Source of the DNA: Candidatus Magasanikiibacteriota bacterium | GTDB lineage: Bacteria; Patescibacteriota; Patescibacteriia; Magasanikbacterales; GWA2-37-8 | DNA length: 64,000 nucleotides | Direction of reading: 5' to 3' | Assembly (NCBI GenBank): GCA_041666265.1 | Contig: JBAYHH010000001.1 | Span: 72,056-136,055, forward strand | In this document: positions 1 to 64,000 of the stretch, in pieces | How the letters are laid out: each line of letters begins with the position of its first letter | How positions within the stretch are numbered: position 1 is the stretch's first letter | Notes under the pieces: generated by a model | Database searches by the model: none | The model's input: the letters and a program-made list of their open reading frames with translations, nothing else | Told to the model about the DNA's origin: nothing | Position numbers and translations under genes: made by a program

Positions 1-632
1 AATCTTTAAAATACTTTTCTCGTAAAAAAACCATCTGGCTCGGTAATCCCGCCCGCCAACTGTCCGGCATTACTCAGGCGGAAGGAAAAAATTTTTTTGG
101 TTTTAAATTCGGCGCGCCGGTCGTTTTTGTGGTTGGCGGCGGCACCGGCAGCGCTCGACTCAATCAGATTATGATTGAGGCCTTGCCCGCTTGGCCCAAG
201 GATTGGCAAATAATTCATCTGGTCGGTCGCGATCGGCCTCGGGAGACAGCGTCCAAAGCGAGTGAGGTTTTTGATAATTATCATGTTTTTGATTTTTTTA
301 CCAAAGAGATGCGTTACGCCTACGCGGCCGCCGATGTGGTGGTGGCGCGGGCCGGGTTCAATACGATTACCGAGCTGGCTTTGTTGTCCAAGGCGGCGAT
401 ATTATCGCCTGCTCCCGGCCACCAGGAAGCCAACGCCGATTTTCTTAAAAAACATGATGCGGCCTGGACGCTCAACCAAAGTCAGGACGGGGGATTGAAG
501 CTGGTGCAGATGGTCAAAGAATTAATTTTGATTCCTCAACGCGGACGCGTGCTTGGCGAAAACATTCATCGCATTTTGCCCATCGCCGATCCCAAAGCCA
601 TCGCTGTAATCGTCGATCGTTTAATAAAATAA
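1..632 (+). CDS. murG: UDP-N-acetylglucosamine--LPS/lipid II N-acetylglucosaminyltransferase MurG, C-terminal part (5' truncated by window edge)
   Basis: Frame is open back to window start (codons from pos 3). GGGTGS glycine-rich loop and the C-terminal GT-B half are typical of MurG. Stop at 632. Confidence 0.75.
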   Translation, partial: SLKYFSRKKTIWLGNPARQLSGITQAEGKNFFGFKFGAPVVFVVGGGTGSARLNQIMIEALPAWPKDWQIIHLVGRDRPRETASKASEVFDNYHVFDFFTKEMRYAYAAADVVVARAGFNTITELALLSKAAILSPAPGHQEANADFLKKHDAAWTLNQSQDGGLKLVQMVKELILIPQRGRVLGENIHRILPIADPKAIAVIVDRLIK

Positions 633-670
633 AAAAGACCTTCCAAGTAATTCGGAAGGTCTTTTTTATT
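631..670. terminator. bidirectional rho-independent terminator between murG(+) and the convergent minus-strand gene
   Basis: AAGACCTTCC-aagtaattc-GGAAGGTCTT perfect 10-bp stem, flanked by A-run upstream and T-run downstream. Confidence 0.7.
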
Positions 671-2987
671 ACTTCAAATTTATCTGATATAATTTATTGT
701 TATTCAAAATATACGCCCGACCATTGGCTTCGTCAATCACCGTGTCGGATGGATTATCCAATTCCGGAGCCATCAGCTGATTTTTTAATCGTCCGTCTTT
801 ACTTAAAACAATCAAGCGTTTGCCGGCGGTATCCAAAACATAAAGATAATTCAAATCAGTATAGGTCCAGATTTTATTTCCATTGGTCAGCGGGGGGTCA
901 ATTCCTTGGATGAAAAATTGCGCCATCGCTCCCGCGTTGAATTTAACAATGGTTCCGTCGGCTTTTTGAACAAATAAATCGCCATCAATCGTGATGCTGT
1001 TGCCGTTTTTTATGTCGACTGATTTATCTTTTAGCCAATTATTACCCCGAGCGAATCCGCCCTTGACTGAATCATGACGGTAGATCGTATTATTGGCAGG
1101 ATCAAGCGAATATAAACGCCGATTGTAAATCACTATACCTTTGATATCGCTATTCAAATCAGCAAACGCGTCAGTGGCGGTTCGCAATGAAAATTCTTTC
1201 GGGTCAAAAAATGCCAATTGATTTTTATTGAAAACAAACAAAATATAATCGTTTTCTTTGGGGGTGGCCGCCGCCCTGAAGCCATCGATACCCGGCAATA
1301 TTCCCGGCACGGTTTTGCTTTCTTTAGTGAGAGCGTCATAGACAAATAGCGTTGAGGTGTTGTGGCTATAAGCAATAATTTTAGTCCCCACTTTGGCCAG
1401 TCCCTCAAAATTTGTTTTACCGGATGCTTCGTTCCAGTCAAATAAAATTTGCGGCGTGACAGTGATGATTTTGCGCAATCGCGTCGCAATATCGTCCAAT
1501 GCCTTATGCATCGTGTTGCAGTCGACAATATTATCTTTGTCCGAGCATTTCAATTTTTCCAATTGCTCGCGCGCGCTCGCGATGTGGGATAGCGCGGTGA
1601 TTTCATCGCCGTAAATCAAGGCGCTTTCGCCGGCGTCTTTTTTGACGACAATCTGATCAAAAACGGTTTTGAAATCAGCTCGCGCCATCGCCCGAGTTTG
1701 TTGATGACGAATATATATGACGCTAAGCACAAAAATAATGGCGATGACAATTGATGAAAAAAGCATTATTTTCGTCATTGATGGCAACTGTTTGAAATAA
1801 ACGACAAAATTTTTCCATTCGCGTCTCCAATTGTCCAAAATCAATCCACGGCGATTTTGCCAATTGGTGACAATCAAAAATAAAAGACCGATCGTATTTA
1901 TCAGGCGGAGCAAAACGGCCCAAATAAAACCAATGATATAAAATAGTATTTTACCAAAAAGCGCTATTGATTTTTTTAAAGCGCGAGCCATCACGACGCC
2001 ATCCAACGATTGAGCAAACGCCTGTCGATTTCTTTTTTCTGAATAGTGGGAGCGCGCGTGAGCGGAGTTGATTTCCGCGGCCGGCGGACGCATTGCGATC
2101 GTTGAGTTTGATTTGGAGGTGCCGCGATTTACTTCGGAAAATCCTGAGAACATCCCTTTGAGCCTATCGTTAATCTTTGGCATCATGGAGGGGGATAAAA
2201 TACTTGAGGTTTGCTTTTCCGTGTCAAAAAAAGAGTTTAACGATTTGGCCGATCCTCCTTTGGGTAAATTTTGTTTGTGATAATGGGCGGTTTCGACGAT
2301 TTTGGCTGATTGGAAAAGATTAATGATCAATCCGCCAAACGAGAATCCGTTTTTCAGTTCGGACAATACGCGTTCGAGATGTTCGGCGCTCTGGCGCGCC
2401 GGCCTCGTGGTCACGATTTTTTCCAATCGGTCCAGATCGAAGTATTGTGTGATATGCGGGGTGCCGACAAATAAAAAGTCGTCCGGACTAATCTTGCCCT
2501 GTACCACTTGGGCAAACAGCGAATTTGACCCGCTGTCGGCATCTCCTTCGATCAAATTTAATTTTTGGTATAAACCGTTTTTATTTTTATAAAAAAGCGC
2601 CATTATCGGCTGGCCGTAAAAAGAAAAAACAATGTTGGATTTGTTGATCACACCAACGACGCAACTGAGCGAAATAGTGTCTTGGAGCAAAGCAAATCCG
2701 GCCGGGTTAATTTTACTGATAGTTTCTTCAAACAGTAAGTCGGGATTGTCGCTGTCCACGGCTTCGTAGTACTCATTCTCAATCTGATCAATAATTTCCT
2801 GTAATTTGAGTATGGTTTTAGTATCGCCGCCGTTGATTTCACAGACGGCAAAAAAATAGCCCCTTTGTCTTTCCTCATCGGTGGCCGGCTCCGTAATGTG
2901 CAAAAGCACATGAGATTTTTGTTGATTCTTCCCCTCTACAAAAAATTCATGGAGGCGCAAAGCATGTTCCATAGTGATTTTTGACAT
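669..2987 (-). CDS. hypothetical membrane protein (772 aa): N-terminal cytoplasmic domain, two central TM helices, C-terminal beta-propeller-like repeat domain
   Basis: long ORF; hydrophobic segments ~aa 330-420; C-terminal repeated D-x-x-N/G-x-x-Y motifs; N-terminal region weakly PP2C-like (FFAVCEINGGD). Confidence 0.6.
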   Translation of the reverse strand: MSKITMEHALRLHEFFVEGKNQQKSHVLLHITEPATDEERQRGYFFAVCEINGGDTKTILKLQEIIDQIENEYYEAVDSDNPDLLFEETISKINPAGFALLQDTISLSCVVGVINKSNIVFSFYGQPIMALFYKNKNGLYQKLNLIEGDADSGSNSLFAQVVQGKISPDDFLFVGTPHITQYFDLDRLEKIVTTRPARQSAEHLERVLSELKNGFSFGGLIINLFQSAKIVETAHYHKQNLPKGGSAKSLNSFFDTEKQTSSILSPSMMPKINDRLKGMFSGFSEVNRGTSKSNSTIAMRPPAAEINSAHARSHYSEKRNRQAFAQSLDGVVMARALKKSIALFGKILFYIIGFIWAVLLRLINTIGLLFLIVTNWQNRRGLILDNWRREWKNFVVYFKQLPSMTKIMLFSSIVIAIIFVLSVIYIRHQQTRAMARADFKTVFDQIVVKKDAGESALIYGDEITALSHIASAREQLEKLKCSDKDNIVDCNTMHKALDDIATRLRKIITVTPQILFDWNEASGKTNFEGLAKVGTKIIAYSHNTSTLFVYDALTKESKTVPGILPGIDGFRAAATPKENDYILFVFNKNQLAFFDPKEFSLRTATDAFADLNSDIKGIVIYNRRLYSLDPANNTIYRHDSVKGGFARGNNWLKDKSVDIKNGNSITIDGDLFVQKADGTIVKFNAGAMAQFFIQGIDPPLTNGNKIWTYTDLNYLYVLDTAGKRLIVLSKDGRLKNQLMAPELDNPSDTVIDEANGRAYILNNNKLYQINLK

Positions 2988-3115
2988 TTTAACTCATAGA
3001 TATTATACTATATGCGTCGATATGCGTAAAGTGGATAAGATGCGGGCGCGCAAACGCGTTAACGGCATTTTTCCTATCATATCATTTTCAATAAAATCAT
3101 TGATCGATCAAAAAT

Positions 3116-3709
3116 ATGCTTGAACACTTTTTTGGTTCAAAGACCCGAGTCAAGTTACTACAGATATTTTTTCGTCATCCGGAAAAACCGTTTTTTGTGC
3201 GCGAGCTTTCTCGCCTGGCTGATTTGCAATTAAATACGATTCGCCGTGAATTGGCCAATCTCGAAGGGGTGGGATTAATCGCGACAGTGGAAGGAGTAGG
3301 TGGATCGGAAGCCACCGGCACGGAGCGATCACGCTATTACAAGCTTAATTCAGCGAATTTGCTCTTGCCCGAGCTTAGAGCCTTATTATTCAAGGCGCAA
3401 GTGCTGGAAGAACAAGAGTTTATCAATATTTTAAAAGATAAAGTCGGTAAATTAAATTATTTTTTGCTTTCCGGTATTTTTTCCAATGCCAGCGACAGCC
3501 AAACCGACATGCTTTTGGTGGGCGATATCAAAGAAACCACGCTGGAGCGTCTCGTAAAAGAATTTGAAAAAGTAGTAAGCGCGCCTATTCGTTATACCGT
3601 AATGACGGACAAAGAATTCGAGGATCGACGGGAGATCGGGGATCGTTTTTTATATAGCGTGCTTGAGGCGAAACATATTTTAGTGATTGACAATTTTAAC
3701 TTAAATTAA
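3116..3709 (+). CDS. hypothetical protein with N-terminal winged-helix-like region (possible DNA-binding protein)
   Basis: 197-aa ORF; N-terminal KTRVKLLQIFFRHPEKPFFVRELSRLADLQLNTIRRELANLEGVGLI resembles wHTH regulators. Confidence 0.5.
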   Translation: MLEHFFGSKTRVKLLQIFFRHPEKPFFVRELSRLADLQLNTIRRELANLEGVGLIATVEGVGGSEATGTERSRYYKLNSANLLLPELRALLFKAQVLEEQEFINILKDKVGKLNYFLLSGIFSNASDSQTDMLLVGDIKETTLERLVKEFEKVVSAPIRYTVMTDKEFEDRREIGDRFLYSVLEAKHILVIDNFNLN

Positions 3710-3711
3710 AC

Positions 3712-4077
3712 ATGCGTTTACTGTTGGACAATTCAAGCAATGACACTATCGTTTGGATGCCGGAGAACGGCGAGTGGTTTGAGTTTGGGCAAAAATTGGG
3801 AGTGCTGGCTGGTTTGGAAGCGTTGTTAAAAAAGAAAAATGTTAAATTGGCGGATGTTTCCGGATTAGCCGTTGTGGTTGGTCGGGGGCGCTTTACCTCG
3901 ACGCGGATTGCCGCGACGGTCGCCAATACCTTGGCTTATGCTTTACAAATTCCAATTGTCGCTGTTAATGACAGCCGAGAAAAATGGTTGGATAAATTAA
4001 GTGTTCAACCGGTCGGTCAATATATTAGCGCGCAATACAGCGCCGAGGCCAATATCGGGAAAAAATTCATCGAATAA
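3712..4077 (+). CDS. tsaB: tRNA threonylcarbamoyladenosine biosynthesis protein TsaB-like (short, N-terminal YeaZ domain only)
   Basis: GVLAGLEALL...LAVVVGRGRFTSTRIAATVANTLAYALQIPIVAVN matches YeaZ/TsaB N-terminal actin-like fold motifs (GPGSFTGLRIG-like). Confidence 0.5.
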   Translation: MRLLLDNSSNDTIVWMPENGEWFEFGQKLGVLAGLEALLKKKNVKLADVSGLAVVVGRGRFTSTRIAATVANTLAYALQIPIVAVNDSREKWLDKLSVQPVGQYISAQYSAEANIGKKFIE

Positions 4078-4078
4078 T

Positions 4079-5563
4079 ATGATTTCTGATTATCAGCGCT
4101 ATCGAATTTACGAAACATTACCCGCTTTGTCTGTTTGGGTTACTTTGATTGGCGGGATATTATTGTCGTTTTTTCAGCCTCTTTGGATGATTTATGCTAT
4201 TTTGGTGTTTGATGTTTATTGGGTTTTGCGTGTGACATATTTTTCTTTTTATTTGATTTTATCATGGACCAGATTTCATCGTTTCGTCCGGATTGACTGG
4301 CATCAGAAGCTACAGCTGGACAAACCGCAGTGGAAAGATAAAATCAATGTTATTTTTTTACCGGTTTATAATGAATCATACGAAGTGGTATCGGCGACTT
4401 TGTTTGGTTTAAAAAAGTCAGTCTTACCGGCCGATAAATTACTGGTTGTTATTTCAGGCGAAGGACGAATGTTGGATCACTGGCAATCTTTGCAAAAACG
4501 AATATCGGCGGAGTTTAGCGGTGTTTTTGCCGATTTGATTTTATACACCCACCCCGATCATTTACCCGATGAGATTCCCGGCAAAGGATCGAATATTCAT
4601 TATGCTGAATTTGAATTTAAAAAATACGCTGACAAAAACGGTTGGAATTACGATGATATCATCGCGTCGATATTTGATGTTGACACCTTGGTTCATCCCC
4701 AGTATTTCGCCCATCTTACTTATATGTATTGCAGTCACGCGCGTCCGACCAGGAGCTCTTATCAACCGGTGACGCTGTATAATAATAATTTGTGGGATTC
4801 GCCGGCAGTTTTGCGGATCATGGCCTTTAGCACCAGCTTTTGGATGCTTTTTAGCTTGGGGCGTCTCGATAATCTGGTGACCTTTTCTTCGCATAGCATG
4901 AGCTTTCGAGCAATTATGGATTGCGGCGGCCACGCCAAAAATATCGTGAGCGAAGACTCGCGCATTTATTTTCAATGTTACTTGCATTACGATGGCGACT
5001 ACGAAGTAACCCCGCTATATATTCCGGTTTCAATGGACACGGTGCGCGACGACAAGATTTGGCGCAGCTTGCGCAATCTTTATTATCAGCAGAGGCGTTG
5101 GGCTTGGGGCGTGGAAAATATACCGTATTTGTTGTGGCAATTTCGTCTGCATCCGAAAATCAGCTTCGTAAAAAAATTTATTTTATTATTTCACGAGTGG
5201 GAAGGCAAGTGGAGCTGGGGAGTGGTCGCGATTTTGATCACGATTCTCGGCCGTTTGCCGCTTTGGGTCGCGCCGGATGCCATTCGACAGAGCGCTTTGT
5301 TTTTTAACACGCCGTTTGTTTTGGAAAATTTGATGCGCCTGGCCATGCTCGGTCTTTTTATTTCGACCATTATGAGCATGCTCATAATGCCGCGTCGTCC
5401 CGATCGCCACTCACCGCACAAATATTTATTTATGATTGCGCAATGGGCGCTTTTACCCATTTCTTTGATTTGTTTTTCTTCGTTGCCGTGTATTGACGCC
5501 ATGACGCATCTCATGTTTGGCAAATATCTTGGTTTTAATGTGTCTGCCAAAAAACGCACCTAA
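4079..5563 (+). CDS. processive family-2 glycosyltransferase (cellulose/chitin-synthase-like), integral membrane
   Basis: VIFLPVYNESYEV (GT2 A-motif), DVDTLVHPQYF (DxD), QQRRWAWG (QxxRW processivity motif), multiple TM helices. Start moved to ATG 4079 to avoid overlap with tsaB. Confidence 0.7.
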   Translation: MISDYQRYRIYETLPALSVWVTLIGGILLSFFQPLWMIYAILVFDVYWVLRVTYFSFYLILSWTRFHRFVRIDWHQKLQLDKPQWKDKINVIFLPVYNESYEVVSATLFGLKKSVLPADKLLVVISGEGRMLDHWQSLQKRISAEFSGVFADLILYTHPDHLPDEIPGKGSNIHYAEFEFKKYADKNGWNYDDIIASIFDVDTLVHPQYFAHLTYMYCSHARPTRSSYQPVTLYNNNLWDSPAVLRIMAFSTSFWMLFSLGRLDNLVTFSSHSMSFRAIMDCGGHAKNIVSEDSRIYFQCYLHYDGDYEVTPLYIPVSMDTVRDDKIWRSLRNLYYQQRRWAWGVENIPYLLWQFRLHPKISFVKKFILLFHEWEGKWSWGVVAILITILGRLPLWVAPDAIRQSALFFNTPFVLENLMRLAMLGLFISTIMSMLIMPRRPDRHSPHKYLFMIAQWALLPISLICFSSLPCIDAMTHLMFGKYLGFNVSAKKRT

Positions 5564-5567
5564 ATTT

Positions 5568-6992
5568 ATGAAATTATTGAAAATCTTATTATTAATATCA
5601 GCAACATTGGCGGTCTTGGGCGCGATCGGAGTTTATTTTTTTCAAAATGGCGTTTTGCAAGAAACTGTGATTAACGAAGCGCGAAAACAAATACCGGCGA
5701 TCGCGACCGCGCCCGATGATCTTATCCAAAATATTTTAGGCCTGAAGGCCACAAGGCATTATTTATTGTTATTTTTAAATAATACCGAAATGCGTCCCGG
5801 CGGCGGATTTATCGGGTCATACGGAGTAGTCAAAATGGAAGGCGGCCGACCGGAAATTTTGAAAGTCGAAGGCACCGAAATTTTGGATTACAGTCAAGAT
5901 GATTTTGATTTGCCGCCTCCACCCCAGCCGATCAGTGAATATTTAAAAGTGAAAAAATGGTATTTTCGCGATAGCAATTGGTCGCCGGATTTCGCGTCAT
6001 CGTCAGAGCGGGCGCTGGATTTTTATCGTCGAGAAAAAGGTTTGGCCGCCGATAGCATCGATGGAGTGATCGGCCTTACTCCGACCGTGATCGCGGAGAT
6101 TTTAAAAGTTACCGGACCGATAAAAATGGGCGGCCTTGAATTTAACAGCGATAATTTTGTGGAAAAGCTGGAGTATCAAGTGGAGTATGGTTACAAGGAG
6201 GATGATATCGCCCACAGTGATCGCAAGTTGATTTTGGGTGATTTGGCGCGCGCTCTCATGCAAAAAATTAAATACGACGCATTTTTAAACTGGAAAAAAT
6301 ATTTCGCTCTGGTCGAGAGATTGATCGCGGAAAAACAAATCATTTTTTATTCGACCGATGCCGGAGAGCAGAAATCATTGATTAATTCTGGTTGGGCCGG
6401 AGAAATGAAAAAATTCGCGGGTGATTATTTATTGTGGGCCGATGCCAACTTGGGCGCGCTGAAGACCGATTTGGCGGTCGAGAAATCGTTATCATATAGT
6501 TTGACCACCACTTCGATTGGCTATGAATCGGAAATTTCGATGACCTATCAACATTCCGGAAACATTGATTGGCGCACCAGTCGTTATCGAACTTACGCCC
6601 GCGCGTATGTGCCGGCGGGCAGTAAATTGGTGGCCGGGCAGGCAAATACCATTGGTTTAAAAACAGTCGAAAAATTAGCCGTTGATCAAGGGGTGGAAAA
6701 TGGTCGGCAGTGGTTTGGCGCTTTTGTGACCGTGGCACCGGGTCAAAGTTTGCGCTTGTCTTTTAAATATGTGCCCGCGCCCGCAATCGTAAAGATGATT
6801 GAAATGAATGATTATGGACTCTTGGTTCAAAAACAATTGGGCAGTGAAAATGTGAAATTAACACTGGGTATGGATTTTGGGAAAAAGGTGGTGTCGGCCA
6901 CGCCGCCTGAAGCTAAAGAAAAATTTGGCGACAACCGCTATGATTTACCAACTGATTTGACCACCGATCGTAAATTTGAAATCAAGTGGTGA
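5568..6992 (+). CDS. DUF4012-like membrane-anchored extracytoplasmic protein
   Basis: N-terminal TM/signal anchor; NNTEMRPGGGFIGSYG motif typical of DUF4012. Start chosen at ATG 5568, just after the GT2 stop. Confidence 0.55.
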   Translation: MKLLKILLLISATLAVLGAIGVYFFQNGVLQETVINEARKQIPAIATAPDDLIQNILGLKATRHYLLLFLNNTEMRPGGGFIGSYGVVKMEGGRPEILKVEGTEILDYSQDDFDLPPPPQPISEYLKVKKWYFRDSNWSPDFASSSERALDFYRREKGLAADSIDGVIGLTPTVIAEILKVTGPIKMGGLEFNSDNFVEKLEYQVEYGYKEDDIAHSDRKLILGDLARALMQKIKYDAFLNWKKYFALVERLIAEKQIIFYSTDAGEQKSLINSGWAGEMKKFAGDYLLWADANLGALKTDLAVEKSLSYSLTTTSIGYESEISMTYQHSGNIDWRTSRYRTYARAYVPAGSKLVAGQANTIGLKTVEKLAVDQGVENGRQWFGAFVTVAPGQSLRLSFKYVPAPAIVKMIEMNDYGLLVQKQLGSENVKLTLGMDFGKKVVSATPPEAKEKFGDNRYDLPTDLTTDRKFEIKW

Positions 6993-7051
6993 TATTTAGA
7001 GCGGTATTTTTGGTTTTTGAAATTTATTTAGAACTTGTAATTTGATCCAGT

Positions 7052-8059
7052 ATGTTTATCAAAAAAATCGGCATCGATCTCGGCTCCAACAATGTTTTGG
7101 TTTATGTTTCCAAAAAAGGAATCGTAGTAAACGAACCGAGCGTCGTGGCTTTGTCCAAGGGCGACGGCAAGGTGCTTGCGGTCGGACTGGAGGCCAAAGA
7201 TATGATCGGGCGCACACCCGATACCATTAGCGCGCAGCAACCGGTCAAAGAAGGAGTGATCGCGAATTATCATATTACCGAAGCAATGTTGCGCTATTTT
7301 GTGAACAAAGCTTTGGGTGGGATGCGTTTGTTTCGGCCGGAAGTGATGATTGCGGTGCCGGCCGGCATTACTTCTACCGAACGCCGAGCCGTGATCGACG
7401 CCACTATCGCCGCGGGCGCGCGCGCCGCTTATATTATCAAGCAACCGATTGTGGCCGCCATTGGAGCGGATATTCCGATTGGCGCCGCGGCCGGTCATAT
7501 GGTCATCGATATTGGCGCCGGCAAGGCCGAAATCGCCGTTATTTCATTGGGTGGCATCGTGACCTGGGGTTCGGTGCGCATCGGCGGCAATAAATTCGAC
7601 AGCTCAATCGTAGATTATGTCCGTCATAAATATAATATGGCTATCGGTGAACACAGTGCCGAAGAGATTAAAATTCAGGTGGGATCGGCAATGTTTATGG
7701 ACAAGCCGATTTCCGTTGAGACCAAGGGTCGCGATATGATTGCCGGTTTGCCTCGTATTATTACCGTTAATTCTGACGATATCACCGAGGCTATTCAGCA
7801 TGATTTGGACCTGCTCACAGACGCTATTAAAGATGTTTTACACAAAACTCCGCCCGAGCTTTCCGCTGATATTATGGACAAGGGCATTATTTTGACCGGT
7901 GGTTCGGCGCAATTGCGTAATATGAGCGCGCTGATCGCGCAGTCCACCGGCGTGCCGACTTATGTGGCCGAAGAGCCCAGCCTATGTGTGGCAAAGGGGA
8001 CGGGCATTGCTCTGGAAAATCTGGAAAATTACAAGCGCAGTATCATGGCTACCAAATAA
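7052..8059 (+). CDS. mreB: rod shape-determining actin homologue MreB
   Basis: IGIDLGSNNVLVYV phosphate-1 motif, DIGAGKAEIAV phosphate-2, LTGGSAQLRN adenosine motif; 335 aa. Confidence 0.9.
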   Translation: MFIKKIGIDLGSNNVLVYVSKKGIVVNEPSVVALSKGDGKVLAVGLEAKDMIGRTPDTISAQQPVKEGVIANYHITEAMLRYFVNKALGGMRLFRPEVMIAVPAGITSTERRAVIDATIAAGARAAYIIKQPIVAAIGADIPIGAAAGHMVIDIGAGKAEIAVISLGGIVTWGSVRIGGNKFDSSIVDYVRHKYNMAIGEHSAEEIKIQVGSAMFMDKPISVETKGRDMIAGLPRIITVNSDDITEAIQHDLDLLTDAIKDVLHKTPPELSADIMDKGIILTGGSAQLRNMSALIAQSTGVPTYVAEEPSLCVAKGTGIALENLENYKRSIMATK

Positions 8060-8088
8060 TTGCCAAGAATCCAAAAAATTGATAAAAT
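8060..8088 (+). promoter_or_regulatory. sigma70-like promoter TTGCCA-17-TAAAAT, giving a leaderless or near-leaderless holB transcript
   Basis: -35 TTGCCA 8060-8065, 17-nt spacer, -10 TAAAAT 8083-8088, ATG at 8095. Confidence 0.45.
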
Positions 8089-8094
8089 ATTACT

Positions 8095-9045
8095 ATGCTA
8101 ATCGGTCACCGGAAAATCGAGCAATTTTTTGATAACGCCAGCGTTTATGGCGGTTTGGGACACGCCTATTGTTTGGTGGGGGTTGAAAGCGTGGGTAAAC
8201 GAGCGTTGGTCGAGCATTTGGCCGCCAAACTGATCAAAATTGCGCCGGAACGCGTTTCATCCCACCCCGACTATTATTATTTGGCGCGTTCGATAGATGA
8301 AAAGACTGACAAATTACACAAAGATATCAGTGTAGTCCAGGCGCGTGATTTGCGTGAACGCCTGCAAAATATGTCTTGGAGCGGGGGGTATCAAATCATC
8401 GTTATCGACGAAGCGGAGTTATTAAGCATTCCGGCGGCCAACGCGCTTTTGAAAATTCTCGAAGAGCCGCCCCAAAAAAGTATTTTCTTTTTACTCACTA
8501 CCGATGAACAGACGATGTTGCCCACTATTCGTTCGCGCTGTCAGCTTTTTTATTTTGCTCTCGTGGATAGTATGGAAATCAGGGCGGGATTGATCGCGCT
8601 CGGTTGCGACGAGGACACCGCGGATACAGCGGCCAAATTATCATGGGGCCGGCCGGGTAGGGCGCTGGCGTTTTGGCAGGATAGCGCCAAGCGTCAACAG
8701 TATTATTTTGAATTAAAAAGATTATCACAAATGATCGGCGCCCCTTTTCATGTCAAAATCGCGCAAGTGGATGAGTTATTTGGGAAAAAAGATGAAGATG
8801 TTCAACTCAAGCGCGGGCGCTGGCGCGAGGTAATTAAAATTTGGCAAATGGTATGGCGCGACGCTTTATTGTCAAAATTATCAGCGGGCAAAGGCGAGAG
8901 CACTGAAAGCGATTTGATAAAATATAGCGCGGTGCCGGCGCAAAAAATCACAATGATTATCGATCGGCTCACGAACGCGGAAAAATTAATGGGAGAAAAT
9001 ATCAATCCGCGTCTGCTTATCGAAGAATTGATTACCGAATTTTAA
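8095..9045 (+). CDS. holB: DNA polymerase III delta-prime subunit
   Basis: clamp-loader AAA+ fold: VGKRALVEHLA (degenerate Walker A typical of delta-prime), IIVIDEAELL (Walker B), LLKILEEPP sensor motif. Confidence 0.8.
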   Translation: MLIGHRKIEQFFDNASVYGGLGHAYCLVGVESVGKRALVEHLAAKLIKIAPERVSSHPDYYYLARSIDEKTDKLHKDISVVQARDLRERLQNMSWSGGYQIIVIDEAELLSIPAANALLKILEEPPQKSIFFLLTTDEQTMLPTIRSRCQLFYFALVDSMEIRAGLIALGCDEDTADTAAKLSWGRPGRALAFWQDSAKRQQYYFELKRLSQMIGAPFHVKIAQVDELFGKKDEDVQLKRGRWREVIKIWQMVWRDALLSKLSAGKGESTESDLIKYSAVPAQKITMIIDRLTNAEKLMGENINPRLLIEELITEF

Positions 9046-9070
9046 AACATTAAAAAATAATTTAATTTAT

Positions 9071-10162
9071 ATGCGGTCAAAAATATTTCTTTTGGGGGCG
9101 CTCGCGGTCGCGACGGTTTTACTTGGCGCGGGTTGTATTTCACTGGGTGGCGGATCTTCGTCGGTGGGTCCGATGGGTATGTTTCGCTCTGTCGATAAAG
9201 GCGATACTTGGTCGGCGATTACCGCCTATCCCACCGCCAAAGGAGTGGGCAGTATTTCCGGTTTAAAAATTTTTCGTCTGTATAATGACCCCACCGATCC
9301 CAATGCCTATTATGCGGCCACGCGCGGGCAGGGTATGTATTTTACCTATAACAACGGCGATAGCTGGCAAACAATTTCCGCTTTGGCCGGCAAGTTTATT
9401 TACGGTTTTGATATCGACTCCAAAGATAAATGCACTCTTTACGCGGCCGACAACGCGCATATATATAAATCCACCGATTGTTCGCGCACTTGGGTGACTG
9501 TCTATACCGAGGAACGACCAACCCAACGGTTTGTGTCGCTCGCGATTGATAAAGGCGACAGTAATTATTTGTATGCCGCTGAAGTGGGCGGAGATATTTT
9601 GCAAAGCAGTGATGCCGGAGTCAGTTGGAAAATTGTCAAGCGATTTGGTTTTGACCTCCAGCATTTGGTGGCGGATCCGCAGTTATCCAAGCGCATCTAT
9701 GCGGCGGCATACCGCAAAGGGTTATTTCGTTCTGATGACGGTGGCGTGACTTGGGTTGATTTGAACGCCGGCCTCAATGCTTATAACGACAGCAAAACAT
9801 TTTATCGTTTGGTGTTAAATCCGGCCCAGACCAACAGTCTGTTTTGGATTTCCAAATACGGTATTTTGCGATCAGACGATGCCGGAGTTACCTGGAGCGA
9901 GCTCAAATTACTGACACCACCGGGTAATGTCAGTATCTATGCTTTTGCCATCAATCCAAAAAATCAAAAAGAAATATATTACACCGGCACTATTTTGGGT
10001 GATAAAAATGTTCATGTCCGTTCCACTTTTTATAAATCAGTGGACGGCGGCATCAATTGGGTGACCAAAAACTTGCCGACTAATACCGTGCCGGCTTCGA
10101 TGCTCATTCATCCGGTCAATACCAAAATTTTATTTTTAGGTTTTACTTTGTTAGATAACTAA
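9071..10162 (+). CDS. BNR/Asp-box repeat lipoprotein (Ycf48/sialidase-like beta-propeller)
   Basis: lipobox LLGAGC; seven S-x-D-x-G-x-T-W Asp-box repeats (SVDKGDTW, YNNGDSW, STDCSRTW, SSDAGVSW, SDDGGVTW, SDDAGVTW, SVDGGINW). Confidence 0.8.
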   Translation: MRSKIFLLGALAVATVLLGAGCISLGGGSSSVGPMGMFRSVDKGDTWSAITAYPTAKGVGSISGLKIFRLYNDPTDPNAYYAATRGQGMYFTYNNGDSWQTISALAGKFIYGFDIDSKDKCTLYAADNAHIYKSTDCSRTWVTVYTEERPTQRFVSLAIDKGDSNYLYAAEVGGDILQSSDAGVSWKIVKRFGFDLQHLVADPQLSKRIYAAAYRKGLFRSDDGGVTWVDLNAGLNAYNDSKTFYRLVLNPAQTNSLFWISKYGILRSDDAGVTWSELKLLTPPGNVSIYAFAINPKNQKEIYYTGTILGDKNVHVRSTFYKSVDGGINWVTKNLPTNTVPASMLIHPVNTKILFLGFTLLDN

Positions 10163-10167
10163 TCCAT

Positions 10168-10719
10168 ATGTTGAACATTAATGATTTCAAGAGCGACTTC
10201 GCCAAAGTGATCGACTTTTTGAAGCAGGATATTTCGGGTTTGCGCACCGGGCGGGCATCGTCGGCACTAGTGGAGGGGATTTTGGTTGAGGCTTATGGCA
10301 CACGCCAGCCGCTCAAGGCGGTGGCCTCGATTGTAGTCCAAGACGCCAAGACTTTGGTTTTGGAGCCGTGGGATAAAACTGTTTTGGCCTCCGTGGAAAA
10401 AAGTATTCGCGAATCCGGCATCGGCATCAACCCCAATAACGATGGACGCATTATTCGTCTGTGTTTGCCCGAGCTCACCGCCGATCGCCGTAGCGAGCTC
10501 ATCAAAGTTTTGCATCAAAAACTCGAATCCGCGCGCGTGTCGGTGCGCAAGGTGCGCGAAGAGGCGCGCGAGATGGTAATCATGGAAGAAAAAGAGAAAT
10601 CCATCGGCGAAGACGAGAAATTTAAATTACTCGATGAGCTGGAAAAAATGGTAAAAGATTTTAACGATCAAATCAAATCCGTAGGCGAGAAGAAAGAGGA
10701 GGAAATCACTACAGTGTAA
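10168..10719 (+). CDS. frr: ribosome recycling factor
   Basis: 183 aa, full-length similarity to Frr (SGLRTGRASSALVEGILVEAYG..., RIIRLCLPELTADRR...). Confidence 0.9.
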   Translation: MLNINDFKSDFAKVIDFLKQDISGLRTGRASSALVEGILVEAYGTRQPLKAVASIVVQDAKTLVLEPWDKTVLASVEKSIRESGIGINPNNDGRIIRLCLPELTADRRSELIKVLHQKLESARVSVRKVREEAREMVIMEEKEKSIGEDEKFKLLDELEKMVKDFNDQIKSVGEKKEEEITTV

Positions 10720-10766
10720 AATTTTTAATTTGTAATTTTCAATTTTTAAATAATTTCCAATTTACA

Positions 10767-10794
10767 ATATTCGAAATTCAAAATTCGAAATTCA
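10767..10794 (+). repeat. tandem 14-nt direct repeat (aTATTCGAAATTCA / AAATTCGAAATTCA) in the glyQS leader, each unit containing a TTCGAA palindrome
   Basis: seen directly; immediately upstream of glyQS ATG at 10800. Confidence 0.5.
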
Positions 10795-10799
10795 TCAAT

Positions 10800-12170
10800 A
10801 TGGCTGATATCGAAAAAATAGTGTCGCTGTGTAAAAGAAGGGGATTTATCTTTCCGGGTTCGGAAATTTATGGCGGTCTCGCCAATACCTGGGATTACGG
10901 ACCGCTCGGGCATTTGCTCAAACAAAACATCAAGTCGCTTTGGTGGAAATTTTTCGTTCAACAGCGCGATGATATGGTGCCCTTGGACAGCGCCATCATC
11001 ATGAACCCGCGCGTTTGGGAGGCTTCCGGGCATTTACAAAATTTTTCAGACGCGCTCGTGGAGTGTAAGGAGTGCCATCATCGGTTTCGCGTCGATCATT
11101 TGCTCGCGGCCAAAGGCATCGAGCCCAAATATGACAAAGAAAAAGTCTTGGTGCCGTCCGAGGTCACTTGTCCGGATTGCGACGGTAGATTGACTGAGCC
11201 AAAGAATTTTAACCTGATGTTTAAGACTTTTATCGGTACCAATGAAGATAGCGCCACTACCGCGTATTTGCGTCCCGAGACCGCCGGTGGGATGTTTGTG
11301 AATTTTAAGAATGTTTTAGGCGTCACGCGCAAGCGCTTGCCGTTTGGTATTGCTCAAATCGGCAAATGCTTTCGCAATGAAATCACTCCCGGTAATTTTA
11401 TATTTCGCACCCGTGAGTTTGAGATCGGCGAGTTTGAATATTTTATCGACCCCAAAGATTGGGAAAAAGTATTTGAGATGTGGCTCGGTGAAATCCGCCG
11501 TTGGTGGAAAGACGCCATGCAGATCAATATGGACAATTTAGTGTGGCACGAGCTCTCGGAGGGCGACCGCGCTTTTTATAGCAAGCGCACGGTGGATATC
11601 GAATACAAATATCCGTTTGGGATTGGTGAGTTGCATGGCATCGCTTATCGCACTGATTATGATTTGTCGCGCCACGAAAAAGTGAGCGGACAGGATTTGC
11701 ACTACACCGATCCCGTGACTAACGAAAAATTTATTCCGCATGTGATCGAGCCCACTTTTGGCATCGATCGTATGTTACTCGTGGCGCTTCTCGAGGCTTA
11801 TCACGAAGAAGATGTGCCGACTGCCGATGAGGGTGAATCAGAAAAGCGTATTGTCATGAAATTTCCCAAACACCTCGCTCCGATCCAGGTGGCGGTGTTG
11901 CCGTTATCCAAAAAAGAACAGTTGTCATCGGTGGCCCGTGATTTGGCCAATGACCTGCGCGCGCTTTACTCGGTGGACTATGATGAGACCCAGAGTATCG
12001 GCAAGCGCTATCGTCGGCAGGATGAAATCGGCACGCCCTATTGCGTGACGGTGGATTTCGACAGTCTCGAAGATAAAAAAGTCACGGTGCGCGATCGCGA
12101 TACTATGAAGCAAGAGCGGGTGGCGATGGCGGAATTATTAAAATATTTACAAGCTAAATTTAATTCATAA
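10800..12170 (+). CDS. glyQS: glycyl-tRNA synthetase, class II (alpha2 dimeric type)
   Basis: N-terminal RRGFIFPGSEIYGGLANTWDYGPLG and class II motifs; 456 aa. Confidence 0.9.
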   Translation: MADIEKIVSLCKRRGFIFPGSEIYGGLANTWDYGPLGHLLKQNIKSLWWKFFVQQRDDMVPLDSAIIMNPRVWEASGHLQNFSDALVECKECHHRFRVDHLLAAKGIEPKYDKEKVLVPSEVTCPDCDGRLTEPKNFNLMFKTFIGTNEDSATTAYLRPETAGGMFVNFKNVLGVTRKRLPFGIAQIGKCFRNEITPGNFIFRTREFEIGEFEYFIDPKDWEKVFEMWLGEIRRWWKDAMQINMDNLVWHELSEGDRAFYSKRTVDIEYKYPFGIGELHGIAYRTDYDLSRHEKVSGQDLHYTDPVTNEKFIPHVIEPTFGIDRMLLVALLEAYHEEDVPTADEGESEKRIVMKFPKHLAPIQVAVLPLSKKEQLSSVARDLANDLRALYSVDYDETQSIGKRYRRQDEIGTPYCVTVDFDSLEDKKVTVRDRDTMKQERVAMAELLKYLQAKFNS

Positions 12171-12180
12171 TATTTATCAT

Positions 12181-12429
12181 ATGGGTTTTGATGCCAATGG
12201 CGAATTTACCATGCCTTCGCGCGAAGAATTAACAGGAAGATTGTCGTTGTTAAAAATGGACCTGGATAAAATTCTTGGGGCGGAAAATTATGCTGTTGAA
12301 TACGACAATTTGGCTAAACGAGTTGTGGTCAACGAACGCAATGTCGAGCTTGATCCCAATACACGCGCTCGGATTGAGCGCATTGAGTCGGAGTTGCAAG
12401 ATTGCAAAGATCTGTTTTTGGGTAAGTAA
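12181..12429 (+). CDS. hypothetical small protein (82 aa)
   Basis: ORF packed between glyQS and the M16 peptidase; host-like codon usage; no recognisable motif. Confidence 0.4.
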   Translation: MGFDANGEFTMPSREELTGRLSLLKMDLDKILGAENYAVEYDNLAKRVVVNERNVELDPNTRARIERIESELQDCKDLFLGK

Positions 12430-12431
12430 AT

Positions 12432-13712
12432 ATGCACAAAATTTCTCAATTAAAAAATGGCATCAATTTGATCACAGTGCCGGTTTCAGGCACTCGAGCC
12501 ATCACTGTGTTGGCACTGTTTCCGGTCGGCTCGCGCTACGAGACTTCGGCGCTTTCCGGCGGGTCGCATTTTATCGAGCACATGATGTTTAAGGGCACCA
12601 GTCGTCGCCCCAACACCCAAGCCATCTCGCGTGAGCTTGATGCCGCCGGCGCCGAATACAACGCTTTTACATCCAAAGACCACACCGGATATTATATTAA
12701 AATCGATTCCGCTCAAAGCGAGCTGGCTTTTGACATGCTTTCGGACATGCTTTTTGACTCTTTGCTCGATGAGCAGGAGATCACCAAAGAAAAAGGCGTG
12801 ATAGTGGAGGAGTTGCGCATGTATGAGGACAATCCCACCATGAGCGTTGATTCGCTATTTGACCAAGTTAGCTTCTCCGGCAATCAGCTTGGTGTTGACA
12901 TTGGCGGCACGGTCGAGAGTGTGCGCGCGCTTAAACGCGACGATTTGCTGGATTATTATCACCGCGCTTATCGACCGAGCAATATGGTGCTCGTAGTGGC
13001 GGGAAATATCAATGCCGCAAAATTGCGTACGGATTTAAAATATTTTGAAAATATCAAAGTGACCCGCGGTGACAAATTTAATCACAAACAATTCGATACT
13101 TTTTCTTGGACTGGTAACTTGTCGGCCGAAAAAAGAGCCAGCGCCAAAGAGCGCAAACTCGATCAGATGCATCTGATACTCGGATTTCCGGGTTTGCCTC
13201 AAAATCACCCGGATCGCTTCGCGCAATCAGTTTTATTAAATATTTTGGGCGGCACCATGAGTTCGCGTTTATTTGAGGAAGTGCGCAATAAACGCGGATT
13301 ATGTTATATGGTGCATGCGAGCGGCAATAGTTTTCGCGATGCCGGCACGGTGCAAATTCAAGCCGGGCTTGATCCGGCCCGTTTACCGGAAGCAATCGCG
13401 GTGATCAAAGACGAATTAAAAAAGATCGCGGAGAAACCGGTGTCAAGTAAAGAACTGTGTGAAGCCAAATCAAATTTTTCCGGTCGCCTGGTGCTCGGAA
13501 TGGAAGAGAGTAGCGCGATGGCTGATTGGTTCGCCAAACAATTTTGGTTCGCGAAAAAAATTCAGACTTATGAACAGGTGCTCGTAAATATCAAAAAAGT
13601 TTCCACCGGCGATGTTGCCCGTCTTGCCAAAAAATTATTTGTCTGGGGCGAGGCGCGTCTCGCGGTGATCGGCAGTGCAGATAAATCAGCCGTCATTAAT
13701 TTACTAAAATGA
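12432..13712 (+). CDS. M16-family zinc metallopeptidase (insulinase/pitrilysin-like)
   Basis: inverted zincin motif HFIEHMMFKGT (HxxEH) plus downstream E; 426 aa. Confidence 0.8.
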   Translation: MHKISQLKNGINLITVPVSGTRAITVLALFPVGSRYETSALSGGSHFIEHMMFKGTSRRPNTQAISRELDAAGAEYNAFTSKDHTGYYIKIDSAQSELAFDMLSDMLFDSLLDEQEITKEKGVIVEELRMYEDNPTMSVDSLFDQVSFSGNQLGVDIGGTVESVRALKRDDLLDYYHRAYRPSNMVLVVAGNINAAKLRTDLKYFENIKVTRGDKFNHKQFDTFSWTGNLSAEKRASAKERKLDQMHLILGFPGLPQNHPDRFAQSVLLNILGGTMSSRLFEEVRNKRGLCYMVHASGNSFRDAGTVQIQAGLDPARLPEAIAVIKDELKKIAEKPVSSKELCEAKSNFSGRLVLGMEESSAMADWFAKQFWFAKKIQTYEQVLVNIKKVSTGDVARLAKKLFVWGEARLAVIGSADKSAVINLLK

Positions 13713-13719
13713 CACGCGT

Positions 13720-14502
13720 ATGAAGGACAAAATTTATTTATTTGCCAACTGGAAAATGTATTTGGATTTTGACGAGAGTAATATTTTGGCCAATGGGCTG
13801 GCCGGCGAAGCAAAAAAATTTGGCCATGAAATCAAAATGGCCATATTCCCGAGCACGCTCTCGCTCTATACCGCGGGACAAGTATTGCGCGATGTGGGAG
13901 TGGGTGTGGGGCCGCAAAATGTTTTTTGGGTGGATAAAGGCGGTTATACCGGTGAGATTTCCGCTTCAATGTATAAAACCGCCGGTTGTGATTACGCGCT
14001 TGTCGGCCACAGCGAACGCCGTCAGCAGTTCCACGAGACCAACCATGAAGTGCGTCAAAAAATGGATGCTTGTTTGTCGGTCGGATTGACACCGGTGCTT
14101 TGCGTCGGCGAGACTCTCAAAGAACGCGAAGCCGGCACAACCGCAGAAGTGGTGGAGATTCAATTGCGTAGCGCTCTCGATAATATTTCTTGGCCCAAGA
14201 ATGTAGCCTTGATCATTGCCTATGAGCCGGTATGGGCTATTAGCAAGGGGGCCGGAGCGGGAGAAGAGGGTCGGCACTGCGACGACATAGAAGCGGAAAA
14301 GATGCATCGACTCATCAAAAAAATTGTGAAAAATTTATTGCCAAATATGGAGCCGGCCGTATTGTTTGGCGGTAGTGTCCGACCAAATACCACCGCTTAC
14401 TATCTTAATCAGCCGTCGATTGATGGCGTCCTCGTGGGCGCGGCTTCGACCAAATTGGACAGTTGGCTTGAAATTGTCAAAAATGCCGGCGCATTGGTTT
14501 AG
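13720..14502 (+). CDS. tpiA: triosephosphate isomerase
   Basis: ANWKMY (N-K catalytic), ALVGHSERR (His-Ser-Glu catalytic), IAYEPVWAI, GGSV phosphate loop. Confidence 0.9.
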   Translation: MKDKIYLFANWKMYLDFDESNILANGLAGEAKKFGHEIKMAIFPSTLSLYTAGQVLRDVGVGVGPQNVFWVDKGGYTGEISASMYKTAGCDYALVGHSERRQQFHETNHEVRQKMDACLSVGLTPVLCVGETLKEREAGTTAEVVEIQLRSALDNISWPKNVALIIAYEPVWAISKGAGAGEEGRHCDDIEAEKMHRLIKKIVKNLLPNMEPAVLFGGSVRPNTTAYYLNQPSIDGVLVGAASTKLDSWLEIVKNAGALV

Positions 14503-14529
14503 TTAATATTTTTGTAATTCTGAATTAGT

Positions 14530-15402
14530 GTGTATATGTTAAATAAAATCGGCTGGGGGATGGTACTACTGATAGTAGTCGCTTTAGGGGGTGCTTGGTT
14601 TTTTCAAAAATATCAAATCGTGTCGCGTCCGCAGGCTTTAGATAGCGCGGCGGTGGCGCCCGCCGAAAATAATATTGCCACCCCCACTTCAACCGAGCAA
14701 ATCGCGCTGGCTCCACTTGACGCGGTCATTCAGTTTGCTTCGTTAGATATGAGCGAAGAGACCGCTTCCGGTACTATTCGCGCGTTTTATCCCCAAATAA
14801 TCAATCCGGCGACTGATGGGCAAAAGAAATTCAACGATACCATCAAGGCGATGGTGGAAAATTTCGTCGCGCAGTTTAAAAAAGAGTCTTTGTCCGCCAT
14901 TGATATTTCCGGCGCTAAAAATTCTTTTACCTGGGCGTATGATTTGAAATATCAGGACAAAAATCTGATCAGCGTCCTCATGAGCGGCGAGCAATATATT
15001 TCCGGTTCCGCTCATCCCTCGCATCCGATGACGGTATTAAATTTTGATTTGACTACCGGCAAGATTATTACGCTTGCGGATATTTTTCAGCCGGAAGCGA
15101 AATATTTGGATACTTTATCCAATTTTTCTCGCCAAGAGCTTGAGACTCGCAATGCCAAAAGTAAATTTACCGATGAAAAGGATATTTTGTCCGGGACCAA
15201 GCCCAAAGATGAAAATTTTGCGATGTTTAATTTGTCGGCGGACGGGCTGGTGATTTCATTTCCCGAATATCAAGTGGCTCCATATGTCGCGGGCATATCG
15301 GTAGTTACTATGCCTTGGTCGGGGCTAAAGGATATTTTGGCGGATAAGGCGCCTTTCAAATGGTTTGCTTCCTCGACTTCTTCGCCGGTTTCGAATAATT
15401 GA
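14530..15402 (+). CDS. DUF3298/DUF4163 (RsiV/PdaC-like) membrane-anchored protein
   Basis: N-terminal TM; AYDLKYQDKNLISVLMSGEQYISGSAHPSHPMTVLNFDLTTGKIITLADIF matches DUF3298. Confidence 0.6.
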   Translation: MYMLNKIGWGMVLLIVVALGGAWFFQKYQIVSRPQALDSAAVAPAENNIATPTSTEQIALAPLDAVIQFASLDMSEETASGTIRAFYPQIINPATDGQKKFNDTIKAMVENFVAQFKKESLSAIDISGAKNSFTWAYDLKYQDKNLISVLMSGEQYISGSAHPSHPMTVLNFDLTTGKIITLADIFQPEAKYLDTLSNFSRQELETRNAKSKFTDEKDILSGTKPKDENFAMFNLSADGLVISFPEYQVAPYVAGISVVTMPWSGLKDILADKAPFKWFASSTSSPVSNN

Positions 15403-15432
15403 TGAATTATCAGGGCTGTTTATTGTTTGCGC

Positions 15433-15460
15433 AAAAAAATCACCTCGCGGTGATTTTTTT
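15433..15460. terminator. bidirectional rho-independent terminator between the DUF3298 gene(+) and tRNA-Lys(-)
   Basis: AAAAAAATCACC-tcgc-GGTGATTTTTTT. Confidence 0.7.
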
Positions 15461-15462
15461 GT

Positions 15463-15538
15463 TGGTGGGTCGGCCGGGGCTCGAACCCGGGACCATCTCC
15501 TTAAAAGGGAGCCGCTCTACCAGCTGAGCTACCAACCC
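15463..15538 (-). tRNA. tRNA-Lys(UUU), CCA encoded
   Basis: minus-strand read GGGTTGGTAGCTCAGCTGGTAGAGCGGCTCCCTTTTAAGGAGATGGTCCCGGGTTCGAGCCCCGGCCGACCCACCA: 7-bp acceptor, GGTTCGAGCC T-arm, anticodon loop CTTTTAA (UUU). Confidence 0.85.
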
Positions 15539-15654
15539 GTTTTCTCGTAAAATCAATGGTTTTTTACCATTGGACTACGCGCGGAATATATGTTACACTA
15601 ATTATCGGGGGAAATCAAGCCCCTTTCAGTGGATAACTCATTCTAACATTTTTT

Positions 15655-16227
15655 ATGTTATCAAAAACCTACATTCAAAAAATCAAAAAAGAGTATCTCG
15701 ATTACGCGGAAAAACGCCGTGATGTGATTAAATTTTCGGGTGACGCGCTCCATTGCGCCAAGCGCGCGATTTTTGCCATGCACCGCCGCGAGACCGATGA
15801 TGCCGGGTCGCGTTTGGCCGAGGCCGAAAAAATCCTTAAACAATTAAATCAAGATTTTTCCGGACAAAATGAATTGTTTGACGAGGGTTCGTATCGCGCC
15901 GCTCTCGAGGAATATGTCGAAGCGAAATTATTTTGTGAATTTGTCATGACCGGAAAAATGAGCGAAATTGACGCCATGCCGGTCGATAGCGATGTTTTTT
16001 TGGCCGGGCTATGCGATGTGCCGGGAGAGCTTTGTCGCTATGCGGTCAATAGCGCCACCAATCGTCAGTTTGACACTGTGGCCAAATGCAAAACTGCCGC
16101 CGAAGAAATTATCGGCGAGCTAATGGAGTTTGATTTGACATCCTATCTGCGCAATAAATTTGATCAAGCCAAAGGCGCGCTTAATAAAATCGAGCAGATC
16201 GTTTACGAAGTGAGTTTGAAAAAGTAG
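15655..16227 (+). CDS. translin-family protein (putative nucleic-acid-binding, alpha-helical)
   Basis: C-terminal FLAGLCDVPGELCRYAV...IIGELMEF resembles the translin/TRAX signature (YLxGLxDLTGELMR). Assigned from memory of the family, not from a search. Confidence 0.45.
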   Translation: MLSKTYIQKIKKEYLDYAEKRRDVIKFSGDALHCAKRAIFAMHRRETDDAGSRLAEAEKILKQLNQDFSGQNELFDEGSYRAALEEYVEAKLFCEFVMTGKMSEIDAMPVDSDVFLAGLCDVPGELCRYAVNSATNRQFDTVAKCKTAAEEIIGELMEFDLTSYLRNKFDQAKGALNKIEQIVYEVSLKK

Positions 16228-16228
16228 C

Positions 16229-17530
16229 ATGAAATTAATTAAAAAAATATATCATTTTATTATTCCCATGCTCGCGGATTGGTTTTATGGTTGTCCCGGA
16301 AAAAAAATGATTGTGATCGGCGTCACCGGCACCAAGGGTAAATCCACCACTTGTCGCTTTGTCGCGTCCGCGCTCATGGCCGGCGGATACAGAGTCGGCG
16401 TTCTTTCCACGGTTGAGTTTCAGATTGGCGATCGACGCGTACTCAATGATAAAAAAATGTCGATGCTGGGCCGGGGCCAAATCCAAAAAATGATGGCCGA
16501 TATGGTCAAAGCCGGATGCCAATACGCGGTGATCGAGACTTCGTCGGAGGGTATTTTACAGTATCGTCACCTGGGGGTTCATTATGATATTGCGGTATTT
16601 ACCAATCTCGGCACCGAGCACAATGAGCGCCACGGCGGTTTTGACAACCTCAAGCGCGATAAAGGAAAATTATTCGCGTCTTTGCGCGGGAGCCGCAAAA
16701 AATTATTTGGTTCAATAATTAAAAAAATCGTTATTGCCAATGCCGACGATGGCCAGGCGTTATTTTATTTGAATTATGAGAGCGATGATAAATATTCATA
16801 TTCGGTTTCGGGATCCGGTATTCATGGCGTTAAAAATTTTAAAGCGGAAAGTGTAAAGCCATTGTCCGATGGGGTGGAGTTTATTTTGGGTGGACAAAAT
16901 TATCGTTTGAATATCCCGGGCGATTTTAATGTGTATAACGCGATGGCCGCTATCACGGTGGCATTGTCGCAAAACATTCCACCGGAAAAAATTGCCGTTG
17001 GACTCGCGTCGGTAAAGAAACTCGAAGGCCGGATGGAGTTTGTCGAAGCCGGGCAAAATTTTAAAGTTATTGTCGATTACGCGCATGAGCCGATTTCTTA
17101 CACGGCTTTGTTTACCACGATGCGCCAACTCGCCGGGGTAAATGGGCGCACGCTCGCGATCATCGGGTCGGACGGAGGCGGGCGCGATATCGGCAAACGC
17201 CGTCAAATGGGACAAATAGCCGGAGAAATTTGCGATATTGTGATTGTCTCCGATGTGAATTGTTTTGACGAAGATCCTCATGCCATCGCGGAGATGCTCG
17301 CCGGCGGGGCGCGCACGGCCGGCAAGCGAGATGGCCAAAATTTATTTATCGAGATTGATCGCGGTCAGGCGATCGAATTGGCTGTTAAAATGGCTCGAGC
17401 CGGTGATGTAGTCGCGATTACCGCCAAGGGCACCGAGCCGCATATCGCCGTGGCCAAAGGCCAAAAAATTCCTTGGAGTGATTACGACATGGCGCGAAAA
17501 GCGTTAATAAATATTGGCGAAAAAAAATAA
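16229..17530 (+). CDS. Mur ligase family protein (MurE/MurT-like; lacks the usual N-terminal domain)
   Basis: VIGVTGTKGKSTT P-loop only ~30 aa from N-terminus, ETSSEG, NLGTEHNERHG, DYAHEP. Confidence 0.6.
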   Translation: MKLIKKIYHFIIPMLADWFYGCPGKKMIVIGVTGTKGKSTTCRFVASALMAGGYRVGVLSTVEFQIGDRRVLNDKKMSMLGRGQIQKMMADMVKAGCQYAVIETSSEGILQYRHLGVHYDIAVFTNLGTEHNERHGGFDNLKRDKGKLFASLRGSRKKLFGSIIKKIVIANADDGQALFYLNYESDDKYSYSVSGSGIHGVKNFKAESVKPLSDGVEFILGGQNYRLNIPGDFNVYNAMAAITVALSQNIPPEKIAVGLASVKKLEGRMEFVEAGQNFKVIVDYAHEPISYTALFTTMRQLAGVNGRTLAIIGSDGGGRDIGKRRQMGQIAGEICDIVIVSDVNCFDEDPHAIAEMLAGGARTAGKRDGQNLFIEIDRGQAIELAVKMARAGDVVAITAKGTEPHIAVAKGQKIPWSDYDMARKALINIGEKK

Positions 17531-17570
17531 TTGTGATATAATTGTTTTGAACAAAATCCGGTTTTGATTT

Positions 17571-17984
17571 TTGAGTTTAATTATGCCGTCTAATCGCGAA
17601 GGCAAGTGGAAAAATTTTTTTTGGTCGCGCTGGTTCATTTTGATGGCCGGAATTTTGTTGATTTTAGTTGCTTTTGCTTTTGGCCGAGCGTATTATCGCG
17701 ATTATTTAGTAGGTCAAGAAATCAAGCGTTTGCAAAGCGAGGTTAATCGATTGGAATCAAAAAAACTGGAGACGGTGGAGGTTTTGAAATATGTTCAGTC
17801 GCCGGCATTTGTGGAGCAAAAGGCGCGGCTGGAATTAAATATGGTCAAACCGGGCGAACAGGTCGCTATTATTGATGGTCAAACTGAATATCAAAACACC
17901 ACTGGACAAGCAACCGCGAAAATGTTAGAATTTAATAAATTGTCCCATCCGTTACAATGGTGGCGGTTTTTTACGGGACGATAA
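17571..17984 (+). CDS. septum formation initiator (FtsB/DivIC/FtsL-like) bitopic protein
   Basis: single TM (WFILMAGILLILVAFAF) followed by coiled coil (IKRLQSEVNRLESKKLE). Confidence 0.55.
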   Translation: MSLIMPSNREGKWKNFFWSRWFILMAGILLILVAFAFGRAYYRDYLVGQEIKRLQSEVNRLESKKLETVEVLKYVQSPAFVEQKARLELNMVKPGEQVAIIDGQTEYQNTTGQATAKMLEFNKLSHPLQWWRFFTGR

Positions 17985-17994
17985 TTTTTTTACT

Positions 17995-19017
17995 ATGGAT
18001 AATCAAATGGATAGCAAGGTTTCGAAAAATGTAAAGTTATTTTTGTTTGGGTTTGCCGGATTGCTGATCACGGCGCTCGTGCTTGTTGTCGGTGTATCGG
18101 CATATCGCGTTTATCATGCGGCCGCGAGCGACCGTTTTACGGTGACCGTCGCCAAGGCATTGCGTTTTCCGGCGTTTAAAGTGGGTGATAAAACTGTTTT
18201 ATACTCCGATTATGTCGAGGATTTGGCCGCTATTCATGTGATGCGCGATTTTGACAAAAATAATGGCGGACAAGGAGCGAGTCTGACCGAGGAACAAATG
18301 TCTGACCAAGTGCTTTGGCGTCTCGCCAACAATGTTTTGATCAAGCAGGCCGCTTTGCAAAATAAAGTAACGGTCGAAGATAAAGATATTGAAGCGATTA
18401 AGAGCCAAGTGCTTCAGCAATTTAAAACAACCGCCGAAGCCGAAACCGAACTTAAACGCCGTTATGGCTGGGATATGGATACTTATGACAAAAAAGTGAT
18501 TCGACCGTATGTTTTGCAAAATAAATTATCCGAAGCGATCGGCACTAATAATCAAGCGCGCGAAATGATGCGTGCCAAGGCGCAAGTGGTTCTCGATGAA
18601 ATCAAAAAAGGAGCGGATTTTGCCACCGAAGCGAAAAAATACGGTAGTGACGGCACCAAAGAAAATGGCGGTGACCTTGGTTGGTTTGGCCGAGGTGATA
18701 TGGTGCCGCAGTTTGAGGAAGCGGCGTTTGCTTTGAAAAAAGGCGAGCTGTCGCCGGAATTGGTAGAGACATCGTATGGTTATCATATCATCAAGCTCGT
18801 CGATACGCGCACTGAAAAAACCAAAGACGAGAAAGGTAAATCAGTGGACACCCCTCAAGTGCGCGCGAGTCACATTTTATTTCCTTTTCCGACCCTGACG
18901 ACTTATCTTGACGAGATTGTCAACAAAGCAAATTTTCATTTGTATCTCAATGTGCACAATCCGTTTGCGGAGTTAAAGAAACAAAAAGCCGCCGCTGCCA
19001 GCTCAACCAATCAATAA
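17995..19017 (+). CDS. parvulin-type peptidyl-prolyl isomerase (PrsA/SurA-like), membrane-anchored
   Basis: N-terminal TM; parvulin rotamase motifs RASHILF...GGDLGWFGRGDMVPQFEEAAF...YGYHIIKL. Confidence 0.75.
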   Translation: MDNQMDSKVSKNVKLFLFGFAGLLITALVLVVGVSAYRVYHAAASDRFTVTVAKALRFPAFKVGDKTVLYSDYVEDLAAIHVMRDFDKNNGGQGASLTEEQMSDQVLWRLANNVLIKQAALQNKVTVEDKDIEAIKSQVLQQFKTTAEAETELKRRYGWDMDTYDKKVIRPYVLQNKLSEAIGTNNQAREMMRAKAQVVLDEIKKGADFATEAKKYGSDGTKENGGDLGWFGRGDMVPQFEEAAFALKKGELSPELVETSYGYHIIKLVDTRTEKTKDEKGKSVDTPQVRASHILFPFPTLTTYLDEIVNKANFHLYLNVHNPFAELKKQKAAAASSTNQ

Positions 19018-19079
19018 TTATTACAGTTTTTAGGGTTTATAGGGGCTTCGACCACATCGAGGCCCCTTTGAAACCAAAT

Positions 19080-19150
19080 GCGGGATTAGTACATCGGTAG
19101 TATGCGTCCTTCCCAAGGATGAGAGGCCGGTTCGATTCCGGTATCCCGCT
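19080..19150 (+). tRNA. tRNA-Gly(CCC)
   Basis: GCGGGAT acceptor stem, anticodon stem CGTCC/GGATG with loop TTCCCAA (CCC), T-arm GCCGG-TTCGATT-CCGGT; CCA not encoded. Confidence 0.85.
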
Positions 19151-19187
19151 CGATTCGGTAAACGACGGAATGGCTAAAATTTGGTAA

Positions 19188-19230
19188 AATATACCCATAT
19201 TGTGGACACCTGTGGATAAGCGGGTATAGA
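19188..19230 (+). promoter_or_regulatory. putative controller-protein operator: inverted repeat ATATACCC...GGGTATAG flanking direct repeats TGTGGACA / TGTGGATAA
   Basis: seen directly ~30-70 nt upstream of the XRE gene start (19259). TGTGGATAAG recurs at 22523 and 22719. Confidence 0.45.
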
Positions 19231-19258
19231 TATTCCAATATCACTATTATTATATCAC

Positions 19259-19468
19259 ATGGCAAATAAACTTCCAAATATCGCCAGAAACATTAAGAAG
19301 TTGCGAAAAGAAAAAGGACTCTCGCAAGATCGTCTTTCAAAAATGGCGGATATAGCCCATCCGACCATTATTAAAATCGAATCCGGCGCAATCCAAAGCC
19401 CGACGGTTGAAACCGCGCAACGAATCGCGCGTGCGTTGGGTGTTGGAATTGATGACTTAATGAAATAA
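19259..19468 (+). CDS. XRE/Cro-type HTH protein, probable controller (C) protein of the downstream restriction-modification module
   Basis: 69 aa; LRKEKGLSQDRLSKMADIAHPTIIKIESG classic HTH_3; sits directly upstream of the MTase-REase pair. Confidence 0.7.
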   Translation: MANKLPNIARNIKKLRKEKGLSQDRLSKMADIAHPTIIKIESGAIQSPTVETAQRIARALGVGIDDLMK

Positions 19469-19475
19469 TTTTTAT

Positions 19476-21251
19476 ATGGCGAAATTAAAAGACACTCCAA
19501 AATTTGATCGACCACGAGAAAAATATATTGAAAAAGGTCCTGACGCGCTAACCGATAGCGAACTTTTGGCGATTTTACTTGGCAATGGCACAAAAGGCAT
19601 GAATGTAAAAGTCGTTGCGCAAAAAATTATAAAAAAATTTGGAACCAATCTGATAAATGTGTCGGTTGACGAACTGAAAGAAATTAAAGGAATTGGGCAA
19701 GCAAAGGCATTACAAATTGTTTCGGTGATTGCGTTGGCGAAACGACTGTTTGATAAGCAAAATGCGCCGGACAATTTAGTTTTATCTGCGCAAGACGCGG
19801 TAAAATTAGTGATAGAATTGAAAGATAAAAAACAAGAACACCTCGTTTGTTTGTATCTTAATGCTCGCAATGCCTTAATTAAAAAGGAAATTGTTTCCAT
19901 TGGAACGCTGGACAAAAGCATTGTTCATCCGCGTGATATTTTTGCATTGGGTTTAGAGTTGCATGCGGCCGGTGTTATTCTCATACACAATCATCCGTCC
20001 GGGGATGTTAGACCAAGCGAGCAGGATAAGCAAGTTGTCAAAAGAATTATTGAAGCTGGGCAGTTAATGGGTGTTAACGTCGTAGATTTTCTCATAGTGG
20101 CCAAGAATGCCACGCATAGCGTGTTGGGTGAAACCAGTAACACCAAGTTAGCCGACATCGAATATGTGGCCGAAGGATTGCAAGCGTCGTTGTTTAGTTT
20201 GCTAACGGAAACAAAGCAGGTTTATTTTTATGGAAACAATTTGATTGATACTTCGCCGACCAGCAGTAAAAGTTTTCGTTTCATTGATTTGTTTGCCGGC
20301 ATTGGCGGTATACGAATCGCTTTTGAACGCAATGGCGGTCAATGTGTTTTCACATCTGAATTTGATGAACCGTGCCAAGTAATGTATGAGGCAAATTTTG
20401 GAGATAAACCACATGGAGATATCACGAAAATTTCTGCCGATGAAATACCGGATCACGATATTTTAACTGGCGGTTTTCCCTGCCAAGCATTTAGTATAAT
20501 TGGAAAGAAACGTGGATTTGCGGATACTCGCGGCACTTTATTTTTTGATGTTGAAAGAATTTTAAAGGTGAAACAACCAAAAGCTTTTCTTCTGGAGAAT
20601 GTAAAACAGTTAACATCTCATGACGGGGGGCGCACATTTAAGATAATTATAGAATCTTTAAAAAATCTAGGGTATTATGTCCATTACAAAGTGCTTAACG
20701 GTCTTGACTTTGGTGTGCCACAAAGACGACAAAGGATAATGATAGTTGGTTTCAAAGAGAATTATCCTTTTGAATTTCCGAAGAGCGGATCGGATAACAA
20801 AACATTAGCCGATATTTTGGAACCGGACGGCAAAATTGATAAAAAACATTATCTAAGCGACAGTTTTCGGAAAAAATTGCAAGAAAGATTAAAAGAACAG
20901 GGCAAAAAGCCTGCACCCCAACCATCTGTTTGGCATGAGAATAAAGGTGGCAATATCGGGATGCACCCTTACTCGTGCGCGTTGAGAGCCAATGGATCTT
21001 ATAATTATTTGACAGTGAACGGAGAGCGACGACTTACACCAAGAGAAATGTTGCGTTTGCAAGGATTCCCAGATACTTTTAGAGTTGTTGTTCCGGATAC
21101 ACAAGTGAGAAAACAAGCGGGCAATAGTGTGGTTATTCCAAAAATTCAAGCAGTCGCGCGCGCTATGGTGGAAGCAATGAAACAGCCAGCAAGGGACGAA
21201 TCACATAAAGTTGGCTCATTAATTAATAAATCTGAAATAATTTATGCCTAA
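19476..21251 (+). CDS. fusion protein: N-terminal RadC (HhH + JAB/MPN, UPF0758) domain joined to a C-terminal DNA (cytosine-5)-methyltransferase
   Basis: aa 1-225: DSELLAILLGNG...GIGQAKALQI (HhH) and HNHPSGDVRPSEQD (JAMM). aa ~260-591: m5C-MTase motif I DLFAGIGG, motif IV GFPCQAFS, motif VI LLENVKQL, motif X QAGNSV. Confidence 0.8.
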   Translation: MAKLKDTPKFDRPREKYIEKGPDALTDSELLAILLGNGTKGMNVKVVAQKIIKKFGTNLINVSVDELKEIKGIGQAKALQIVSVIALAKRLFDKQNAPDNLVLSAQDAVKLVIELKDKKQEHLVCLYLNARNALIKKEIVSIGTLDKSIVHPRDIFALGLELHAAGVILIHNHPSGDVRPSEQDKQVVKRIIEAGQLMGVNVVDFLIVAKNATHSVLGETSNTKLADIEYVAEGLQASLFSLLTETKQVYFYGNNLIDTSPTSSKSFRFIDLFAGIGGIRIAFERNGGQCVFTSEFDEPCQVMYEANFGDKPHGDITKISADEIPDHDILTGGFPCQAFSIIGKKRGFADTRGTLFFDVERILKVKQPKAFLLENVKQLTSHDGGRTFKIIIESLKNLGYYVHYKVLNGLDFGVPQRRQRIMIVGFKENYPFEFPKSGSDNKTLADILEPDGKIDKKHYLSDSFRKKLQERLKEQGKKPAPQPSVWHENKGGNIGMHPYSCALRANGSYNYLTVNGERRLTPREMLRLQGFPDTFRVVVPDTQVRKQAGNSVVIPKIQAVARAMVEAMKQPARDESHKVGSLINKSEIIYA

Positions 21252-22302
21252 CATTAGAATGTCAAAAGAGGCGATAGATACAATTATCCGCAAGTCGCGC
21301 GTCCATTTGTATAAGCCAATCCAAATTGCCGAATTACTATATCATCACAGAATAGATAAAAAACGATGGGACCTGCTTGATCTGGAATCGTATCGCAATG
21401 TATCAAAAAGATGGCGCGACGAAGTGTCCAATCGTTTGGTTGGCAGAATTTGCACATCAAGTCAAAAATTTCAAGATAATATTTTTGATACAAACGCAAT
21501 GCCGCCCAAGTTGCTGCGCGATTTAGGTCTTTTCAATAAGCGACGCAATGGGTTCGTAGAAGCGTATATTTATAATGCCTTAAATGAAAGACTGTCATCG
21601 GTGCATGATGTAAACACTTACATTCACAAATCAACAGCGGTGAGTTTTGATTTAAAAAAGATAGTCGCTTTGTTTGAGTTGAGCCCGGGATTAAAAAGAA
21701 GTGTGGACAAAATTTATGAAATTCTTGTATATGCGTTATTTTCTACTATCGTAAGAGCTCTACGCGCCCAAATAACACTTGAAATTTTGAACGAAGACAA
21801 GCAGCTGCTTAAAGATTTTGAGTCCTTTATTAAAATGGTGATGGGTATTGATGCCAAGAATACAAAGATAATATTGCCTGCAGCTTTATATAGAGCCGGT
21901 GTCGCCAATGCCGCAGATAGAGGGTTGGATATGTGGGCAAATTTCGGTCTGGCTATTCAAGTTAAACATTTAACACTTACGCCGGAATTAATGGAGGATG
22001 TGGCGAATGAAATAGCGGCGGATAGAATGGTTGTGGTTTGTATAGATTCCGAGAAAGAGGCCATAAATAATTTATTATCGCAAGTTGGTTGGGGAGAAAA
22101 AATCCATGGGATTATCACCATTGATGATCTGGATCAATGGTATAAAATTTGTCTTAGCGATAAGTATAGAAGTAATTTAGGTAAAAATTTATTGAAGGAT
22201 GTTGAAAGAGAGTTTGGTCTGGAATTCCCATCAAATTCTGAATTGATTCCATTTATAAACGAACGCGGATACGCGAAATTTAAGACGGATTTTAAATGGT
22301 AA
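21244..22302 (+). CDS. putative type II restriction endonuclease (unknown specificity), translationally coupled to the MTase
   Basis: 8-nt overlap with the MTase gene; AT-rich (~38% GC, estimated by eye); 352 aa with no similarity to housekeeping families. Assignment is by gene context. Confidence 0.45.
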   Translation: MPNIRMSKEAIDTIIRKSRVHLYKPIQIAELLYHHRIDKKRWDLLDLESYRNVSKRWRDEVSNRLVGRICTSSQKFQDNIFDTNAMPPKLLRDLGLFNKRRNGFVEAYIYNALNERLSSVHDVNTYIHKSTAVSFDLKKIVALFELSPGLKRSVDKIYEILVYALFSTIVRALRAQITLEILNEDKQLLKDFESFIKMVMGIDAKNTKIILPAALYRAGVANAADRGLDMWANFGLAIQVKHLTLTPELMEDVANEIAADRMVVVCIDSEKEAINNLLSQVGWGEKIHGIITIDDLDQWYKICLSDKYRSNLGKNLLKDVEREFGLEFPSNSELIPFINERGYAKFKTDFKW

Positions 22303-22446
22303 AGTATAAATTGTCAAACACATTGATGATGAATGGTTGTTTAAATAAAAAACAACCCCTTGCGGGGATGTTTCCAACCTTGTTTCCTAGACTGGTGACC
22401 CAGCCACGCCACCATCCGGTGACAGTTCGGAGAACAGGTTTTTGTA

Positions 22447-23301
22447 ATGCTATTATATACTGCAAACAAGCACTTGTCAATAGAAAATTTTGATATTTTA
22501 TCTAATATTAGCCAAAAGGGGCTGTGGATAAGTAATAATATGTCCGAATATTACACCCCTCAACGCACTAAAAATTTATACGACCCAAAATCACTGGACT
22601 CTTTTAAACTCTCGCGTTCCAAGATAGATTTGTTTTTAGAGTGTCCGCGTTGTTTTTATTTAGACCGTCGTTTAGGTGTGGGCCGACCGCCCGGATTTCC
22701 ATTTGCACTTAATTCGGCTGTGGATAAGTTGCTCAAGAAGGAATTTGATATCCACCGTGCTAAAAAACAGGCGCATCCATTGATAACCCACTACGGCGTT
22801 GACGCAGTGCCAATCGCGCACAAAGATTTGGATATCTGGCGTGAAAATTTTAAAGGCATACAATATTTACACGAGCCAACCAATTTGGTTATCACCGGCG
22901 CTATTGATGATCTCTGGCAAAATTCAAAAGGGGAGTATATTGTGGTGGATTATAAGTCCACATCCAAGGACGAAGATATTACCGAGCTTAATAAAGATTG
23001 GCAAGGCGGCTATAAGCGCCAAATGGAGGTGTACCAGTGGCTATTACGCCGGAATGGATATAAAGTGTCTAAGACTGGGTATTTTGTTTATTGCAATGGC
23101 CAAACCGACCGCAAGGCGTTTGATGCTAAGTTGGAATTTGATATCACTTTAATTGCCTACAAGGGCGATGATTCTTGGGTGGATAAAGCTGTTATTGGCG
23201 CGCATAAGTGTTTGAATGGCAATAAAATTCCAAAATCCGGCGCGGATTGCGATTATTGTGCGTATGTACAGGCGGTAGAAAGTAAAACATTGTTGACTTA
23301 G
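22447..23301 (+). CDS. Cas4/RecB-like PD-(D/E)xK nuclease with predicted Fe-S cluster cysteines (start uncertain; alternative ATG at 22540)
   Basis: N-terminal CPRCFY; AIDDLW...YIVVDYKST (D...D/ExK); QMEVYQW (QxxxY); C-terminal C-x14-CDYC cysteine cluster. Confidence 0.65.
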   Translation: MLLYTANKHLSIENFDILSNISQKGLWISNNMSEYYTPQRTKNLYDPKSLDSFKLSRSKIDLFLECPRCFYLDRRLGVGRPPGFPFALNSAVDKLLKKEFDIHRAKKQAHPLITHYGVDAVPIAHKDLDIWRENFKGIQYLHEPTNLVITGAIDDLWQNSKGEYIVVDYKSTSKDEDITELNKDWQGGYKRQMEVYQWLLRRNGYKVSKTGYFVYCNGQTDRKAFDAKLEFDITLIAYKGDDSWVDKAVIGAHKCLNGNKIPKSGADCDYCAYVQAVESKTLLT

Positions 23302-23417
23302 TGCGTTATTTTTAGTATTATCCTATCGAGTCGTATTTGTGAAATCGTCGGATCCGAGCCGTTATCGGTATTTTTCGTAAAAATGGGTTCTAACTTTTTC
23401 ATAAATACAGCTCCAAC

Positions 23418-23490
23418 GCCGCCTTAGCTCAGTTGGTAGAGCGACACATTCGTAACGTGTAGGTCTCGGGTTCGATTCCCGAAGGCGGCT
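23418..23490 (+). tRNA. tRNA-Thr(CGU)
   Basis: GCCGCCT acceptor, TAGCTCAGTTGGTAGAGC D-arm, anticodon loop TTCGTAA (CGU), T-arm TCGGG-TTCGATT-CCCGA. Confidence 0.8.
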
Positions 23491-23543
23491 CGATTTATAC
23501 ACAGCGCCATCTTGCCGATTGGCTTTTTTTGTTTTTGAATGTG

Positions 23544-23552
23544 TGGTATAAT
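23544..23552 (+). promoter_or_regulatory. extended -10 element TGGTATAAT upstream of ftsE
   Basis: TGnTATAAT consensus match; ATG at 23569. Confidence 0.45.
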
Positions 23553-23568
23553 AATATCATTACTGCTT

Positions 23569-24249
23569 ATGATTAATCTCAAAAATGTCACTAAGATTTA
23601 CCCGACCGGCACGGTTGCTTTGCGCAATCTAAATTTGCATGTGGCGCCGGGCGAATTTTTATCGGTTATCGGTCAGAGCGGGAGCGGCAAGACTACTCTC
23701 GTGAAATTACTCATTGTCGAAGAGCGGCCGGACAAGGGTCAAATTTCGATTGGCGATTGGGATATTGACCGCATCAGTTTTAGCGAAGTGCCATTTTTGC
23801 GTCGGCAGATTGGCGTTATTTTTCAGGATTACAAATTGTTGCCGCAAAAAACCATTTTAGAAAATGTGGCGTTTGCGCTTGAGGTGGCCGGAGAACCGCA
23901 AAAACACATTCATCAGGTTGTTCCCCAAGTACTTGAAATCGTTGGTTTGCACAAAAAAGCCAAACATTATCCGACTCAACTTTCCGGTGGCGAGCAACAA
24001 CGCGTGGCGATCGCGCGGTCACTCGTGCATCGCCCCAAGATTATCATCGCCGATGAGCCGACCGGAAATTTAGACACGATCAACACCGAGGAAATTATTG
24101 AGATTTTGAAAAAAATCAACGAAGTCGGCACCACTATTTTACTTTTTACCCACAACCGCGAGATCGTCAATCGTCTGCGCCGGCGCGTGATCACGCTCCA
24201 CAATGGCGAGATCACCATGGATCAAGCGGAAGGGAAATATGTTCTCTAA
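23569..24249 (+). CDS. ftsE: cell-division ABC transporter ATP-binding protein FtsE
   Basis: Walker A GQSGSGKTT, ABC signature LSGGEQQRVAIAR, Walker B IIIADEPT; start chosen at MINLKNV. Confidence 0.85.
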   Translation: MINLKNVTKIYPTGTVALRNLNLHVAPGEFLSVIGQSGSGKTTLVKLLIVEERPDKGQISIGDWDIDRISFSEVPFLRRQIGVIFQDYKLLPQKTILENVAFALEVAGEPQKHIHQVVPQVLEIVGLHKKAKHYPTQLSGGEQQRVAIARSLVHRPKIIIADEPTGNLDTINTEEIIEILKKINEVGTTILLFTHNREIVNRLRRRVITLHNGEITMDQAEGKYVL

Positions 24250-25159
24250 TATGCTATCACTTTGGCGCATTATCAAATCCGCTTTTCAAGATATGGCTCG
24301 CAATATCGGGTTGTCTTTTATGACGATCTTGATGTTGGTTTTGATGCTCCTGTCGGTCAATGTTTTACTGGCGGTGGACAATGTCACCAAAGAGGCGGTG
24401 CGACTGGTAAAAGATCAGGTAAATGTGAGTCTGTATTTTGCTGCTGACGCGGGCGACAAAGACATTGGCGAGGTGCGTAATTATATCAGCGAATTTCCCG
24501 AGGTGATTGATGTGAAATTGCTCACGCGCGAGGAGGTTTTGAGTTCGTTTCAAAATCGCCACAAAGCCAGCCCCGAGGTTCAGCAGGCGCTCATCGAGCT
24601 CGGTGCCAATCCGTTTGGTCCGACGATGATCATCAAAACCAAAGAACCGGGTGACTACAAGAAAATTTTTGAGGCGATCAATGTGCCGGAATACGAGCAT
24701 TTTATCGAGGCCAAAAGTTTTGATGGCAATGAAGAAGCCATCAGTCGTATTCAAAATATCACCAATCGCGTCGAGCGCATCGGGTTTGGGTTGTCGGCGT
24801 TATTCGCGGTCATCGCGTTTTTTATTATTTTCAATACCGTGCGCGTGACCATCAGTTCCCAAAAAATCGAAATAAGCATCAAAAGACTGGTGGGGGCGAG
24901 CACCTGGTTTATTCGCGGGCCGTATTTGGTGGAGTCGTTGGTATTTACTTTGGTGGCGGTCGGGCTAACGATCGCTTTGATTTATCTGGGTTTGCAGTGG
25001 GTCGATCCGTATTTGACGGTGGTTTTTCCGAGCGGGTTCTCCTTGACAAATTATTATAATTCGCATATCCTGTATGTGTTTGGCATCCAGGCAATTGCGG
25101 TCTTGCTTCTGACGATAGCGAGCAGTGGCCTGGCCATGCGCAGACAGCTAAAGGTGTAA
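24239..25159 (+). CDS. ftsX: cell-division ABC transporter permease FtsX
   Basis: four TM helices with a periplasmic loop, RLVGAS motif; overlaps ftsE by 11 nt. Confidence 0.8.
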   Translation: MFSNMLSLWRIIKSAFQDMARNIGLSFMTILMLVLMLLSVNVLLAVDNVTKEAVRLVKDQVNVSLYFAADAGDKDIGEVRNYISEFPEVIDVKLLTREEVLSSFQNRHKASPEVQQALIELGANPFGPTMIIKTKEPGDYKKIFEAINVPEYEHFIEAKSFDGNEEAISRIQNITNRVERIGFGLSALFAVIAFFIIFNTVRVTISSQKIEISIKRLVGASTWFIRGPYLVESLVFTLVAVGLTIALIYLGLQWVDPYLTVVFPSGFSLTNYYNSHILYVFGIQAIAVLLLTIASSGLAMRRQLKV

Positions 25160-25163
25160 AAAT

Positions 25164-25234
25164 TCCGGGGTCGTCCAACGGCAAGACAGCGGGCTTTGAA
25201 TCCGTTTATCCTGGTTCGAATCCAGGCCCCGGAA
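25164..25234 (+). tRNA. tRNA-Gln(UUG)
   Basis: U1:A72 acceptor (TCCGGGG/CCCCGGA), anticodon stem GCGGG/TCCGT with loop CTTTGAA (UUG), T-arm CCTGG-TTCGAAT-CCAGG identical to the E. coli tRNA-Gln T-arm. Confidence 0.8.
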
Positions 25235-25250
25235 CAATGGGAATAAAAAA

Positions 25251-25300
25251 GGCGAACCGCAGGGTTCGCCGTTGTGTTGGCGGCCGATTAGGCCGCTTTT
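25251..25300 (+). terminator. two tandem GC hairpins after tRNA-Gln, the second followed by TTTT
   Basis: GGCGAACC-gcag-GGTTCGCC, then GCGGCC-gatta-GGCCGC-TTTT. Confidence 0.55.
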
Positions 25301-25479
25301 CGGTGTTCGAATATTTCTTCGTAGACAACCGGCCGACAAGCGGCCATTTCGTCCGCGAAAAAATTTCGGGCTCCGGGCGTCCACTCGTCGCTGGTTTGGA
25401 GCCAGCACTCGCGGACGAAATCATCGCTCGCTTCGCGCGAGCGGATGAGCCCAAGCAGTTGATAAAATGTCACCTTCAT
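25288..25479 (-). CDS. hypothetical small protein (63 aa) with a canonical GGAGG Shine-Dalgarno sequence
   Basis: ATG at 25479 preceded on the minus strand by GGAGGAAAAAAA. Most neighbouring genes lack SD. No recognisable motif (J-domain-like start but no HPD). Confidence 0.3.
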   Translation of the reverse strand: MKVTFYQLLGLIRSREASDDFVRECWLQTSDEWTPGARNFFADEMAACRPVVYEEIFEHRKAA

Positions 25480-25549
25480 TTTTTTCCTCCCCAGGAAAAT
25501 TCGCGTGCCCCGTGCGCGCGACTCTTGAATATAGCACAAAATACCAAAT

Positions 25550-25578
25550 TTGTCAAGATACCCGCTTTTTGCTAAAAT
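25550..25578 (+). promoter_or_regulatory. strong sigma70-like promoter TTGTCA-17-TAAAAT, giving a leaderless FkbM-MTase transcript
   Basis: -35 at 25550-25555, -10 at 25573-25578, ATG at 25586. Confidence 0.55.
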
Positions 25579-25585
25579 ATACCCC

Positions 25586-26287
25586 ATGGAAACCACAAAA
25601 ATAAAATTTGGCAAATCAGAGTTTACCTTGCATTTGCGTGACGAGGCGGACATTTCCGTGATGCGCGAGATTTTTAAGTTGCGCGAATATCGCATCGCCG
25701 AAGAAGCGATCAAATCCGCCGCCGACCCAATATTTGACATTGGCGCTCACGCTGGATTTTTTAGTATATATTGTCGGGCGCTCAACCACCAAGTCGAGAT
25801 TGTTGCGCTCGAGCCCGAGCCTGATAATGTGAAAATATTTAAACAACACCTCAAAGATAATAAAATTGCGGGTGTGAAAGTTATTTCCGGCGCGTTGGCC
25901 GGTCAAACAGGGGATAGATGGTTGCGAATTTCTATTGACAGTCATAATCATGCCTTGACGGACAGCCCAACGGTCAGTGAATCGGCATCCATCAAAGTTC
26001 ACGCGTTTTCTTTGCGTGATTTTTGTAAAAATGAGAAAGTCAAAAAAATATCACTTTTAAAAATGGATATTGAAGGCGGGGAATACGAAGTGCTCGAAAA
26101 TCTCACCCCGAGCGATTATCGTCTGTTCAAATACGCAATTTTGGAGTATCATGATAGTCAGAGACGAAATTTCAGGGTGTTGGAAAAATTATTGCGGGAA
26201 AACGGTTTTGGGGTGCAGATATTTCCATCCAAATTTGATAAAAACATGGGATTTATTTTTGCTTCTAACAAAAGAGGGGTTGTATGA
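25586..26287 (+). CDS. FkbM-family SAM-dependent methyltransferase (Methyltransf_21)
   Basis: FDIGAHAGFFSIY glycine-rich SAM-binding motif typical of FkbM. Start set at 25586, downstream of the promoter; the ORF track has 25550. Confidence 0.7.
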   Translation: METTKIKFGKSEFTLHLRDEADISVMREIFKLREYRIAEEAIKSAADPIFDIGAHAGFFSIYCRALNHQVEIVALEPEPDNVKIFKQHLKDNKIAGVKVISGALAGQTGDRWLRISIDSHNHALTDSPTVSESASIKVHAFSLRDFCKNEKVKKISLLKMDIEGGEYEVLENLTPSDYRLFKYAILEYHDSQRRNFRVLEKLLRENGFGVQIFPSKFDKNMGFIFASNKRGVV

Positions 26288-27606
26288 TCGAAAAAGCTTG
26301 GATCGTCACGGTCGACATGGGCTATGGGCATCAGCGCGCCGCCTATCCTTTGCGCGGTTTGTCTCCGACCGGTAAAGTCATCGTAGCCAATAATTACGCC
26401 GGTATTCCCAATAGCGATCGGCGCATTTGGGAATCTTCGCGCAAATTTTATGAATTTGTTTCTCGATTTACCAATATTCCCTTGATCGGGCGCCGACTTT
26501 TTAAATTTTATGATCAGATCCAAAAAATTCCCGAGTTTTATCCGCGCCGAGACATGTCCAATCCGAGCTTACAGGTGCGTCAGATGTATCGGCTGATTGA
26601 TACTGGTTGGGGTAAAAATTTAATCGAGTATCTAAACACTGAAAATGTGCCATTGATTACAACTTTTTTTACCGTGGCATTCATGGCGGAGGAACACAAA
26701 TTTAAAAATGATATTTATTGCGCGCTTTGCGACGCGGATATTTCTCGCACCTGGGTCGGTCTTCATCCCCATAAAAGCCGGATCAAGTATCTGGCTCCCT
26801 GTCGGCGCGTAGTGGAGAGGTTGAAATTATACGGTGTTAAGCCGGAAAATATTTTTTTAACCGGCTTTCCCTTGCCCGAAGAAAATTTAGGCCGAGAATT
26901 AGACGCTCTTAAAAATGATTTGGCCGAACGCATCGTTAATCTCGATCCCGAGCATCGCTATCGCTATAAATACGGCGAGACCGTGAAGCATTTTCTCGAA
27001 GGAATAAAAATTAATGCTCATCACCACCATCCATTGACCATCACCTTTGCGGTGGGTGGAGCCGGAGCGCAAAAAAATTTAGCATCCGATATTTTACGGA
27101 GTTTGCGCAAAAAATTACTTAAAGGAGAAGTTAATTTAAATTTGGTTGCCGGTGTGCGCAATGATGTTTATTTGTATTTCAAAAAAGAGATTGCGCGACT
27201 GAAACTCAACAAAGTTTTTGGCGAGAATCTAAATATTTTGTTTTCACCGGACAAAGAAGATTATTTTACCAAGCTTAATGCTTGCCTGCGTTCGACTGAT
27301 ATTTTTTGGACCAAACCGAGCGAATTGGTGTTTTATAGCGCCCTGGGCCTGCCGATCGTGATGGCGCCGTCAGTGGGGTCCCAGGAGGACTTCAATCGGC
27401 TGTGGCTAAAGACCATAGGGGCCGGAATATCGCAAAATAACCCCCGCTACACGCACGAATGGCTGTTTGATTGGATTCGGTCCGGTTGGCTGGCCGAAGC
27501 CGCTATGGCGGGCTTTTTGGATGGCCGGCAGTGGGGTGTGCACAACATCAAGCAGGTGGTATTTCACGGGGTCAAAGAACCGGCCAAAAACCATCAATTA
27601 TTGTAA
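26284..27606 (+). CDS. GT-B fold glycosyltransferase (GT28/MGDG-synthase/MurG-like)
   Basis: N-terminal DMGYGHQRAAYPL matches the G-x-G-H-x-x-A motif of MGDG synthase/UgtP/MurG N-domains; C-terminal LGLPIVMAPSVGSQEDFN. ATGA overlap with the FkbM gene. Confidence 0.55.
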   Translation: MIEKAWIVTVDMGYGHQRAAYPLRGLSPTGKVIVANNYAGIPNSDRRIWESSRKFYEFVSRFTNIPLIGRRLFKFYDQIQKIPEFYPRRDMSNPSLQVRQMYRLIDTGWGKNLIEYLNTENVPLITTFFTVAFMAEEHKFKNDIYCALCDADISRTWVGLHPHKSRIKYLAPCRRVVERLKLYGVKPENIFLTGFPLPEENLGRELDALKNDLAERIVNLDPEHRYRYKYGETVKHFLEGIKINAHHHHPLTITFAVGGAGAQKNLASDILRSLRKKLLKGEVNLNLVAGVRNDVYLYFKKEIARLKLNKVFGENLNILFSPDKEDYFTKLNACLRSTDIFWTKPSELVFYSALGLPIVMAPSVGSQEDFNRLWLKTIGAGISQNNPRYTHEWLFDWIRSGWLAEAAMAGFLDGRQWGVHNIKQVVFHGVKEPAKNHQLL

Positions 27607-27620
27607 GTTTAAAAATAAAA

Positions 27621-27650
27621 AACGGTGGCGATAAGCCATCGTTTTTTTTG
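27621..27650 (+). terminator. rho-independent terminator of the FkbM-GT operon
   Basis: AACGGTGGC-gataa-GCCATCGTT-TTTTTTTT. Confidence 0.75.
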
Positions 27651-27709
27651 TTCACTACTTTTGAAAAAATACGAACGGATTTTACCGAAAATATGGGGTG
27701 AACCCACAT

Positions 27710-27769
27710 ATTTGCTTCGCTCGCTCGGAAATGAAAATTAATTTTCATTTCCGAGCGAGCGAAGCAAAT
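27710..27769. repeat. 60-nt perfect palindrome (ATTTGCTTCGCTCGCTCGGAAATGAAAATT|AATTTTCATTTCCGAGCGAGCGAAGCAAAT)
   Basis: reverse complement checked base by base for the central 56 nt; extends to 60 nt; lies in a convergent intergenic region. Confidence 0.9.
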
Positions 27770-27774
27770 TAACT

Positions 27775-27806
27775 GGGCGGGCGGAAGGAAGGGGTGTGAG
27801 GAGGGA
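27775..27806 (+). repeat. G-rich tract with four G3+ runs (GGGCGGGCGGAAGGAAGGGGTGTGAGGAGGG), potential G-quadruplex
   Basis: seen directly. Confidence 0.5.
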
Positions 27807-27860
27807 ATTCTGCTCGCCTACCGTGGCCCTGTTAGGATTGTCGATTTTAAGTTTTTACAT

Positions 27861-27896
27861 TAAAAAACAAAAGACAACCGTGATTGTCTTTTGTTG
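27861..27896 (-). terminator. rho-independent terminator of the DUF4325/GHKL operon (minus strand)
   Basis: minus-strand read ACAAAAGACAA-tcacgg-TTGTCTTTTGT-TTTTTA immediately after the stop codon. Confidence 0.7.
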
Positions 27897-28259
27897 TTAG
27901 CACGAACATTTCGCTAACGCATTAATATCTGTTTTTTCAATCTGAATATTTATTTCACTATTTCTCGGCACTGCGCGATTGGCTGCCACTATTCGGAACA
28001 TCTCTTGTACATTTTCGATAGTATTTACGAAAGTTATGTATTTTTTGTTCAACCATTTTCTTTGTAAATCTTCTTTCATTAAAAGCAGTGCGTGAGCAGC
28101 CGAACGAGAAACAAATTCAACCTCGGAAAAGTCTAAATCAACCGATTGAGCATCGGCCTTATTTACCGCTTCGACCAAAACCGGCATCAAATCGCGAGAT
28201 CCCACGATCGGGGCCAATGTCTTGGCCACATTGATTGTTATTTTGTCTTGTTTAGCCAT
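27897..28259 (-). CDS. DUF4325 (STAS-like) domain protein
   Basis: 120 aa; ITINVAKTL...SVDLDFSEVEFVSRSAAHALL...ITFVNTIENVQEMF follows the DUF4325/STAS-like pattern (V-x-x-DF-x-x-V-x-x-x-S-S-F-x-x-E). Confidence 0.55.
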   Translation of the reverse strand: MAKQDKITINVAKTLAPIVGSRDLMPVLVEAVNKADAQSVDLDFSEVEFVSRSAAHALLLMKEDLQRKWLNKKYITFVNTIENVQEMFRIVAANRAVPRNSEINIQIEKTDINALAKCSC

Positions 28260-28287
28260 ATAATTTTAGTATACCAGAAAAAGTATA

Positions 28288-29142
28288 TTATTCCAAATAA
28301 GGAGAAATGTCAACTGGACCGAGCGGTTTTGGTATGCGATACGCGACAACAACGCCTTGCCAATAAAATCCGGGTAAGTCCACAATTTTTTGATCTTTAC
28401 CACTTGCCACTAAGGCAGACGAACCAGATAAAAGCACAAATTCGCCACCCAAACATTCACAAACTACTTTTTTTGATGTGCGCACGCCATAACCGCGCTC
28501 CACGCTTGGTTTGGTGGAGTGACCTTTCAAAACTTCCACTATTGAATCCGCGTCGGATAATTTTAATCCTTTCTCCTCTTCATAAGTTTTAGCCAATCCG
28601 CGCCCACAGTCAACGATGCAAATATCCAAATAATTTTTCTTGGGATAAAATTGTCCAAAGATAAAGCCTTTATCTTGTTTGCTGTGATCAAAAATGTTGG
28701 TAACGAGTTCTGTAATCGGATAATGCACCGCATTTTGCGCGCCGGCTACTGAACCCAAAACGCTGTACACCATCATAGAAAAAAGCGACTCCAATCTTTC
28801 TCGCTCCGGCCCTTTTTCTTTTTTCAAAATACTAATCGGAATATAACTTTTGTGCGCTTGGATTTGTTGTTGGAAAACCGAAACGCTATCAACTCCATAT
28901 GGAAAATTTATTGCGTTTAAATATGAGTGGTTGACATTGTTTTCGTCCTTACAATGGCGGCTGTTATAACAGTTTATATGTGCGCTCAACGGTAAGATTA
29001 AAAGAGGATAAAACCAATCTACATTAGAGATATCAAAATCACGTTGGTCAGAAAAATTAGTATCCTTAAAAACTTTATATAAGCACACCAGTTGAGCGAC
29101 TAACGAGCTATCGTTTGGTTTGGGAACAATGTATTTTTCCAT
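28288..29142 (-). CDS. GHKL-superfamily ATPase (HATPase_c, RsbW/anti-sigma-kinase-like) with a ~130-aa N-terminal domain of unknown function
   Basis: N-box ITELVTNIFDHS, G1 box IVDCGRGL, G2 box KGHSTK...GYGVR; AT-rich coding sequence. Confidence 0.65.
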   Translation of the reverse strand: MEKYIVPKPNDSSLVAQLVCLYKVFKDTNFSDQRDFDISNVDWFYPLLILPLSAHINCYNSRHCKDENNVNHSYLNAINFPYGVDSVSVFQQQIQAHKSYIPISILKKEKGPERERLESLFSMMVYSVLGSVAGAQNAVHYPITELVTNIFDHSKQDKGFIFGQFYPKKNYLDICIVDCGRGLAKTYEEEKGLKLSDADSIVEVLKGHSTKPSVERGYGVRTSKKVVCECLGGEFVLLSGSSALVASGKDQKIVDLPGFYWQGVVVAYRIPKPLGPVDISPYLE

Positions 29143-29254
29143 ACATTAATTATATCATATTGTTATTTTATCCTAAATATTACAAAATAACAAGCTTTTT
29201 TAAACTTGTCTACGATAGTGAGTCGCCGCCGAAATCGGGCCCTATTCAACTGTG

Positions 29255-29325
29255 TTCCGAGACTAGGATTCGAACCTAGATAACGAGATTCAGAGTCTCG
29301 TGTCCTACCATTAGACGATCTCGGA
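29255..29325 (-). tRNA. tRNA-Gln(CUG)
   Basis: minus-strand read TCCGAGATCGTCTAATGGTAGGACACGAGACTCTGAATCTCGTTATCTAGGTTCGAATCCTAGTCTCGGAA; anticodon stem CGAGA/TCTCG with loop CTCTGAA (CUG). Confidence 0.8.
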
Positions 29326-29336
29326 GTAATAATTTC

Positions 29337-30158
29337 TTATTTAGAAATACGCGTCGTGCCCAAAGGGATGGATTCCAGCCACTCCTTCGAAACAATGCGC
29401 ACCCAATTCCATTGCCATTGGTGGTTTTTGAACACTTGCGGATTGTCGATGCCGTAGCGCTTGCCATACTGCAAGTAATACACGCCTTTTTCACCGGCCA
29501 ACCGCACTAATTTCGGGGCGGTAAAAAGCACTCGCGCCGGACCGTCGGCTTTACCGGTGGCATGGTCAAAATCATGTAAACTGCTCGTTATGGTAGCATA
29601 TTGATAGCGATAGTCAAGACCGGAGCGGTGGTTTCCCGGGTCATCAACAATGAATTCCATTTTTATCGGGTCGTATCCCGTAATCGGCATCACATGGTAT
29701 GACGATCCGCCTCGACGCCAGGGGATATTCGGGTTTTTTAAATCATAGCCGTAATGAAAAGAAATCACCGGTCGCCCCGCGTCTAATTCGGCAATGATAT
29801 CATCAATAGCGGGGTCACTTTTGATGTAAGCGGACATCGAAGTATAATCATTGATTATTTTGGCGGTTCTCGCCGCGTCAGTATCGGCGCTGTTTTTCCA
29901 CAGTTTTTCTTCGATGCCAAATAAGGGCCACATTAGTTTTTTGGCATTGGCACGCGTCAGACGAGCGTCGTGATTGCCGGCATAAAATTGCTCGATCATC
30001 ACGATTGCGGCTTCCTCACAGGCGTTATTCCATGGTTTGATCCACCGGCCATCGGGAATTTCCGAAGTATAAGGGACACTCAAATTGACCGTCGTGGTCG
30101 CGGCGTTCGTAAAAAGCGGAGTATATAATAGCGCCAAAAATAAAAAAATTTTTTTCAC
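29337..30158 (-). CDS. secreted papain-like cysteine peptidase, Peptidase_C39_2-like
   Basis: signal peptide; catalytic Cys context PWNNACEEAAIVMIEQFYAG and His context SYHVMPITGYD. Confidence 0.55.
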   Translation of the reverse strand: MKKIFLFLALLYTPLFTNAATTTVNLSVPYTSEIPDGRWIKPWNNACEEAAIVMIEQFYAGNHDARLTRANAKKLMWPLFGIEEKLWKNSADTDAARTAKIINDYTSMSAYIKSDPAIDDIIAELDAGRPVISFHYGYDLKNPNIPWRRGGSSYHVMPITGYDPIKMEFIVDDPGNHRSGLDYRYQYATITSSLHDFDHATGKADGPARVLFTAPKLVRLAGEKGVYYLQYGKRYGIDNPQVFKNHQWQWNWVRIVSKEWLESIPLGTTRISK

Positions 30159-30216
30159 AAAAATTATTATATCAAAATCGGATTATTTTTTATATTTGAT
30201 ATATAGATTGGATTTT

Positions 30217-31806
30217 TTATTCGCTTACCACTTCACCGCCAAAATCGGCCGCGACGACATTGATAGATTCATTGTCCAAGGTATTTTTTGCCGGCTGGCC
30301 ATCAGATACCACCGAGCAGGCGATCGCGATGCGTTCACCGCATAATTTTTCCAAACAATCTTCAACCGCGCGCTTATTTTTTTTGTCATTGATTTTTTCT
30401 TGGTGAAAAGAATAGGGGACGCTAATATTCAGGTGGCCACTATCGGTCGATAACAAGTCACACAGTTTTAATACAAAAGTCAACGAATGGTTGCCGGTAT
30501 CGAGTTGTTTGATCATCTCGTCCCACCGAATTTTTATTTCATCAAGTGAGATTTTGATCGGATGATGCGAGTGAGCAATCGACGAAATTGCCGATTTGAT
30601 TGACGATGTGATCGATGTCGACTTGGGTGGCGGGAGAGATTCGGACGGGGCAACAATGGTCACCGGGGCGACCGGCGTTGCCGTTTTTGTCGCATTTTTT
30701 TCCGTATCGTTTATCGCATCAATCGGAGCGGTCATTTCGATCGCCAATAACTCGAGCGGCAGTTGCGGGATGGGCGCGGATTTGATTTCGTGTTTGCGCG
30801 CCAAGAGGCGATCGATAAAAAATACCAACCGAGCCGGAGATAAAGTTGCAGAAATTTTACGAACGCGCTTCAAAACATCTTCGCTGTAATCGGTGTTTAC
30901 CGTGTTTTGTCCGCTTTGCAAAATCATCGTAACGCGCAATATTTCAATCGCGTCAAAAGCGAATTCATCGAGATTGACTCCGTCGGCGACACTGTCCGCG
31001 ATGATTTTGATGGCCTCCGCCGGCGTGCCGGCCACGATGTGCTCGATAAAACCAATCACAGTACCGGCGTCCGACACCGGTAAGATCATTTCCGCGTCCG
31101 CTACCCCGATTTTTTTGAGATTTAACGACATGATTTGTCCGAGCAAACTCTCGGCATCGCGCAGGCAGCCATCGCTTTTATTGATCACGCGTTCGATGAC
31201 CGCTTTGTCCACTGCAATTTCTTCTTGCGCGCAAATTTCAATCAGCCGTGTTTTCATTTGTTCAAACGGCACTTTTTGAAAAGCGAATCTCTGACACCGC
31301 GATACGATAGTCGGTAATATTTTGTGTAATTCGGTCGTGGCTAAAATAAAAATGACATGCCGGGGTGGTTCTTCAATGGTTTTTAGCAAAGCATTAAAAG
31401 AACTGGTCGAAAGCATGTGCACTTCGTCGATAATAAATACTTTGAAAGGGGATTTGGTGGGTTTAAATTGCGCGTTTTCGACAATATTTTCACGCACATC
31501 ATCCACGCCGGTGTGCGACGCGGCATCAATCTCGATCACATCGATGTTTCGTCCCTCGGTGATTTCTTTGCACGAAGAACACTCGTTGCAAGGCTCGAAT
31601 TTATCCGTCGGACGATTTTGGCAATTGACCGCCTTGGCCAGGAGTCGGGCGATGGTGGTTTTGCCCACTCCTCTCGGGCCCGAAAACAAATAAGCCTGCG
31701 CGACTTTGCCGGTGGCGATTTCGTTAGTGATGGTTTGGATGATGTGTTGTTGTCCGGTAATACTCGCAAAAGATTGCGGTCGATATTTACGATATAATGT
31801 GGGCAT
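30217..31806 (-). CDS. dnaX: DNA polymerase III gamma/tau subunit
   Basis: YRPQSF...GQ, Walker A GPRGVGKTT, zinc-module CNECSSCKEI, Walker B IIDEVHML, SRC motif VSRCQRF. Confidence 0.9.
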   Translation of the reverse strand: MPTLYRKYRPQSFASITGQQHIIQTITNEIATGKVAQAYLFSGPRGVGKTTIARLLAKAVNCQNRPTDKFEPCNECSSCKEITEGRNIDVIEIDAASHTGVDDVRENIVENAQFKPTKSPFKVFIIDEVHMLSTSSFNALLKTIEEPPRHVIFILATTELHKILPTIVSRCQRFAFQKVPFEQMKTRLIEICAQEEIAVDKAVIERVINKSDGCLRDAESLLGQIMSLNLKKIGVADAEMILPVSDAGTVIGFIEHIVAGTPAEAIKIIADSVADGVNLDEFAFDAIEILRVTMILQSGQNTVNTDYSEDVLKRVRKISATLSPARLVFFIDRLLARKHEIKSAPIPQLPLELLAIEMTAPIDAINDTEKNATKTATPVAPVTIVAPSESLPPPKSTSITSSIKSAISSIAHSHHPIKISLDEIKIRWDEMIKQLDTGNHSLTFVLKLCDLLSTDSGHLNISVPYSFHQEKINDKKNKRAVEDCLEKLCGERIAIACSVVSDGQPAKNTLDNESINVVAADFGGEVVSE

Positions 31807-31809
31807 AAT

Positions 31810-34365
31810 TTAAAGACTGGCTTCACTTAAATCATTTTTTACCGTTGCGGGCGCGCCCAGTTGCGAGCGCTCCATAATTTCGGATTCGACGATTTCGCGC
31901 GGTCGGCCGTATTTGAGGCGAGATAGTTCTTTGATGGCGGCGGCCAGCTCGAGGTCGCCTTTCTGCGGGGGGAAGGTCATCATATTAAACGGCTTACAAG
32001 CAGTATTGTCAATAAGCAATTTAATGTAGGCGGTGTATTGCTCGACATTGATGAGATCGTGCGCGTTGAATACCGGCATAAATTCTTTTTGCAAAATCTC
32101 GGCATCATCCGGGCCGATGCGAAATGTCACGATCGTGCCGGCGTTGCCGATCACCGCGTCTCGGACCGTATTCTTTCCTTTATTGTCTACCAGCTGTCCC
32201 ATATATTGGTGGGCGATGATTAAATCGAGGCGGTATTTGCGCGCTTCAGACAAAATCGTAGCGATCGAATCGGTGATGAAATTTTGAAACTCGTCGATGT
32301 ATAAATAAAAATCGTGGCGATCGTCTTCGGCGAGGCTGGCGCGCTCCATCGCGGCCATTTGGAGTTTGGATACGATGATCATGCCGAGCATGTTGGAGTT
32401 GATCTCACCCACGAGACCTTTGGCCAAATTTACCAATAATATTTTTTTGTTATCCATCACTTCGCGAAAATTAAATCCGGAATGCGATTGGCCGATAATA
32501 TTGCGCATCATCGAGTTTTCGACAAAACGGCCGACTTTGGAAATCAAATAACCAAGCATTTCCGATTTGTGGAAATCAGATGTTTTGGCCATTTCTTTGT
32601 CCCAAAAGGCCATTACTACCGGATCTTTGAGTTTCTTTTTCCAACCGGCGACAAAGGCGTCATCGGTGAACATGCGCGGGACTTCGGCGATTGTGCCGGG
32701 AGTTTCGAGATCAGACATGAGGGTAAGCATTACATTGCGCATGTTGTGCTCAAACATCGGGCCGATCATTGACGGGTCCGTCACCATTTTATAAAACATG
32801 GCGATCATTTCTTGGGTGGCAAAATCTTTTTGTTCTTCGGATTTGACTTCAAGCATGTTGAGACCGACCGGACGATCAGTATCGGACGGATTGAAATAGA
32901 TCACATCATCGGCGCGTTCTTTGGGGACATGCTGTAAAACATATTCCACAAAATCCCCGTGCGGATCGATGACACACACGCCTTCGCCGTTAATCACATC
33001 TTGCACCGCCATGTTTTGGATAAAGACCGATTTACCCACACCGGATTTACCGATGGTATAGACATGGCGCCGGCGATCCGGTTTTTTGATGCGCACGGCT
33101 ACTTCTTCGCCGCGATAGACAGATCGCCCCAAGATGATGCCCTCGGTAGGCATATTGGTGGGCGGGGGAGCCTTGCGCGCGCCGAGCCAGTTGATGTGCG
33201 GGGTCTCGGTGCCCGGATTGGGCATGTGCCAGAGTGAGGCCATCTCCTCGGTATTGACCACCATGTATTTGCGTTCATTGAAAGAGCGGTAAATCGATTC
33301 GCGAATTAGACTGCTCGGACGGCTCGGCACTTTGGCGACAAAAGAATTGCCATAACGATAAATATTATACTGGCCGTAAGCGTTTAAAATATTTTGCAAA
33401 GTCAGAATGGCTTTTTCTTTGTTGCCGGCCGCCGTCACGACGCGCACATTGAGCTCCAGTCCGCCGTGGCTAAGTTTTTCCTCCATACTTTTGACCATTT
33501 CCTCTTCCATTTGGGTCAAGTGATACGATTCGCCAATGCCGCCTTGTTTGGAAGCGTCTTTGTCTTTGGGAAAAAATGTTTTTCTCCAGCGATAAAATCC
33601 ACGCATCAGCCAGCCGCGCTGAGCGACATATTCAAATTTTTGTCCTTCGCGAATATCGCGAATCATGTGCACGCCTTGCCGACGCCATTTGGCGCTGGCC
33701 GGTCGAACTATGTATTGGATCATCGCGCCCTCGTCGTCGGGAATTTTACTAAGCGGATTGAGCAGTGACAGCAAGGGGTCGCTTTCCATTTTTTTGAAAG
33801 TTTTGAAAGGAAAAGCCGATTTAAATTTATTCCACAGATGGGCGCCCACGATATGGCTATTGGGTTTGAAGATATTGTAATCAGGCTCTTCGGTGATTTC
33901 AGCGTGCGGATATTGCGCGTGGATTTGTTGCTCCACGAAATTGGTCAGTTTATCCGGCACGGCCACATAAAAAGATATTTTTCCACCGGTGGCGACAATC
34001 TCGAATGATAAATGATCATTGCGACCGCGCAACCAAGACAAAAATCCGCTTTCGCGCTTGAGTCCGGCAACGGCGGCAAACAGCGAATCGGCCACGGCGA
34101 TAACTTCACGCGTTAAATTAATGTTTTCCGACTGATTGGCCATGTTTGGATTTTCGTTTTTCTTTTCTTTTGGCACCTTGATCAAGATAATCGTGCGATG
34201 GAAGGCCTTGCCGGATTTATTGCGAGCGCGCCAAAAACCACGAATCACATGTAACGCCATCACCGCTCCAATGATCGCGATCAAGCCCAAAAAAAACAAA
34301 AAGACGGTCGGATGGGATCCGAGCCATTCGCTAAAAACGACAAGCAAATTAATTAGGTCGCTCAT
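31810..34365 (-). CDS. membrane-anchored FtsK/HerA-superfamily ATPase, type IV secretion coupling-protein (VirD4/TraG/TrwB)-like
   Basis: N-terminal TM (FLFFLGLIAIIGAVMAL); C-terminal ATPase with Walker A TIGKSGVGKS followed ~20 aa later by VIDPHGDF (T4CP DPxGE-like motif); SEARKYRLDLIIAHQ arginine-finger region. Confidence 0.6.
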   Translation of the reverse strand: MSDLINLLVVFSEWLGSHPTVFLFFLGLIAIIGAVMALHVIRGFWRARNKSGKAFHRTIILIKVPKEKKNENPNMANQSENINLTREVIAVADSLFAAVAGLKRESGFLSWLRGRNDHLSFEIVATGGKISFYVAVPDKLTNFVEQQIHAQYPHAEITEEPDYNIFKPNSHIVGAHLWNKFKSAFPFKTFKKMESDPLLSLLNPLSKIPDDEGAMIQYIVRPASAKWRRQGVHMIRDIREGQKFEYVAQRGWLMRGFYRWRKTFFPKDKDASKQGGIGESYHLTQMEEEMVKSMEEKLSHGGLELNVRVVTAAGNKEKAILTLQNILNAYGQYNIYRYGNSFVAKVPSRPSSLIRESIYRSFNERKYMVVNTEEMASLWHMPNPGTETPHINWLGARKAPPPTNMPTEGIILGRSVYRGEEVAVRIKKPDRRRHVYTIGKSGVGKSVFIQNMAVQDVINGEGVCVIDPHGDFVEYVLQHVPKERADDVIYFNPSDTDRPVGLNMLEVKSEEQKDFATQEMIAMFYKMVTDPSMIGPMFEHNMRNVMLTLMSDLETPGTIAEVPRMFTDDAFVAGWKKKLKDPVVMAFWDKEMAKTSDFHKSEMLGYLISKVGRFVENSMMRNIIGQSHSGFNFREVMDNKKILLVNLAKGLVGEINSNMLGMIIVSKLQMAAMERASLAEDDRHDFYLYIDEFQNFITDSIATILSEARKYRLDLIIAHQYMGQLVDNKGKNTVRDAVIGNAGTIVTFRIGPDDAEILQKEFMPVFNAHDLINVEQYTAYIKLLIDNTACKPFNMMTFPPQKGDLELAAAIKELSRLKYGRPREIVESEIMERSQLGAPATVKNDLSEASL

Positions 34366-34874
34366 TTTTTATTTTTTAGCAATAGAATTTTGTCGGTTTT
34401 GATTTTTGCTTCCTGCTCCAAGAAAAATTTATTAATACCGGGCAACATTTTGAGCCACTCGTATATCAGCCGAAAAATTTTACGCACTTTTATATTGGTA
34501 GCTTCGAGTAATTCACGAATTTTATCAGCGGTTTCTTCTCCTTTGAGCTTAAACTCTTGTTTGGCGACAGGAGACAGCTTTTCGTAAGATTCAAGCAAGT
34601 CTTCGGACATGAGTTTTTCAATTTTGGCGGTCACTTCGTCGCGCATTTTGGGCATGATCGCCGATGGTTTGCCGAACGCAGGCAATTTCAAGGACGGCTT
34701 GCCTGACTCGGCGCGCGTACTGTGTTTGCCCGGAGTAGTTTCGGGCGCGTCCTCGATCGGCTGTTCGGTCTCCGGTGTGATTGATTCGGGTGATGCCGGA
34801 GACAACAAGCTTTCCGGAAGCGGACGAGTAGCTTCGGGCAAGTCAACTTTTTCTTCTTTTTTTAAGGTATTCAT
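34362..34874 (-). CDS. hypothetical protein (~170 aa): disordered Pro/Glu/Ser-rich N-terminus and helical C-terminus; first gene of the T4CP-like/dnaX operon
   Basis: start chosen at ATG 34874 (MNTLKKEEK); ATGA overlap with the downstream ATPase gene. Confidence 0.45.
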   Translation of the reverse strand: MNTLKKEEKVDLPEATRPLPESLLSPASPESITPETEQPIEDAPETTPGKHSTRAESGKPSLKLPAFGKPSAIMPKMRDEVTAKIEKLMSEDLLESYEKLSPVAKQEFKLKGEETADKIRELLEATNIKVRKIFRLIYEWLKMLPGINKFFLEQEAKIKTDKILLLKNKK

Positions 34875-34982
34875 AGCGTAATAATTATAGCACATTTGGC
34901 CGGCGGTCGCAAATATCCTTGGTGGATAAATGGAAATGTGGTATAATACAATTATTAAAAAATTGTCAAATTGTTTTAGTGT

Positions 34983-35909
34983 ATGAAAAACATTCAAGAA
35001 ATTCAATTTAACGGGTTGCTTTGGGTGAATGTCACCAAGCAAGCGGAAAAAGAATTGGCGGAAGTGCAAAAACGCTTTGGCTTCTTGGAGTCGGATGTAA
35101 CCGAAAGTTTGCCTCCGTTTCAACGCCCCAAGATCATGAAGCGTGAGAATTATTATTTTGTGGTATTGCATTTTCCGGTTTTTGATCGCGAGACGCGCCG
35201 GCTCGGTTTTACCGAGGTGGATTTTTTTCTAAATGGCAATAATCTGATCACGGTGCATAGCGATAAATTACATGTGATTGAGGAGTTGTTTAATCAATGC
35301 CGTAAACACGAGGATCAACGCGCGCTATATTTTTCCGGCACCGCCGTGCATATTTTATTTGAATTACTCAATCGCTTGCTTGAGGGGATTTTTCCGATCC
35401 TCTTGCATGTCAACGATGACATCAATCTGGTGGATAAAAAATTATTTTCTCAATTGCCCAGTCGTCAAATGGCCGAGGAAATTTTACGCCTCAAGACCAA
35501 TATCGTCACCTTTCGACGCACCATGCAGGGGCATCGCACCGTGCTCGAACGCCTCATTATGTATAGCGGGCGCGATTTGGATATTGGTTCTTTTCAGACC
35601 TATATCAATAATTTGCGCGAGTTTACCAACGAGATTTGGCACATGCTCGAGAGTCAGAAAGAGAGCATCAACGCCCTCCATGAGACCAATGAGTCGCTTG
35701 TTTCTTTGCGCACCAGCGAGATTATGAAGACATTGACGATTATCTCGGTAATCACTTTTCCGCTGACACTATTTGTGGCTTGGAGCGATGTGGGGGTTCG
35801 CGGCAATTTCTTCGGCATGATTCCGGGCGGATTCGCGGTTATTTCACTCTTGATGCTTTTGGGCGCTTCGTATATGATTTATTTTTTTAAGAAACGAAGT
35901 TGGATGTGA
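34983..35909 (+). CDS. CorA-family divalent cation transporter-like protein (degenerate GMN motif)
   Basis: 308 aa with two C-terminal TM helices; FPLTLFVAWSDVGVRGNFFGMIPGG aligns with the CorA FLPxT...YGMNF region. Confidence 0.55.
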   Translation: MKNIQEIQFNGLLWVNVTKQAEKELAEVQKRFGFLESDVTESLPPFQRPKIMKRENYYFVVLHFPVFDRETRRLGFTEVDFFLNGNNLITVHSDKLHVIEELFNQCRKHEDQRALYFSGTAVHILFELLNRLLEGIFPILLHVNDDINLVDKKLFSQLPSRQMAEEILRLKTNIVTFRRTMQGHRTVLERLIMYSGRDLDIGSFQTYINNLREFTNEIWHMLESQKESINALHETNESLVSLRTSEIMKTLTIISVITFPLTLFVAWSDVGVRGNFFGMIPGGFAVISLLMLLGASYMIYFFKKRSWM

Positions 35910-37281
35910 CCACTGCGCCGTCATTGGTGTCCTTGACATTATATCCGAGCGTCTCGAGTTTTTCCCGCAGTTCGTCGGATAATCGCCAGTCTTTATTCGC
36001 CCGCGCTCGATCGCGTTCGGCGATTAACATTTTGATGCTATCCGGCAAATCAGATTTTGGCTCTGAAAGTCTGGCAATTTGCCTTTTTAAATCCAACCCC
36101 AATACCTCGTCAATCAAAAAGGCTGTTTTTTGTCCAATTATTTTTTTGTTAAGCGCGTTCCAGAGTAGGCCGAGCGCTTCCGGTATATTTAGGTCATCAT
36201 TAATGAGAGAGATGAACTGCTCAATAAATTTTTTTTCTTGCGCGCCATCGACGACAGTCGGAATATGCGCGATCGCGTTTACCAATCGTTCCAATCCGGT
36301 TTGAGCCGACGCGACCGCGTCCCAAGAAAACATCAATTGCTTGCGGTAATGCGTTTGCAATAATAGATAGCGATAGGACAGGGGTCCAAAACTCTTGTTT
36401 TTTAAGACCTGCAAAGTCAAAAAGTTGTCACCGGATTTGGCCATCTTATCTCCATTCGCGATTATCAAAAATTCACCATGCATCCAGTAATTGGCCAATG
36501 CTGTGCCTTCAGCCGCTTCGCTTTGAGCGATCTCGTTGGTGTGATGAACCGGCACATGATCAATACCGCCGCAATGGATATCAAAAGGCTGGCCAAGATG
36601 TTTGGTCGCCATGGCGCTGCATTCCACATGCCAACCCGGGAAACCGATGCCCCAGGGGCTGTCCCATTCCATCTGGCGTTTGACGAGCGGTGGAGAAAAT
36701 TTCCAAAGCGCGAAATCGGCCGGGTTGATTTTGTCGCCAACGCCTACTCGCACGCCGGCGCGTAAATCTTGTTTTTTGAGATTGGCCAGCTTGCCGTAGT
36801 CCGCAAGTTTGGTGGTATCAAAATATATTCCATCCAAAGTTTGATAAGTAAATCCTTTTTTCTCCAATTTTTTGATCAGCCCAATTTGTTCCTTGACATA
36901 TTCAGTCGCTCGGCACCAGATGTCCGGCTCTTCAATATTTAATTCCTGCATGTCGCTTCGAAACGCTTCGGTATAAAAATCCGCGATTTGCCAGGCGGTT
37001 TTACCTTCGCGAATAGCGCCTTTTTCCATTTTATCATCGCCCTCATCGGCATCGCTGGTCAGGTGGCCGACATCAGTGATATTCATGACATGTTTCACTT
37101 TGAGGCCGTTAAATTTCAAAACCCGCTTCAAAATATCTTCAAAAACATAAGTGCGCAAATTACCAATGTGCGCGAAATTATATACCGTCGGTCCGCAAGT
37201 ATACAAACCCACCCGGCCTTTTTTAATCGGCTTAAATTCTTCGATTTGACGCGACATGGTATTGTATAGTTTGATCGGCAT
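35887..37281 (-). CDS. cysS: cysteinyl-tRNA synthetase
   Basis: HIGN (HIGH-type) motif in LYTCGPTVYNFAHIGNLR, KMAKSGDN (KMSKS); start set at MPIKLYNT (37281), shorter than the ORF-track start. Confidence 0.9.
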   Translation of the reverse strand: MPIKLYNTMSRQIEEFKPIKKGRVGLYTCGPTVYNFAHIGNLRTYVFEDILKRVLKFNGLKVKHVMNITDVGHLTSDADEGDDKMEKGAIREGKTAWQIADFYTEAFRSDMQELNIEEPDIWCRATEYVKEQIGLIKKLEKKGFTYQTLDGIYFDTTKLADYGKLANLKKQDLRAGVRVGVGDKINPADFALWKFSPPLVKRQMEWDSPWGIGFPGWHVECSAMATKHLGQPFDIHCGGIDHVPVHHTNEIAQSEAAEGTALANYWMHGEFLIIANGDKMAKSGDNFLTLQVLKNKSFGPLSYRYLLLQTHYRKQLMFSWDAVASAQTGLERLVNAIAHIPTVVDGAQEKKFIEQFISLINDDLNIPEALGLLWNALNKKIIGQKTAFLIDEVLGLDLKRQIARLSEPKSDLPDSIKMLIAERDRARANKDWRLSDELREKLETLGYNVKDTNDGAVVTSNFVS

Positions 37282-37380
37282 AAAAAATTCAATTATTACC
37301 ATCATAGTATATCCTAACCCGCTGAACTTATCAACAGGGTGGGTGGCGGAGTGGGTGGAAAAATGGTATAATGAAATCAT

Positions 37381-38541
37381 ATGTCATTATTCTTTCAACC
37401 AAAATCAGGTCTCGGGGTTGATTTGGGCGCGGGCGGGGTCAAGCTTGTCGAGTTGCGTCAGATCAAACATCGTCCGGTATTACAGACATACGGCTATACT
37501 TCCGAGGCGGATAAAAATGCCGTGCAGTTGGATAATTTTTTTCGCGCGGTGACGGCGCAGTCTCTATTGGAGCGCAAAAATACCGAGCGGGTCAGAGTGG
37601 ATAGTGTCTTGGCTGCGGATATGTATTTCAGCGACGCGCAGGTCAAAGAACACGCCGGGATTTTGAAGGCTGTATACAAACAGAGCAAAGCTACCGCCAA
37701 ATCCGCCGTGGTTAGTTTGCCGGCCTCGGCTGTTTTTCACACCCTCGTCACGATTCCCAAGACCGATAAAGAAGAATTCAATTCAATTTTGCGCGCCGAA
37801 GTTAAAAAATTATTGCCAATGTCTCTATCGGACATGATGCTTGATTACCAGATTTTGCCGGGTGCCAAAGAAGACAAAAATCAACGCGTCCTCGTCAATG
37901 CCGTGCCTCGGTCGCTCGTGGTGTTTTATTCCCAAGTATTTAAACGCGCCAATCTCAAGCTCGACGCGCTCGAGCCCGAGTCCACTGCGCTCGCGCGTTC
38001 GCTTGTCGGGCGTGACAATTGCCTCGCTATGATTGTGGACATTGGCGCTGAGCGCACGAATTTTTTTATCGTGGATCAAGGAGTGCCCGTGACTCATCAT
38101 AGCTTAGAGATCGGCGGTACTCGTTTCGGCGCGATTTTACGCGATACTCTCGGTATTGATGAAAATTTGGTCGAACAAGTGAAATATGATTTGTCGGTCT
38201 ATGTGGAGCAGTTGAGCGATCAGCTATCTTCATCCGCCGATTTTTTAAAGATTTTTATGCCGGTAGTGGAGCCTATTACCAAAGAGATCCGATATGGTTT
38301 TGATTTGTATCTGCATCAGATGGTCAATGAGGGTAAACGACCGGAAAAAATTATTTTGACCGGCGGCGGGTCTCTTTTGCCATACTTATCCGAGTATTTC
38401 GCAGATCAATTTAAAATAAAATGCTATGTTGGCGATCCGTGGGCGCGCGTGATTTATCAAGATGGCCTGCGTCCGCTTTTGAGCAAGATTGGCCCGCGCC
38501 TGTCGTCATCTATTGGACTGGCTTTGCGCGATATGGTATAA
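37381..38541 (+). CDS. pilM: type IV pilus assembly protein PilM (actin-like ATPase)
   Basis: GLGVDLGAGGVKLVEL N-terminus; 386 aa actin/HSP70 fold. Confidence 0.75.
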   Translation: MSLFFQPKSGLGVDLGAGGVKLVELRQIKHRPVLQTYGYTSEADKNAVQLDNFFRAVTAQSLLERKNTERVRVDSVLAADMYFSDAQVKEHAGILKAVYKQSKATAKSAVVSLPASAVFHTLVTIPKTDKEEFNSILRAEVKKLLPMSLSDMMLDYQILPGAKEDKNQRVLVNAVPRSLVVFYSQVFKRANLKLDALEPESTALARSLVGRDNCLAMIVDIGAERTNFFIVDQGVPVTHHSLEIGGTRFGAILRDTLGIDENLVEQVKYDLSVYVEQLSDQLSSSADFLKIFMPVVEPITKEIRYGFDLYLHQMVNEGKRPEKIILTGGGSLLPYLSEYFADQFKIKCYVGDPWARVIYQDGLRPLLSKIGPRLSSSIGLALRDMV

Positions 38542-38589
38542 TTATTCTTAAGGGAAAAAGGGGTCCCGCTTTTTTAGAGTAAATACATT

Positions 38590-38976
38590 ATGACGAATAA
38601 TAGCGACACAACCGTATTGATAGTTGAGGATGATGTTTTTCTTTCTCAAATTTATCAAAAAAAGTTTGAGATAGAAGGGTTTAAATTGGTTACCGCCGAC
38701 AATGGCGAGAAAGCTTTTACCGAGGCCAAAAAGAAAAAACCGGATATTATTTTGTTGGATATTCTTTTGCCCAAGATGGACGGATTCGCGGTTTTGGAAA
38801 AAATAAAAAACGATCGCGAAATTCAGAATATTCCGGTGATACTTTTGACCAATCTCGGGCAAAAAGAAGATGTGGACAAGGGGCTTGAGGTGGGCGCGGC
38901 CGACTATCTCATCAAAGCGCATGTCAAACCCTCGGAAGTGGTGGATAGAGTGCGAAAGATTCTGAATTTAAAATAG
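38590..38976 (+). CDS. single-domain response regulator (CheY-like receiver)
   Basis: LIVEDD...DIILLDILLPKMDG with conserved Asp pocket and Lys. Confidence 0.8.
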   Translation: MTNNSDTTVLIVEDDVFLSQIYQKKFEIEGFKLVTADNGEKAFTEAKKKKPDIILLDILLPKMDGFAVLEKIKNDREIQNIPVILLTNLGQKEDVDKGLEVGAADYLIKAHVKPSEVVDRVRKILNLK

Positions 38977-39042
38977 TAATAATCGTATAAGGTTGCGCAA
39001 GCAACAATACATTATGCAAAAATTTCGAAAGGGGGTGAGAAT

Positions 39043-39465
39043 ATGAATAAGAAAGGTTTTACTTTAATCGAATTATTGGTGGTCATCGCCATTATCGGTT
39101 TGTTGTCCACTCTTGCTGTGGTCGCTTTGGGACAAGCGCGCTTAAAGGCTCGTGATTCCAAAAGACTCGCCGATCTCAAGCAAGTCCAAACCGCTTTGGA
39201 GCTATATTACACGGATAACAATGCTTATCCGACTGGTTCCGGGCTGTCTTTGGGTGTGGACGCTGGTGCTAAATGCTTGGACAATGAAGGGTTCGATGCC
39301 ACTTGTGGCGCGAATGCTTATATGGGCCTGGTTCCGAAAGATCCGTCCACCGGCACCTATATCTATACTGCCGCTTCCAGCTCATACTCAGTAGTTGCCG
39401 CTCTCGAGGGCAATGTCAATGGTTTGGATGGCGCTATCACCTTATCTCCGGCCGGAATTCAATAA
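39043..39465 (+). CDS. type IV pilin / pseudopilin (N-terminal methylation motif)
   Basis: KGFTLIELLVVIAIIGLL prepilin class III signal with Gly-Phe cleavage site and Glu+5. Confidence 0.85.
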   Translation: MNKKGFTLIELLVVIAIIGLLSTLAVVALGQARLKARDSKRLADLKQVQTALELYYTDNNAYPTGSGLSLGVDAGAKCLDNEGFDATCGANAYMGLVPKDPSTGTYIYTAASSSYSVVAALEGNVNGLDGAITLSPAGIQ

Positions 39466-39478
39466 TTATATTTCGGGA

Positions 39479-39525
39479 AACCACTTCACTCCGAGAATTC
39501 GGGACTGGAGTGGTTTTTGTTTTTA
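39479..39525 (+). terminator. rho-independent terminator after the pilin gene
   Basis: imperfect 12-bp stem CCACTTCACTCC...GGACTGGAGTGG with loop around an EcoRI-like GAATTC, followed by TTTTTGTTTTT. Confidence 0.55.
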
Positions 39526-39590
39526 GGTATTTGAAATATTAGTAAATATTTGATATAATAAGCGGGTATCATATACTCAATTTTCAAAAT

Positions 39591-42881
<3,291 letters not shown>

Positions 42882-42987
42882 AATAAAGCCTATTGACAAA
42901 ATATCGTGTTTTTGCTATACTTAGACCACTATTTGAAATTCCGCGGAGTTTATCTTAGACCGTGGATGCGTAATTAATTAAAATTTT

Positions 42988-43293
42988 ATGTTCGCAGTAA
43001 TTGCTACCGGTGGTAAACAATATTTAGTGAAATCCGGCGATACTCTCAAAGTTGAAAAATTGGCTGTGAGTGAAGGTGAGAAATTCGCTTTTGACCAGGT
43101 TTTGATGACCGCCAAAGACGACGGTTCTGATGCCAAAGTCGGCACGCCGTATTTAGCGGGTGTAAAAGTGGAAGCCACTATCGTCAAACAAGGAAAAAAC
43201 CGCACCTTACTGGTAGAAAAATTCAAAAATAAAATTCGTTATCACAAAGCTCATGGCCAGCGCCAGAGATTTACGGAAGTGAAGATCGCTTAG
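42988..43293 (+). CDS. rplU: 50S ribosomal protein L21
   Basis: MFAVIATGGKQYLVKSGDTLKVEKL; 101 aa. Confidence 0.9.
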   Translation: MFAVIATGGKQYLVKSGDTLKVEKLAVSEGEKFAFDQVLMTAKDDGSDAKVGTPYLAGVKVEATIVKQGKNRTLLVEKFKNKIRYHKAHGQRQRFTEVKIA

Positions 43294-43302
43294 TTATAAA
43301 AT

Positions 43303-43357
43303 AAAAAAACGGAGTAGAATACAATGAAAAAAATATTCTACTCCGTTTTTTTATTTT
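43303..43357. terminator. bidirectional terminator shared by rplU(+) and recR(-)
   Basis: AACGGAGTAGAATA-caatgaaaaaaa-TATTCTACTCCGTT flanked by A-run and T-run. Confidence 0.75.
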
Positions 43358-43953
43358 CGGTTTTTGAGCGCGGAAGCGAGGGTGATCTCGTCGGCGTATT
43401 GGAGATCGGATCCCATCGGCAGTCCGCGGGCGAGGCGAGTGACAATAATTTTTGGATTGATTTTTTTGATCGTTTTTTCCAGATACATCGCGGTGGTTTC
43501 ACCGGGTAAATCCGGATTAAGAGCCAAGATGATTTCTTGAATAGTTGTTTTGGCGCTCGGATGCGCGCGTTTGAGCAGCTCGCGAATTTTTGTTTTTAAA
43601 AAATTTTCTTCATCGGCGATCTCAATCACTCCGCGGAGCACATGATAAACTCCGCGATGAGCGCCGGATTTTTCTATCGCCGGCACATCTTGGGGATCAG
43701 CGACTACACAAACGATAGTGTGGTCGCGCTTCGAGTCTTTGCAAGTATGACAAGGCGATGTATCCGCGAAATTCCAACAAATTTCACAACTTTTGGTATT
43801 TTTGAGCAATTCATCCAAGGCGGATTTTAATTCATTGACTTCACCCTTGCCGCCTTTGAGCAAACTAAAGACATACCGTTCAGCAGTGCGTTCGCCAACC
43901 GATGGTAGTTTTTTTAGGGCGTGGATGAGGTTGGTGATTGTCCGGGAGTACAT
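43351..43953 (-). CDS. recR: recombination protein RecR
   Basis: HhH LPSVGERTAER, C4 zinc finger CEIC...C..C, Toprim domain. Confidence 0.9.
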   Translation of the reverse strand: MYSRTITNLIHALKKLPSVGERTAERYVFSLLKGGKGEVNELKSALDELLKNTKSCEICWNFADTSPCHTCKDSKRDHTIVCVVADPQDVPAIEKSGAHRGVYHVLRGVIEIADEENFLKTKIRELLKRAHPSAKTTIQEIILALNPDLPGETTAMYLEKTIKKINPKIIVTRLARGLPMGSDLQYADEITLASALKNRK

Positions 43954-44043
43954 AGTTATCGATTTTAAATAAGATAATTCTTCGACGCAGTGAATTTTTC
44001 GAAAAATTCAAGCGTCTCAGAACTATCTTATTTAAAATCTCAA

Positions 44044-44358
44044 TTATTTCATCCCCGGCAGTCCCAATCCTTCCAACCCGCCCATTTCCTGCATCTTGCT
44101 CGCCATCACGCGTTGAATTTTTTTGATTGCGTCCGCGTGCGCGTCTTTAATGGCTGTTTGAAGTTTTTCTTTTTTGGTCGGATTGAGCAAATCATCAGCG
44201 ATCGATAATCCGGTAATCGACATGTTGCCATCCATGGTTAAGACCACGCTGTCGCCGGCCGCACGCACAGTTACCGACTCTTTAGACATTACACCCTGGA
44301 TTTTTTTTCCTTGTTCGCGTAAATCTTTAAACTGTTTTAGTTTGTTGAGTAATGACAT
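44044..44358 (-). CDS. ybaB: nucleoid-associated protein YbaB/EbfC
   Basis: 104 aa; MSLLNKLKQFKDLREQGKKIQ... matches the YbaB family. Confidence 0.85.
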   Translation of the reverse strand: MSLLNKLKQFKDLREQGKKIQGVMSKESVTVRAAGDSVVLTMDGNMSITGLSIADDLLNPTKKEKLQTAIKDAHADAIKKIQRVMASKMQEMGGLEGLGLPGMK

Positions 44359-44393
44359 AAAATACGATTATGATTAAAATTTTTTAAGAATTA

Positions 44394-45881
44394 TTAATAA
44401 ACCGGATCGGGCGCGCTCGCGGTGGCGGAATAATTCGGTTTAGTAAAAGCGGATTTGGGCTTGAGCGCGGGTGCGACCGGAGCGCTGGCTGTGGGAGTAG
44501 GAGTGTGAAATTGTTTATCCATACTGCGAAAACTGGTGGTCGGTTCGTTAAAAATCAATTTTACCAAACCGGTTGGTCCGTTGCGGTGTTTGGCGATGTG
44601 AATTTCCGCCAAAAAGCGTTCATCGGGCGGAATATCTTCGACGCGGTAATTGCGATCGGCTGATTTACGGTAGATAAATAATACCACATCCGCGTCTTGT
44701 TCGATAGACCCCGACTCGCGCAAGTGAGATAATTTCGGAATGGCCGGTTTGCTCTGCTCGACCGCGCGCGATAGCTGTGACAAGGCGAGCACGGGCACAT
44801 TAAGCTCGCGCGCGATGCCTTTTAGTCCGCGCGTGATTTCCGCGACCTCTTGCACGCGATTTTCCTCCTTATTTTTTCCGCGCGATTCCATCAGCTGTAA
44901 ATAATCGATTACGATTAGTCCGAGCCCATGCTCCATTTGCAGGCGACGCGCTTTAGTGCGTATTTGCATGACATTGACATTGGGGGTGTCGTCGATAAAA
45001 ATCGGCGCTTCCGACAGTGTGCCCATCGCGTGGCCGATGCGGGGAAAATCGTCGGATTCAGGTCGATCAGAAAGCCGACCGGTGCGCATGCGCCACAGAT
45101 CGATGCCGGCTTCGGCGCAAAGTAATTTATCCACCAATTGTTCTTTGCTCATTTCCAGTGAAAACATACCCACCGCCTTTTTTTGTTTGGTGCCGACATG
45201 GCGCACGATATCGAGCGCGAGCGAGGTTTTGCCCACACTGGGACGAGCCGCCAAAATCACCAAATCGGATTTTTGCAATCCGGCGAGCAAATTATCGAGA
45301 TCGGTAAAACCGGTCGGCACGCCTCGTAATTGACCTTTATTGCGATGCAGTTCGTCGATTCGGTCGAAAGCATCGGCCAAAACACTGCGAATGGGCGCGA
45401 ACGCCTGTTTCATAAAAACCTGCGACACGCCAAAAATTTGTTTCTGGGCGTCGTCTAACACTTTTTCCACATCGCCGTCGTCCTCTTGAAAGCTCAATCG
45501 AGTAATTTCTTGCGAAGCGGCGAGCAGGCGTCGGCGCGTGGCCTTGCGGTGCACGATTTCGGCATAGTGCACAGCATTGCTTGAGGTCGCGACCACATTG
45601 GTGAGAGTGGCGAGGTAAGTGCGCCCGCCCACTGATTCGAGGATTCCTTTTTCTTCGAGGCGATTGGATAAAGTCAATAAATCAATCGGTTCGTTTTTCG
45701 CGTAAAGCTCGACAATCACTTCGTAAATGCGGCGATGACCGTCTTTGTAAAAATCTTCCGGACCGACAATATCTGATACGCGCAACATGGTGTCTTTGTC
45801 AATCAAAATAGAGCCTAAAAGGGACATTTCGGCTTCGATATTTTGGGGAGGAATCCGTTCGAGATTGGTGATATCAGACAT
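44394..45881 (-). CDS. dnaB: replicative DNA helicase DnaB
   Basis: N-terminal PPQNIEAEMSLLGSIL, Walker A AARPSVGKTS, RecA-like C-terminal domain. Confidence 0.9.
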   Translation of the reverse strand: MSDITNLERIPPQNIEAEMSLLGSILIDKDTMLRVSDIVGPEDFYKDGHRRIYEVIVELYAKNEPIDLLTLSNRLEEKGILESVGGRTYLATLTNVVATSSNAVHYAEIVHRKATRRRLLAASQEITRLSFQEDDGDVEKVLDDAQKQIFGVSQVFMKQAFAPIRSVLADAFDRIDELHRNKGQLRGVPTGFTDLDNLLAGLQKSDLVILAARPSVGKTSLALDIVRHVGTKQKKAVGMFSLEMSKEQLVDKLLCAEAGIDLWRMRTGRLSDRPESDDFPRIGHAMGTLSEAPIFIDDTPNVNVMQIRTKARRLQMEHGLGLIVIDYLQLMESRGKNKEENRVQEVAEITRGLKGIARELNVPVLALSQLSRAVEQSKPAIPKLSHLRESGSIEQDADVVLFIYRKSADRNYRVEDIPPDERFLAEIHIAKHRNGPTGLVKLIFNEPTTSFRSMDKQFHTPTPTASAPVAPALKPKSAFTKPNYSATASAPDPVY

Positions 45882-46084
45882 ATGACTACATCATATCTAA
45901 TTACTCGTAACCCCGCAAGCGGGGAGGTGTGAGCAATTTGGGGAGAGAGTGTGAGGAATTATAATGGGTAGGCCAAGCTGATATTTAATTGAGCGGGTTA
46001 TGGTCCCGCAGGACCATCCCCGAGCGCTCGCGCGCGAGGAAAGTGAATGAGTATGTCAATTTTGGCTAAAAGAAGTCGAAGCTC

Positions 46085-46113
46085 TTGAAAATATATCATG
46101 GACATGATAGGAT
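46085..46113 (+). promoter_or_regulatory. candidate promoter TTGAAA-17-TAGGAT for tRNA-Pro
   Basis: -35 at 46085-46090, -10 at 46108-46113, tRNA 5' end at 46125. Confidence 0.4.
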
Positions 46114-46124
46114 GATGTGGCAAT

Positions 46125-46200
46125 CGGGCTGTAGCTCAGTTGGTAGAGCGCGTGCATGGGGTGCATGAGGCCGCAGGTTCAAGTCCTGTCAGCCCGACCA
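46125..46200 (+). tRNA. tRNA-Pro(GGG), CCA encoded
   Basis: CGGGCTG acceptor, D-arm GCTCAGTTGGTAGAGC, anticodon stem CGTGC/GCATG with loop ATGGGGT (GGG), T-arm GCAGG-TTCAAGT-CCTGT, 3' ACCA. Confidence 0.8.
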
Positions 46201-46205
46201 AGGTT

Positions 46206-48272
46206 ATGCTTTCAACCATCAAAATATTATCAAATTTGTCCGCTCGACGATTTTTGGTTAAATTTTTTAATTTTGAAGACAATGGCCGGACCGGTTGGCT
46301 GGGGATTTTGCTAATATTATCACTATCGTCTTTTGTTTTGGGGGCGATTAGCGTGTTTTATAAATTAACCGCGGGAGCGATCACCGGCGGTTTTATTTTT
46401 GTCGGTATATTGTTGGTCGGCTTAAATATTTGGTCGCGTCATTTGAAATGGGCGCCGACTAATAATAATACTGTCAATCAAAATTTCGCCATGCGTCCAC
46501 CCGGGTTTTTGTTGGCTATTATTTTATTTTTGCTCATAATGGTCGGCCTGTATTTATTACATCGATCCGAAACGACTTTGCCAATATTATCACCATGGCA
46601 GGAGATTACCCCCTCATATATATATGTATTTTTCGGGGCGACTGTTATCGCGGGTTTTTTGATTTTTACGCGATTAAGCGTTAAAACACTTTTGGTTTTA
46701 CTGGCCGGATATTTATTTTTACAGCACAGTTATTTACCCCTGTCTCATCAATTGTTTTATGGTGCCGACCAGTGGCGTCATCTGGCCACCGAGGTGCGCA
46801 TGGTTAGAGAGTTACCGATTGAGATTGCTTCGCCCGATGTGACCAAGCCGTTATTTTTGACTACTGCCCCGGGAAATGTTTTTTATAGTAATTTTTGGGC
46901 CGTGAGCGCGGTATTGGTTCGGGTTTTCAATTTTGATTTGATCAGTATAGTAAAATGGTTCATGCCGATAGTATGGTCACTATTTATTCCGGTTTTATTA
47001 TTTGAGCTGGGGCGCGCGCTAAATTTTACCAAAAAAGAATCATTGTTTTTAGTCTGGCTTTCGGCGTTGCCGTTTGCTTTACAATTTGCCGGAGCAGTGA
47101 CTGTGCCCAATAGTTTCGGATTGGTAATCTGGTTATTTTTTGTTTTGGCGATGATAAAAATAGGCGATAGATGGCGTTGGCAACAGTTGACTGTATTAGC
47201 GGCGACAGGGATCGCTTCAATTTTTGGTTACGGATTGTATGTGCTGTTGTATTGGGTCGGGCTATCGGTGTTCATGATTTTGACCGGGCGGGTCGATGTA
47301 TTGCAAAAATTTAATTCGGCCAAAAAAGGGATTTTAATGGCTTTGGTGGCGGTGTCAATTCCGGCAGTTGAAATAATTGTTAAATACAGTAATTGGCCGA
47401 AGGATATCAATATTTTAGCGTCGGTCAAACAATTCATCGGTAATCTGCTCGGATGGTATCTGTCAACCGGACCGCGTCCGCACGATATCACCGGTGGTAA
47501 TATAATTTTCAATCAAATTCCCGTTTCATCTTTTACTTCCAATATATTTACCCATAATTTATGGTGGGTAGTGGTATTTATGGTTTGTATGTGGGCGGTA
47601 ATCGCGTTCGGCTGGATCAAAACTTGGCGCGCCAAAAATGTGGCCGAAAATTGGATAGCGATTATGTCAGTCGGAGTTTTGGGCGCTTATTTTATCGGCC
47701 GATATATTTTGGTCGGCGCCTCGATCATCAGTCGTCGTTTGGACGGCGTGTTGGCGATATTTTTGATAGTTTTATTATTATTTGGCATCAAAGAAATCGT
47801 TCGAGTATTTTCTGATAAATTTACCAGTCAATCAATCAGGGGAGTAGTAGTTTTTTCAACCACCATCATATTTTCTGTGGCTATCACTGCCTCATATAGT
47901 CTTGGTCCGGATTTGCCATCGGTCGGCGTAGATCAATATAATGCCGCCAAATATGTTTGGGAAGAGGGTGGGCGATGTGTGATCGCCGATCCGTATACGC
48001 TCTTACCGCTTGAATATTATTCTCAAAAACAAGTGGTGGGCGGGGGTTTTCCGATGGAGCAGTATTTCGGTCAACCGCAACTGTTGGAATTACTATCTGA
48101 AATGAAGGCTGACCCCGATCCAAGTGTTTGGGACAAAGCGCGCGCTCTTACCGGTGTTGATCGCTGTTTTTTTGTTGCCAACACCAAAGAAATTCATTAT
48201 AATGATTATACCTATAAAGAAGGTGGCCGCTGGAAAATTTTTGGCGATATAATAGTTTGGCGAAGTAATTAA
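46206..48272 (+). CDS. large polytopic membrane protein (~14 TM) with a C-terminal extracytoplasmic domain; possible GT-C-type glycosyltransferase
   Basis: start trimmed to ATG 46206 (MLSTIK...) so it does not overlap tRNA-Pro; many hydrophobic helices; the GADQWRH loop motif loosely resembles GT-C first-loop acidic motifs. Confidence 0.5.
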   Translation: MLSTIKILSNLSARRFLVKFFNFEDNGRTGWLGILLILSLSSFVLGAISVFYKLTAGAITGGFIFVGILLVGLNIWSRHLKWAPTNNNTVNQNFAMRPPGFLLAIILFLLIMVGLYLLHRSETTLPILSPWQEITPSYIYVFFGATVIAGFLIFTRLSVKTLLVLLAGYLFLQHSYLPLSHQLFYGADQWRHLATEVRMVRELPIEIASPDVTKPLFLTTAPGNVFYSNFWAVSAVLVRVFNFDLISIVKWFMPIVWSLFIPVLLFELGRALNFTKKESLFLVWLSALPFALQFAGAVTVPNSFGLVIWLFFVLAMIKIGDRWRWQQLTVLAATGIASIFGYGLYVLLYWVGLSVFMILTGRVDVLQKFNSAKKGILMALVAVSIPAVEIIVKYSNWPKDINILASVKQFIGNLLGWYLSTGPRPHDITGGNIIFNQIPVSSFTSNIFTHNLWWVVVFMVCMWAVIAFGWIKTWRAKNVAENWIAIMSVGVLGAYFIGRYILVGASIISRRLDGVLAIFLIVLLLFGIKEIVRVFSDKFTSQSIRGVVVFSTTIIFSVAITASYSLGPDLPSVGVDQYNAAKYVWEEGGRCVIADPYTLLPLEYYSQKQVVGGGFPMEQYFGQPQLLELLSEMKADPDPSVWDKARALTGVDRCFFVANTKEIHYNDYTYKEGGRWKIFGDIIVWRSN

Positions 48273-48291
48273 TTTTTTAAAATTAAATTTT

Positions 48292-48693
48292 ATGGATTGC
48301 CTATTTTGTAAAATCATCGCCGGTGAAATTCCGTGCCATAAAGTTTTTGAAAATGAAAGCGTGTTGGCCTTTTTGGATATCCACCCTTGTTCGAAGGGTC
48401 ACACCGTAGTGATCCCCAAAAATCACGCCAAAAATATCGAAGAAATTTCGAGTGATGATTGGCAAAAATTAGCCGTGGGATTAAAAATCGCGGTCGCGCG
48501 GGTGCAGGAAGTTTTGAAACCGGCTGGTATGAATATTGGATTGAATAACAATGAAGTTGCGGGACAAGCGGTTCCGCATATTCACTATCATATTATTCCG
48601 CGCTACGATGGCGATGGGGGAGGAAGTATGCATTCCATCGTGCGCGCGCCCGTCTTTCCGCCAGTATCCGATGTGGCCAAGCTGTTTGAATAG
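48292..48693 (+). CDS. HIT-family (histidine triad) nucleotide hydrolase
   Basis: HIHYHIIPR histidine-triad motif; 133 aa. Confidence 0.85.
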   Translation: MDCLFCKIIAGEIPCHKVFENESVLAFLDIHPCSKGHTVVIPKNHAKNIEEISSDDWQKLAVGLKIAVARVQEVLKPAGMNIGLNNNEVAGQAVPHIHYHIIPRYDGDGGGSMHSIVRAPVFPPVSDVAKLFE

Positions 48694-48710
48694 TGGTATA
48701 ATATACCCAT

Positions 48711-50825
48711 ATGGTTGAGGAGGCACCAAACAATCCAACGCCGGCGAAACCGGTGGTCAAAGTTGATTCCGAAATCAACTATTTTGGCATGACTAATTTT
48801 CGCAATCAGAATCGTCGCTTTGGCATCAAAATCGACGATCGCCGCCGTCACATGTATACCGTCGGCAAGACCGGTATGGGCAAGACCACCATGTTGGAAA
48901 ACATGGTGCTCAATGATATTTATGCCGGTCATGGCGTGGGCGTGGTGGATCCGCATGGTGATTTTGCCGAAAAAATCATCGACTTTATTCCGCCCGAACG
49001 CATCAACGATGTTGTCTATTTCAATCCGGCCGACATGGACTACCCGATCGGTTTTAATATTTTGGAAACGATTCGTCCCGAGCAAAAACACCTGGTCGCC
49101 TCCGGTCTCATGGGCGTATTTAAAAAAATCTGGCCTGATGTCTGGAGCGCCCGCATGGAATACATTTTAAATAATACTTTGCTCGCTCTCCTGGATTTTC
49201 CGGGCACGACTTTACTTGGCATCAATCGCTTGCTCGCGGACCCGGAATACCGCGGGCGCGTGATCGGCAATCTCAAAGACCCGATTGTGAAGTCGTTTTG
49301 GAACACGGAGTTTGCCGGCTACAATGATCGTTACAAGCAAGAAGCGGTGGCACCGATCCAAAATAAAATCGGGCAATTTATGTCGGCGTCAGTGATCCGA
49401 AATATCGTGGCGCAAGTCAAATCGCGCATCAACATTCGCGAGATCATGGACACGCGCAAGATCCTCATCATGAATCTTTCCAAAGGACGCATTGGCGAAG
49501 ACAACTCGCGCTTGCTCGGCGGTATGCTGATCACCAAGATTCAGCTCGCCGCCATGGAGCGCGTCGATACCCCCGAGAAAGATCGCAAAGATTTCTTTTT
49601 GTATGTCGATGAGTTTCAGAATTTCGCGACCGAGAGTTTTTCCAATATTTTGTCCGAAGCGCGCAAATACCGTTTGGCATTGATCATGGCGCATCAATAC
49701 ATGGAGCAGCTTGAAGAGGAAGTGCTCGCCGCCGTCATCGGTAATGTGGGCACGATTGTTTCGTTTCGCGTCGGCTCGACCGATGCCGAGATTTTAGCCA
49801 AAGAATTTATCCCCACATTTTTGGAAACCGATATTGTAAATTTGGCGAAATATCAAGTATTTTTGAAATTAATGATCGACGGTATTTCGTCCCAACCATT
49901 TTCGGCCATGACATTGCCGCCGATTTTTTCTCAATCGCAACATAGCGCCGAAAAAGTGATCAAAGTTTCGCGCGAACGCTATGCGGTACCCAAAGAAAAA
50001 ATTGAAAATAAAATTGCGCGCTGGAGTGGAATGACCGATGGGGTGGATGATGACGATGAAGATGGTGATGGCATGGGAAATCTTCCGCCGGTGACATCGG
50101 TACCGAAGCCAGCGACAACGAGAGTCGAGGCGCCACGGCCGTCATTTAATAAACCGGCGCCCGTTCGGTCGGCGCCGGCCTCCCGACCACCATTTTCGCG
50201 TAGTCCGCAACCGCGCCCGCCACAAAATATTTCTACGCCCAAAAATATTAGTTTTTCACCGCCACCGGTCAAATCCGGACGGCAAGATAAAAATATTTAT
50301 CAGCGTCCGCCATCAGCGCCTGTTAAAAATCAACAACCGCAAAAACAATTCGTTAAGCCTGCCCCCAAACAAAATGATATTCCGGTGAGTGCTAGCGAGC
50401 CGATTGTTCTCGTGGATACCGCGCAAAAAGGACTTTCTCTGGCCGATGCTTTTAAACCGCGTGAGTCAGCTGTCAAAAAAGAAAATAAACGATCGAATTT
50501 TGTATCTGATACCAGCATAGAAAACGATCAACGCGATGCTACCGCTAAGGCATTGAACAAACAAATTGAACAAACGCCCAACCGCGATGATCACGGCAAT
50601 CTGATGTCCCAGCCGATTAAGCTCTCGTTACCCAAGCCGAATTCATCCACCGCTGTCATTTTGAGCCCTGCCTACCGGCAGGCAGGTGAAACGAAGAATC
50701 TCTCGTCGTCGCAATCTCCCAAGCCCGCCAATCAAAAGACCGACCGACCGACGATTATCCAGCCGGGCGTGGTCACCAAGGTCGAAAATAATGACGAAGA
50801 TGACGCTTGGCGATATGATAAATAA
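48711..50825 (+). CDS. cytoplasmic FtsK/HerA/T4CP-like ATPase with a ~300-aa Pro/Gln/Ser-rich disordered C-terminal tail; paralogue of 31810..34365
   Basis: Walker A TVGKTGMGKT followed by VVDPHGDF, SEARKYRLALIMAHQ; no TM segment; C-terminus is low complexity (PRPSFNKPAPVRSAPASRPPFSRSPQPRPPQN...). Confidence 0.6.
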   Translation: MVEEAPNNPTPAKPVVKVDSEINYFGMTNFRNQNRRFGIKIDDRRRHMYTVGKTGMGKTTMLENMVLNDIYAGHGVGVVDPHGDFAEKIIDFIPPERINDVVYFNPADMDYPIGFNILETIRPEQKHLVASGLMGVFKKIWPDVWSARMEYILNNTLLALLDFPGTTLLGINRLLADPEYRGRVIGNLKDPIVKSFWNTEFAGYNDRYKQEAVAPIQNKIGQFMSASVIRNIVAQVKSRINIREIMDTRKILIMNLSKGRIGEDNSRLLGGMLITKIQLAAMERVDTPEKDRKDFFLYVDEFQNFATESFSNILSEARKYRLALIMAHQYMEQLEEEVLAAVIGNVGTIVSFRVGSTDAEILAKEFIPTFLETDIVNLAKYQVFLKLMIDGISSQPFSAMTLPPIFSQSQHSAEKVIKVSRERYAVPKEKIENKIARWSGMTDGVDDDDEDGDGMGNLPPVTSVPKPATTRVEAPRPSFNKPAPVRSAPASRPPFSRSPQPRPPQNISTPKNISFSPPPVKSGRQDKNIYQRPPSAPVKNQQPQKQFVKPAPKQNDIPVSASEPIVLVDTAQKGLSLADAFKPRESAVKKENKRSNFVSDTSIENDQRDATAKALNKQIEQTPNRDDHGNLMSQPIKLSLPKPNSSTAVILSPAYRQAGETKNLSSSQSPKPANQKTDRPTIIQPGVVTKVENNDEDDAWRYDK

Positions 50826-50856
50826 GCCTTGAAATCCGAGCCCCCAAGCTCGGATT

Positions 50857-51900
50857 TTGGTGTTGCATAGAAAAGAAAATTTAGATATAATGTACTCTAT
50901 GTCTCACATCAAATTTTTCAAGCAAATTTCCAAAGCCGATGTCGCCATCGCCGGCGGCAAGGGAGCGAGCCTCGGCGAGATGACGCAGGCGAAAATTCCG
51001 GTTCCGCCCGGTTTTGTGATCCTCGCCGGCGCGTTTGATCGTTTTTTGACGGAAACCGGATTAAACCAAGAAATCAAGGCGCGCCTCAAAGAAGTGAGTC
51101 TCGACGATACTAATTCCATCGATAAGGCCAGCAATGTGATTCGCGATGTCATCCACGATCGTCCTTTTCCCAAAGATTTGGCCAAAGAAATTTTGGACGC
51201 ATATGATAAATTGATTAGCTCGGATAATAAAAAGATCCTTCGTGTTGCTCAGGATGACAGGTGTTTAGTCGCTGTGCGCAGCAGCGCTACCGCCGAAGAT
51301 GGCGCGGTGGCGAGTTGGGCGGGTGAGCTCGAAACATATCTCAATACTTCTAAGAAGGATTTGATTGTGCGTGTGCGCGAGTGTTGGTCATCATTATTTA
51401 CATCACGCGCGATTTTTTATCGCCATGAAAAAAAGCTGATTGATCACGATGTCTCGGTCGCGGTAGTGGTGCAAGCGATGATCCAAAGTGAGATCTCCGG
51501 CATCGCGTTTACCGTGCATCCGGTTACCGAAGACCCCAACCAAATGATAATTGAGGCCGGCTATGGATTGGGCGAGGCGATTGTGTCGGGGCAAATAACC
51601 CCGGATAGTTATGTGATCGGTAAAAAAGATTTGAATATTATCGATATCAGTATTGGCGAGCAGACGAGGCAATTGGTTAAATTAAAATCAAAAAACGCTG
51701 ATGGCGAATCTAATGGGTGGGTCGAACTGGGACCCGAAGGCGTAAAACAAAAATTATCCGAAAAGCAAATCATCGCGTTGGCCAAAATATGTCAAAAAAT
51801 TGAAAACCATTACGGTTTTCCTTGCGATATCGAGTGGGCGTTTGCCGGCGGTAAATTTTATATTACCCAAAGCCGTCCGATCACTACTTTAAAAAAATAA
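50857..51900 (+). CDS. standalone PEP-utilizing-enzyme N-terminal ATP-grasp domain protein (PPDK_N-like); start codon uncertain
   Basis: ADVAIAGGKGASLGEMTQAKIPVPPGFVI is characteristic of the PEP synthase/PPDK/rifampin-phosphotransferase nucleotide-binding domain; no swivel or His domain follows. Confidence 0.6.
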   Translation: MVLHRKENLDIMYSMSHIKFFKQISKADVAIAGGKGASLGEMTQAKIPVPPGFVILAGAFDRFLTETGLNQEIKARLKEVSLDDTNSIDKASNVIRDVIHDRPFPKDLAKEILDAYDKLISSDNKKILRVAQDDRCLVAVRSSATAEDGAVASWAGELETYLNTSKKDLIVRVRECWSSLFTSRAIFYRHEKKLIDHDVSVAVVVQAMIQSEISGIAFTVHPVTEDPNQMIIEAGYGLGEAIVSGQITPDSYVIGKKDLNIIDISIGEQTRQLVKLKSKNADGESNGWVELGPEGVKQKLSEKQIIALAKICQKIENHYGFPCDIEWAFAGGKFYITQSRPITTLKK

Positions 51901-51909
51901 TTTTCATTC

Positions 51910-52734
51910 ATGTCAATATTACACGCCATTGTTTTTGGTATGGTCGAGGGAATCACCGAATTTTTGCCGATTTCATCGACCGGCCATCTGATCTTGACCG
52001 CGGATATATTACGCCTGCCATCAAATGAGTTTCAAAAAAGTTTTGAAATTATTATTCAGTTGGGCGCGATTTTGGCGGTGGTGGTTTGGTATTGGAAAAA
52101 ATTATGGCAGTGGGAAACGATCGCAAAATTAGCGGTCGCTTTCGCGCCCACCGCAGTTTTGGGATTGGCGTTTTACCGCGTCATCAAGCATTTTTTATTG
52201 GGCAATACCATGGTGGTGTTGGGTGCGTTGTTTCTGGGTGGGGTTTTTTTGGTAGTTTTTGAGTGGTATTTAGGACAGCGCTTAAATCGTCCGTTAAGTA
52301 TTTCGAAAGACAAAGTCGAGCCGGCATTATTGATACTGTCCGATACTAACAGTATTCAAACTGTTGGTTATCTTCAATCATTTATTATCGGTTTGTTTCA
52401 ATCAATCGCGATGATTCCAGGAGTATCGCGTAGCGCCGCCACCATTGTTGGCGGGTTAATTTTAGGTTTAAATCGTCAGACTATTGTTGAGTTTTCCTTT
52501 CTTTTGGCTGTGCCCACCATGCTCGCGGCCAGTTGTTTGGATATTTATAAATCAGCCGGCAGTTTTGCGGGCGCCGACTATTGGGCATTGGGTGTTGGTT
52601 TTGTGGTTTCATTTTTTGTTGCTTTGGCGGTTATTCAATGGCTTTTGAAATATATTCAAAAAAACTCTTTTATTTCTTTTGGAGTGTATCGTATTATTAT
52701 CGCGGTGTTATTTTGGGTTGTCCTGATATTGTAG
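51910..52734 (+). CDS. uppP: undecaprenyl-diphosphate phosphatase
   Basis: GMVEGITEFLPISSTGHLIL and PGVSRSAATI motifs of BacA/UppP. Confidence 0.85.
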   Translation: MSILHAIVFGMVEGITEFLPISSTGHLILTADILRLPSNEFQKSFEIIIQLGAILAVVVWYWKKLWQWETIAKLAVAFAPTAVLGLAFYRVIKHFLLGNTMVVLGALFLGGVFLVVFEWYLGQRLNRPLSISKDKVEPALLILSDTNSIQTVGYLQSFIIGLFQSIAMIPGVSRSAATIVGGLILGLNRQTIVEFSFLLAVPTMLAASCLDIYKSAGSFAGADYWALGVGFVVSFFVALAVIQWLLKYIQKNSFISFGVYRIIIAVLFWVVLIL

Positions 52735-52739
52735 TTGAT

Positions 52740-53492
52740 ATGTTTTCCGCTGATGATGTTTCGACAATACACCGTGAATTGCAGAGAATTTTTTATAATG
52801 GAAAAGTATATTTGGGCGGAAGTTATTTGTATAATGAAGCGAATCAAGACAGCGATGTTGATTTCTATTTCGTCGGATCAATCTTCGCTTGTTTTTTTCA
52901 TAAACGCCAAAAAGCCAGGGTGGCTGATTTAAAAACTCGCTACCCGTATTTTTCTATCATGCTTTTGCCGAAGTTATCGGTTAGGTTCGGTATTTTTTAT
53001 TTTTACGGGCGTGATCTTGACGGTCGATTGCGTTATGCCACGCCCAATAAACGATTGGTAATCGGCAATTGTATTAAATTTGCATATTTTAATTATTTGC
53101 GTAGTTTGCTTGGTAGTGCCAAAAGCGGACGCTGTCTGCGCAAATCCTATTTACAGCTGGCGGCCGCTCGCTGTATCGCGAGTGATCCGGATTATCGCGA
53201 ACCAATATTTTCGCGCCAGTATTTGCGCGCGCACGGGTATTGGTATGAGGGGGAATTTTGCGATTTTGTTGATCAGCTTACTCTAAGTTTGAATAAATAT
53301 CTTGGTTTTTCATGGTTGAATTACATTATTTACAATGTTCGTTTCGGTCTGTTGGGGAATTTTGAATTCATCGGCCGCAATCCCGATCGCTGGATCGTGG
53401 GCTGTCTTCAAGAGGGCTTGAAAGATAATCGAAATTTTGATAAACTCTTGGAGCGCATCCGGCGCGTGATTTTTCCGGTAATTATCTTATGA
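52740..53492 (+). CDS. nucleotidyltransferase-fold (Pol-beta-like) domain protein
   Basis: GGSYLYNEANQDSDVDFYF (GS...DxD NTase motif); start set at ATG 52740, directly after the uppP stop. Confidence 0.5.
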   Translation: MFSADDVSTIHRELQRIFYNGKVYLGGSYLYNEANQDSDVDFYFVGSIFACFFHKRQKARVADLKTRYPYFSIMLLPKLSVRFGIFYFYGRDLDGRLRYATPNKRLVIGNCIKFAYFNYLRSLLGSAKSGRCLRKSYLQLAAARCIASDPDYREPIFSRQYLRAHGYWYEGEFCDFVDQLTLSLNKYLGFSWLNYIIYNVRFGLLGNFEFIGRNPDRWIVGCLQEGLKDNRNFDKLLERIRRVIFPVIIL

Positions 53493-54616
53493 ATTATATT
53501 TTGCATGTCGATGAAATTTTTCTCAAAGGCAATAATCAGCCCTTTTTTTATCGCGCCCTGATCAGTAATTTATTAAATACTTTCGCCGGTGTGGAGGTAA
53601 AAAGGATCGAGGGGGGAGTATGGCTCAAAAATCTAAGCGAGAATGATTTGGATATTTTAAAATGCTTTCCCGGCGTGGCCAATTTTGCCCTGGCGGAAAA
53701 ATGCGAAACCGGCATCGAAAATATCAAAATAGCTGTTGATAAATTACTGGTCGGCGATGAATATCGGACTTTTCGGGTCTCGGCCAATCGTTCTGACAAA
53801 AAATATCCGTTGACCTCGGGCGAGATTGAACGAGCGATCGGCCAGTATATAGGTGAAAAGTATCATTGGAAAGTTGACTTGAAAAAATTTGATCAAGAAA
53901 TCAATATCAATGTCGGGTCTGATGGGGCCATAGTATATGGAAATTTAATCGAAGGAGCCGGTGGTTTACCGGTGGGCACTACCGGCAAAGTGCTGTGCCT
54001 TTTGTCCGGCGGCATTGATAGTCCGGTGGCCGCTTATGAAATGATGAAACGGGGGGCGGAAGTGGCATTTGTCCATTTCATGAATCAAACCGCCGTCAGC
54101 GAGTCAGTTGGTGAAAAAATTTTTGATTTAGTGCGCCTGCTCGCTCGATTTCAGGGCCGGTCGCGTTTGTTTGTTGTTCCATTTGCTGATCTGCAAAAAG
54201 AAGTGGTAATGAAAGTGCCGTCCGGTTATCGCATGATTATCAATCGTCGCCTATTTTTACGAATAGCGGAAAAGATCGCGCAAAACGAAAAATGCCTGGC
54301 TTTGGTCACGGGGGATAGTCTGGGTCAGGTGGCTTCGCAAACTTTGGAAAATATGAGCGCGATTCAAAGCGCTTCCGCCATGCTCAAGCTGTCGCCACTG
54401 GTCGGGACCAATAAACGAGAGATAATTAATCGCGCTCGCGCTATCAAAACACTGGATATTTCCCACCGTCCCTACGAGGATTGCTGCAGTTTGTTTGTGG
54501 CCAAACACCCCGAGACCAAAGCGAAGCCTTTGGTCATAGAAAAGATTGAACAGAATCTTGATTTTACCCGGCTTGACAAAATTCAACCTATATCATACTA
54601 TATTAGTAGTAATTAA
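53489..54616 (+). CDS. thiI: tRNA 4-thiouridine synthase ThiI
   Basis: THUMP-like N-terminus, PP-loop LLSGGIDSPVAAY; 375 aa. Confidence 0.8.
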   Translation: MNYILHVDEIFLKGNNQPFFYRALISNLLNTFAGVEVKRIEGGVWLKNLSENDLDILKCFPGVANFALAEKCETGIENIKIAVDKLLVGDEYRTFRVSANRSDKKYPLTSGEIERAIGQYIGEKYHWKVDLKKFDQEININVGSDGAIVYGNLIEGAGGLPVGTTGKVLCLLSGGIDSPVAAYEMMKRGAEVAFVHFMNQTAVSESVGEKIFDLVRLLARFQGRSRLFVVPFADLQKEVVMKVPSGYRMIINRRLFLRIAEKIAQNEKCLALVTGDSLGQVASQTLENMSAIQSASAMLKLSPLVGTNKREIINRARAIKTLDISHRPYEDCCSLFVAKHPETKAKPLVIEKIEQNLDFTRLDKIQPISYYISSN

Positions 54617-54622
54617 CAAACT

Positions 54623-55213
54623 ATGAATGAAATCGTCTTTGACATTGAAACGCAAAATACCTTCGCGGAAGTGGACAATGATTTTAAAAAATTTAAAATT
54701 TCCGTAGTTTCGATTTATAGCTATGCCACCGATGTTTATCAAAGCTTTACCGAACACGAATTGACGAAACTTTGGCCGATACTTGAGCGCGCCGATCGCA
54801 TCATCGGGTACAATAGCGAGCATTTCGATTTGCCGATTTTACACAATTATTATCTCGGGCATCTGGACCAGATACCCCATCTGGATATCATGAAATGCGT
54901 GAAGGAGGCTCTCGGCTTTCGATTAAAGCTCGATGACTTGGCTCAAGCCACCCTGGATGGGGTGCAAAAGAGCGCTGACGGGCTTCAGGCCATTCGCTGG
55001 TATCGCGAGGGAAAAATCGATGAGATCAAGAAATATTGTGAAATGGATGTCAAAATAACCAAGGAAATTTACGATTTTGGCCGAGCCAACAAACAATTGT
55101 TTTATAAAAATTTAAAAGGAGAAGAAATTCCTTTTGCCGTGAATTTTGAACCGGTCAAAAATTCATCCGATCATTCCATGGCCAATAAGATCAATTTAAC
55201 ATTGCCGTTTTAA
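54623..55213 (+). CDS. DEDD-family (DnaQ-like) 3'-5' exonuclease
   Basis: Exo I VFDIETQ, Exo II GYNSEHFDLPIL, Exo III YCEMDVKITKEIY. Confidence 0.65.
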   Translation: MNEIVFDIETQNTFAEVDNDFKKFKISVVSIYSYATDVYQSFTEHELTKLWPILERADRIIGYNSEHFDLPILHNYYLGHLDQIPHLDIMKCVKEALGFRLKLDDLAQATLDGVQKSADGLQAIRWYREGKIDEIKKYCEMDVKITKEIYDFGRANKQLFYKNLKGEEIPFAVNFEPVKNSSDHSMANKINLTLPF

Positions 55214-55214
55214 T

Positions 55215-55604
55215 ATGTTGTCACTGCGTCGCGAGACCGAATACGCTGTCCAGATGTTGCGCGTCTTGTCAAAATCAAATAAAGACACCAGCCTAAAAGA
55301 TGTTTCCGAAGAAATCGGCGCGTCATTTTTATTTTTGCAAAAAATCGCGCGCAAACTTCGGCAAGCTAAATTGATCAGTGCCGGCAAAGGCGTCAATGGC
55401 GGTTATAGTTTATTGATTTCGCCAAAAAAATTATCTTTGGGTAAAATTATCGCGGTTACCGAGAATGCTTGCGAGCTTTTGCCGTGTTGTCAGAAGAAAT
55501 TTTTATGTTCCAAATCAAAAAATTGCGCGCTTAAAGGCAAGGTTTTGAAAGTTAACGACGCGCTTAATTCCATGTTGGCAAAAATTAAATTAAGCGACCT
55601 GTAA
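55215..55604 (+). CDS. Rrf2-family transcriptional regulator (IscR-like)
   Basis: wHTH LSKSNKDTSLKDVSEEIGASFLFLQKIARKLRQAKLI...GGY and C-terminal Cys residues. Confidence 0.75.
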   Translation: MLSLRRETEYAVQMLRVLSKSNKDTSLKDVSEEIGASFLFLQKIARKLRQAKLISAGKGVNGGYSLLISPKKLSLGKIIAVTENACELLPCCQKKFLCSKSKNCALKGKVLKVNDALNSMLAKIKLSDL

Positions 55605-55605
55605 T

Positions 55606-56838
55606 ATGTTGGCCAAACCAAAGAAAATTAAAAGTATTTATCTCGATCACGCGGCGACGACCTATGTGGATCCGCGCGTTTTAGAGTCGATGATGCCGTA
55701 TTTTACCAAAAATTTTGGCAATCCGTCCTCGCTTTATCGCAAAGGGCGCGAAGCTAATGGCGCGGTTAATGACGCGCGTCGATCAGCGGCGAGCATTTTT
55801 CACGCGCTTCCGGAAAATATTATTTTTACCGGCGGGGGCACCGAATCAGATAATTTGGCGATTTTTGGCGTAGCGCGGGCGCATTCCACCAAAGGCAAGC
55901 ATATTGTTTCGACACCCATCGAGCATCATGCTGTCCTGCACGCTCTTGACGACCTAAAAAAACAAGGCTGGGAAATTACTTATTTAAAAGTGGACAAGGA
56001 TGGTCAAATTGACCCGCACGCAGTAATTCAAGCAATTCGCCCTGATACAGTATTGATCTCTATCATGTATGCCAATAATGAAATCGGCACGATTGAGCCG
56101 ATTGCCGAGATTGGACGAGCGCTTTTGAAATATCGTCAAGCCAATAATACACCGTATCCGTATTTTCATAGCGATGCTTGTCAGGCGGCCGGATATTTGA
56201 GTCTGGATGTTGAAAAACTACATGTTGATTTGATGACGATCAATGGCAGTAAAATTTACGGTCCCAAAGGAGCGGGGGTATTATATGTGCGTCGCGGGGT
56301 CAAGGTGTCGCCATTGATTGTGGGCGGGGGACAAGAACGCCGTCTGCGCGCCGGCACGGAAAATGTTCCCGGTATCGTCGGGTTGGCTCGAGCGCTTGAA
56401 ATGGCGCATCAGAACGCTGAAAAAGAAAGCGCGCGCGTGCGTGATTTGACCAAAAAATTGTGGAGTGAAATTCAGAATTCGATCACCCATGTGAAACTCA
56501 ATGGGCCCGAAATTGGCGAGGCGCGCCTACCCAACAATCTCAATGTCACTTTTCTCGATGTTGAGGGGGAGGCGATGTTACTTTACCTCGATGAATATGG
56601 GGTGATGTGTTCGACCGGGTCGGCGTGTACTTCCGAGTCGCTCGAGCCCTCGCATGTGCTTTCCGCTTTGGGGTTGCCCTACGAATACGCCCATGGCAGT
56701 ATCAGATTTTCATTCGGTCATTGCAATTCGGAGTTGGAAATCAAATACCTGATGAAATACTTGCCGGCAATAGTGGCGCAATTGCGCGAAATGAGCCCGA
56801 CCAATATTACCGGTGAAAAACATGCTCGCTATAAATAA
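55606..56838 (+). CDS. iscS: cysteine desulfurase (IscS/NifS class)
   Basis: PLP-Lys region SINGSKIYGPKG, active-site loop STGSACTS. Confidence 0.9.
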   Translation: MLAKPKKIKSIYLDHAATTYVDPRVLESMMPYFTKNFGNPSSLYRKGREANGAVNDARRSAASIFHALPENIIFTGGGTESDNLAIFGVARAHSTKGKHIVSTPIEHHAVLHALDDLKKQGWEITYLKVDKDGQIDPHAVIQAIRPDTVLISIMYANNEIGTIEPIAEIGRALLKYRQANNTPYPYFHSDACQAAGYLSLDVEKLHVDLMTINGSKIYGPKGAGVLYVRRGVKVSPLIVGGGQERRLRAGTENVPGIVGLARALEMAHQNAEKESARVRDLTKKLWSEIQNSITHVKLNGPEIGEARLPNNLNVTFLDVEGEAMLLYLDEYGVMCSTGSACTSESLEPSHVLSALGLPYEYAHGSIRFSFGHCNSELEIKYLMKYLPAIVAQLREMSPTNITGEKHARYK

Positions 56839-57523
56839 TATTATGCCCAATAAATCAATTAAACAAGAAAATTTGTCCGCGCCCGTCGATATCCGTTCTC
56901 AAGATGGCGGTGGCTGGCTTTATTCCGATATCGTCAAAGATCATTTTTTTAATCCGCGCAATTTCATGCATTATGGAGAGGAAGAGAAGTTTGAATTTAA
57001 CGGCCTGGGTCGGGTCGGCAGTCCGGCTTGCGGTGATGAGATGGTGCTGTGGATTTGGGTGGATAAAAAATCTGACAAAATAAAAAATTGTCGTTGGCGA
57101 ACTTTTGGATGTGGTAGCGCTATCGCGTCGACCAGCGTGCTTTCGGAAATGATCATAGAAAATGACGGAATGTCAGTCAAAAAAGCCTTGGAAATCAAAC
57201 CGCAAGATATTTTGGCGCGTTTGGGAGGGTTGCCGGATCGCAAAATTCATTGTTCTGTCTTGGGTGACAAAGCGCTTCAGGCCGCGGTCAATGATTTTTT
57301 TCGTAATACCGATCAGCACGATCGGGTGGTGACAGCCGGCGCCAAAGTGATCGATGCCGATTTGCATATCACCGATCATGATATCGAAGAAGCGGTGCTG
57401 GAAGGCGCGCAAACACTCGAAGATTTGCAGAAAAAACTGAAAGTAGGCGTGATTAACAAACAATCAATTCCTCAAATTGAGGATTTATTAAGATTTTATC
57501 AAGAAAAATACTATGGGAACTAA
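56813..57523 (+). CDS. iscU: Fe-S cluster assembly scaffold, NifU/IscU-like with an N-terminal extension (start uncertain; alternative ATG at 56843)
   Basis: three conserved Cys: GSPACGDEM, FGCGSAIAS, HCSVL. Confidence 0.8.
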   Translation: MKNMLAINNIMPNKSIKQENLSAPVDIRSQDGGGWLYSDIVKDHFFNPRNFMHYGEEEKFEFNGLGRVGSPACGDEMVLWIWVDKKSDKIKNCRWRTFGCGSAIASTSVLSEMIIENDGMSVKKALEIKPQDILARLGGLPDRKIHCSVLGDKALQAAVNDFFRNTDQHDRVVTAGAKVIDADLHITDHDIEEAVLEGAQTLEDLQKKLKVGVINKQSIPQIEDLLRFYQEKYYGN

Positions 57524-57692
57524 AATAGATAAAGAAAAGTGTATTGGCTGTGGCACCTGTGTGGCGCTCTGTCCCAATGTTTTTAAAATGGAAGACGACG
57601 GCAAAGCGATTGTTCTTGATGAGGCGGGCGATACTGCCGACAACATCAAAATGGCGAGTGACTCATGTCCGACCCAAGCCATCAGCGCTTAA
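57513..57692 (+). CDS. single-cluster [4Fe-4S] ferredoxin (59 aa, Bacillus thermoproteolyticus type); absent from the supplied ORF track
   Basis: MGTKIDKEKCIGCGTCVALCPNVFKMEDDGKAIVLDEAGD...DSCPTQAISA: CxxCxxC...CP cluster motif plus distal CP. Overlaps the iscU 3' end by 11 nt in another frame; followed by a terminator. Confidence 0.7.
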   Translation: MGTKIDKEKCIGCGTCVALCPNVFKMEDDGKAIVLDEAGDTADNIKMASDSCPTQAISA

Positions 57693-57703
57693 GGTTGGGT
57701 TTT

Positions 57704-57737
57704 AAAAAATACGCGATTTTGTTGCGTATTTTTTTAT
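57704..57737 (+). terminator. rho-independent terminator ending the isc-ferredoxin operon
   Basis: AAAAAATACGC-gattttgtt-GCGTATTTTTTT. Confidence 0.75.
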
Positions 57738-57791
57738 TTATGATAAACTATAATCGGCGTTCTTTTATTAACCTCGAATCGGGAGCGGAAA

Positions 57792-58124
57792 ATGGAGGGT
57801 GGCCCGCAACCGAAAAGGGCTCCGATTTCCAAAGCGACCTTCTTGTCGCTTCACAAGGGTGATTTGATGGTTGGCTTGCGCCACCGTTATTTGGTGCGAA
57901 GCCATCCCGGCTTCACGACCCGCAGTGAATACATCGGTCTTTGCTGGGTCAAAGTCGGCACCCACAACGAAGCCACCGGAGAGACGGTTTGGGAGGAAGG
58001 GGCCGAGGGCTTGGCTTGGGACAAAGAGCGTGACTGTATCGTCGATGTCTTTGCTGATCGTGGCAAGGAAATCTGCGTCGATCTCACGCCCGGGGTCGCG
58101 GAAGCTTGGCTTTTCGCGGCCTGA
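57792..58124 (+). CDS. hypothetical small protein (110 aa, or 85 aa from the internal Met) in a locally GC-rich segment
   Basis: ~43% of codons start with G in this frame and codon choice resembles host genes; several other frames are also open here, so the call is tentative. Confidence 0.35.
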   Translation: MEGGPQPKRAPISKATFLSLHKGDLMVGLRHRYLVRSHPGFTTRSEYIGLCWVKVGTHNEATGETVWEEGAEGLAWDKERDCIVDVFADRGKEICVDLTPGVAEAWLFAA

Positions 58125-58198
58125 CCAAGGCAAGACAAATTTAATTTCGGGTACCATGGGCGCGCACGGAGGGCGCCCATTACTAAAATTCAGCCATT

Positions 58199-58873
58199 AT
58201 GGCAACCGGAAAACTCTATATCGTCGCCACGCCAATCGGCAATTTTGGCGATATTACACTACGAGCACTCGAAACGCTAAAAAGCGTTGATTTGGTATTG
58301 TGCGAAGATACCCGCATGACCAGGCGCCTGCTTGACCACTACGCGATTGAGAAGCCGACCAAAAGCTATCATCAGCATAGTACTGCTCGAGATGTCAAAG
58401 ATATCGTCGCTATATTGGAGCAAGGTAGTGATTTGGCGCTTGTTACCGATGCCGGCACACCAGGTATTTCTGATCCCGGCAATCTCTTGATCAAAGCGCT
58501 TGTGCATAGCGCGCCCGCTATCGCGATTGTGCCGATCCCCGGTCCATCGGCCGTGATTGCAGCGTTGTCAATTTCCGGTTTTGCGACCGATAAGTTTGTC
58601 TTCATGGGTTTCCCGCCTCATAAAAATAAACGCCAAAAATATTTCAAAGAGGTGGCGATCCAAGATCATACCGTGGTATTTTACGAATCCGGTCATCGGA
58701 TCGCGAAGTGCATTACCGAATTATCCGAAGTACTGGATCCTCATTGTCAAATCATGGTTGGGCGAGAATTAACTAAAATGTTTGAAACCATTTATCGTGG
58801 TAACATTGCTGAAATCATAGCGCAAAAAATTGACGAAAGAGGGGAATTTGTTGTAGTGATATCTCAAAAATAA
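58199..58873 (+). CDS. rsmI: 16S rRNA (cytidine1402-2'-O)-methyltransferase RsmI
   Basis: LYIVATPIGNFGDITLRALETLKSVDLVLCEDTR tetrapyrrole-methylase-fold N-terminus typical of RsmI. Confidence 0.85.
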   Translation: MATGKLYIVATPIGNFGDITLRALETLKSVDLVLCEDTRMTRRLLDHYAIEKPTKSYHQHSTARDVKDIVAILEQGSDLALVTDAGTPGISDPGNLLIKALVHSAPAIAIVPIPGPSAVIAALSISGFATDKFVFMGFPPHKNKRQKYFKEVAIQDHTVVFYESGHRIAKCITELSEVLDPHCQIMVGRELTKMFETIYRGNIAEIIAQKIDERGEFVVVISQK

Positions 58874-58946
58874 ATTTAAATATTAATGTTACCGCGAAAA
58901 TGATTTTTTCTATATCGGATATTTGATTTTTTATTTTTGATTTATT

Positions 58947-60485
58947 ATGTCGAAATACTATCTCACCACCACTTTACCATATGTGAATGCCAAGCCCCAT
59001 ATCGGTCATGCTTTGGAATTTATCCAAGCTGATGTTTTGGCCCGTTATCACATGCTTTTGGGTGACGAGGTTATTTTTAATACCGGCACCGACGAACATG
59101 GGGTAAAAATTTATCGCAAAGCGATCGAAGAGGGCAAAGATCCGCAGGCCTATTGCGATGAATACGCGGCTAAATTTGACGCTCTTAAATCGGCTTTTAA
59201 TTTGAGTTACAACAAATTCATTCGCACTACCGATGCTCATCATATTACCGGCGCGCAGGAATTTTGGAAACGCTGTGAGCAGAACGGTGATATTTATAAA
59301 AAACAATACCAGGTTAAATATTGCGTTGGCTGTGAATTGGAAAAAACCGATTCGGAGCTCGTCGATGGCAAATGCCCTGTCCATCCCAATCTCGAACTCG
59401 ATTTAATTGATGAAGAAAATTATTTTTTTCGTTTTTCGAAATTTCAACAACCGCTTTTGGATTTTTACGATAGTCATCCGGATTTTGTAGTGCCGGCCAA
59501 TCGCCTGCTCGAGATTCGCAATTTCGTCTCTTCCGGTCTGCAAGATTTTTCGATTTCGCGTCTCAAATCCAAGATGCCTTGGGGGATCGCTGTGCCCGGA
59601 GACGAATCACAAGTAATGTATGTTTGGTTTGACGCGCTCGCGAATTATATCACCACTTTGGGTTGGCCCGAAGATGTCCAAACTTTTAATGATTTTTGGC
59701 CGGGTTATCAGATGGCCGGCAAAGACAATCTGCGTCAACAATCCGCGATGTGGCAAGCGATGTTGCTCTCGGCCAAGCTCCCGCCCTCGAAACAAATTTT
59801 TATTCACGGCTTCATCACTTCCGGCGGACAAAAGATGAGTAAGTCGCTCGGCAATGTTATCGACCCGATGGATCTGGTCGCCAAGTATGGGACAGACGCG
59901 GTGCGGTATTATTTGCTCGGGGCGGTGCCGTCCTATGACGATGGCGATGTGACTGATGAAAAAATCGCCGAATTTTTTAACGCGCAATTGGCCAACGGGA
60001 TCGGTAATTTAAATTCGCGCATCATGACGATGGTGGAAAAATTTCAAATAAAAAATGAAATAACCGGCCGCGAGCCGGCAATTGCAAATATCAAAAATTC
60101 GAATAATAGTTATATAGCAAAATCAGTCGCCATTTTTTGGAATAAATATCTCGTTGCCATTGATAGGTATCAATTTGATAACATATGTGATGAAATTAGA
60201 ATTTTGACGGCTATTTTAGACGGGGTTATTTCTGAACAGAAACCATGGGAGAAAGATAAAAAAGGTGAAGATATTTCCGGATTACTTTATGAGATGGCGG
60301 AGGCTTTGCGCCACATCGGCGTAGCCCTTCTGCCGATTATGCCGGCTACCGCCGAAAAGATTTTAGCCCAATTTGGCATTACCGTTGATTGGAAAAATTT
60401 TGATTGGCAGAGCGCGATCAAATGGGGTGGACTTGGATCCGGGAACAAAATCACCAAGTGTAGCGCTCTTTTCCCGCGATTGTAG
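58947..60485 (+). CDS. metG: methionyl-tRNA synthetase (short form without C-terminal tRNA-binding domain)
   Basis: HIGH motif PHIGHALE, zinc knuckle CVGCE...C..H, KMSKS. Confidence 0.9.
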   Translation: MSKYYLTTTLPYVNAKPHIGHALEFIQADVLARYHMLLGDEVIFNTGTDEHGVKIYRKAIEEGKDPQAYCDEYAAKFDALKSAFNLSYNKFIRTTDAHHITGAQEFWKRCEQNGDIYKKQYQVKYCVGCELEKTDSELVDGKCPVHPNLELDLIDEENYFFRFSKFQQPLLDFYDSHPDFVVPANRLLEIRNFVSSGLQDFSISRLKSKMPWGIAVPGDESQVMYVWFDALANYITTLGWPEDVQTFNDFWPGYQMAGKDNLRQQSAMWQAMLLSAKLPPSKQIFIHGFITSGGQKMSKSLGNVIDPMDLVAKYGTDAVRYYLLGAVPSYDDGDVTDEKIAEFFNAQLANGIGNLNSRIMTMVEKFQIKNEITGREPAIANIKNSNNSYIAKSVAIFWNKYLVAIDRYQFDNICDEIRILTAILDGVISEQKPWEKDKKGEDISGLLYEMAEALRHIGVALLPIMPATAEKILAQFGITVDWKNFDWQSAIKWGGLGSGNKITKCSALFPRL

Positions 60486-60555
60486 GTAAATTATTTGTAA
60501 GCAATGTCGTGTTACATATATTTAATTTTTGATTTAATATTTTTGATATAATCAT

Positions 60556-61080
60556 ATGTCGTATTTCGACATCGCGCTCATCGTCATCATCGCCGGTTTT
60601 GGATTTTACGGATTGTGGCGGGGGATTGTCTATGTTTTGATTTCCCTCGCGGGCTTGGTGGCGTCTTTGTATTTAGCCGTGAGATATTACGATGTGGGCG
60701 CGGCGTGGCTTATGAGTATCACCGGGTGGCAAGCGAATTTTTCCAAAGTGATTATTTTTGTTATTTCATTTATTGTCATTAATCGCTTGGTAGTGCTCAT
60801 ATTCTGGTTTATAAATAAAGCTCTCACCGCCATTACCCATTTGCCGATTATTCGGGGGCTCGATCGTTTGGCTGGATTTCTATTTGGAGTCGTTGAGGGA
60901 GCTTTGACCCTTGGAGTGATTTTCTATTTTATTGCGCGTTTTCCACTGGGTGAATCGTTCATGGGTTGGATGAGCAGTTCTATTATTGTCCCACATACCG
61001 TCACTATGGCCGGTGTATTTCTTCCTCTTATTCCCGATGCCCTGAAAACCATCAGGAGCACTATCGAAGGATTGTTGTAA
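60556..61080 (+). CDS. cvpA: CvpA-family membrane protein
   Basis: four TM helices; MSYFDIALIVIIAGFGFYGLWRG N-terminus typical of colicin V production protein family. Confidence 0.7.
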   Translation: MSYFDIALIVIIAGFGFYGLWRGIVYVLISLAGLVASLYLAVRYYDVGAAWLMSITGWQANFSKVIIFVISFIVINRLVVLIFWFINKALTAITHLPIIRGLDRLAGFLFGVVEGALTLGVIFYFIARFPLGESFMGWMSSSIIVPHTVTMAGVFLPLIPDALKTIRSTIEGLL

Positions 61081-61088
61081 TACATCAA

Positions 61089-62906
61089 ATGAAAAAATTA
61101 TTTTTGATTGTCTGCGCATTAGTATTTTTGACCGGATGTAATAGTCCGATTGTTTATGACAATTTGAATAATGGTCCAACTTTACAAAAGAAAACGAAAG
61201 GAATAGTACAGACATCAATTGAAACCTATCAAATAATACCCGGCGGAAATGAGTCGTTATACGATCGCGCTTTTCAAAATCGCTTACCGGCGGGGGACCT
61301 GGGGACTATTCGGGGTGGCATTGTGCCTCATCATTTGGTTGCGGGATATATTCCGGCTACTTTTTTTGAATATATTGGCCGACAAAAACCATCAACCATT
61401 GTGCTCTTTTCTCCCAATCACCGGCGCGCCGGACCAGGCAATATTATCACTGGCATCGTAGATTGGCAGACGGCTTACGGGGTCGTCAATGTCGATCGCA
61501 ACATTATATCAAAATTAAACGATGCATCGGTTTTAAAAATTGATGAAAAAACCATGGCTGATGAGCACGGTATTTATGGGCTTTTGCCGATTATTGCAAA
61601 GACCAATCCGTCAGTCAAAATTGTTCCGATATTATTTGACTGGGATACGCCGACCAGTTCAATCGACGCCTTGCTGGCGAAGCTTTTTCCACTTTTACCA
61701 AGAGACACCATATTTGTCGGATCAGTGGATTTTTCGCATTATCAGACTTGGCCGGTGGCCAATTTTCATGATGAGTATACGCGCAGTGTAATTCGCAATT
61801 TTGATTTTGACCACATATGGGATACAGAAATTGACTCACATCCCAGTGTTTACGCCTTACTGCGATCAATGGAGCATGTGGGCGCGCAAAAGATCGTCAA
61901 TGAAATCAACGATAACTCCGCTTCATTGTTTGGTCGATCGGATATCCCAGAGACTACCAGCTATTATAGCCCTTGGTTTACCGACGGACACCGGTCAACA
62001 AATTCCGACATGGTCTCGCTGCTTTTTTTTGGTGATATGATGCTTGATCGAAGTGTGAAAATACGAATCGATGAACACGGTCCGGATTGGATATTTGAGA
62101 AATTGGCTGGGGGAGAAGGCAGGTTTTTCACGGGGACAAATTTTGTTCACGCCAATCTCGAAGGCCCGTTTGCCGATAGTCGTCGCGCTACCACCAAAAC
62201 AATTGCTTTTCGTTTTGATCCGTTTTTGATTCCGACTTTAAAAAAATATCATTTTAATATTTTTACGGTAGCCAACAATCATACTCTCGACATGAGCGCG
62301 GCCGGACTGCAAGAGAGTTTGGTCAATTTGGACAAAGCCAATATCGACCACTATGGCGACGGCTACGGTATCGGCAAAGACGCCGTCATATTTAAAGATG
62401 TTAATGGTATCCGCCTCGCTTTTGTGGGTTTTAACGATACATATTTTAGATTGAAAAAAGATGAAATTTTCTCAACAATAAAAGACGCGAAGTTAAAATC
62501 AACGAGAGTGATTGTAAATATTCATTGGGGTGATGAATACCAAGAAATAAGTAATACTAATCAGCGAGATTTGGCGCATCTGATGATCGATGCTGGCGCG
62601 GACATTATCATTGGCCACCATCCTCATGTGGTGCAAGAGATGGAGATTTATAAGAATCGCCCGATTTTTTATTCACTTGGTAACTTTGTCTTTGATCAAT
62701 ATTTTTCCATACCTACCCAACAAGGTCTCGCGGTCGGTATCAATCTGACCACTTCGACGATATCGGCATATGTATTTCCGCTTCAATCTGCAAAAAGTCA
62801 AATCAGTCAAATGAATTATATCGACGCCCTTCGGTACTTGAATGAGTGGCAAAACAAGAGTAGGATTAACTCAAAGGCATTTAGTAATTTTAATATCACT
62901 ATATGA
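61089..62906 (+). CDS. lipoprotein fusing an N-terminal Memo/AmmeMemoRadiSam-B-like domain to a C-terminal CapA/PGA_cap metallophosphatase-like domain
   Basis: lipobox LTGC; GIVPHHLVAGY...LFSPNH (Memo-like His cluster); LLFFGDMMLDRS, HWGDEYQE, IIGHHPHVVQE (CapA-type metallophosphoesterase motifs). Confidence 0.6.
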   Translation: MKKLFLIVCALVFLTGCNSPIVYDNLNNGPTLQKKTKGIVQTSIETYQIIPGGNESLYDRAFQNRLPAGDLGTIRGGIVPHHLVAGYIPATFFEYIGRQKPSTIVLFSPNHRRAGPGNIITGIVDWQTAYGVVNVDRNIISKLNDASVLKIDEKTMADEHGIYGLLPIIAKTNPSVKIVPILFDWDTPTSSIDALLAKLFPLLPRDTIFVGSVDFSHYQTWPVANFHDEYTRSVIRNFDFDHIWDTEIDSHPSVYALLRSMEHVGAQKIVNEINDNSASLFGRSDIPETTSYYSPWFTDGHRSTNSDMVSLLFFGDMMLDRSVKIRIDEHGPDWIFEKLAGGEGRFFTGTNFVHANLEGPFADSRRATTKTIAFRFDPFLIPTLKKYHFNIFTVANNHTLDMSAAGLQESLVNLDKANIDHYGDGYGIGKDAVIFKDVNGIRLAFVGFNDTYFRLKKDEIFSTIKDAKLKSTRVIVNIHWGDEYQEISNTNQRDLAHLMIDAGADIIIGHHPHVVQEMEIYKNRPIFYSLGNFVFDQYFSIPTQQGLAVGINLTTSTISAYVFPLQSAKSQISQMNYIDALRYLNEWQNKSRINSKAFSNFNITI

Positions 62907-64000
62907 GCAATATCCGTTTTAGTAAGCAGCAGTGGATTTCGACCGGTCTTGGCCTGGTAATTTTAGTGAGTGTCTTAGCGATATTTTCTTATCGTTACTG
63001 GCAAGGAACCAAGCAGTTGATTGCGACGACCGGCATACCCCAGACAATCAATCCGGCTGATCTATCGACCGCCGAGAAACAAAAAGCGCAAGCCGATCAA
63101 GATGAACGACAAAAACAAATGGCCTACTACGAAGATTTACGCATGAGCGCCACCACCACCGTCGGCGCCGACACCGTCGGTAAATATTTGGAAAAAAATT
63201 CAGTCAAGGATTATTCGCAAAATTTTCCAAATTTGAAAATTGATTGGAATGCCAAACCGGTAGTTTATGGCGATCAACAGACAATCGATTTTTTGTCTAA
63301 AAGTATTTCGGATTATTCGAGTGTGCTCGCCGATTTCAACAAAAATTGCTGTGTTGGCACTAAGTGTTCCATCATCAGTACTCCACCACTTTGCACTCAT
63401 ATCAATGTCATTGAAATGGGCAAGGTTGGGTCACCCGGTACATTATCTGGGAAAGTGGTTTATCTTATCCAATTTCCACCTTATTTTCAAGACATGTTTG
63501 GAGAGGATGGTGGAAAGTTAGCCGTATTTGACGACCAATCGAAAAAATTTATTCAATTGACCGCAAATATTTCAGATATATTTACTCGTGATCCGGTTCG
63601 ATTTGTGGACGGTCTTAAGTATAGTTTAAATTCCGGCGGTCCAATCATGTACTTTGAGCTCAATGACCGCCGTTGGTTTTCCGGTGTAATAGATTTTGAT
63701 TATGATTATCGCGAATTTTTTGATTTTCCGGCGTTTTTAACTATTCCCGACAAGAGTATTCGTTTAATGTATTTTCAAAAAACAGACTGTTCGGAGTCGG
63801 GTGGAAGCAGTTGTGGGATTGGCTCGCTAAATAGCGACCGTCTCAATATTTTAGAAAGTTTGTCTGATAAACAATTGGTTTATAGCGATGACAAACTGGG
63901 TACAATGTATTTTACGACCAGTTGTTTCAAGCTGGTGATGCCCAATGGATCGGTCGGTAGTTATGAATTGGTGCCGCCGTTCTTTAAAAATGTAAATTCG
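62903..64000 (+). CDS. hypothetical membrane-anchored, Cys-containing extracytoplasmic protein (3' truncated at window edge)
   Basis: ATGA overlap with the previous gene; N-terminal TM; frame open to the end of the window. Confidence 0.5.
   Translation, partial: MSNIRFSKQQWISTGLGLVILVSVLAIFSYRYWQGTKQLIATTGIPQTINPADLSTAEKQKAQADQDERQKQMAYYEDLRMSATTTVGADTVGKYLEKNSVKDYSQNFPNLKIDWNAKPVVYGDQQTIDFLSKSISDYSSVLADFNKNCCVGTKCSIISTPPLCTHINVIEMGKVGSPGTLSGKVVYLIQFPPYFQDMFGEDGGKLAVFDDQSKKFIQLTANISDIFTRDPVRFVDGLKYSLNSGGPIMYFELNDRRWFSGVIDFDYDYREFFDFPAFLTIPDKSIRLMYFQKTDCSESGGSSCGIGSLNSDRLNILESLSDKQLVYSDDKLGTMYFTTSCFKLVMPNGSVGSYELVPPFFKNVNS

What the first reader, a model, noticed from the sequence alone, without database searches (positions are those of the whole stretch)
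19151..23417. AT-rich four-gene defence-like island between tRNA-Gly and tRNA-Thr: controller HTH, RadC::Dcm fusion, REase, Cas4-like nuclease
The 4.3-kb stretch between two tRNA genes is clearly more AT-rich than the flanking housekeeping DNA and is built like a controller-regulated type II RM operon. It has a 69-aa XRE HTH, a C5-MTase and a translationally coupled 352-aa nuclease candidate. It also carries two unusual additions: a RadC HhH+JAB domain fused to the methyltransferase, and a downstream Cas4-like Fe-S PD-(D/E)xK nuclease that shares an operator-like motif with the controller gene. I do not know of a described RM system with this composition.
Basis: partly seen in the sequence, partly recalled or inferred. 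Interest (0 to 1): 0.75.

Follow-up and report, generated by a model that had tools for sequence, protein, structure and literature searches.

The report
HaeII-type restriction system, RadC-fused methylase
A horizontally acquired, otherwise ordinary HaeII-type restriction-modification operon whose methyltransferase carries a complete RadC domain and a conserved sliding-clamp-binding-like peptide, an architecture I found in no paper yet present in 266 candidate-phyla species genomes; the neighbouring Cas4-like nuclease does not belong to it.

Summary
Three genes (19259-22302) form a controller / RadC::C5-methyltransferase / HaeII-family endonuclease operon. Its composition is foreign: M and R have the lowest GC3 in the window. 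Related cassettes recur in other candidate-phyla (CPR) genomes.

The RadC fusion is not a one-off. In 68 of 68 complete genes from species-representative genomes, the same N-terminal RadC module precedes a C5, Dam-type or N6/N4 methyltransferase. These lead operons with at least seven endonuclease families.

Between RadC and every methyltransferase lies a near-invariant peptide, Y-[VI]-[AS]-[DE]-G-x-Q-x-[ST]-L-F. AlphaFold places it in a low-confidence linker. It matches the bacterial clamp-binding consensus QL[S/D]LF. I found no paper describing this architecture.

The four-gene reading fails. The Cas4-like gene (true start 22540) has host-like codon usage. A convergent, previously unnoticed sRNA gene (Rfam DUF3800-IX, 22372-22440, minus strand) separates it from the operon. 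It belongs to a highly conserved CPR family seen next to many unrelated defence genes, and it co-occurs with only 1 of 80 RadC-methylase loci.

The shared 11-mer is real, but no comparative evidence supports it as an operator.

Verdict: a new variant of a known kind, moderately interesting as a handle on RadC.

The parts
19080..19151 (+). tRNA-Gly (CCC), left flank of the island
   Evidence: ARAGORN; Rfam tRNA, 55.9 bits
19152..19258 (+). Regulatory region upstream of the C gene. It holds an extended -10-like TGGTAAAAT (19181-19189), a 7-bp inverted repeat TATACCC/GGGTATA (19190-19196 / 19222-19228) that encloses 11-mer copy 1 (19210-19220), the 6-2-6 palindrome GATATTCCAATATC (19229-19242), and TATTAT (19245-19250) 8 nt before the ATG, which suggests a leaderless C transcript.
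   Evidence: Read directly from the sequence. Related C genes also show an upstream TGnTAnnnT element about 60-75 nt before the ATG and AT-rich ACTAT-type repeats near it. Which element is the operator is unresolved.
19259..19468 (+). Candidate controller (C) protein, a 69-aa XRE-family HTH
   Evidence: Pfam HTH_3 1.2e-17; PADLOC Control_protein 3e-8; weak match to C.BclI (2b5a, E = 0.0075). Homologous small HTH genes sit directly upstream of 13 related fusion genes: 11 of the 68 surveyed (about one in six) plus L011 and L013.
19476..20141 (+). RadC module of the fusion protein (aa 1-222): UPF0758_N, HhH and a JAB domain with HNHPSGD...PSxxD
   Evidence: Pfam and NCBIfam; PDB 2qlc RadC homologue, 4e-24; AlphaFold domain 12-222 with pLDDT 75-88. 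It is 70-82% identical in all fusions regardless of methyltransferase type. The zinc-ligand residues are invariant in 68 sequences. GC3 is 0.365, i.e. foreign like the rest of the cassette.
20163..20204 (+). Conserved linker peptide YVAEGLQASLFSLL (aa 230-243), a clamp-binding-motif-like short linear motif
   Evidence: Logo from 68 fusions: Y 68/68, G 67, Q 66, [ST] 67, L 66, F 66. It lies in the low-confidence linker 223-265, pLDDT 31-53. It is kept in C5, D12 and N6_N4 fusions and in a fusion with a degenerate JAB domain (P0085). It is absent from the standalone RadC of L011.
20271..21251 (+). C5-cytosine methyltransferase domain (aa 266-591), M.HhaI / M.HaeII-like
   Evidence: Pfam DNA_methylase 2e-95, profile positions 1-323 of 324. 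Best PDB match is M.HhaI (GCGC), 1.8e-75, including the target-recognition region. It is 76-79% identical overall (80-86% in the catalytic core) to standalone 327-340-aa methyltransferases; one of these, in L110, pairs with a HaeII endonuclease and Vsr. It is 59.6% identical to a Neisseria gonorrhoeae locus.
21244..22302 (+). HaeII-family type II restriction endonuclease, overlapping M by 8 nt
   Evidence: Pfam RE_HaeII 4.1e-127 (profile 2-338 of 338); PADLOC REase_II 5e-120. The same gene follows the fusion in L001, L011, L012, L013, L023 and L032.
22345..22480 (-). Independent sRNA gene. A consensus sigma-70 promoter TTGACA-17-TATAAT (22480->22452) is followed by the DUF3800-IX RNA (22440->22372) and an intrinsic terminator (22369->22355, then a T-run). 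It is convergent with R and divergent from ORF4.
   Evidence: Promoter matches 12 of 12 positions, and the terminator was found in the same scan. Rfam RF02968 scores 53.4 bits against a gathering score of 36.8, E = 8e-10, covering the full model 1-67. The minimum-energy fold reproduces the Rfam structure plus the terminator, z = -3.9.
22540..23301 (+). Cas4-like Fe-S PD-(D/E)XK nuclease (253 aa). It is a separate, host-like gene and not part of the RM operon.
   Evidence: PDDEXK_1 4.5e-16; the NCBIfam cas4 score of 31.7 is below the cutoff of 65. Homologues are 249-262 aa and 74-93% identical. Cysteines C35, C38, C224, C237 and C240 are invariant. The AlphaFold model has pLDDT 84; the best Foldseek matches are AdnAB nuclease, Cas4, MGME1, Exo5 and lambda exonuclease. 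Codon usage is host-like. Two RGCGCY sites lie inside the gene.
22522..22532 (+). 11-mer copy 2 (CTGTGGATAAG), 8 nt upstream of the ORF4 ATG; copy 3 lies at 22718-22728 inside ORF4
   Evidence: A partly similar TTAGCCAAA...GGATAA arrangement lies upstream of the ORF4 homologue in L009.
23418..23491 (+). tRNA-Thr (CGU), right flank
   Evidence: ARAGORN; Rfam, 66.9 bits

Best explanation
The region 19152-22302 is a horizontally acquired type II restriction-modification cassette of the HaeII family (expected site RGCGCY) in a candidate-phyla-radiation (Patescibacteria-like) chromosome.

**How the operon is built.** A small XRE-type HTH protein, the candidate controller, is transcribed first, probably leaderless. 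It is followed 7 nt later by the methyltransferase and, overlapping that by 8 nt, by the endonuclease. All three are therefore made from one transcript, and R is translationally coupled to M.

**Inferred activities (from family membership).** The C-terminal domain of M, which is HhaI-like, methylates C5 of a cytosine in the GCGC core. R cuts unmethylated sites.

**The unusual part.** The N-terminal 265 residues of M hold a complete, apparently catalytically intact RadC (UPF0758_N-HhH-JAB) and a near-invariant peptide, Y-[VI]-[AS]-[DE]-G-x-Q-x-[ST]-L-F-[DA]-L-L, in a flexible linker. This module is a portable unit. It sits in front of C5, Dam-type and N6/N4 methyltransferases of many different RM operons.

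**Proposed role (inferred, probability about 0.3-0.4).** The module is a targeting device. HhH/RadC engages DNA, and the QxSLF peptide docks on the beta sliding clamp. This would place the methyltransferase on newly synthesised or newly imported DNA. What the JAB domain does chemically remains unknown.

**What is not part of the system.** The DUF3800-IX sRNA gene (22345-22480, minus strand) and the Cas4-like nuclease gene (22540-23301) are separate transcription units. The nuclease looks like a resident, highly conserved CPR gene that often lies beside variable defence genes.
For: **Domain assignments:**

**Operon geometry:**

**Foreign composition of C, M (both halves) and R, but not ORF4:**

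**Recurrence of the cassette:**
- The same fusion-plus-HaeII pair sits in different genomic contexts in L001, L011, L012, L013, L023 and L032.
- A RadC-less M + HaeII R + Vsr cassette occurs in L110, and its MTase is 78% identical to the window's MTase half.

**Modularity:** the RadC part is 70-82% identical across all fusions, whereas the MTase recognition region falls to 17-30%.

**Survey of species genomes:** there are 266 relatives. Among the best 80 loci, all 68 complete genes are RadC + MTase: 44 D12, 24 C5 and 3 N6_N4.
- 67 have a tightly coupled downstream gene (gap -86 to +105 nt; within -26 to +29 in 63 of them).
- That gene is an endonuclease of the AlwI, HpaII, NgoFVII, HinP1I, HaeII, MvaI/BcnI or EcoRII family, or a second MTase.
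- In all 8 second-MTase loci sampled, the next gene is an AlwI-family endonuclease.

**Linker motif:**
- Near-invariant.
- Located in a low-pLDDT linker between two confident domains.
- Retained where the JAB domain is degenerate.
- Absent from the standalone RadC encoded 4.5 kb from a fusion in L011.
- A similar QDSLF peptide precedes motif I of a RadC-less MTase in L111.
- The published clamp-binding consensus is QL[S/D]LF, more generally QxxLF, with positions 1, 4 and 5 critical (PMC12309361).

**Separation of ORF4:**
Against: - No biochemical or methylome data exist. The RGCGCY specificity is inferred from family membership only.
- Avoidance of the site inside the cassette is weak evidence: 0 of 16 GCGC cores are in RGCGCY context, against 17% elsewhere (P about 0.05-0.09).
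- The window as a whole is not depleted in RGCGCY: 94 sites against 66 expected.
- The HTH protein is a generic XRE member with only weak similarity to characterised C proteins, and its operator is not identified.
- QxxLF is short. The conserved peptide is longer than a canonical clamp-binding motif (about 14 residues) and could instead dock within the protein or be a processing site.
- The window's RadC has Asp where 68 of 68 surveyed fusions have Glu (HPRD versus HPRE).
- No empty site was found, so the insertion boundaries are unknown.
Confidence: 0.75

Rival explanations
1. One reading: all four genes form one composite defence system, in which the Cas4-like nuclease is a second effector co-regulated with the RM genes by the controller protein through the shared 11-mer.
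For: - The genes are adjacent and co-oriented.
- The exact 11-mer CTGTGGATAAG lies upstream of both the C gene and ORF4 and occurs nowhere else in the window.
- Homologues of ORF4 often lie among defence genes.
- One RadC-methylase locus (L060) has an ORF4 homologue about 4.7 kb downstream.
Against: - A complete convergent sRNA gene with its own consensus promoter and terminator lies between R and ORF4.
- ORF4 has host-like GC3 and codon usage and contains two RGCGCY sites, whereas C-M-R has none.
- ORF4 homologues were found near 1 of 80 surveyed loci and in none of the close cassettes L001 and L011-L014.
- The 11-mer is absent upstream of the 10 related C genes examined and from the loci then held.
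- The third 11-mer copy is in coding sequence.
Confidence: 0.05
2. The RadC module is the organism's ordinary housekeeping radC. It became fused by chance when an M-R cassette landed downstream, or was fused 'selfishly' so that losing the RM system costs the host RadC. The fusion has no mechanistic meaning for methylation.
For: - The module passes the NCBIfam RadC equivalog cutoff.
- The nearest standalone RadC proteins are 55-70% identical.
- The same methyltransferase exists without RadC.
Against: - The RadC half has the same foreign GC3 as M and R.
- The fused gene travels with the endonuclease into unrelated genomic contexts.
- L011 carries both a fusion and a separate standalone radC.
- The module is fused to three unrelated methyltransferase families, always at the N-terminus and always with the same extra peptide that standalone RadC lacks.
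- The module is 70-82% identical across different CPR classes.
Confidence: 0.12
3. The JAB domain is a protease that removes C5-methyltransferase molecules trapped covalently on DNA, acting as a built-in DNA-protein-crosslink repair function.
For: - C5 methyltransferases form a covalent Cys-C6 intermediate (established enzymology).
- JAB domains are metallopeptidases in other contexts.
- The catalytic H-x-H...S-x-x-D residues are conserved.
Against: - The same module and linker are fused more often to Dam-type (44 of 68) and N6/N4 methyltransferases, which form no covalent adduct.
- Iyer et al. argue that RadC-type JAB domains lack the peptide-binding groove and are more likely to process nucleic acids (PMC5512222).
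Confidence: 0.05
4. The conserved linker peptide does not bind the clamp. [quoted passage not shown]
For: - Conservation extends six residues N-terminal of QxSLF, including an invariant Y and G.
- The motif itself has pLDDT of about 50 rather than the 31 of the following spacer, and it contains a short predicted helix.
- Polyvalent-protein precedent: PMC5512222.
Against: - The motif is kept in P0085, where the JAB zinc site is lost.
- It also occurs before a methyltransferase with no RadC at all.
- AlphaFold does not dock it confidently on either domain.
Confidence: 0.2

Closest known systems
HaeII / NgoAI-type type II restriction-modification systems (site RGCGCY, from my own knowledge of REBASE)
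   Same: - The endonuclease is a full-length RE_HaeII family member.
- The partner is a C5 methyltransferase whose closest solved relative is M.HhaI (GCGC).
- M precedes R with overlapping genes.
- Related cassettes carry Vsr.
   Different: - The methyltransferase carries a 265-residue N-terminal RadC + linker extension.
- This copy has a C gene and no Vsr.
- Specificity has not been tested.
Controller (C-protein) regulated RM systems such as PvuII, AhdI, Esp1396I and BclI
   Same: - A 69-aa HTH gene lies directly upstream of and co-oriented with M and R.
- Palindromic elements lie next to a -10-like box, and the start is possibly leaderless.
- PADLOC Control_protein hit.
   Different: - Gene order is C-M-R rather than the common C-R.
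- There is only weak sequence similarity to characterised C proteins.
- No recognisable GACT...AGTC C-box is present.
- A C gene accompanies only about one in six of the surveyed RadC-methylase operons, 11 of 68.
RadC (YicR/YsxA) and the RadC fusions described by Iyer, Aravind and colleagues (to HhH, ArdC, DnaG-primase, DinG helicase; polyvalent proteins of conjugative elements)
   Same: - Same UPF0758_N-HhH-JAB organisation with conserved metal-binding residues.
- As in those fusions, the partner is a DNA-acting enzyme of a conflict system.
   Different: - Fusion to DNA methyltransferases of RM operons is not listed in those papers or in any paper I could search.
- The fused form carries an extra conserved peptide that standalone RadC lacks.
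Beta-clamp-binding-motif proteins (polymerases, MutS, Hda, IS transposases) and, by analogy, eukaryotic Dnmt1-PCNA tethering
   Same: The peptide Q-x-[ST]-L-F has conserved positions 1, 3, 4 and 5 and lies in a disordered segment. It fits QL[S/D]LF / QxxLF (PMC12309361). Proteins of mobile elements are known clamp clients (PMC4549789, listed).
   Different: Binding is untested. The conserved block is longer than a canonical motif. I know of no bacterial RM methyltransferase reported to bind the clamp.
Cas4 / AddB / AdnAB-type Fe-S RecB-family nucleases (for ORF4)
   Same: - PD-(D/E)XK fold with one N-terminal and three C-terminal invariant cysteines.
- The top Foldseek hits are AdnAB, Cas4 (4r5q, 4ic1, 7mi4), MGME1 and Exo5.
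   Different: - It scores below the NCBIfam cas4 cutoff.
- No cas1/cas2 genes or helicase partner lie among the adjacent genes.
- The family is unusually conserved (74-93% identity) across CPR classes and sits in variable neighbourhoods.
DUF3800-IX RNA motif (Rfam RF02968; Weinberg et al. 2017)
   Same: Full-length match above the gathering score, with a 3' intrinsic terminator as described for several DUF3800 motifs.
   Different: No DUF3800 protein domain was detected in the four island proteins. In three viral contigs the RNA lies next to terminase genes instead.

Membership tests
Type II RM system, HaeII family | Endonuclease homologous to R.HaeII over its full length | tested here: met
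   Pfam RE_HaeII 4.1e-127, profile positions 2-338 of 338; PADLOC REase_II 5e-120
Type II RM system, HaeII family | Adjacent cognate methyltransferase with a complete catalytic domain | tested here: met
   Pfam DNA_methylase 2e-95, profile positions 1-323 of 324. The catalytic PCQ and ENV motifs are invariant in the alignment. Best PDB match is M.HhaI.
Type II RM system, HaeII family | Recognition and cleavage of RGCGC^Y, and protection by m5C | not testable with these tools
   Only indirect evidence: 0 of 16 GCGC cores in the cassette are RGCGCY, against 17% in the rest of the window (P about 0.05).
C-protein controlled RM system | Small HTH gene immediately upstream of, and co-transcribed with, the RM genes | tested here: met
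   The 69-aa HTH_3 gene ends 7 nt before M. Homologous HTH genes lie upstream of 13 related fusion genes.
C-protein controlled RM system | Conserved palindromic C-box operators upstream of the C gene | tested here: inconclusive
   The palindrome GATATTCCAATATC and the inverted repeat TATACCC/GGGTATA are present, but no element is shared with the 10 related upstream regions examined.
C-protein controlled RM system | Specific sequence similarity to characterised C proteins | tested here: inconclusive
   PADLOC Control_protein 3e-8, but generic XRE models score better. C.BclI matches at E = 0.0075.
RadC family (UPF0758) | UPF0758_N/HhH plus a JAB domain, scoring above the curated family threshold | tested here: met
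   NCBIfam PRK00024 equivalog 217.6 bits (cutoff 180); TIGR00608 199 bits (cutoff 133.85); Pfam RadC 6e-36
RadC family (UPF0758) | Intact JAMM metal site (HxH...S..D) and the upstream acidic residue | tested here: met
   H171, H173 and D184 are invariant, and S181 is conserved in at least 90% of the 68 fusions. The window has HPRD where all 68 surveyed fusions have HPRE, a conservative change.
Beta-clamp-binding motif (QL[S/D]LF / QxxLF) | Sequence match with conserved positions 1, 4 and 5 | tested here: met
   Q 66/68, L 66/68, F 66/68 and S/T 67/68 at position 3. Consensus taken from PMC12309361.
Beta-clamp-binding motif (QL[S/D]LF / QxxLF) | Location in an exposed, flexible segment | tested here: met
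   The AlphaFold linker 223-265 has pLDDT 31-53 and lies between two confident domains.
Beta-clamp-binding motif (QL[S/D]LF / QxxLF) | Physical binding to DnaN | not testable with these tools
   No complex prediction or binding assay was available.
Cas4 (CRISPR-associated) | Score above the curated cas4 threshold | tested here: not met
   TIGR00372 scores 31.7 bits against a cutoff of 65.
Cas4 (CRISPR-associated) | Neighbourhood containing cas1/cas2 or a CRISPR array | tested here: not met
   In the window the neighbours are R.HaeII, the sRNA, tRNA-Thr and an ABC ATPase-like ORF that overlaps a 318-aa membrane-like ORF. No cas genes appear in six homologue neighbourhoods.
RecB-family PD-(D/E)XK nuclease with Fe-S cluster | PD-(D/E)XK fold plus a four-cysteine cluster | tested here: met
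   PDDEXK_1 4.5e-16. C35/C38, C224, C237 and C240 are invariant. Foldseek probability is 1.0 to AdnAB, Cas4 and MGME1.
DUF3800-IX RNA (RF02968) | Covariance-model score above the gathering threshold | tested here: met
   53.4 bits against 36.8, covering the full model.
DUF3800-IX RNA (RF02968) | Association with a nearby DUF3800-domain gene | tested here: not met
   No DUF3800 hit in any of the four island proteins. The viral examples flank terminase genes.

The most novel reading that the evidence does not exclude
The RadC-linker module is a dedicated replisome or DNA-entry tether for restriction-modification methyltransferases. The QxSLF peptide would dock on the beta sliding clamp, and RadC would act on the nascent or incoming strand. 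Methylation in these tiny-genome organisms would then be physically coupled to DNA synthesis, a bacterial counterpart of Dnmt1-PCNA. This would also give RadC, a protein without an established function for more than 30 years, its first defined molecular context.
Probability: 0.3. Interest if true: 0.85.

Novelty: new variant of a known kind. Interest (0 to 1): 0.6.

Why it matters
RadC is nearly universal in bacteria, but its function is unknown; its original 'DNA repair' label is disputed (the dispute is noted in PMC3239186 and PMC5512222).

Here a RadC module of one conserved type has been attached repeatedly to three unrelated families of DNA methyltransferases. These belong to at least seven endonuclease families of restriction systems. 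The module always sits at the N-terminus and always carries the same extra clamp-binding-like peptide. This gives a concrete, testable hypothesis for what RadC is associated with: DNA that is being replicated or imported and needs methylation.

It also shows that restriction-modification systems in candidate-phyla bacteria carry an accessory module not seen in 50,697 phage records or 72,556 plasmid records, which come largely from cultured hosts. That matters for understanding defence and DNA uptake in these organisms.

The HaeII-type system itself is ordinary.

Tried and rejected
1. **Empty-site search for the insertion boundaries.** The metagenome scan with the upstream PpiC-like gene gave only distant relatives. 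The exact-protein lookup found only the same strain. The boundaries stay undefined.

2. **The 11-mer as a C-box.** I searched the loci then held and compared 10 related C-gene upstream regions. It is not conserved. I also considered it as a target-site duplication flanking C-M-R. That was rejected because it is asymmetric relative to the 22-nt inverted repeat and because a TTAGCCAAA...GGATAA arrangement is native to an ORF4 homologue's upstream region. A DnaA-box reading (TGTGGATAA) cannot be tested; GC skew shows no origin here.

3. **DNA-protein-crosslink protease idea for the JAB domain.** Dropped once Dam-type fusions proved to be the majority.

4. **Fusion as a sequencing or annotation artefact.** Rejected: the ORF is continuous, 68 of 68 complete ORFs occur in independent genomes, and the linker contains no internal Met.

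5. **Genome-wide restriction-site avoidance as support for specificity.** It is absent: 94 observed against 66 expected. Inside the cassette it is only marginal.

6. **DUF3800-IX RNA as part of the RM cassette or of the ORF4 unit.** It was not found in any other RM locus or ORF4-homologue locus.

7. **Sequence search of ORF4 against the PDB.** It gave nothing. A structure-based search was needed.

Full report
**1. Observation**

tRNA-Gly(CCC) lies at 19080-19151 and tRNA-Thr(CGU) at 23418-23491. Four + strand ORFs lie between them. Profile searches give the following.

- **ORF 1, 19259-19468, 69 aa:** XRE-type HTH (HTH_3, 1.2e-17; PADLOC Control_protein, 3e-8).
- **ORF 2, 19476-21251, 591 aa:** UPF0758_N (5e-23), HhH, RadC-JAB (6e-36) and DNA_methylase (2e-95). 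It passes the curated NCBIfam RadC equivalog threshold (217.6 bits against 180).
- **ORF 3, 21244-22302, 352 aa:** full-length HaeII-family endonuclease (4e-127). It overlaps M by 8 nt.
- **ORF 4:** PD-(D/E)XK protein (PDDEXK_1, 4.5e-16). Its cas4 score of 31.7 is below the cutoff of 65.

The true start of ORF 4 is the ATG at 22540, which gives 253 aa. Its homologues are 249-262 aa long.

**2. Composition**

Host genes in the window have GC3 of 0.498 +/- 0.051. M (0.343) and R (0.363) are the two lowest values, and C is 0.414. The RadC half of M (0.365) is as deviant as the methyltransferase half (0.309). ORF4 (0.445, codon log-likelihood -1.03 against a host mean of -1.05) cannot be distinguished from host genes. 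The foreign segment is therefore C-M-R, about 3.1-3.3 kb, not the whole 4.3 kb.

The cassette contains 16 GCGC cores but no RGCGCY. In the rest of the window 17% of cores are in that context (binomial P = 0.045, Fisher P = 0.087). ORF4 contains two RGCGCY sites. The window as a whole is not depleted: 94 sites against 66 expected.

**3.

On the minus strand between R and ORF4 there is a perfect TTGACA-17-TATAAT promoter (22480->22452) and an intrinsic terminator (22369->22355). Between them is a full-length match to Rfam DUF3800-IX RNA (22440->22372; 53.4 bits against a gathering score of 36.8). The minimum-energy fold reproduces the Rfam structure plus the terminator, with z = -3.9.

This RNA class was described by Weinberg et al. 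2017 as associated with DUF3800 genes; its function is unknown. No DUF3800 domain was detected in the four island proteins. Three further examples in viral contigs lie next to terminase genes. The RNA is absent from all other RM loci and ORF4 loci examined. Its position makes R and ORF4 separate transcription units.

**4. The RM cassette elsewhere**

Proteins 70-81% identical to the fusion are followed by HaeII-family endonucleases in unrelated genomic contexts.

- L001: no C gene.
- L011: transposase, C, fusion, R and Vsr.
- L012: fusion and R.
- L013: C, an unknown gene, fusion, R, Vsr and GmrSD.
- L023 and L032: fusion and R.

A Lloydbacteria contig (L110) has the same methyltransferase without RadC (327 aa, 78% identical to the MTase half), followed by a HaeII endonuclease and Vsr.

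The methyltransferase half matches M.HhaI (GCGC) at 1.8e-75, including the recognition region. It is 59.6% identical to a Neisseria gonorrhoeae locus. From my own knowledge that species carries the HaeII isoschizomer NgoAI. The system is therefore a HaeII-type RM system; its specificity is inferred, not shown.

**5. The RadC fusion is a widespread module**

Among the 120 best relatives of the fusion, more than 90 clusters share the architecture. Splitting the alignment shows two patterns.

- The RadC part stays 68-82% identical in all but one fusion. The exception is P0085, whose RadC-like region is degenerate.
- The methyltransferase part falls into several recognition-domain groups, with 17-30% identity in the recognition region for non-HaeII types.

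The window's RadC is as close to RadC modules fused to other methylase types, for example P0012 (82%) and P0009 (81%), as to HaeII-type ones (75-80%).

A search with the RadC part alone also found fusions to Dam-type (PF02086) and N6_N4 (PF01555) methyltransferases. A scan of 185,579 species genomes gave 266 relatives. Among the best 80 loci:

- All 68 complete genes are RadC + methyltransferase: 44 match D12, 24 C5 and 3 N6_N4, with a few matching more than one family.
- 67 have a tightly coupled downstream gene, with a gap of -86 to +105 nt (within -26 to +29 in 63).
- That gene is AlwI-family in 17, HpaII in 11, NgoFVII-like in 5, HinP1I in 3, HaeII in 2, MvaI/BcnI in 2, EcoRII in 1, or a second D12 methylase in 22.
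- In all 8 second-methylase loci sampled, the next gene is an AlwI-family endonuclease.

The hosts are many CPR classes plus genomes labelled Omnitrophota, Atribacteria, Margulisiibacteriota, WWE3, Nitrospirae and a few archaea. Some labels on short contigs may be binning errors. No phage or plasmid record from GenBank or PLSDB covers 80% or more of the fusion. L011 carries a separate standalone radC 4.5 kb from its fusion, so the fused module is not simply the host's only RadC.

**6. The linker peptide**

Directly after the RadC domain, all fusions share Y-[VI]-[AS]-[DE]-G-x-Q-x-[ST]-L-F-[DA]-[LM]-[LF]. The counts are Y 68/68, G 67, Q 66, S/T 67, L 66 and F 66. A variable Lys/Asn-rich spacer follows, and then methyltransferase motif I. 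Further observations:

- The peptide is as conserved as the JAB metal ligands.
- It is retained in P0085, whose JAB site is degenerate.
- It is missing from the standalone RadC of L011.
- A QDSLF version precedes motif I of a RadC-less HpaII-like methylase in a gut virome contig (L111).

AlphaFold2, run with a 65-sequence alignment, predicts confident RadC (12-222) and methyltransferase (266-575) domains. They are joined by a low-confidence linker, with pLDDT 53, 52 and 31 for residues 231-260. The peptide lies in this linker.

High conservation in a disordered segment is typical of a short linear motif that binds a partner in trans. Because the methylase and endonuclease families vary, that partner must be something common to the hosts. 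The sequence fits the bacterial clamp-binding consensus QL[S/D]LF / QxxLF, in which positions 1, 4 and 5 are critical (PMC12309361). Binding is not shown. I give this reading about 0.3-0.4. An intramolecular latch or processing site is the main alternative.

**7. What RadC might do**

[quoted passage not shown] They propose a role in nucleic-acid processing rather than peptidase activity. Methyltransferase fusions are not mentioned there or in any paper retrieved.

I considered a role in proteolysing trapped C5-methylase adducts. I rejected it as the general explanation because most fusions are to N6-adenine enzymes. The best-supported inference is a targeting or accessory role on DNA that is being synthesised or imported. 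The chemistry of the JAB domain remains unknown.

**8. The controller and the 11-mer**

The HTH gene is a generic XRE member, with a weak match to C.BclI (E = 0.0075). Its position, size and recurrence upstream of 13 related fusion genes (11 of the 68 surveyed, plus L011 and L013) fit a C protein.

Upstream of it lie four elements:
- an extended -10-like element;
- a 7-bp inverted repeat, TATACCC/GGGTATA, that encloses the 11-mer;
- a 6-2-6 palindrome, GATATTCCAATATC;
- a TATTAT box 8 nt before the ATG, which suggests a leaderless transcript.

The 11-mer CTGTGGATAAG occurs three times and only in the island. One copy is in coding sequence. No similarity extends beyond the 11 bases. It is absent upstream of the 10 related C genes examined and from the loci then held. 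It contains the reverse complement of a perfect DnaA box. Its meaning is unexplained, and nothing supports a shared operator. A 22-nt imperfect inverted repeat (19171-19192 / 22493-22514) brackets C-M-R plus the sRNA. It shows no target-site duplication.

**9. ORF4**

The best 120 are 74-93% identical and come from many CPR classes. Cysteines C35/C38, C224, C237 and C240 are invariant. The AlphaFold model (pLDDT 84) matches the AdnAB and AddAB nuclease domains, Cas4, MGME1, Exo5 and lambda exonuclease. ORF4 is therefore a RecB-family Fe-S nuclease. It is not Cas4 by the curated threshold or by genomic context.

In six independent neighbourhoods, the genes adjacent to it differ:
- a reverse transcriptase in L005 and L006;
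- type III RM and TIR genes in L006;
- MazG, an SLFN-like helicase and SocA/Panacea in L106;
- a serine recombinase, an EcoRI-type methylase and GmrSD in L108;
- a divergently oriented ABC transporter in L009;
- the RM cassette in the window.

In five of the six the upstream genes are co-oriented with it. Only 1 of 80 RadC-methylase loci has a copy nearby. It is best read as a conserved resident gene next to a variable, defence-rich position. That pattern deserves its own study.

**10. Verdict**

The core is a HaeII-type, probably C-controlled, horizontally acquired RM operon, which is ordinary in kind. Its methyltransferase belongs to a large class of RadC-linker-methyltransferase fusions that I could not find described in any paper. 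The conserved linker peptide offers a testable link to the sliding clamp. The four-gene single-system model and the operator claim are not supported. The insertion boundaries could not be determined.

Noticed in passing
window 22345-22480 (minus strand): A complete sRNA gene: a consensus sigma-70 promoter, the Rfam DUF3800-IX RNA (53.4 bits) and an intrinsic terminator. No DUF3800 domain was detected in the four island proteins. The same RNA lies next to terminase genes in three IMG/VR contigs (L103-L105).
   Followed up: partly
window 22289-22317 (minus strand): A second strong promoter-like site (TTGACA-17-TAAAAT, 11 of 12 positions) overlaps the R stop codon and points antisense into the 3' end of the endonuclease gene. 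It may produce an antisense transcript.
   Followed up: no
window 22540-23301; loci L005-L010, L106-L109: The Cas4-like PD-(D/E)XK family is 74-93% identical across many CPR classes. In five of six neighbourhoods it lies at the 3' edge of co-oriented, variable defence or mobile genes (RT, type III RM, TIR, SLFN-like helicase, SocA/Panacea, GmrSD, serine recombinase). It may be an anchor for a defence-island hotspot or a shared component.
   Followed up: partly
window 19210-19220, 22522-22532, 22718-22728: The exact 11-mer CTGTGGATAAG occurs three times, only in the island. It contains the reverse complement of a perfect DnaA box (TTATCCACA). A weaker related box (TTGTGGACA) lies 11 nt upstream of the first copy.
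   Followed up: partly
L111 (MT837540.1), ORF 270-1577: A human-gut virome contig encodes an HpaII-like C5 methyltransferase without RadC. Its N-terminal extension contains AAEPLQDSLFNDFF about 20 residues before motif I, so the clamp-binding-like peptide is also found without RadC.
   Followed up: no
L003 8001-12702: A Moranbacteria contig places a RadC::C5-methylase / HpaII endonuclease / Vsr cassette directly upstream of a CD-NTase + Cap15-like (CBASS-type) gene pair, forming a compact defence island.
   Followed up: no
P0085 (512 aa): A HaeII-type fusion whose RadC-like region has lost the HxH zinc site but keeps the GYIAEGRQATLFDLL peptide. This suggests the peptide functions independently of JAB catalysis.
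   Followed up: partly
window 31810-34365 (minus strand) and 48711-50825 (plus strand): Two large TrwB/VirD4-like coupling-protein ATPases lie among housekeeping genes (LigA, DnaX, MetRS, CysRS). This fits a CPR-type chromosome.
   Followed up: no
L011 1783-1815, L013 1-33, L037 upstream of its C gene: Three related cassettes share the sequence TTTTAAGCCAAAAGCAAACTTTTCTTTTTTTGTTGA just upstream of their C genes. It may be a cassette boundary or a terminator. The window has a short similar string, TTAGCCAAAAG, at 22508.
   Followed up: no

Follow-up and report, generated by a model that had tools for sequence, protein, structure and literature searches.

Possible targets of a conserved host factor in a candidate-phyla-radiation bacterium: DnaA-box-like sites ahead of a restriction-modification operon and a Cas4-like nuclease gene

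The window, by which we mean the whole 64-kb stretch of DNA analysed here, contains a 4.3-kb island bounded by a tRNA-Gly and a tRNA-Thr gene (Table 1). A small XRE gene opens an operon that continues with a RadC-methyltransferase fusion and a HaeII-family endonuclease; the remnant of a DUF3800 gene, a DUF3800-IX small RNA (sRNA) gene and a Cas4-like nuclease gene follow. Comparison of loci found near-identical XRE genes ahead of quite different restriction-modification (RM) cassettes, namely M and R genes in the window and, in three relatives (L082-L084), modules of types I and III and further type II modules, which indicates cassette exchange. The left junction of the cassette lies downstream of the XRE gene. 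On the right, a Nomurabacteria locus (L008) has the DUF3800 gene intact, and homology to the last part of that gene begins at about 22311-22315, which places the right-hand junction of the RM cassette at about 22303-22315, with the DUF3800 remnant as its marker. The locus has a modular layout for RM exchange, in which the near-identical XRE gene and its leader beside a tRNA gene form the conserved front end, and the back end found in the window (DUF3800 remnant, DUF3800-IX sRNA and nuclease) is common to L008.

Table 1. Features between and including the two tRNA genes, in window positions
Feature	Position	Strand	Basis and remarks
tRNA-Gly(ccc), left border of island	19080..19151	+	ARAGORN; Rfam tRNA, 55.9 bits
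P1 extended -10 TGGTAAAAT, XRE operon	19182..19190	+	Alignment of five XRE leaders; upstream regions of about 70 XRE homologues
Inverted repeat TATACCC / GGGTATA	19190-19196 and 19222-19228		Repeat search; 25 nt between arms
Near copy TGTGGACA	19201..19208	+	Leader alignment; conserved in 0 relatives
Copy 1, CTGTGGATAAG	19210..19220	+	Word search; DnaA-box-like site in XRE leader
Near-invariant 34 bp abutting XRE ATG	19225..19258	+	Alignment of five leaders
69-aa XRE/HTH_3 protein, putative controller, first gene of operon	19259..19468	+	Pfam HTH_3, 1.2e-17
RadC-like JAB domain fused to C5 cytosine DNA methyltransferase, 591 aa	19476..21251	+	Pfam UPF0758_N, RadC, DNA_methylase, 2e-95
HaeII-family restriction endonuclease, 352 aa	21244..22302	+	Pfam RE_HaeII, 4e-127, full length
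DUF3800 gene 3'-end remnant (KHIDDEWLFK*)	22316..22348	+	Homology to end of intact L008 DUF3800
DUF3800-IX sRNA gene	22355..22480	-	Rfam RF02968, 53.4 bits against gathering score 36.8
Copy 2, GGCTGTGGATAAGT	22520..22533	+	DnaA-box-like; divergent sRNA/nuclease intergenic region; GCTGTGGATAAG 7 nt upstream of nuclease ATG
Cas4-like PD-(D/E)XK nuclease, four Cys, 253 aa	22540..23301	+	Pfam PDDEXK_1, 2.8e-16
Copy 3, GGCTGTGGATAAGT	22716..22729	+	Inside nuclease gene; encodes (S)AVDK(L) of N-S-A-V-D-x-L-L motif
tRNA-Thr(cgt), right border of island	23418..23491	+	ARAGORN; Rfam

The sRNA gene is a full-length match to the DUF3800-IX motif (Weinberg et al. 2017), one of the DUF3800-associated RNA motifs that are without known function (PMC5737381). 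A promoter and terminator scan gave it a consensus promoter of its own (TTGACA-17-TATAAT at 22480..22452), an RNA at 22440..22372 and a terminator hairpin at 22369..22355. Unlike in other DUF3800-associated RNA loci, the RM cassette has taken the place of nearly all of the neighbouring DUF3800 gene, and the RNA and nuclease genes have been retained.

The 9-mer TGTGGATAA occurs at 19211-19219, 22523-22531 and 22719-22727 and nowhere else in the window, on the + strand and inside the island each time. These three copies, a pair of 12-mers, a near copy and an enclosing inverted repeat had been described in an earlier, sequence-only reading, and all are present where that reading had placed them; it gave a chance expectation of roughly 0.5 copies per 64 kb, our computation gave 0.58 ± 0.71, and three copies were reached in 1 of 100 shuffles. 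The exact 12-mer GCTGTGGATAAG occupies 22521-22532 and 22717-22728, with an 11/12 match, CCTGTGGATAAG, at 19209-19220. Copies 2 and 3 share the still longer GGCTGTGGATAAGT, and no other 14-mer recurs within 200 bp anywhere in the window (0.05 such pairs per window expected under a Markov model); the identity of copies 2 and 3 is somewhat improbable by chance and counts against the explanation favoured below. The island has roughly 0.45 kb of intergenic DNA, and both non-coding copies fall within it. No box was found in the remaining ~3.7 kb of intergenic DNA of the window, a further point against that explanation.

Copy 3 lies in coding DNA. The nuclease that contains it has 591 relatives in many phyla (64-83% identity among the 80 best), is carried on eight viral contigs and is widely spread via horizontal transfer. 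Its true start is the ATG at 22540, since orthologues begin with MSEYYTPQ or MSQYYNPQ at the same point. Assignment as a true Cas4 was rejected, with scores of 32.4 bits against a cut-off of 65 for TIGR00372 and 17 against 22.7 for Pfam Cas_Cas4, so that only PDDEXK_1 applies; no CRISPR-cas genes were found near the gene. The N-S-A-V-D-x-L-L motif is kept across 80 orthologues, with variation at third codon positions and at residue x, and the box is present at the position of copy 3 in none of them, including the 13 that have K at x. We judge that copy 3 is a by-product of coding for the conserved A-V-D-K and that its identity to copy 2 is probably coincidental.

Copy 2 does lie just upstream of the nuclease ATG, as had been reported for the 12-mer, although the gap is 7 nt and not 8. 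The exact 14-mer recurs in L008 at 6980-6993, 8-9 nt before the ATG and between the same DUF3800-IX sRNA (51.5 bits) and nuclease genes, in a spacer that has diverged around it. The genes of L008 comprise RadC, a type III RM system, DUF3800, the DUF3800-IX RNA and the nuclease, and no XRE homologue was found among them.

Copy 1 occupies about +14 to +24 relative to a P1 transcription start inferred from leader comparison, and its end lies 39 nt before the XRE ATG. The -35 element of P1 is poor in the window (ACGACG), and relatives have TTTACG, TTTACC or TTTACT at 17 nt. Copy 1 belongs to a variable leader segment enclosed by the inverted repeat (19190..19228), whose arms vary in sequence among relatives, yet some inverted repeat is usually retained. 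At the aligned position the four close XRE relatives read CTGTGGATAGG (L081), TTGTGGATAAC (L082), TTGCGAAAAGG (L083) and TTGTCAGTAGG (L084); the box core is kept in two of the four, as TGTGGATA in L081 and as the full 9-mer in L082, and lost in the other two, so any function of copy 1 would be dispensable. Next to this segment, the alignment of five loci shows no variation in 27 of the 34 columns abutting the ATG, among them the whole of the last 23 (19236-19258); the 34 bp include a tandem 14-nt direct repeat, TATTCCAATATCAC / TATTATTATATCAC, at 19231-19258.

The sequence-only reading had proposed that TGTGGATAA is the C-box of the 69-aa XRE protein, through which it would co-regulate the RM operon and the nuclease gene. 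Several observations suit such a proposal: copy 1 lies in the XRE leader inside an inverted repeat, two close relatives keep the box core there, and TGTGGATAAG occurs in the Cro/CI-like switch regions of XRE homologues at 38-42% identity (L010, L018, L026). The protein is a small helix-turn-helix protein in an RM operon, as is expected of an RM controller (C) protein, and its gene comes first in the operon, as in the C.PvuII, C.AhdI, C.Esp1396I, C.EcoRV and C.EcoO109I systems and the classes of Sorokin et al. 2009. Further points of likeness are the conserved DNA abutting the start codon, the lack of a Shine-Dalgarno sequence and the plausibility of autoregulation. The window differs from those systems in its C-M-R gene order and in having a conserved promoter about 70 nt upstream where those systems are short and leaderless. 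Judged on its sequence, it looks like a generic XRE protein (SinR/HigA-like): C.BclI is the only C protein matched in the PDB, marginally (E 0.0075), with SinR, HigA, DdrOC and CylR2 scoring better, and the best NCBIfam matches, RstR and HipB-like, are all under family cut-offs.

The distribution of the box speaks against the C protein as its binder. Copy 2 is conserved in L008, where the XRE gene is absent, and L083 and L084 lack the box, even though identity among the XRE proteins of L081-L084 is 83-94%, their helix-turn-helix hardly differs and the 34 bp by the ATG are near-invariant. C proteins bind as dimers to palindromic operators, usually present twice at a set spacing (Z-X-N-X*-GTG-x-n-x*-Z*) and with about 17-18 nt between operator and start codon (PMC2632904), whereas TGTGGATAA is single, asymmetric and farther from the ATG, and its would-be second copy, TGTGGACA, is not conserved. 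The sequence that stands out as an operator in L010 is not the box; it is the palindrome TTAAGCAA-TT-TTGCTTAA. Since copy 3 appears to be a coding by-product and copies 1 and 2 represent a widespread DnaA-box-like word, sites for the XRE protein are very unlikely. A common dispersed 9-mer, which the sequence-only reading had itself named as telling against its proposal, is what we found across related genomes. The near-invariant 19225-19258 segment with its tandem repeat is a more likely candidate than the box for the XRE protein's own operator. These comparisons keep a plausible but wrong annotation, a DnaA-box-like repeat taken for a C-box, from being carried forward.

We surveyed the intergenic DNA of about 160 related loci, mostly from Patescibacteria. 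A second-order Markov model predicts 2.0 intergenic copies of TGTGGATAA, and 25 are present. This 12-fold enrichment may belong to mobile and defence islands rather than to whole genomes, since possession of the nuclease or of the XRE gene was the basis on which the loci were selected. By a second measure there are 19 intergenic copies, a number reached by none of 300 permutations of the same composition (1.6 ± 1.8). The intergenic boxes represent at least 20 independent contexts, unrelated to one another and without the XRE protein nearby. These counts point to clear selection on TGTGGATAA in the intergenic DNA of relatives. Strong intergenic enrichment of single perfect boxes is not known from model bacteria, which tells against reading them as DnaA sites, and we know of no previous description of marked intergenic enrichment of the perfect DnaA box in defence or mobile loci.

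Pure coincidence, with no function in any of the three copies, would agree with the small number of copies and the 1 in 100 shuffles that match it, with the coding origin of copy 3 and with the loss of copy 1 from L083 and L084. One-mismatch variants of the DnaA box are also frequent in the window (34 against 15 expected), which suggests compositional or codon bias. In related intergenic DNA, however, single-mismatch variants of TGTGGATAA are mostly without enrichment, L008 keeps the exact 14-mer within a diverged spacer, and both non-coding copies fall in the small intergenic fraction of the island, so that we consider coincidence rather unlikely. What stands of the claim that the boxes are sites of a shared regulator is the regulatory position of copies 1 and 2 together with the intergenic selection; copy 3 drops out. 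A site in the XRE leader, a site before the nuclease ATG and intergenic selection make a shared factor at both promoters plausible.

The 11-mer CTGTGGATAAG at 19210 and 22522 also forms a direct repeat that brackets the C-M-R cassette, as recombination (att-like) cores that flank and mobilize it would do. Cassette exchange behind near-identical XRE genes, an XRE-HNH pair between two boxes (L055) and a box at the end of an hsdR-nuclease block (L001) are consistent with this. Yet conservation spans both sides of each box, in the XRE leader and in the L008 sRNA-nuclease spacer; the right junction lies 215 bp to the left of copy 2 and the left one downstream of the XRE gene; cassettes have been exchanged in L083 and L084, which have no box; and one box per operon would produce the same flanking pattern. 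We regard att-like cores as highly improbable.

In our favoured reading, to which we assign a probability of about one half, copies 1 and 2 are each a lone high-affinity site, read by a conserved host factor that is probably DnaA, and do not form, with copy 3, one XRE regulon. The earlier identification of the motif with the DnaA-box core is borne out: all three copies match perfectly TTATCCACA, which in E. coli, Vibrio, Pseudomonas and Bacillus is the DnaA box of high affinity (PMC4285127), a consensus that is assumed for this lineage. The likeness includes the flanks, as R1 and R4, the boxes of highest affinity in E. coli oriC, are both CTGTGGATAAC and the window copies CTGTGGATAAG. Across the 25 aligned intergenic instances, conservation is confined to about 12 nt with the asymmetric pattern yTGTGGATAAsT (Y at -1, S at +10, T at +11), and no partner half-site, symmetric partner, -10 element or other co-motif was found at a fixed distance. 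Among the surveyed loci, the box lies between promoter and ATG in L008, L017, L082 and L090, as do copies 1 and 2 in the window, and just upstream of a -35 element in L005, L010, L019 and L051. DnaA boxes serve as operators outside oriC at the E. coli dnaA, nrdAB and mioC promoters, in the B. subtilis DnaA regulon and in plasmid and phage control regions. The putative sites in the window are likewise single, asymmetric and promoter-adjacent. They differ in standing in the leaders of an RM operon and of a gene for a Cas4-like nuclease, in a host from the candidate phyla radiation.

It is also conceivable, if unlikely, that the boxes are real operators of a factor other than DnaA, such as a conserved regulator of Patescibacteria or of mobile elements. 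The loci behind the enrichment are rich in defence and mobile genes, no box lies in the core part of the window, the majority of boxes are oriented the same way as the downstream gene, and for this lineage the DnaA-box consensus is taken over from other bacteria. Neither a dnaA gene nor the oriC of this lineage was found in the window or the ~170 loci. Against a non-DnaA factor, the boxes agree exactly, in their flanks as well, with the universal high-affinity DnaA box; a lone asymmetric site fits a protein that reads DNA as a monomer and is seldom the target of helix-turn-helix dimers; and no gene that might encode such a factor co-occurs with the boxes.

If DnaA is the reader, it would bind copies 1 and 2 via domain IV, between the promoter and start codon of the XRE-RadC/Dcm-HaeII operon and just ahead of the nuclease ATG. 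The bound protein might modulate transcription, most simply as a repressor or roadblock, and expression of horizontally acquired genes would thereby be tied to the replication state of the host. RM systems and nucleases would then answer to the replication initiator, and defence expression would be linked to the cell cycle in a new way. Candidate-phyla-radiation bacteria have small genomes, few regulators and heavy host dependence, and a perfect DnaA box at about twelve times expectation in their intergenic DNA by defence and mobile genes is a testable lead.

More tentatively, and with a probability that we judge low, perfect DnaA boxes may be a selected, portable control element of Patescibacteria defence and mobile cassettes. 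One high-affinity box between promoter and start codon would then let horizontally acquired RM operons, nucleases, methylases and phage switch regions read the DnaA state of their host, and with it replication or growth. Nuclease expression could be held down on entry or at stalled replication, and this host-coupled layer of RM control would be distinct from the cassette's own XRE regulator. Among the surveyed loci, the box lies between promoter and ATG in L008, L017, L082 and L090, as do copies 1 and 2 in the window, and just upstream of a -35 element in L005, L010, L019 and L051.

We propose that a conserved factor of the host, with DnaA the most probable candidate, would bind one DnaA-box-like 9-mer (the box, TGTGGATAA) downstream of the promoter of the XRE operon, the restriction-modification (RM) operon headed by a putative controller (C) protein, and a second box immediately before the start of the Cas4-like nuclease gene. 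Binding of this factor, which would be distinct from the cassette's own regulator, could modulate transcription of both, most simply by repression. The window has exactly three copies of the word, starting at 19211 (copy 1), 22523 (copy 2) and 22719 (copy 3), all on the plus strand; 0.58 occurrences are expected in shuffled windows, and three or more were reached in 1 of 100 shuffles. The 12-mer GCTGTGGATAAG has exact copies at 22521 and 22717 and an 11-of-12 match at 19209, while copies 2 and 3 share an exact 14-mer, GGCTGTGGATAAGT, the sole 14-mer pair within 200 bp of each other in the window (Markov expectation 0.05). A near copy, TGTGGACA, is present at 19201, and a 7-bp inverted repeat, TATACCC/GGGTATA, occupies 19190-19196 and 19222-19228. 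The three words, shared 12-mer, near copy and inverted repeat described in the sequence-only reading are all correct. All three copies lie within a 4.3-kb island of lower G+C that extends from tRNA-Gly to tRNA-Thr.

Features in and around the island, and the sequence at the box position in the aligned XRE leaders
Feature	Position	Strand	Remark or sequence
tRNA-Gly	19080-19151		left of island
XRE/HTH_3 protein, 69 aa			in island
RadC-JAB::C5-methyltransferase fusion, one 591-aa ORF	19476-21251		in island
HaeII-family endonuclease			in island
DUF3800 gene remnant, last ten codons (KHIDDEWLFK*)	22316-22348		right after HaeII-like endonuclease stop codon; cf. L008 6184-6810
DUF3800-IX sRNA, full-length	22355-22480	-	RF02968, 53.4 bits
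Cas4-like PD-(D/E)XK nuclease	22540-23301		in island
tRNA-Thr	23418-23491		right of island
Box position, window			CTGTGGATAAG
Box position, L081			CTGTGGATAGG
Box position, L082			TTGTGGATAAC
Box position, L083			TTGCGAAAAGG
Box position, L084			TTGTCAGTAGG

The site before the nuclease is shared with a locus of Ca. Nomurabacteria GW2011_GWA2_40_9 (L008) that has the same sRNA, sRNA promoter and nuclease gene. There, TTAGCC-N5-GGCTGTGGATAAGT persists in an otherwise diverged sRNA-nuclease spacer, 8-9 nt upstream of the ATG. Besides RadC, L008 has a type III RM system, and its DUF3800 gene is intact; a search of this locus for a homologue of the XRE protein found none. As judged from this one relative in which the DUF3800-IX RNA is also paired with the nuclease, the copy-2 site therefore predates the C-M-R cassette of the window and is independent of it. 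A C-operator before the nuclease was also considered and rejected: the sequence that is invariant in the XRE leaders (ATATCAC repeats, GATATT-CC-AATATC) is absent from 22440-22540, and the look-alikes GATATTTTATC and CTAATATTAG in that segment are not kept in L008.

For copy 1, a metagenome scan yielded 80 loci carrying relatives of the XRE protein. In four of these (L081-L084), the XRE proteins are 83-94% identical with an almost identical helix-turn-helix, and the cargo behind them comprises an unknown module (L081), a type I HsdM (L082), a type III Mod+Res (L083) and two N6/N4 methylases (L084). The aligned leaders of the window and these four loci share a conserved promoter (TTTACG, 17 nt, TGGTAAAAT), followed by a variable segment of ~30 nt within which copy 1 lies. 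The last 34 bp before the ATG (19225-19258) contain a tandem 14-nt repeat and 27 invariant columns, the final 23 being identical in all five leaders. The near copy TGTGGACA is conserved in none of L081-L084. Since the site is lost under the same reading head while the neighbouring DNA is almost unchanged, copy 1 is, on this alignment, not the XRE operator; 19225-19258 is more likely to serve that role. Published C-boxes consist of palindromes in pairs, some 17-18 nt away from the ATG (PMC2632904), a description that the box does not match, and the XRE protein, whose match to C.BclI reaches only E 0.0075, is by sequence a generic XRE. Co-control of RM genes and nuclease by the C protein through this motif, as first suggested, is thus not supported, given copy 2 without an XRE protein in L008 and the loss of copy 1 in near-identical relatives. 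The idea of a site shared by both promoters may be right in a narrow sense, but the factor reading it is not the cassette's own regulator.

An RNA hairpin formed by the 19190/19222 repeat was ruled out: its 5' arm abuts the -10 and precedes the inferred start of transcription, so that any effect of this repeat would be exerted by the DNA. In every XRE-leader subgroup (window 19180-19258; L085-L087, L089-L092, L093-L107 and L109-L131), the -10 of the leader promoter lies in a long inverted repeat whose other arm follows 20-50 bp further downstream. Among groups, both arms co-vary, the right one often being TATAAT on the opposite strand, and the repeat may constitute two promoters facing each other or an operator acting over a long range.

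Copy 3 had likewise been taken as a regulator site. It reads tcG GCT GTG GAT AAG Ttg (S-A-V-D-K-L), and the peptide N-S-A-V-D-x-L-L is kept in the best 80 of 591 nuclease relatives (64-83% identity, many phyla), with variation at every third codon position and with H, T, A, K or other residues as x. None of these best 80, including 13 with K at x, has TGTGGATAA at this position. Some other orthologues have the 9-mer elsewhere, in the codon context D-L-W-I-N/K, so V-D-K or W-I-N coding easily yields the word, and copy 3 is best read from these codons as a coding by-product. The nuclease is 64-83% identical among contigs labelled Patescibacteria, Nitrospirae, Omnitrophota, Scalindua, Ignavibacteria and even archaea (L001-L080, L163-L170), an unusually high conservation for an accessory gene spread horizontally. 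It is found on 8 IMG/VR viral contigs, and its usual neighbours are RM or helicase genes.

Across ~1.4 Mb of related loci, most titled Patescibacteria and as a sample biased to defence and mobile loci, ORF-free DNA contains 25 copies of TGTGGATAA against 2.0 expected under a second-order Markov model, and the majority of the 27 one-mismatch neighbours are not enriched there. With a second mask, 19 intergenic copies compare with 1.6 +/- 1.8 for 300 same-letter permutations, none of which reaches 19. The word is found in at least 20 independent contexts. Pure chance as the source of the copies is weakened by this enrichment and by the 14-mer kept in L008. The 25 aligned instances give the consensus yTGTGGATAAsT, and neither a dyad partner nor a fixed-distance -10 was found among them. 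The box lies between promoter and ATG at window copies 1 and 2 and in L008, L017, L082 and L090, and just upstream of a -35 element in L005, L010/L018/L026/L166, L019 and L051; the genes downstream include XRE-type regulators, methylases, the nuclease and an integrase, among others. Several known elements were discarded: an SOS/LexA box, as the motif is not a dyad; an alternative-sigma -35 or extended -10, for want of a fixed-distance -10 in the 25 instances and of the critical -11A in the hexamer; a Shine-Dalgarno-like or RNA-level element, with box-ATG distances of 5 to ~120 nt and, by reasoning, no complementarity to the 16S 3' end; a DNA uptake sequence, at only 3 copies per 64 kb; and a dispersed repeat or MITE, since independent instances show no similarity past ~12-15 nt.

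In E. coli, Vibrio, Pseudomonas and Bacillus, this 9-mer is the DnaA box of high affinity (PMC4285127), a consensus from other bacteria that this lineage's own box is assumed to share. In an E. coli chromosome that we checked, the sequence of oriC box R1, and likewise of R4, is CTGTGGATAAC. A lone, asymmetric and tightly specified site suits a protein that reads it as a monomer, for instance through DnaA domain IV, more than it does an HTH dimer. When all six frames of the window and of every compared locus were searched by regular expression, no DnaA signature was matched. A factor other than DnaA could conceivably read the box, and the bias of the enrichment sample to defence and mobile loci leaves room for one. 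Sites of this kind are known as such; new are the presence of one in the leaders of an RM operon and a nuclease gene and, it appears, the strong enrichment of the word in intergenic DNA of candidate-phyla-radiation loci. In a putative Patescibacteria prophage (L010 9733-9886; also L018, L026 and L166), a Cro/CI-like divergent switch contains a perfect TGTGGATAAG box between its two promoters, together with a palindromic operator, TTAAGCAA-TT-TTGCTTAA. Upstream of a tyrosine-recombinase gene in L153 (~2080-2115, minus strand), three DnaA-box-like words, TGTGGATAA, TGGATAATT and AATTATCCA, fall within 40 bp and might mark an element origin or control region.

Because only its last ten codons persist, most of the DUF3800 gene was replaced by the RM cassette, whose right junction is at ~22303-22315 and which left the associated sRNA intact. 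That the boxes are an att-like recombination core is contradicted by sequence conservation on both flanks of each box and by the cassette junctions, which lie elsewhere, the left one downstream of the XRE gene and the right one at 22303-22315. The sRNA, situated between the endonuclease and nuclease genes and divergent from the latter, has a 12/12 consensus promoter (TTGACA-17-TATAAT) and an intrinsic terminator; the function of DUF3800-IX RNAs is unknown (PMC5737381). No cassette-free allele was found among contigs with the same PpiC protein, the only other such contig (L162) being the same strain at 99.95% identity. Near-identical XRE genes and leaders head type I, type III and several type II modules (L081-L084 and ~70 more loci), and many metagenome contigs break off 100-500 bp before the XRE gene begins, which suggests a strain-variable cassette-exchange hotspot; in both the window and L156, the XRE locus adjoins a tRNA gene. 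The RadC-like JAB domain of the fusion comes with UPF0758 N-terminal and HhH regions, and RadC seems a regular partner of these RM modules, since a separate RadC gene takes the same first cassette position in L008 and L106. A methylation-sensitive promoter was ruled out, as both regulatory regions are devoid of RGCGCY (HaeII-type) sites. Such sites are absent from 4.8 kb covering the RM cassette (18078-22896) and occur once per ~680 bp elsewhere in the window (94 in all versus 66 expected); the presumed target is avoided by the cassette, not by the host.

What the first reader, a model, noticed from the sequence alone, without database searches (positions are those of the whole stretch)
19476..21251. 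RadC (JAB/MPN metallopeptidase-like + HhH) fused in frame to a DNA cytosine-5 methyltransferase
A single uninterrupted 591-aa ORF has a complete RadC domain (JAMM motif HNHPSGDVRPSEQD, N-terminal HhH) joined by a ~40-aa linker to a complete m5C-MTase (motifs I FAGIGG, IV PCQ, VI ENV, X GNSV). RadC-like proteins are frequent on mobile elements, but I am not aware of a fusion to the modification subunit of an RM system. The HhH/RadC part could serve as a DNA-targeting or anti-restriction-style accessory for the methylase.
Basis: seen in the sequence. Interest (0 to 1): 0.7.

Follow-up and report, generated by a model that had tools for sequence, protein, structure and literature searches.

The report
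RadC module on restriction-modification methylase
A real single gene in a tiny groundwater-type (CPR) bacterium joins the mystery protein RadC to the protective methylase of a HaeII-type restriction system, and the same RadC add-on turns out to be a widespread, swappable module on many different restriction-system methylases, giving a new handle on what RadC does.

Summary
Window 19476-21251 (+) is one uninterrupted 591-aa ORF with UPF0758_N/HhH, an intact RadC JAB domain and a complete C5 DNA methylase. A near-identical intact copy exists in an independent assembly.

It is the M gene of an HTH–M–R operon whose R gene is a HaeII-family endonuclease. The operon lies in a low-GC island between two tRNA genes of a Candidatus Magasanikbacteria genome.

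The fusion is not a one-off. About 95 of the 120 best database clusters share the architecture. The RadC half stays about 78% identical while the methylase half falls into classes about 45% identical, each followed by its own nuclease (HaeII, HpaII, HinP1I, NgoFVII-like, AlwI). Related modules sit on D12 and N6_N4 adenine methylases. Unfused HaeII systems also exist, so RadC is an optional, portable accessory.

All fusions share a connector (YVAEGxQxSLFDLL) that standalone RadCs lack. It is poorly ordered in AlphaFold models and matches the beta-clamp-binding consensus QxxLF.

Best reading: an accessory module that places the methylase and an active JAB enzyme on newly made DNA. That mechanism is inferred, not shown.

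I found no paper describing this. I rate it a new variant of a known kind, of moderate interest.

The parts
19080..19151 (+). tRNA-Gly(CCC); left edge of the low-GC island that holds the R-M unit
   Evidence: ARAGORN and Rfam. GC is 0.37-0.41 over about 19.1-23.3 kb against 0.44-0.51 in the flanks.
19259..19468 (+). 69-aa HTH_3 protein, candidate controller (C) protein, ending 7 nt before the fusion gene
   Evidence: Pfam HTH_3 1.2e-17. PADLOC 'Control_protein' 3e-8. Homologues lie directly upstream of the RadC-methylase gene in L014 (60% identity), L007 (59%) and L010 (39%). No C-box-like inverted repeat was found upstream.
19476..21251 (+). RadC-connector-C5 methylase fusion gene (591 aa), the M gene of the operon
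   Evidence: The same ORF is intact in L030. The architecture recurs in about 95 of the 120 best clusters.
19488..19709 (+). UPF0758_N / helix-hairpin-helix DNA-binding part (aa 5-78)
   Evidence: Pfam PF20582 5e-23; HHH and HHH_5 hits are below their cut-offs. Helical in both AlphaFold models. Foldseek gives weak similarity to RAD51/RadA N-lobe and DisA HhH regions.
19785..20123 (+). RadC-type JAB/MPN domain (aa 104-216) with the intact metal site E121, H171, H173, S181, D184
   Evidence: Pfam PF04002 6e-36. PDB 2QLC matches by sequence at 7e-25 and by fold at TM 0.87, rmsd 1.8 A. H171, H173, S181 and D184 are invariant in 102 fused proteins, where numbers them one position higher; E121, H171, H173 and D184 are also invariant in the alignments, and S181 is invariant and nearly invariant.
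20160..20207 (+). Fusion-specific conserved connector EYVAEGLQASLFSLL(T) (aa 229-244); core QASLF (aa 236-240, nt 20181-20195) matches the beta-clamp-binding consensus QxxLF / QL[S/D]LF
   Evidence: In 102 fused proteins: Y 102/102, G 100/101, Q 101/102, S/T 100/102, L 101/102, F 99/102. In a second, more diverse set, 76/90 are Q..LF. Q.[ST]LF occurs in 0/124 standalone RadC and 0/25 unfused methylases. pLDDT is about 48-62. The consensus is taken from PMC12309361.
20208..20267 (+). Disordered, variable-length K/N/S-rich spacer (aa 245-264); the boundary at which methylase partners are exchanged
   Evidence: pLDDT below 50 in both models. Column conservation is low and gaps are common. Similarity breaks here in P0008 vs P0019 and in window vs P0009, P0016 and P0070.
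20274..21170 (+). C5 cytosine DNA methylase domain (aa 267-565), HaeII-type
   Evidence: Pfam PF00145 2e-95 over the full-length profile. TIGR00675 at 329 bits. PADLOC MTase_II 1e-120. It is 77-83% identical to unfused methylases that sit next to RE_HaeII.
21244..22302 (+). HaeII-family type II restriction endonuclease (352 aa); its start overlaps the methylase stop by 8 nt
   Evidence: Pfam RE_HaeII 4e-127, profile positions 2-338 of 338. PADLOC REase_II 5e-120. It is 82% identical to the REase next to the orthologous fusion in L001/L002.
23418..23491 (+). tRNA-Thr(CGT); right edge of the low-GC island

Best explanation
What it is (shown, about 0.9). The ORF is one genuine gene. It encodes the modification methylase of a HaeII-type (inferred target RGCGCY) type II restriction-modification operon with the order HTH - M - R. 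The operon sits on a low-GC island between tRNA-Gly and tRNA-Thr in a Candidatus Magasanikbacteria (CPR/Patescibacteria) genome. Its N-terminal 265 aa are a portable accessory module with four parts: an HhH DNA-binding domain, a RadC JAB domain with an intact metal site, a conserved connector (YVAEGxQxSLFDLL), and a disordered spacer. This module belongs to a distinct RadC lineage found almost only fused to DNA methylases. It has been recombined onto at least seven C5 methylase classes and, in related forms, onto D12 and N6_N4 adenine methylases. Each methylase is followed by its own nuclease. The R-M system does not need the module, because unfused versions exist.

How it most likely works (inferred, about 0.25-0.3). 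The module does not set sequence specificity or methylation chemistry. Instead it localises the methylase. The HhH domain gives sequence-independent DNA contact. The exposed QxSLF connector docks on the beta sliding clamp. Together they would keep the methylase, and the active JAB enzyme, on freshly synthesised, not yet fully modified DNA, so that modification keeps pace with the co-encoded nuclease. This would be a bacterial analogue of DNMT1 riding on PCNA. The substrate of the JAB active site is unknown. Its strict conservation says it does chemistry, on DNA or on a DNA-bound protein, at the same place.
For: Real gene and real R-M system.
Recurrence: about 95 of the 120 best clusters have the architecture.
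Module shuffling:
- Between methylase classes the RadC halves are 77.7% identical (up to 94.4%) against 45.2% for the methylase halves; Spearman 0.25.
- P0008 and P0019 are 94% identical through the connector and then 44%.
- The window's methylase half is closer to unfused methylases (77-83%) than to most fused ones (about 42%).
Different nucleases follow different classes: HaeII, HpaII + Vsr, HinP1I + Vsr and an unannotated 373-aa protein, NgoFVII-like + Vsr and AlwI with two D12 methylases.
Partners from three methylase families: PF00145, PF02086 and PF01555.
The main fused RadC lineage, with both C5 and D12 partners, has 195/200 bootstrap support.
RadC is optional: unfused M-R-Vsr HaeII systems exist in CPR genomes.
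The unit is mobile: flanking genes differ in every locus and the island has low GC.
Catalytic residues are invariant.
Connector:
- As conserved as the active site.
- Present in fusions to all three methylase families.
- Absent from standalone RadC.
- Retained in P0085, where the HhH domain and both zinc histidines are lost.
- Low pLDDT despite its conservation, with pTM 0.53 for the whole protein, so the two domains are not rigidly packed.
- It matches the published clamp-binding consensus, in which positions 1, 4 and 5 are critical.
The system looks active: RGCGCY is mildly depleted (94 vs 119.5, z = -2.4) and absent from 18072-22897.
Against: No binding, localisation or activity data exist, so the clamp idea rests on a five-residue match plus conservation and disorder.
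The conserved block is 14 residues long, longer than a typical clamp-binding motif.
Position 2 is usually small (A/S/G/T) and not aliphatic, which weakens binding in model systems.
Three of nine divergent fusions lack the critical Phe (QYGIS, QITLS, QYALS).
In the full-length model the segment has intermediate confidence (pLDDT about 62, with short strands), so partial docking on a domain is not excluded.
A single origin for all fused lineages is not supported by bootstrap (16-23/200).
The 102-sequence conservation sample is dominated by one methylase class.
Whether these genomes also carry a standalone radC could not be checked.
NCBI annotates a near-identical locus as a 335-aa methylase only.
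Confidence: 0.6

Rival explanations
1. Assembly or annotation artefact: radC and the methylase are really two adjacent genes and a stop or frameshift was lost in assembly.
For: NCBI's annotation of a near-identical MAG lists a 335-aa methylase starting at an ATT codon inside the ORF. Truncated relatives are common in the databases.
Against: The ORF is intact in an independent assembly from another sample, with 1 mismatch in 1776 nt. The identical 591-aa product is on record from JGI, Logan and ENA. About 95 clusters at 51-81% identity keep the frame across a spacer of variable length. The junction carries a motif conserved at the protein level, which an out-of-frame or intergenic stretch would not.
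Confidence: 0.03
2. Functionally neutral fusion: a resident housekeeping radC happened to lie upstream of an inserted R-M cassette, the stop codon was lost, and the RadC part does nothing for the R-M system.
For: Compact CPR genomes often have overlapping or fused genes (my own knowledge). RadC is a near-universal bacterial gene. The R-M system works without it elsewhere.
Against: The same RadC lineage is fused to methylases of three families and at least six R-M systems. The upstream neighbours differ in every locus, so RadC travels with the R-M genes and is not a fixed resident. The fused RadCs form their own lineage, with 195/200 support for the main one. They also carry a connector absent from standalone RadC. 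RadC identity of 69-82% across the differently named CPR groups (Moranbacteria, Gracilibacteria, Beckwithbacteria, Kerfeldbacteria) is too high for vertical descent (inference).
Confidence: 0.08
3. Transformation-coupled protection (DpnA-like): RadC, a competence-regulon protein in several model bacteria, brings the methylase to incoming single-stranded or recombining DNA. Newly acquired DNA is then methylated before the nuclease sees it.
For: RadC has an HhH domain and its contexts link it to DNA entering cells, such as fusions to ArdC and presence in conjugative-element proteins that handle incoming ssDNA. RadC-like genes are abundant on conjugative plasmids: 1648 of 2387 plasmid hits. The competence-regulon membership of radC and the reliance of CPR bacteria on DNA uptake are my own knowledge. 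The fusion is always to M and never to R.
Against: radC mutants show no transformation defect in the models studied (Attaiech 2008, as cited). Nothing in these loci links them to competence genes. This reading does not explain the connector motif. Typical type II methylases act on duplex DNA.
Confidence: 0.15
4. Self-processing polyprotein: the JAB domain is a peptidase that cuts at the conserved connector and releases a free methylase (and free RadC). This could time methylase activity relative to the nuclease.
For: The nearest characterised folds are JAMM isopeptidases (5LDA, BubCD). Polyvalent proteins of mobile elements use embedded peptidases for processing. The connector is conserved, exposed and lies directly after the JAB domain.
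Against: RadC-type JAB domains are argued to lack the ubiquitin-tail groove and are predicted to act on nucleic acids. P0085 keeps the connector although both zinc histidines are gone. AlphaFold does not place the connector in the active site.
Confidence: 0.07
5. Establishment or anti-restriction aid: the RadC part is a nuclease or anti-restriction-type factor that helps the mobile R-M unit survive entry into a new host, or acts as a second nuclease alongside the HaeII enzyme.
For: Iyer et al. predict nuclease or nucleic-acid-processing activity for RadC from its fusions to ArdC, DnaG and DinG. The unit is horizontally mobile.
Against: No relative of the fused lineage was found on phages, plasmids or IMG/VR contigs. 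A dedicated nuclease is already encoded next door. No nuclease activity has ever been shown for RadC. A permanent fusion to the housekeeping arm of the system is an odd design for a function needed only on entry.
Confidence: 0.07

Closest known systems
HaeII / NgoAI-type type II R-M systems (RGCGCY; m5C methylase + RE_HaeII)
   Same: The gene pair and order are the same. The REase matches the full-length Pfam RE_HaeII profile (4e-127). The methylase carries all the C5 motifs. CPR relatives have M + R (+ Vsr) with a methylase about 80% identical.
   Different: Here the methylase carries a 265-aa N-terminal RadC module, a small HTH gene precedes it, and no Vsr gene follows.
Standalone RadC / UPF0758 proteins (E. 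coli YicR, B. subtilis RadC; PDB 2QLC)
   Same: HhH N-domain plus a JAB domain with E...HxH...S..D. It scores above the NCBIfam equivalog cut-off. The fold matches 2QLC at TM 0.87.
   Different: Standalone proteins are about 210-235 aa and end near aa 217. They are at most 50% identical to the fused lineage and lack the connector. The fused lineage is joined to a methylase.
Previously described RadC fusions (ArdC, DnaG-like primase, DinG/RAD3 helicase, polyvalent proteins of conjugative elements; Iyer et al. 2011, 2017; RadC-like DinG review 2025)
   Same: RadC is used as one module of a multidomain DNA-handling protein linked to conflict between genomes and mobile elements.
   Different: The partner here is the modification methylase of a chromosomal type II R-M operon. 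The passages and papers I could search do not list that architecture. Those other fusions occur on conjugative elements or helicases, and this lineage was not found on plasmids or phages.
C5 methylases with N-terminal regulatory extensions (SsoII / EcoRII / MspI type, N-terminal HTH; my own knowledge)
   Same: An R-M methylase carries an N-terminal add-on that is not needed for catalysis but modulates how the system operates.
   Different: Those add-ons are short HTH repressor regions. This one is a 265-aa enzyme-containing module, and the HTH is a separate upstream gene.
DNMT1-PCNA tethering through a PIP box (eukaryotes), and bacterial clamp-binding clients with QL[S/D]LF
   Same: A short Q-x-x-L-F type motif sits in a flexible segment next to a DNA methylase. 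This would couple methylation to replication (consensus; DNMT1-PCNA is my own knowledge).
   Different: Binding is untested here. The conserved block is longer than a canonical motif and position 2 is not aliphatic. I know of no bacterial R-M methylase shown to bind the clamp, and a search for 'clamp-binding motif' with 'methyltransferase' and 'restriction-modification' found nothing.

Membership tests
Type II restriction-modification system, HaeII family | A methylase with the complete set of C5 motifs (I FxGxG, IV PCQ, VI ENV, X GNSV) | tested here: met
   Pfam PF00145 2e-95 over profile positions 1-323 of 324. TIGR00675 at 329 bits. Motif positions.
Type II restriction-modification system, HaeII family | A cognate HaeII-family endonuclease gene adjacent and co-oriented | tested here: met
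   RE_HaeII 4e-127, full-length profile match, with its start overlapping the M stop. PADLOC REase_II 5e-120.
Type II restriction-modification system, HaeII family | Methylation of and cleavage at RGCGCY | not testable with these tools
   Indirect only: RGCGCY is 94 observed vs 119.5 expected (z = -2.4) and there is no site in 18072-22897.
RadC / UPF0758 family | JAB/MPN fold with the metal-binding residues E, HxH, S, D | tested here: met
   PF04002 6e-36. 2QLC matches by sequence and by fold. Residues are invariant in the fused family.
RadC / UPF0758 family | N-terminal UPF0758_N / HhH domain | tested here: met
   PF20582 5e-23. NCBIfam RadC equivalog at 217.6 bits against a cut-off of 180.
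RadC / UPF0758 family | Standalone protein of about 220 aa | tested here: not met
   591 aa, fused to a methylase. Standalone relatives are at most 50% identical and end near aa 217.
Controller (C) protein-regulated R-M system | Small HTH_3 protein encoded in the operon | tested here: met
   69-aa HTH_3 at 1.2e-17. PADLOC Control_protein 3e-8. It is conserved upstream of the fusion gene in L007, L010 and L014.
Controller (C) protein-regulated R-M system | C-box operator (inverted repeats) upstream of the C gene | tested here: inconclusive
   No inverted repeat was found in 19152-19258; the only one detected lies inside the HTH coding region. No +-strand promoter-like site was found there. HTH homologues were not detected upstream in L001, L003, L009, L012 or L015.
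Beta-sliding-clamp clients (clamp-binding motif) | Pentapeptide matching QL[S/D]LF or QxxLF with Q1, L4 and F5 | tested here: met
   QASLF at aa 236-240. In the family, Q 101/102, L 101/102 and F 99/102, and 76/90 in a second set. Three of nine divergent members lack F5. Consensus.
Beta-sliding-clamp clients (clamp-binding motif) | Motif lies in an exposed, flexible segment | tested here: met
   pLDDT is about 48 in the module-only model and about 62 in the full-length model. It is followed by a disordered spacer, aa 245-264.
Beta-sliding-clamp clients (clamp-binding motif) | Physical binding to DnaN | not testable with these tools
   No complex prediction or experiment was available.
Polyvalent proteins of conjugative elements and phages (Iyer et al. 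2017) | Encoded on a conjugative element, plasmid or phage | tested here: not met
   The locus is a chromosomal island among housekeeping genes. No relative of the fused lineage was found in the phage, plasmid or IMG/VR collections.
Type IIG/IIC single-chain R-M enzymes (nuclease fused to methylase) | The fused non-methylase domain is the system's endonuclease and no separate R gene is needed | tested here: not met
   A separate dedicated REase follows in every intact locus examined. No nuclease activity is known for RadC.

The most novel reading that the evidence does not exclude
The RadC-connector module is a replisome-tethering device. Its QxSLF motif binds the beta sliding clamp, making these the first bacterial R-M methylases shown to ride the replication fork as DNMT1 does on PCNA. 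The strictly conserved JAB active site would then act on nascent DNA or on a fork-associated protein. That would finally place the 30-year-old orphan protein RadC in replication-coupled DNA processing.
Probability: 0.2. Interest if true: 0.75.

Novelty: new variant of a known kind. Interest (0 to 1): 0.55.

Why it matters
RadC is among the most widespread bacterial proteins with no known function. Its original 'DNA repair' label was withdrawn, and a 2025 review still calls its activity unknown.

A RadC lineage that is repeatedly recombined onto the methylases of unrelated restriction systems, and never onto the nucleases, says that RadC's activity is useful wherever unmodified DNA has to be modified. 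That points to newly replicated or newly acquired DNA.

The fusion gives a practical experimental handle. The methylase half has an easily read output (methylation, and protection from the cognate nuclease), so the contributions of the HhH domain, the JAB active site and the connector can be measured by simple deletions and point mutants.

For restriction-modification biology it adds a new class of accessory module. If the clamp link holds, it adds a new way of coordinating modification with replication. It also shows that annotation pipelines label these genes inconsistently, as RadC, as a methylase, or split in two.

Tried and rejected
1. Artefact or frameshift. Rejected on the independent assembly L030 and on recurrence. 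The NCBI MAG DNA could not be fetched.
2. A protease that clears covalently trapped C5 methylase from DNA. I considered this because C5 enzymes form covalent intermediates. I rejected it as a general explanation because the same module is fused to D12 and N6_N4 adenine methylases, which do not.
3. RadC substitutes for Vsr. Rejected: the HpaII, HinP1I and NgoFVII-like fused systems have both RadC and Vsr.
4. radC and the methylase as adjacent genes in the unfused relatives (a fission/fusion pair). Not seen: no radC lies upstream of the unfused HaeII methylases.
5. Single origin of all fused RadCs. The point NJ tree gives one clade, but bootstrap support is only 16-23/200, so I do not claim it.
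6. Connector binds the REase. Unlikely, because the nucleases belong to unrelated families while the motif stays the same (inference).
7. Searches that found nothing useful: the IMG/VR pattern scan; phages and plasmids, which gave only standalone RadC at 42% identity or less; the profile libraries for the 373-aa and 473-aa proteins of L007; and a protein search with the degenerate N-terminus of P0085, which returned nothing, not even P0085 itself, so it is uninformative.
8. C-box search upstream of the HTH gene: no inverted repeat was found.
9. Literature searches for RadC with methyltransferase, restriction-modification, CPR or sliding clamp found no description of this architecture.
Full report
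OBSERVATION

Window 19476-21251 (+) is a single ATG-initiated ORF of 591 aa with no internal stop.
- Pfam places UPF0758_N at aa 5-78 (5e-23), the RadC JAB domain at aa 104-216 (6e-36) and a full-length C5 DNA methylase at aa 267-565 (2e-95, profile positions 1-323 of 324). The classic HhH models hit only below their cut-offs.
- NCBIfam scores the N-terminal half above the RadC equivalog cut-off (217.6 against 180 bits) and the C-terminal half as dcm (329 bits).

IS IT ONE GENE?

An independent JGI contig from another sample (L030) has the same ORF intact, with one mismatch in 1776 nt. The identical 591-aa product is on record from JGI, Logan and ENA assemblies. About 95 of the 120 best-scoring database clusters, at 51-81% identity and from many assemblies, keep the same in-frame architecture across a spacer whose length varies.

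One caveat remains. NCBI annotates a near-identical MAG with only a 335-aa methylase that starts at the ATT codon for I258. I could not fetch that DNA. Given the other evidence, I read this as an annotation choice.

SURROUNDINGS

The organism is a Candidatus Magasanikbacteria (CPR/Patescibacteria) MAG, according to the names NCBI gives to the neighbouring proteins.
- Seven nucleotides upstream ends a 69-aa HTH_3 gene (19259-19468). It resembles R-M controller proteins.
- Overlapping the methylase stop by 8 nt starts a 352-aa HaeII-family restriction endonuclease (Pfam 4e-127, full-length profile match).
- The unit lies between tRNA-Gly (19080-19151) and tRNA-Thr (23418-23491). Its GC is 0.37-0.41 against 0.44-0.51 outside.
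- HaeII sites (RGCGCY) are mildly depleted in the window (94 against 119.5 expected, z = -2.4). None occurs between 18072 and 22897.

This is therefore an HTH-M-R type II restriction-modification operon on an acquired island, and the fusion gene is its M gene.

THE FUSION IS A FAMILY, AND THE RadC PART IS A PORTABLE MODULE

Half-by-half comparison shows that the RadC half is 68-82% identical to the window in all fused relatives apart from the degenerate P0085 (22%). The methylase half falls into discrete classes at about 85, 69, 54, 42 and 34%.

In a 41-sequence alignment there are seven methylase classes:
- Between classes, the RadC halves average 77.7% identity (up to 94.4%) and the methylase halves 45.2%.
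- Within classes, the figures are 79.7% and 83.3%.

P0008 and P0019 are 94% identical from residue 1 through the connector. They drop to 44% from the spacer onward. The window's methylase half is closer to unfused methylases (77-83%) than to most fused ones.

Each class has its own nuclease downstream:

| Nuclease downstream of the fusion | Loci |
|---|---|
| HaeII | window, L001/L002 |
| HpaII + Vsr | L003/L004, L010 |
| HinP1I + Vsr | L009; a decayed copy in L008 |
| NgoFVII-like + Vsr | L015 |
| Unannotated 373-aa protein | L007 |
| AlwI + a second D12 methylase (fusion partner is a D12 adenine methylase) | L012, L014 |

A further representative is fused to an N6_N4 methylase (P0130). In two profile searches the only recurrent fused partners were DNA methylases, and never a nuclease.

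Flanking genes differ in every locus, so RadC travels with the R-M genes. HaeII-type systems with a methylase about 80% identical exist in other CPR genomes without any RadC (M-R-Vsr). The module is therefore optional.

Named sources are mostly Patescibacteria: Moran-, Gracili-, Beckwith-, Kerfeld-, Staskawicz-, Kaiser- and Levybacteria, and Minisyncoccia. Some MAGs are labelled Omnitrophica, Elusimicrobia, Aminicenantes and others.

In a neighbour-joining analysis of the RadC core:
- The main fused lineage, with both C5 and D12 partners, has 195/200 bootstrap support.
- A second lineage (P0137 with a C5 partner, P0150 with a D12 partner) has 200/200.
- The union of all fused forms has only 16-23/200. 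I therefore do not claim a single origin for all of them.

ANATOMY OF THE MODULE

The JAB metal-site residues (E121, H171, H173, S181, D184) are invariant or nearly so across the fused proteins: H171, H173, S181 and D184 in all 102, and E121 in the alignments. The domain matches the only solved RadC structure (2QLC) by sequence (7e-25) and by fold (TM 0.87, rmsd 1.8 A). JAMM isopeptidases are the next-nearest folds.

Directly after the domain comes a connector, EYVAEGLQASLFSLL (aa 229-244):
- It is as conserved as the active site: Y 102/102, G 100/101, Q 101/102, S/T 100/102, L 101/102, F 99/102.
- It is present in C5, D12 and N6_N4 fusions.
- Q.[ST]LF, its core, occurs in 0 of 124 standalone RadC representatives and 0 of 25 unfused methylases.

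A variable K/N-rich spacer follows. AlphaFold2 models show two well-folded domains with no confident mutual arrangement (pTM 0.53) and a disordered stretch at aa 245-264. In a module-only model with a deeper alignment, the connector itself has pLDDT of about 48 while the RadC core has 80-90. High conservation with low structural confidence is the signature of an interaction motif.

In P0085 the module has decayed. This protein comes from a genome whose neighbouring genes include fatty-acid synthesis genes, so it is probably not CPR. Its HhH domain is gone and both zinc histidines are replaced, yet the connector GYIAEGRQATLFDLL is intact.

MECHANISM

Shown:
- The module is independent of methylation chemistry and of target sequence.
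- It is always attached to the protective (M) arm.
- It keeps an intact catalytic site.
- It is flexibly tethered.
- It carries a conserved exposed motif.

Inferred: the motif core Q-x-S/T-L-F matches the bacterial clamp-binding consensus QL[S/D]LF, or more generally QxxLF, in which positions 1, 4 and 5 are critical (PMC12309361 and a 2026 preprint). My leading model is that the HhH domain and this motif keep the methylase and the JAB enzyme on newly synthesised DNA at the sliding clamp, so that modification keeps pace with the co-encoded nuclease. I give this about 0.25-0.3.

Points against:
- The conserved block is 14 residues, longer than a canonical motif.
- Position 2 is small and not aliphatic.
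- Three of nine divergent members lack the final Phe.
- There are no binding data.

Rivals are a DpnA-like role on incoming DNA, JAB-mediated self-cleavage at the connector, an establishment or anti-restriction role, a neutral fusion, and an artefact. They are scored in the rival list. I rejected a covalent-adduct protease role for C5 methylases as a general explanation because adenine methylases carry the same module.

COMPARISON WITH WHAT IS KNOWN

The R-M part is an ordinary HaeII-family system. The RadC part meets the sequence and fold criteria of the family but not its standalone architecture. [quoted passage not shown] None of the passages or papers I could search mentions a fusion to R-M methylases. 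That includes a 2026 preprint on CPR methyltransferases. No relative of this lineage was found in the phage, plasmid or IMG/VR collections. The sequences themselves are already in public databases under inconsistent names.

VERDICT

I rate it a new variant of a known kind, with interest 0.55. It is not categorically new, but it gives an experimentally tractable lead on the long-standing question of RadC function. It also raises a testable proposal of clamp-coupled modification.

Noticed in passing
window 22372-22440 (-), with 22452-22480 and 22355-22369: An Rfam DUF3800-IX RNA (53.4 bits, gathering score 36.8) lies between the HaeII gene and the next gene. On its strand it is preceded by a perfect 12/12 sigma-70-like promoter (TTGACA-17-TATAAT) and followed by a terminator-like hairpin with a T-run. 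It looks like a discrete small RNA gene transcribed towards the 3' end of the nuclease gene.
   Followed up: partly
window 22447-23301 (+): A 284-aa PD-(D/E)XK / Cas4-like nuclease gene (Pfam PDDEXK_1 4.5e-16) sits inside the same low-GC island downstream of the R-M operon. It is absent from the orthologous locus L001, and no homologue was found in any fetched locus.
   Followed up: partly
NCBI protein MFA6485832.1 (P0271), equivalent to window 20250-21251: NCBI annotates the near-identical MAG with only a 335-aa methylase that starts at an ATT codon inside the 591-aa ORF, leaving the RadC half unassigned or split off. Other members of the family are named either 'DNA repair protein RadC' or 'DNA (cytosine-5)-methyltransferase 1'.
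   Followed up: partly
L031 2628-3596 and L032 2136-3104 (P0286), and many proteins: Many D12-type RadC fusions are only 315-330 aa and end at the same point just after methylase motif I (...DIFAGTGVVG.RFNFNQ). In L031/L032 a Bro-N gene starts 3 nt later, followed by a PLDc_2 nuclease, an N6_N4 methylase fragment and an AAA_15/21 ATPase. This looks like a recurrent interruption or replacement of the methylase body.
   Followed up: partly
L003 11156-12702: A CBASS-like pair (CD-NTase_C and Cap15 receptor domain) lies directly downstream of the RadC-M.HpaII-type / R / Vsr unit in a Moranbacteria contig, so the fusion sits in a defence island there.
   Followed up: no
L005 8001-9539 (P0085): A HaeII-type methylase (77% identical to the window's) carries a degenerate RadC remnant: the HhH domain is missing and HNHPSG is replaced by AESRISGN. 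The connector GYIAEGRQATLFDLL is intact. Neighbouring genes include fatty-acid synthesis genes, so the host is probably not a CPR bacterium.
   Followed up: partly
window, whole 64 kb: While RGCGCY is depleted (z = -2.4), the complementary-flank variant YGCGCR is enriched (189 observed vs 156 expected, z = +2.5). Total GCGC is as expected. This is consistent with selection shifting the flanks of GCGC away from the HaeII site.
   Followed up: no
L001 10900-14436: In the orthologous locus a 1178-aa protein with no Pfam match follows the HaeII gene. It has no counterpart in the window.
   Followed up: no
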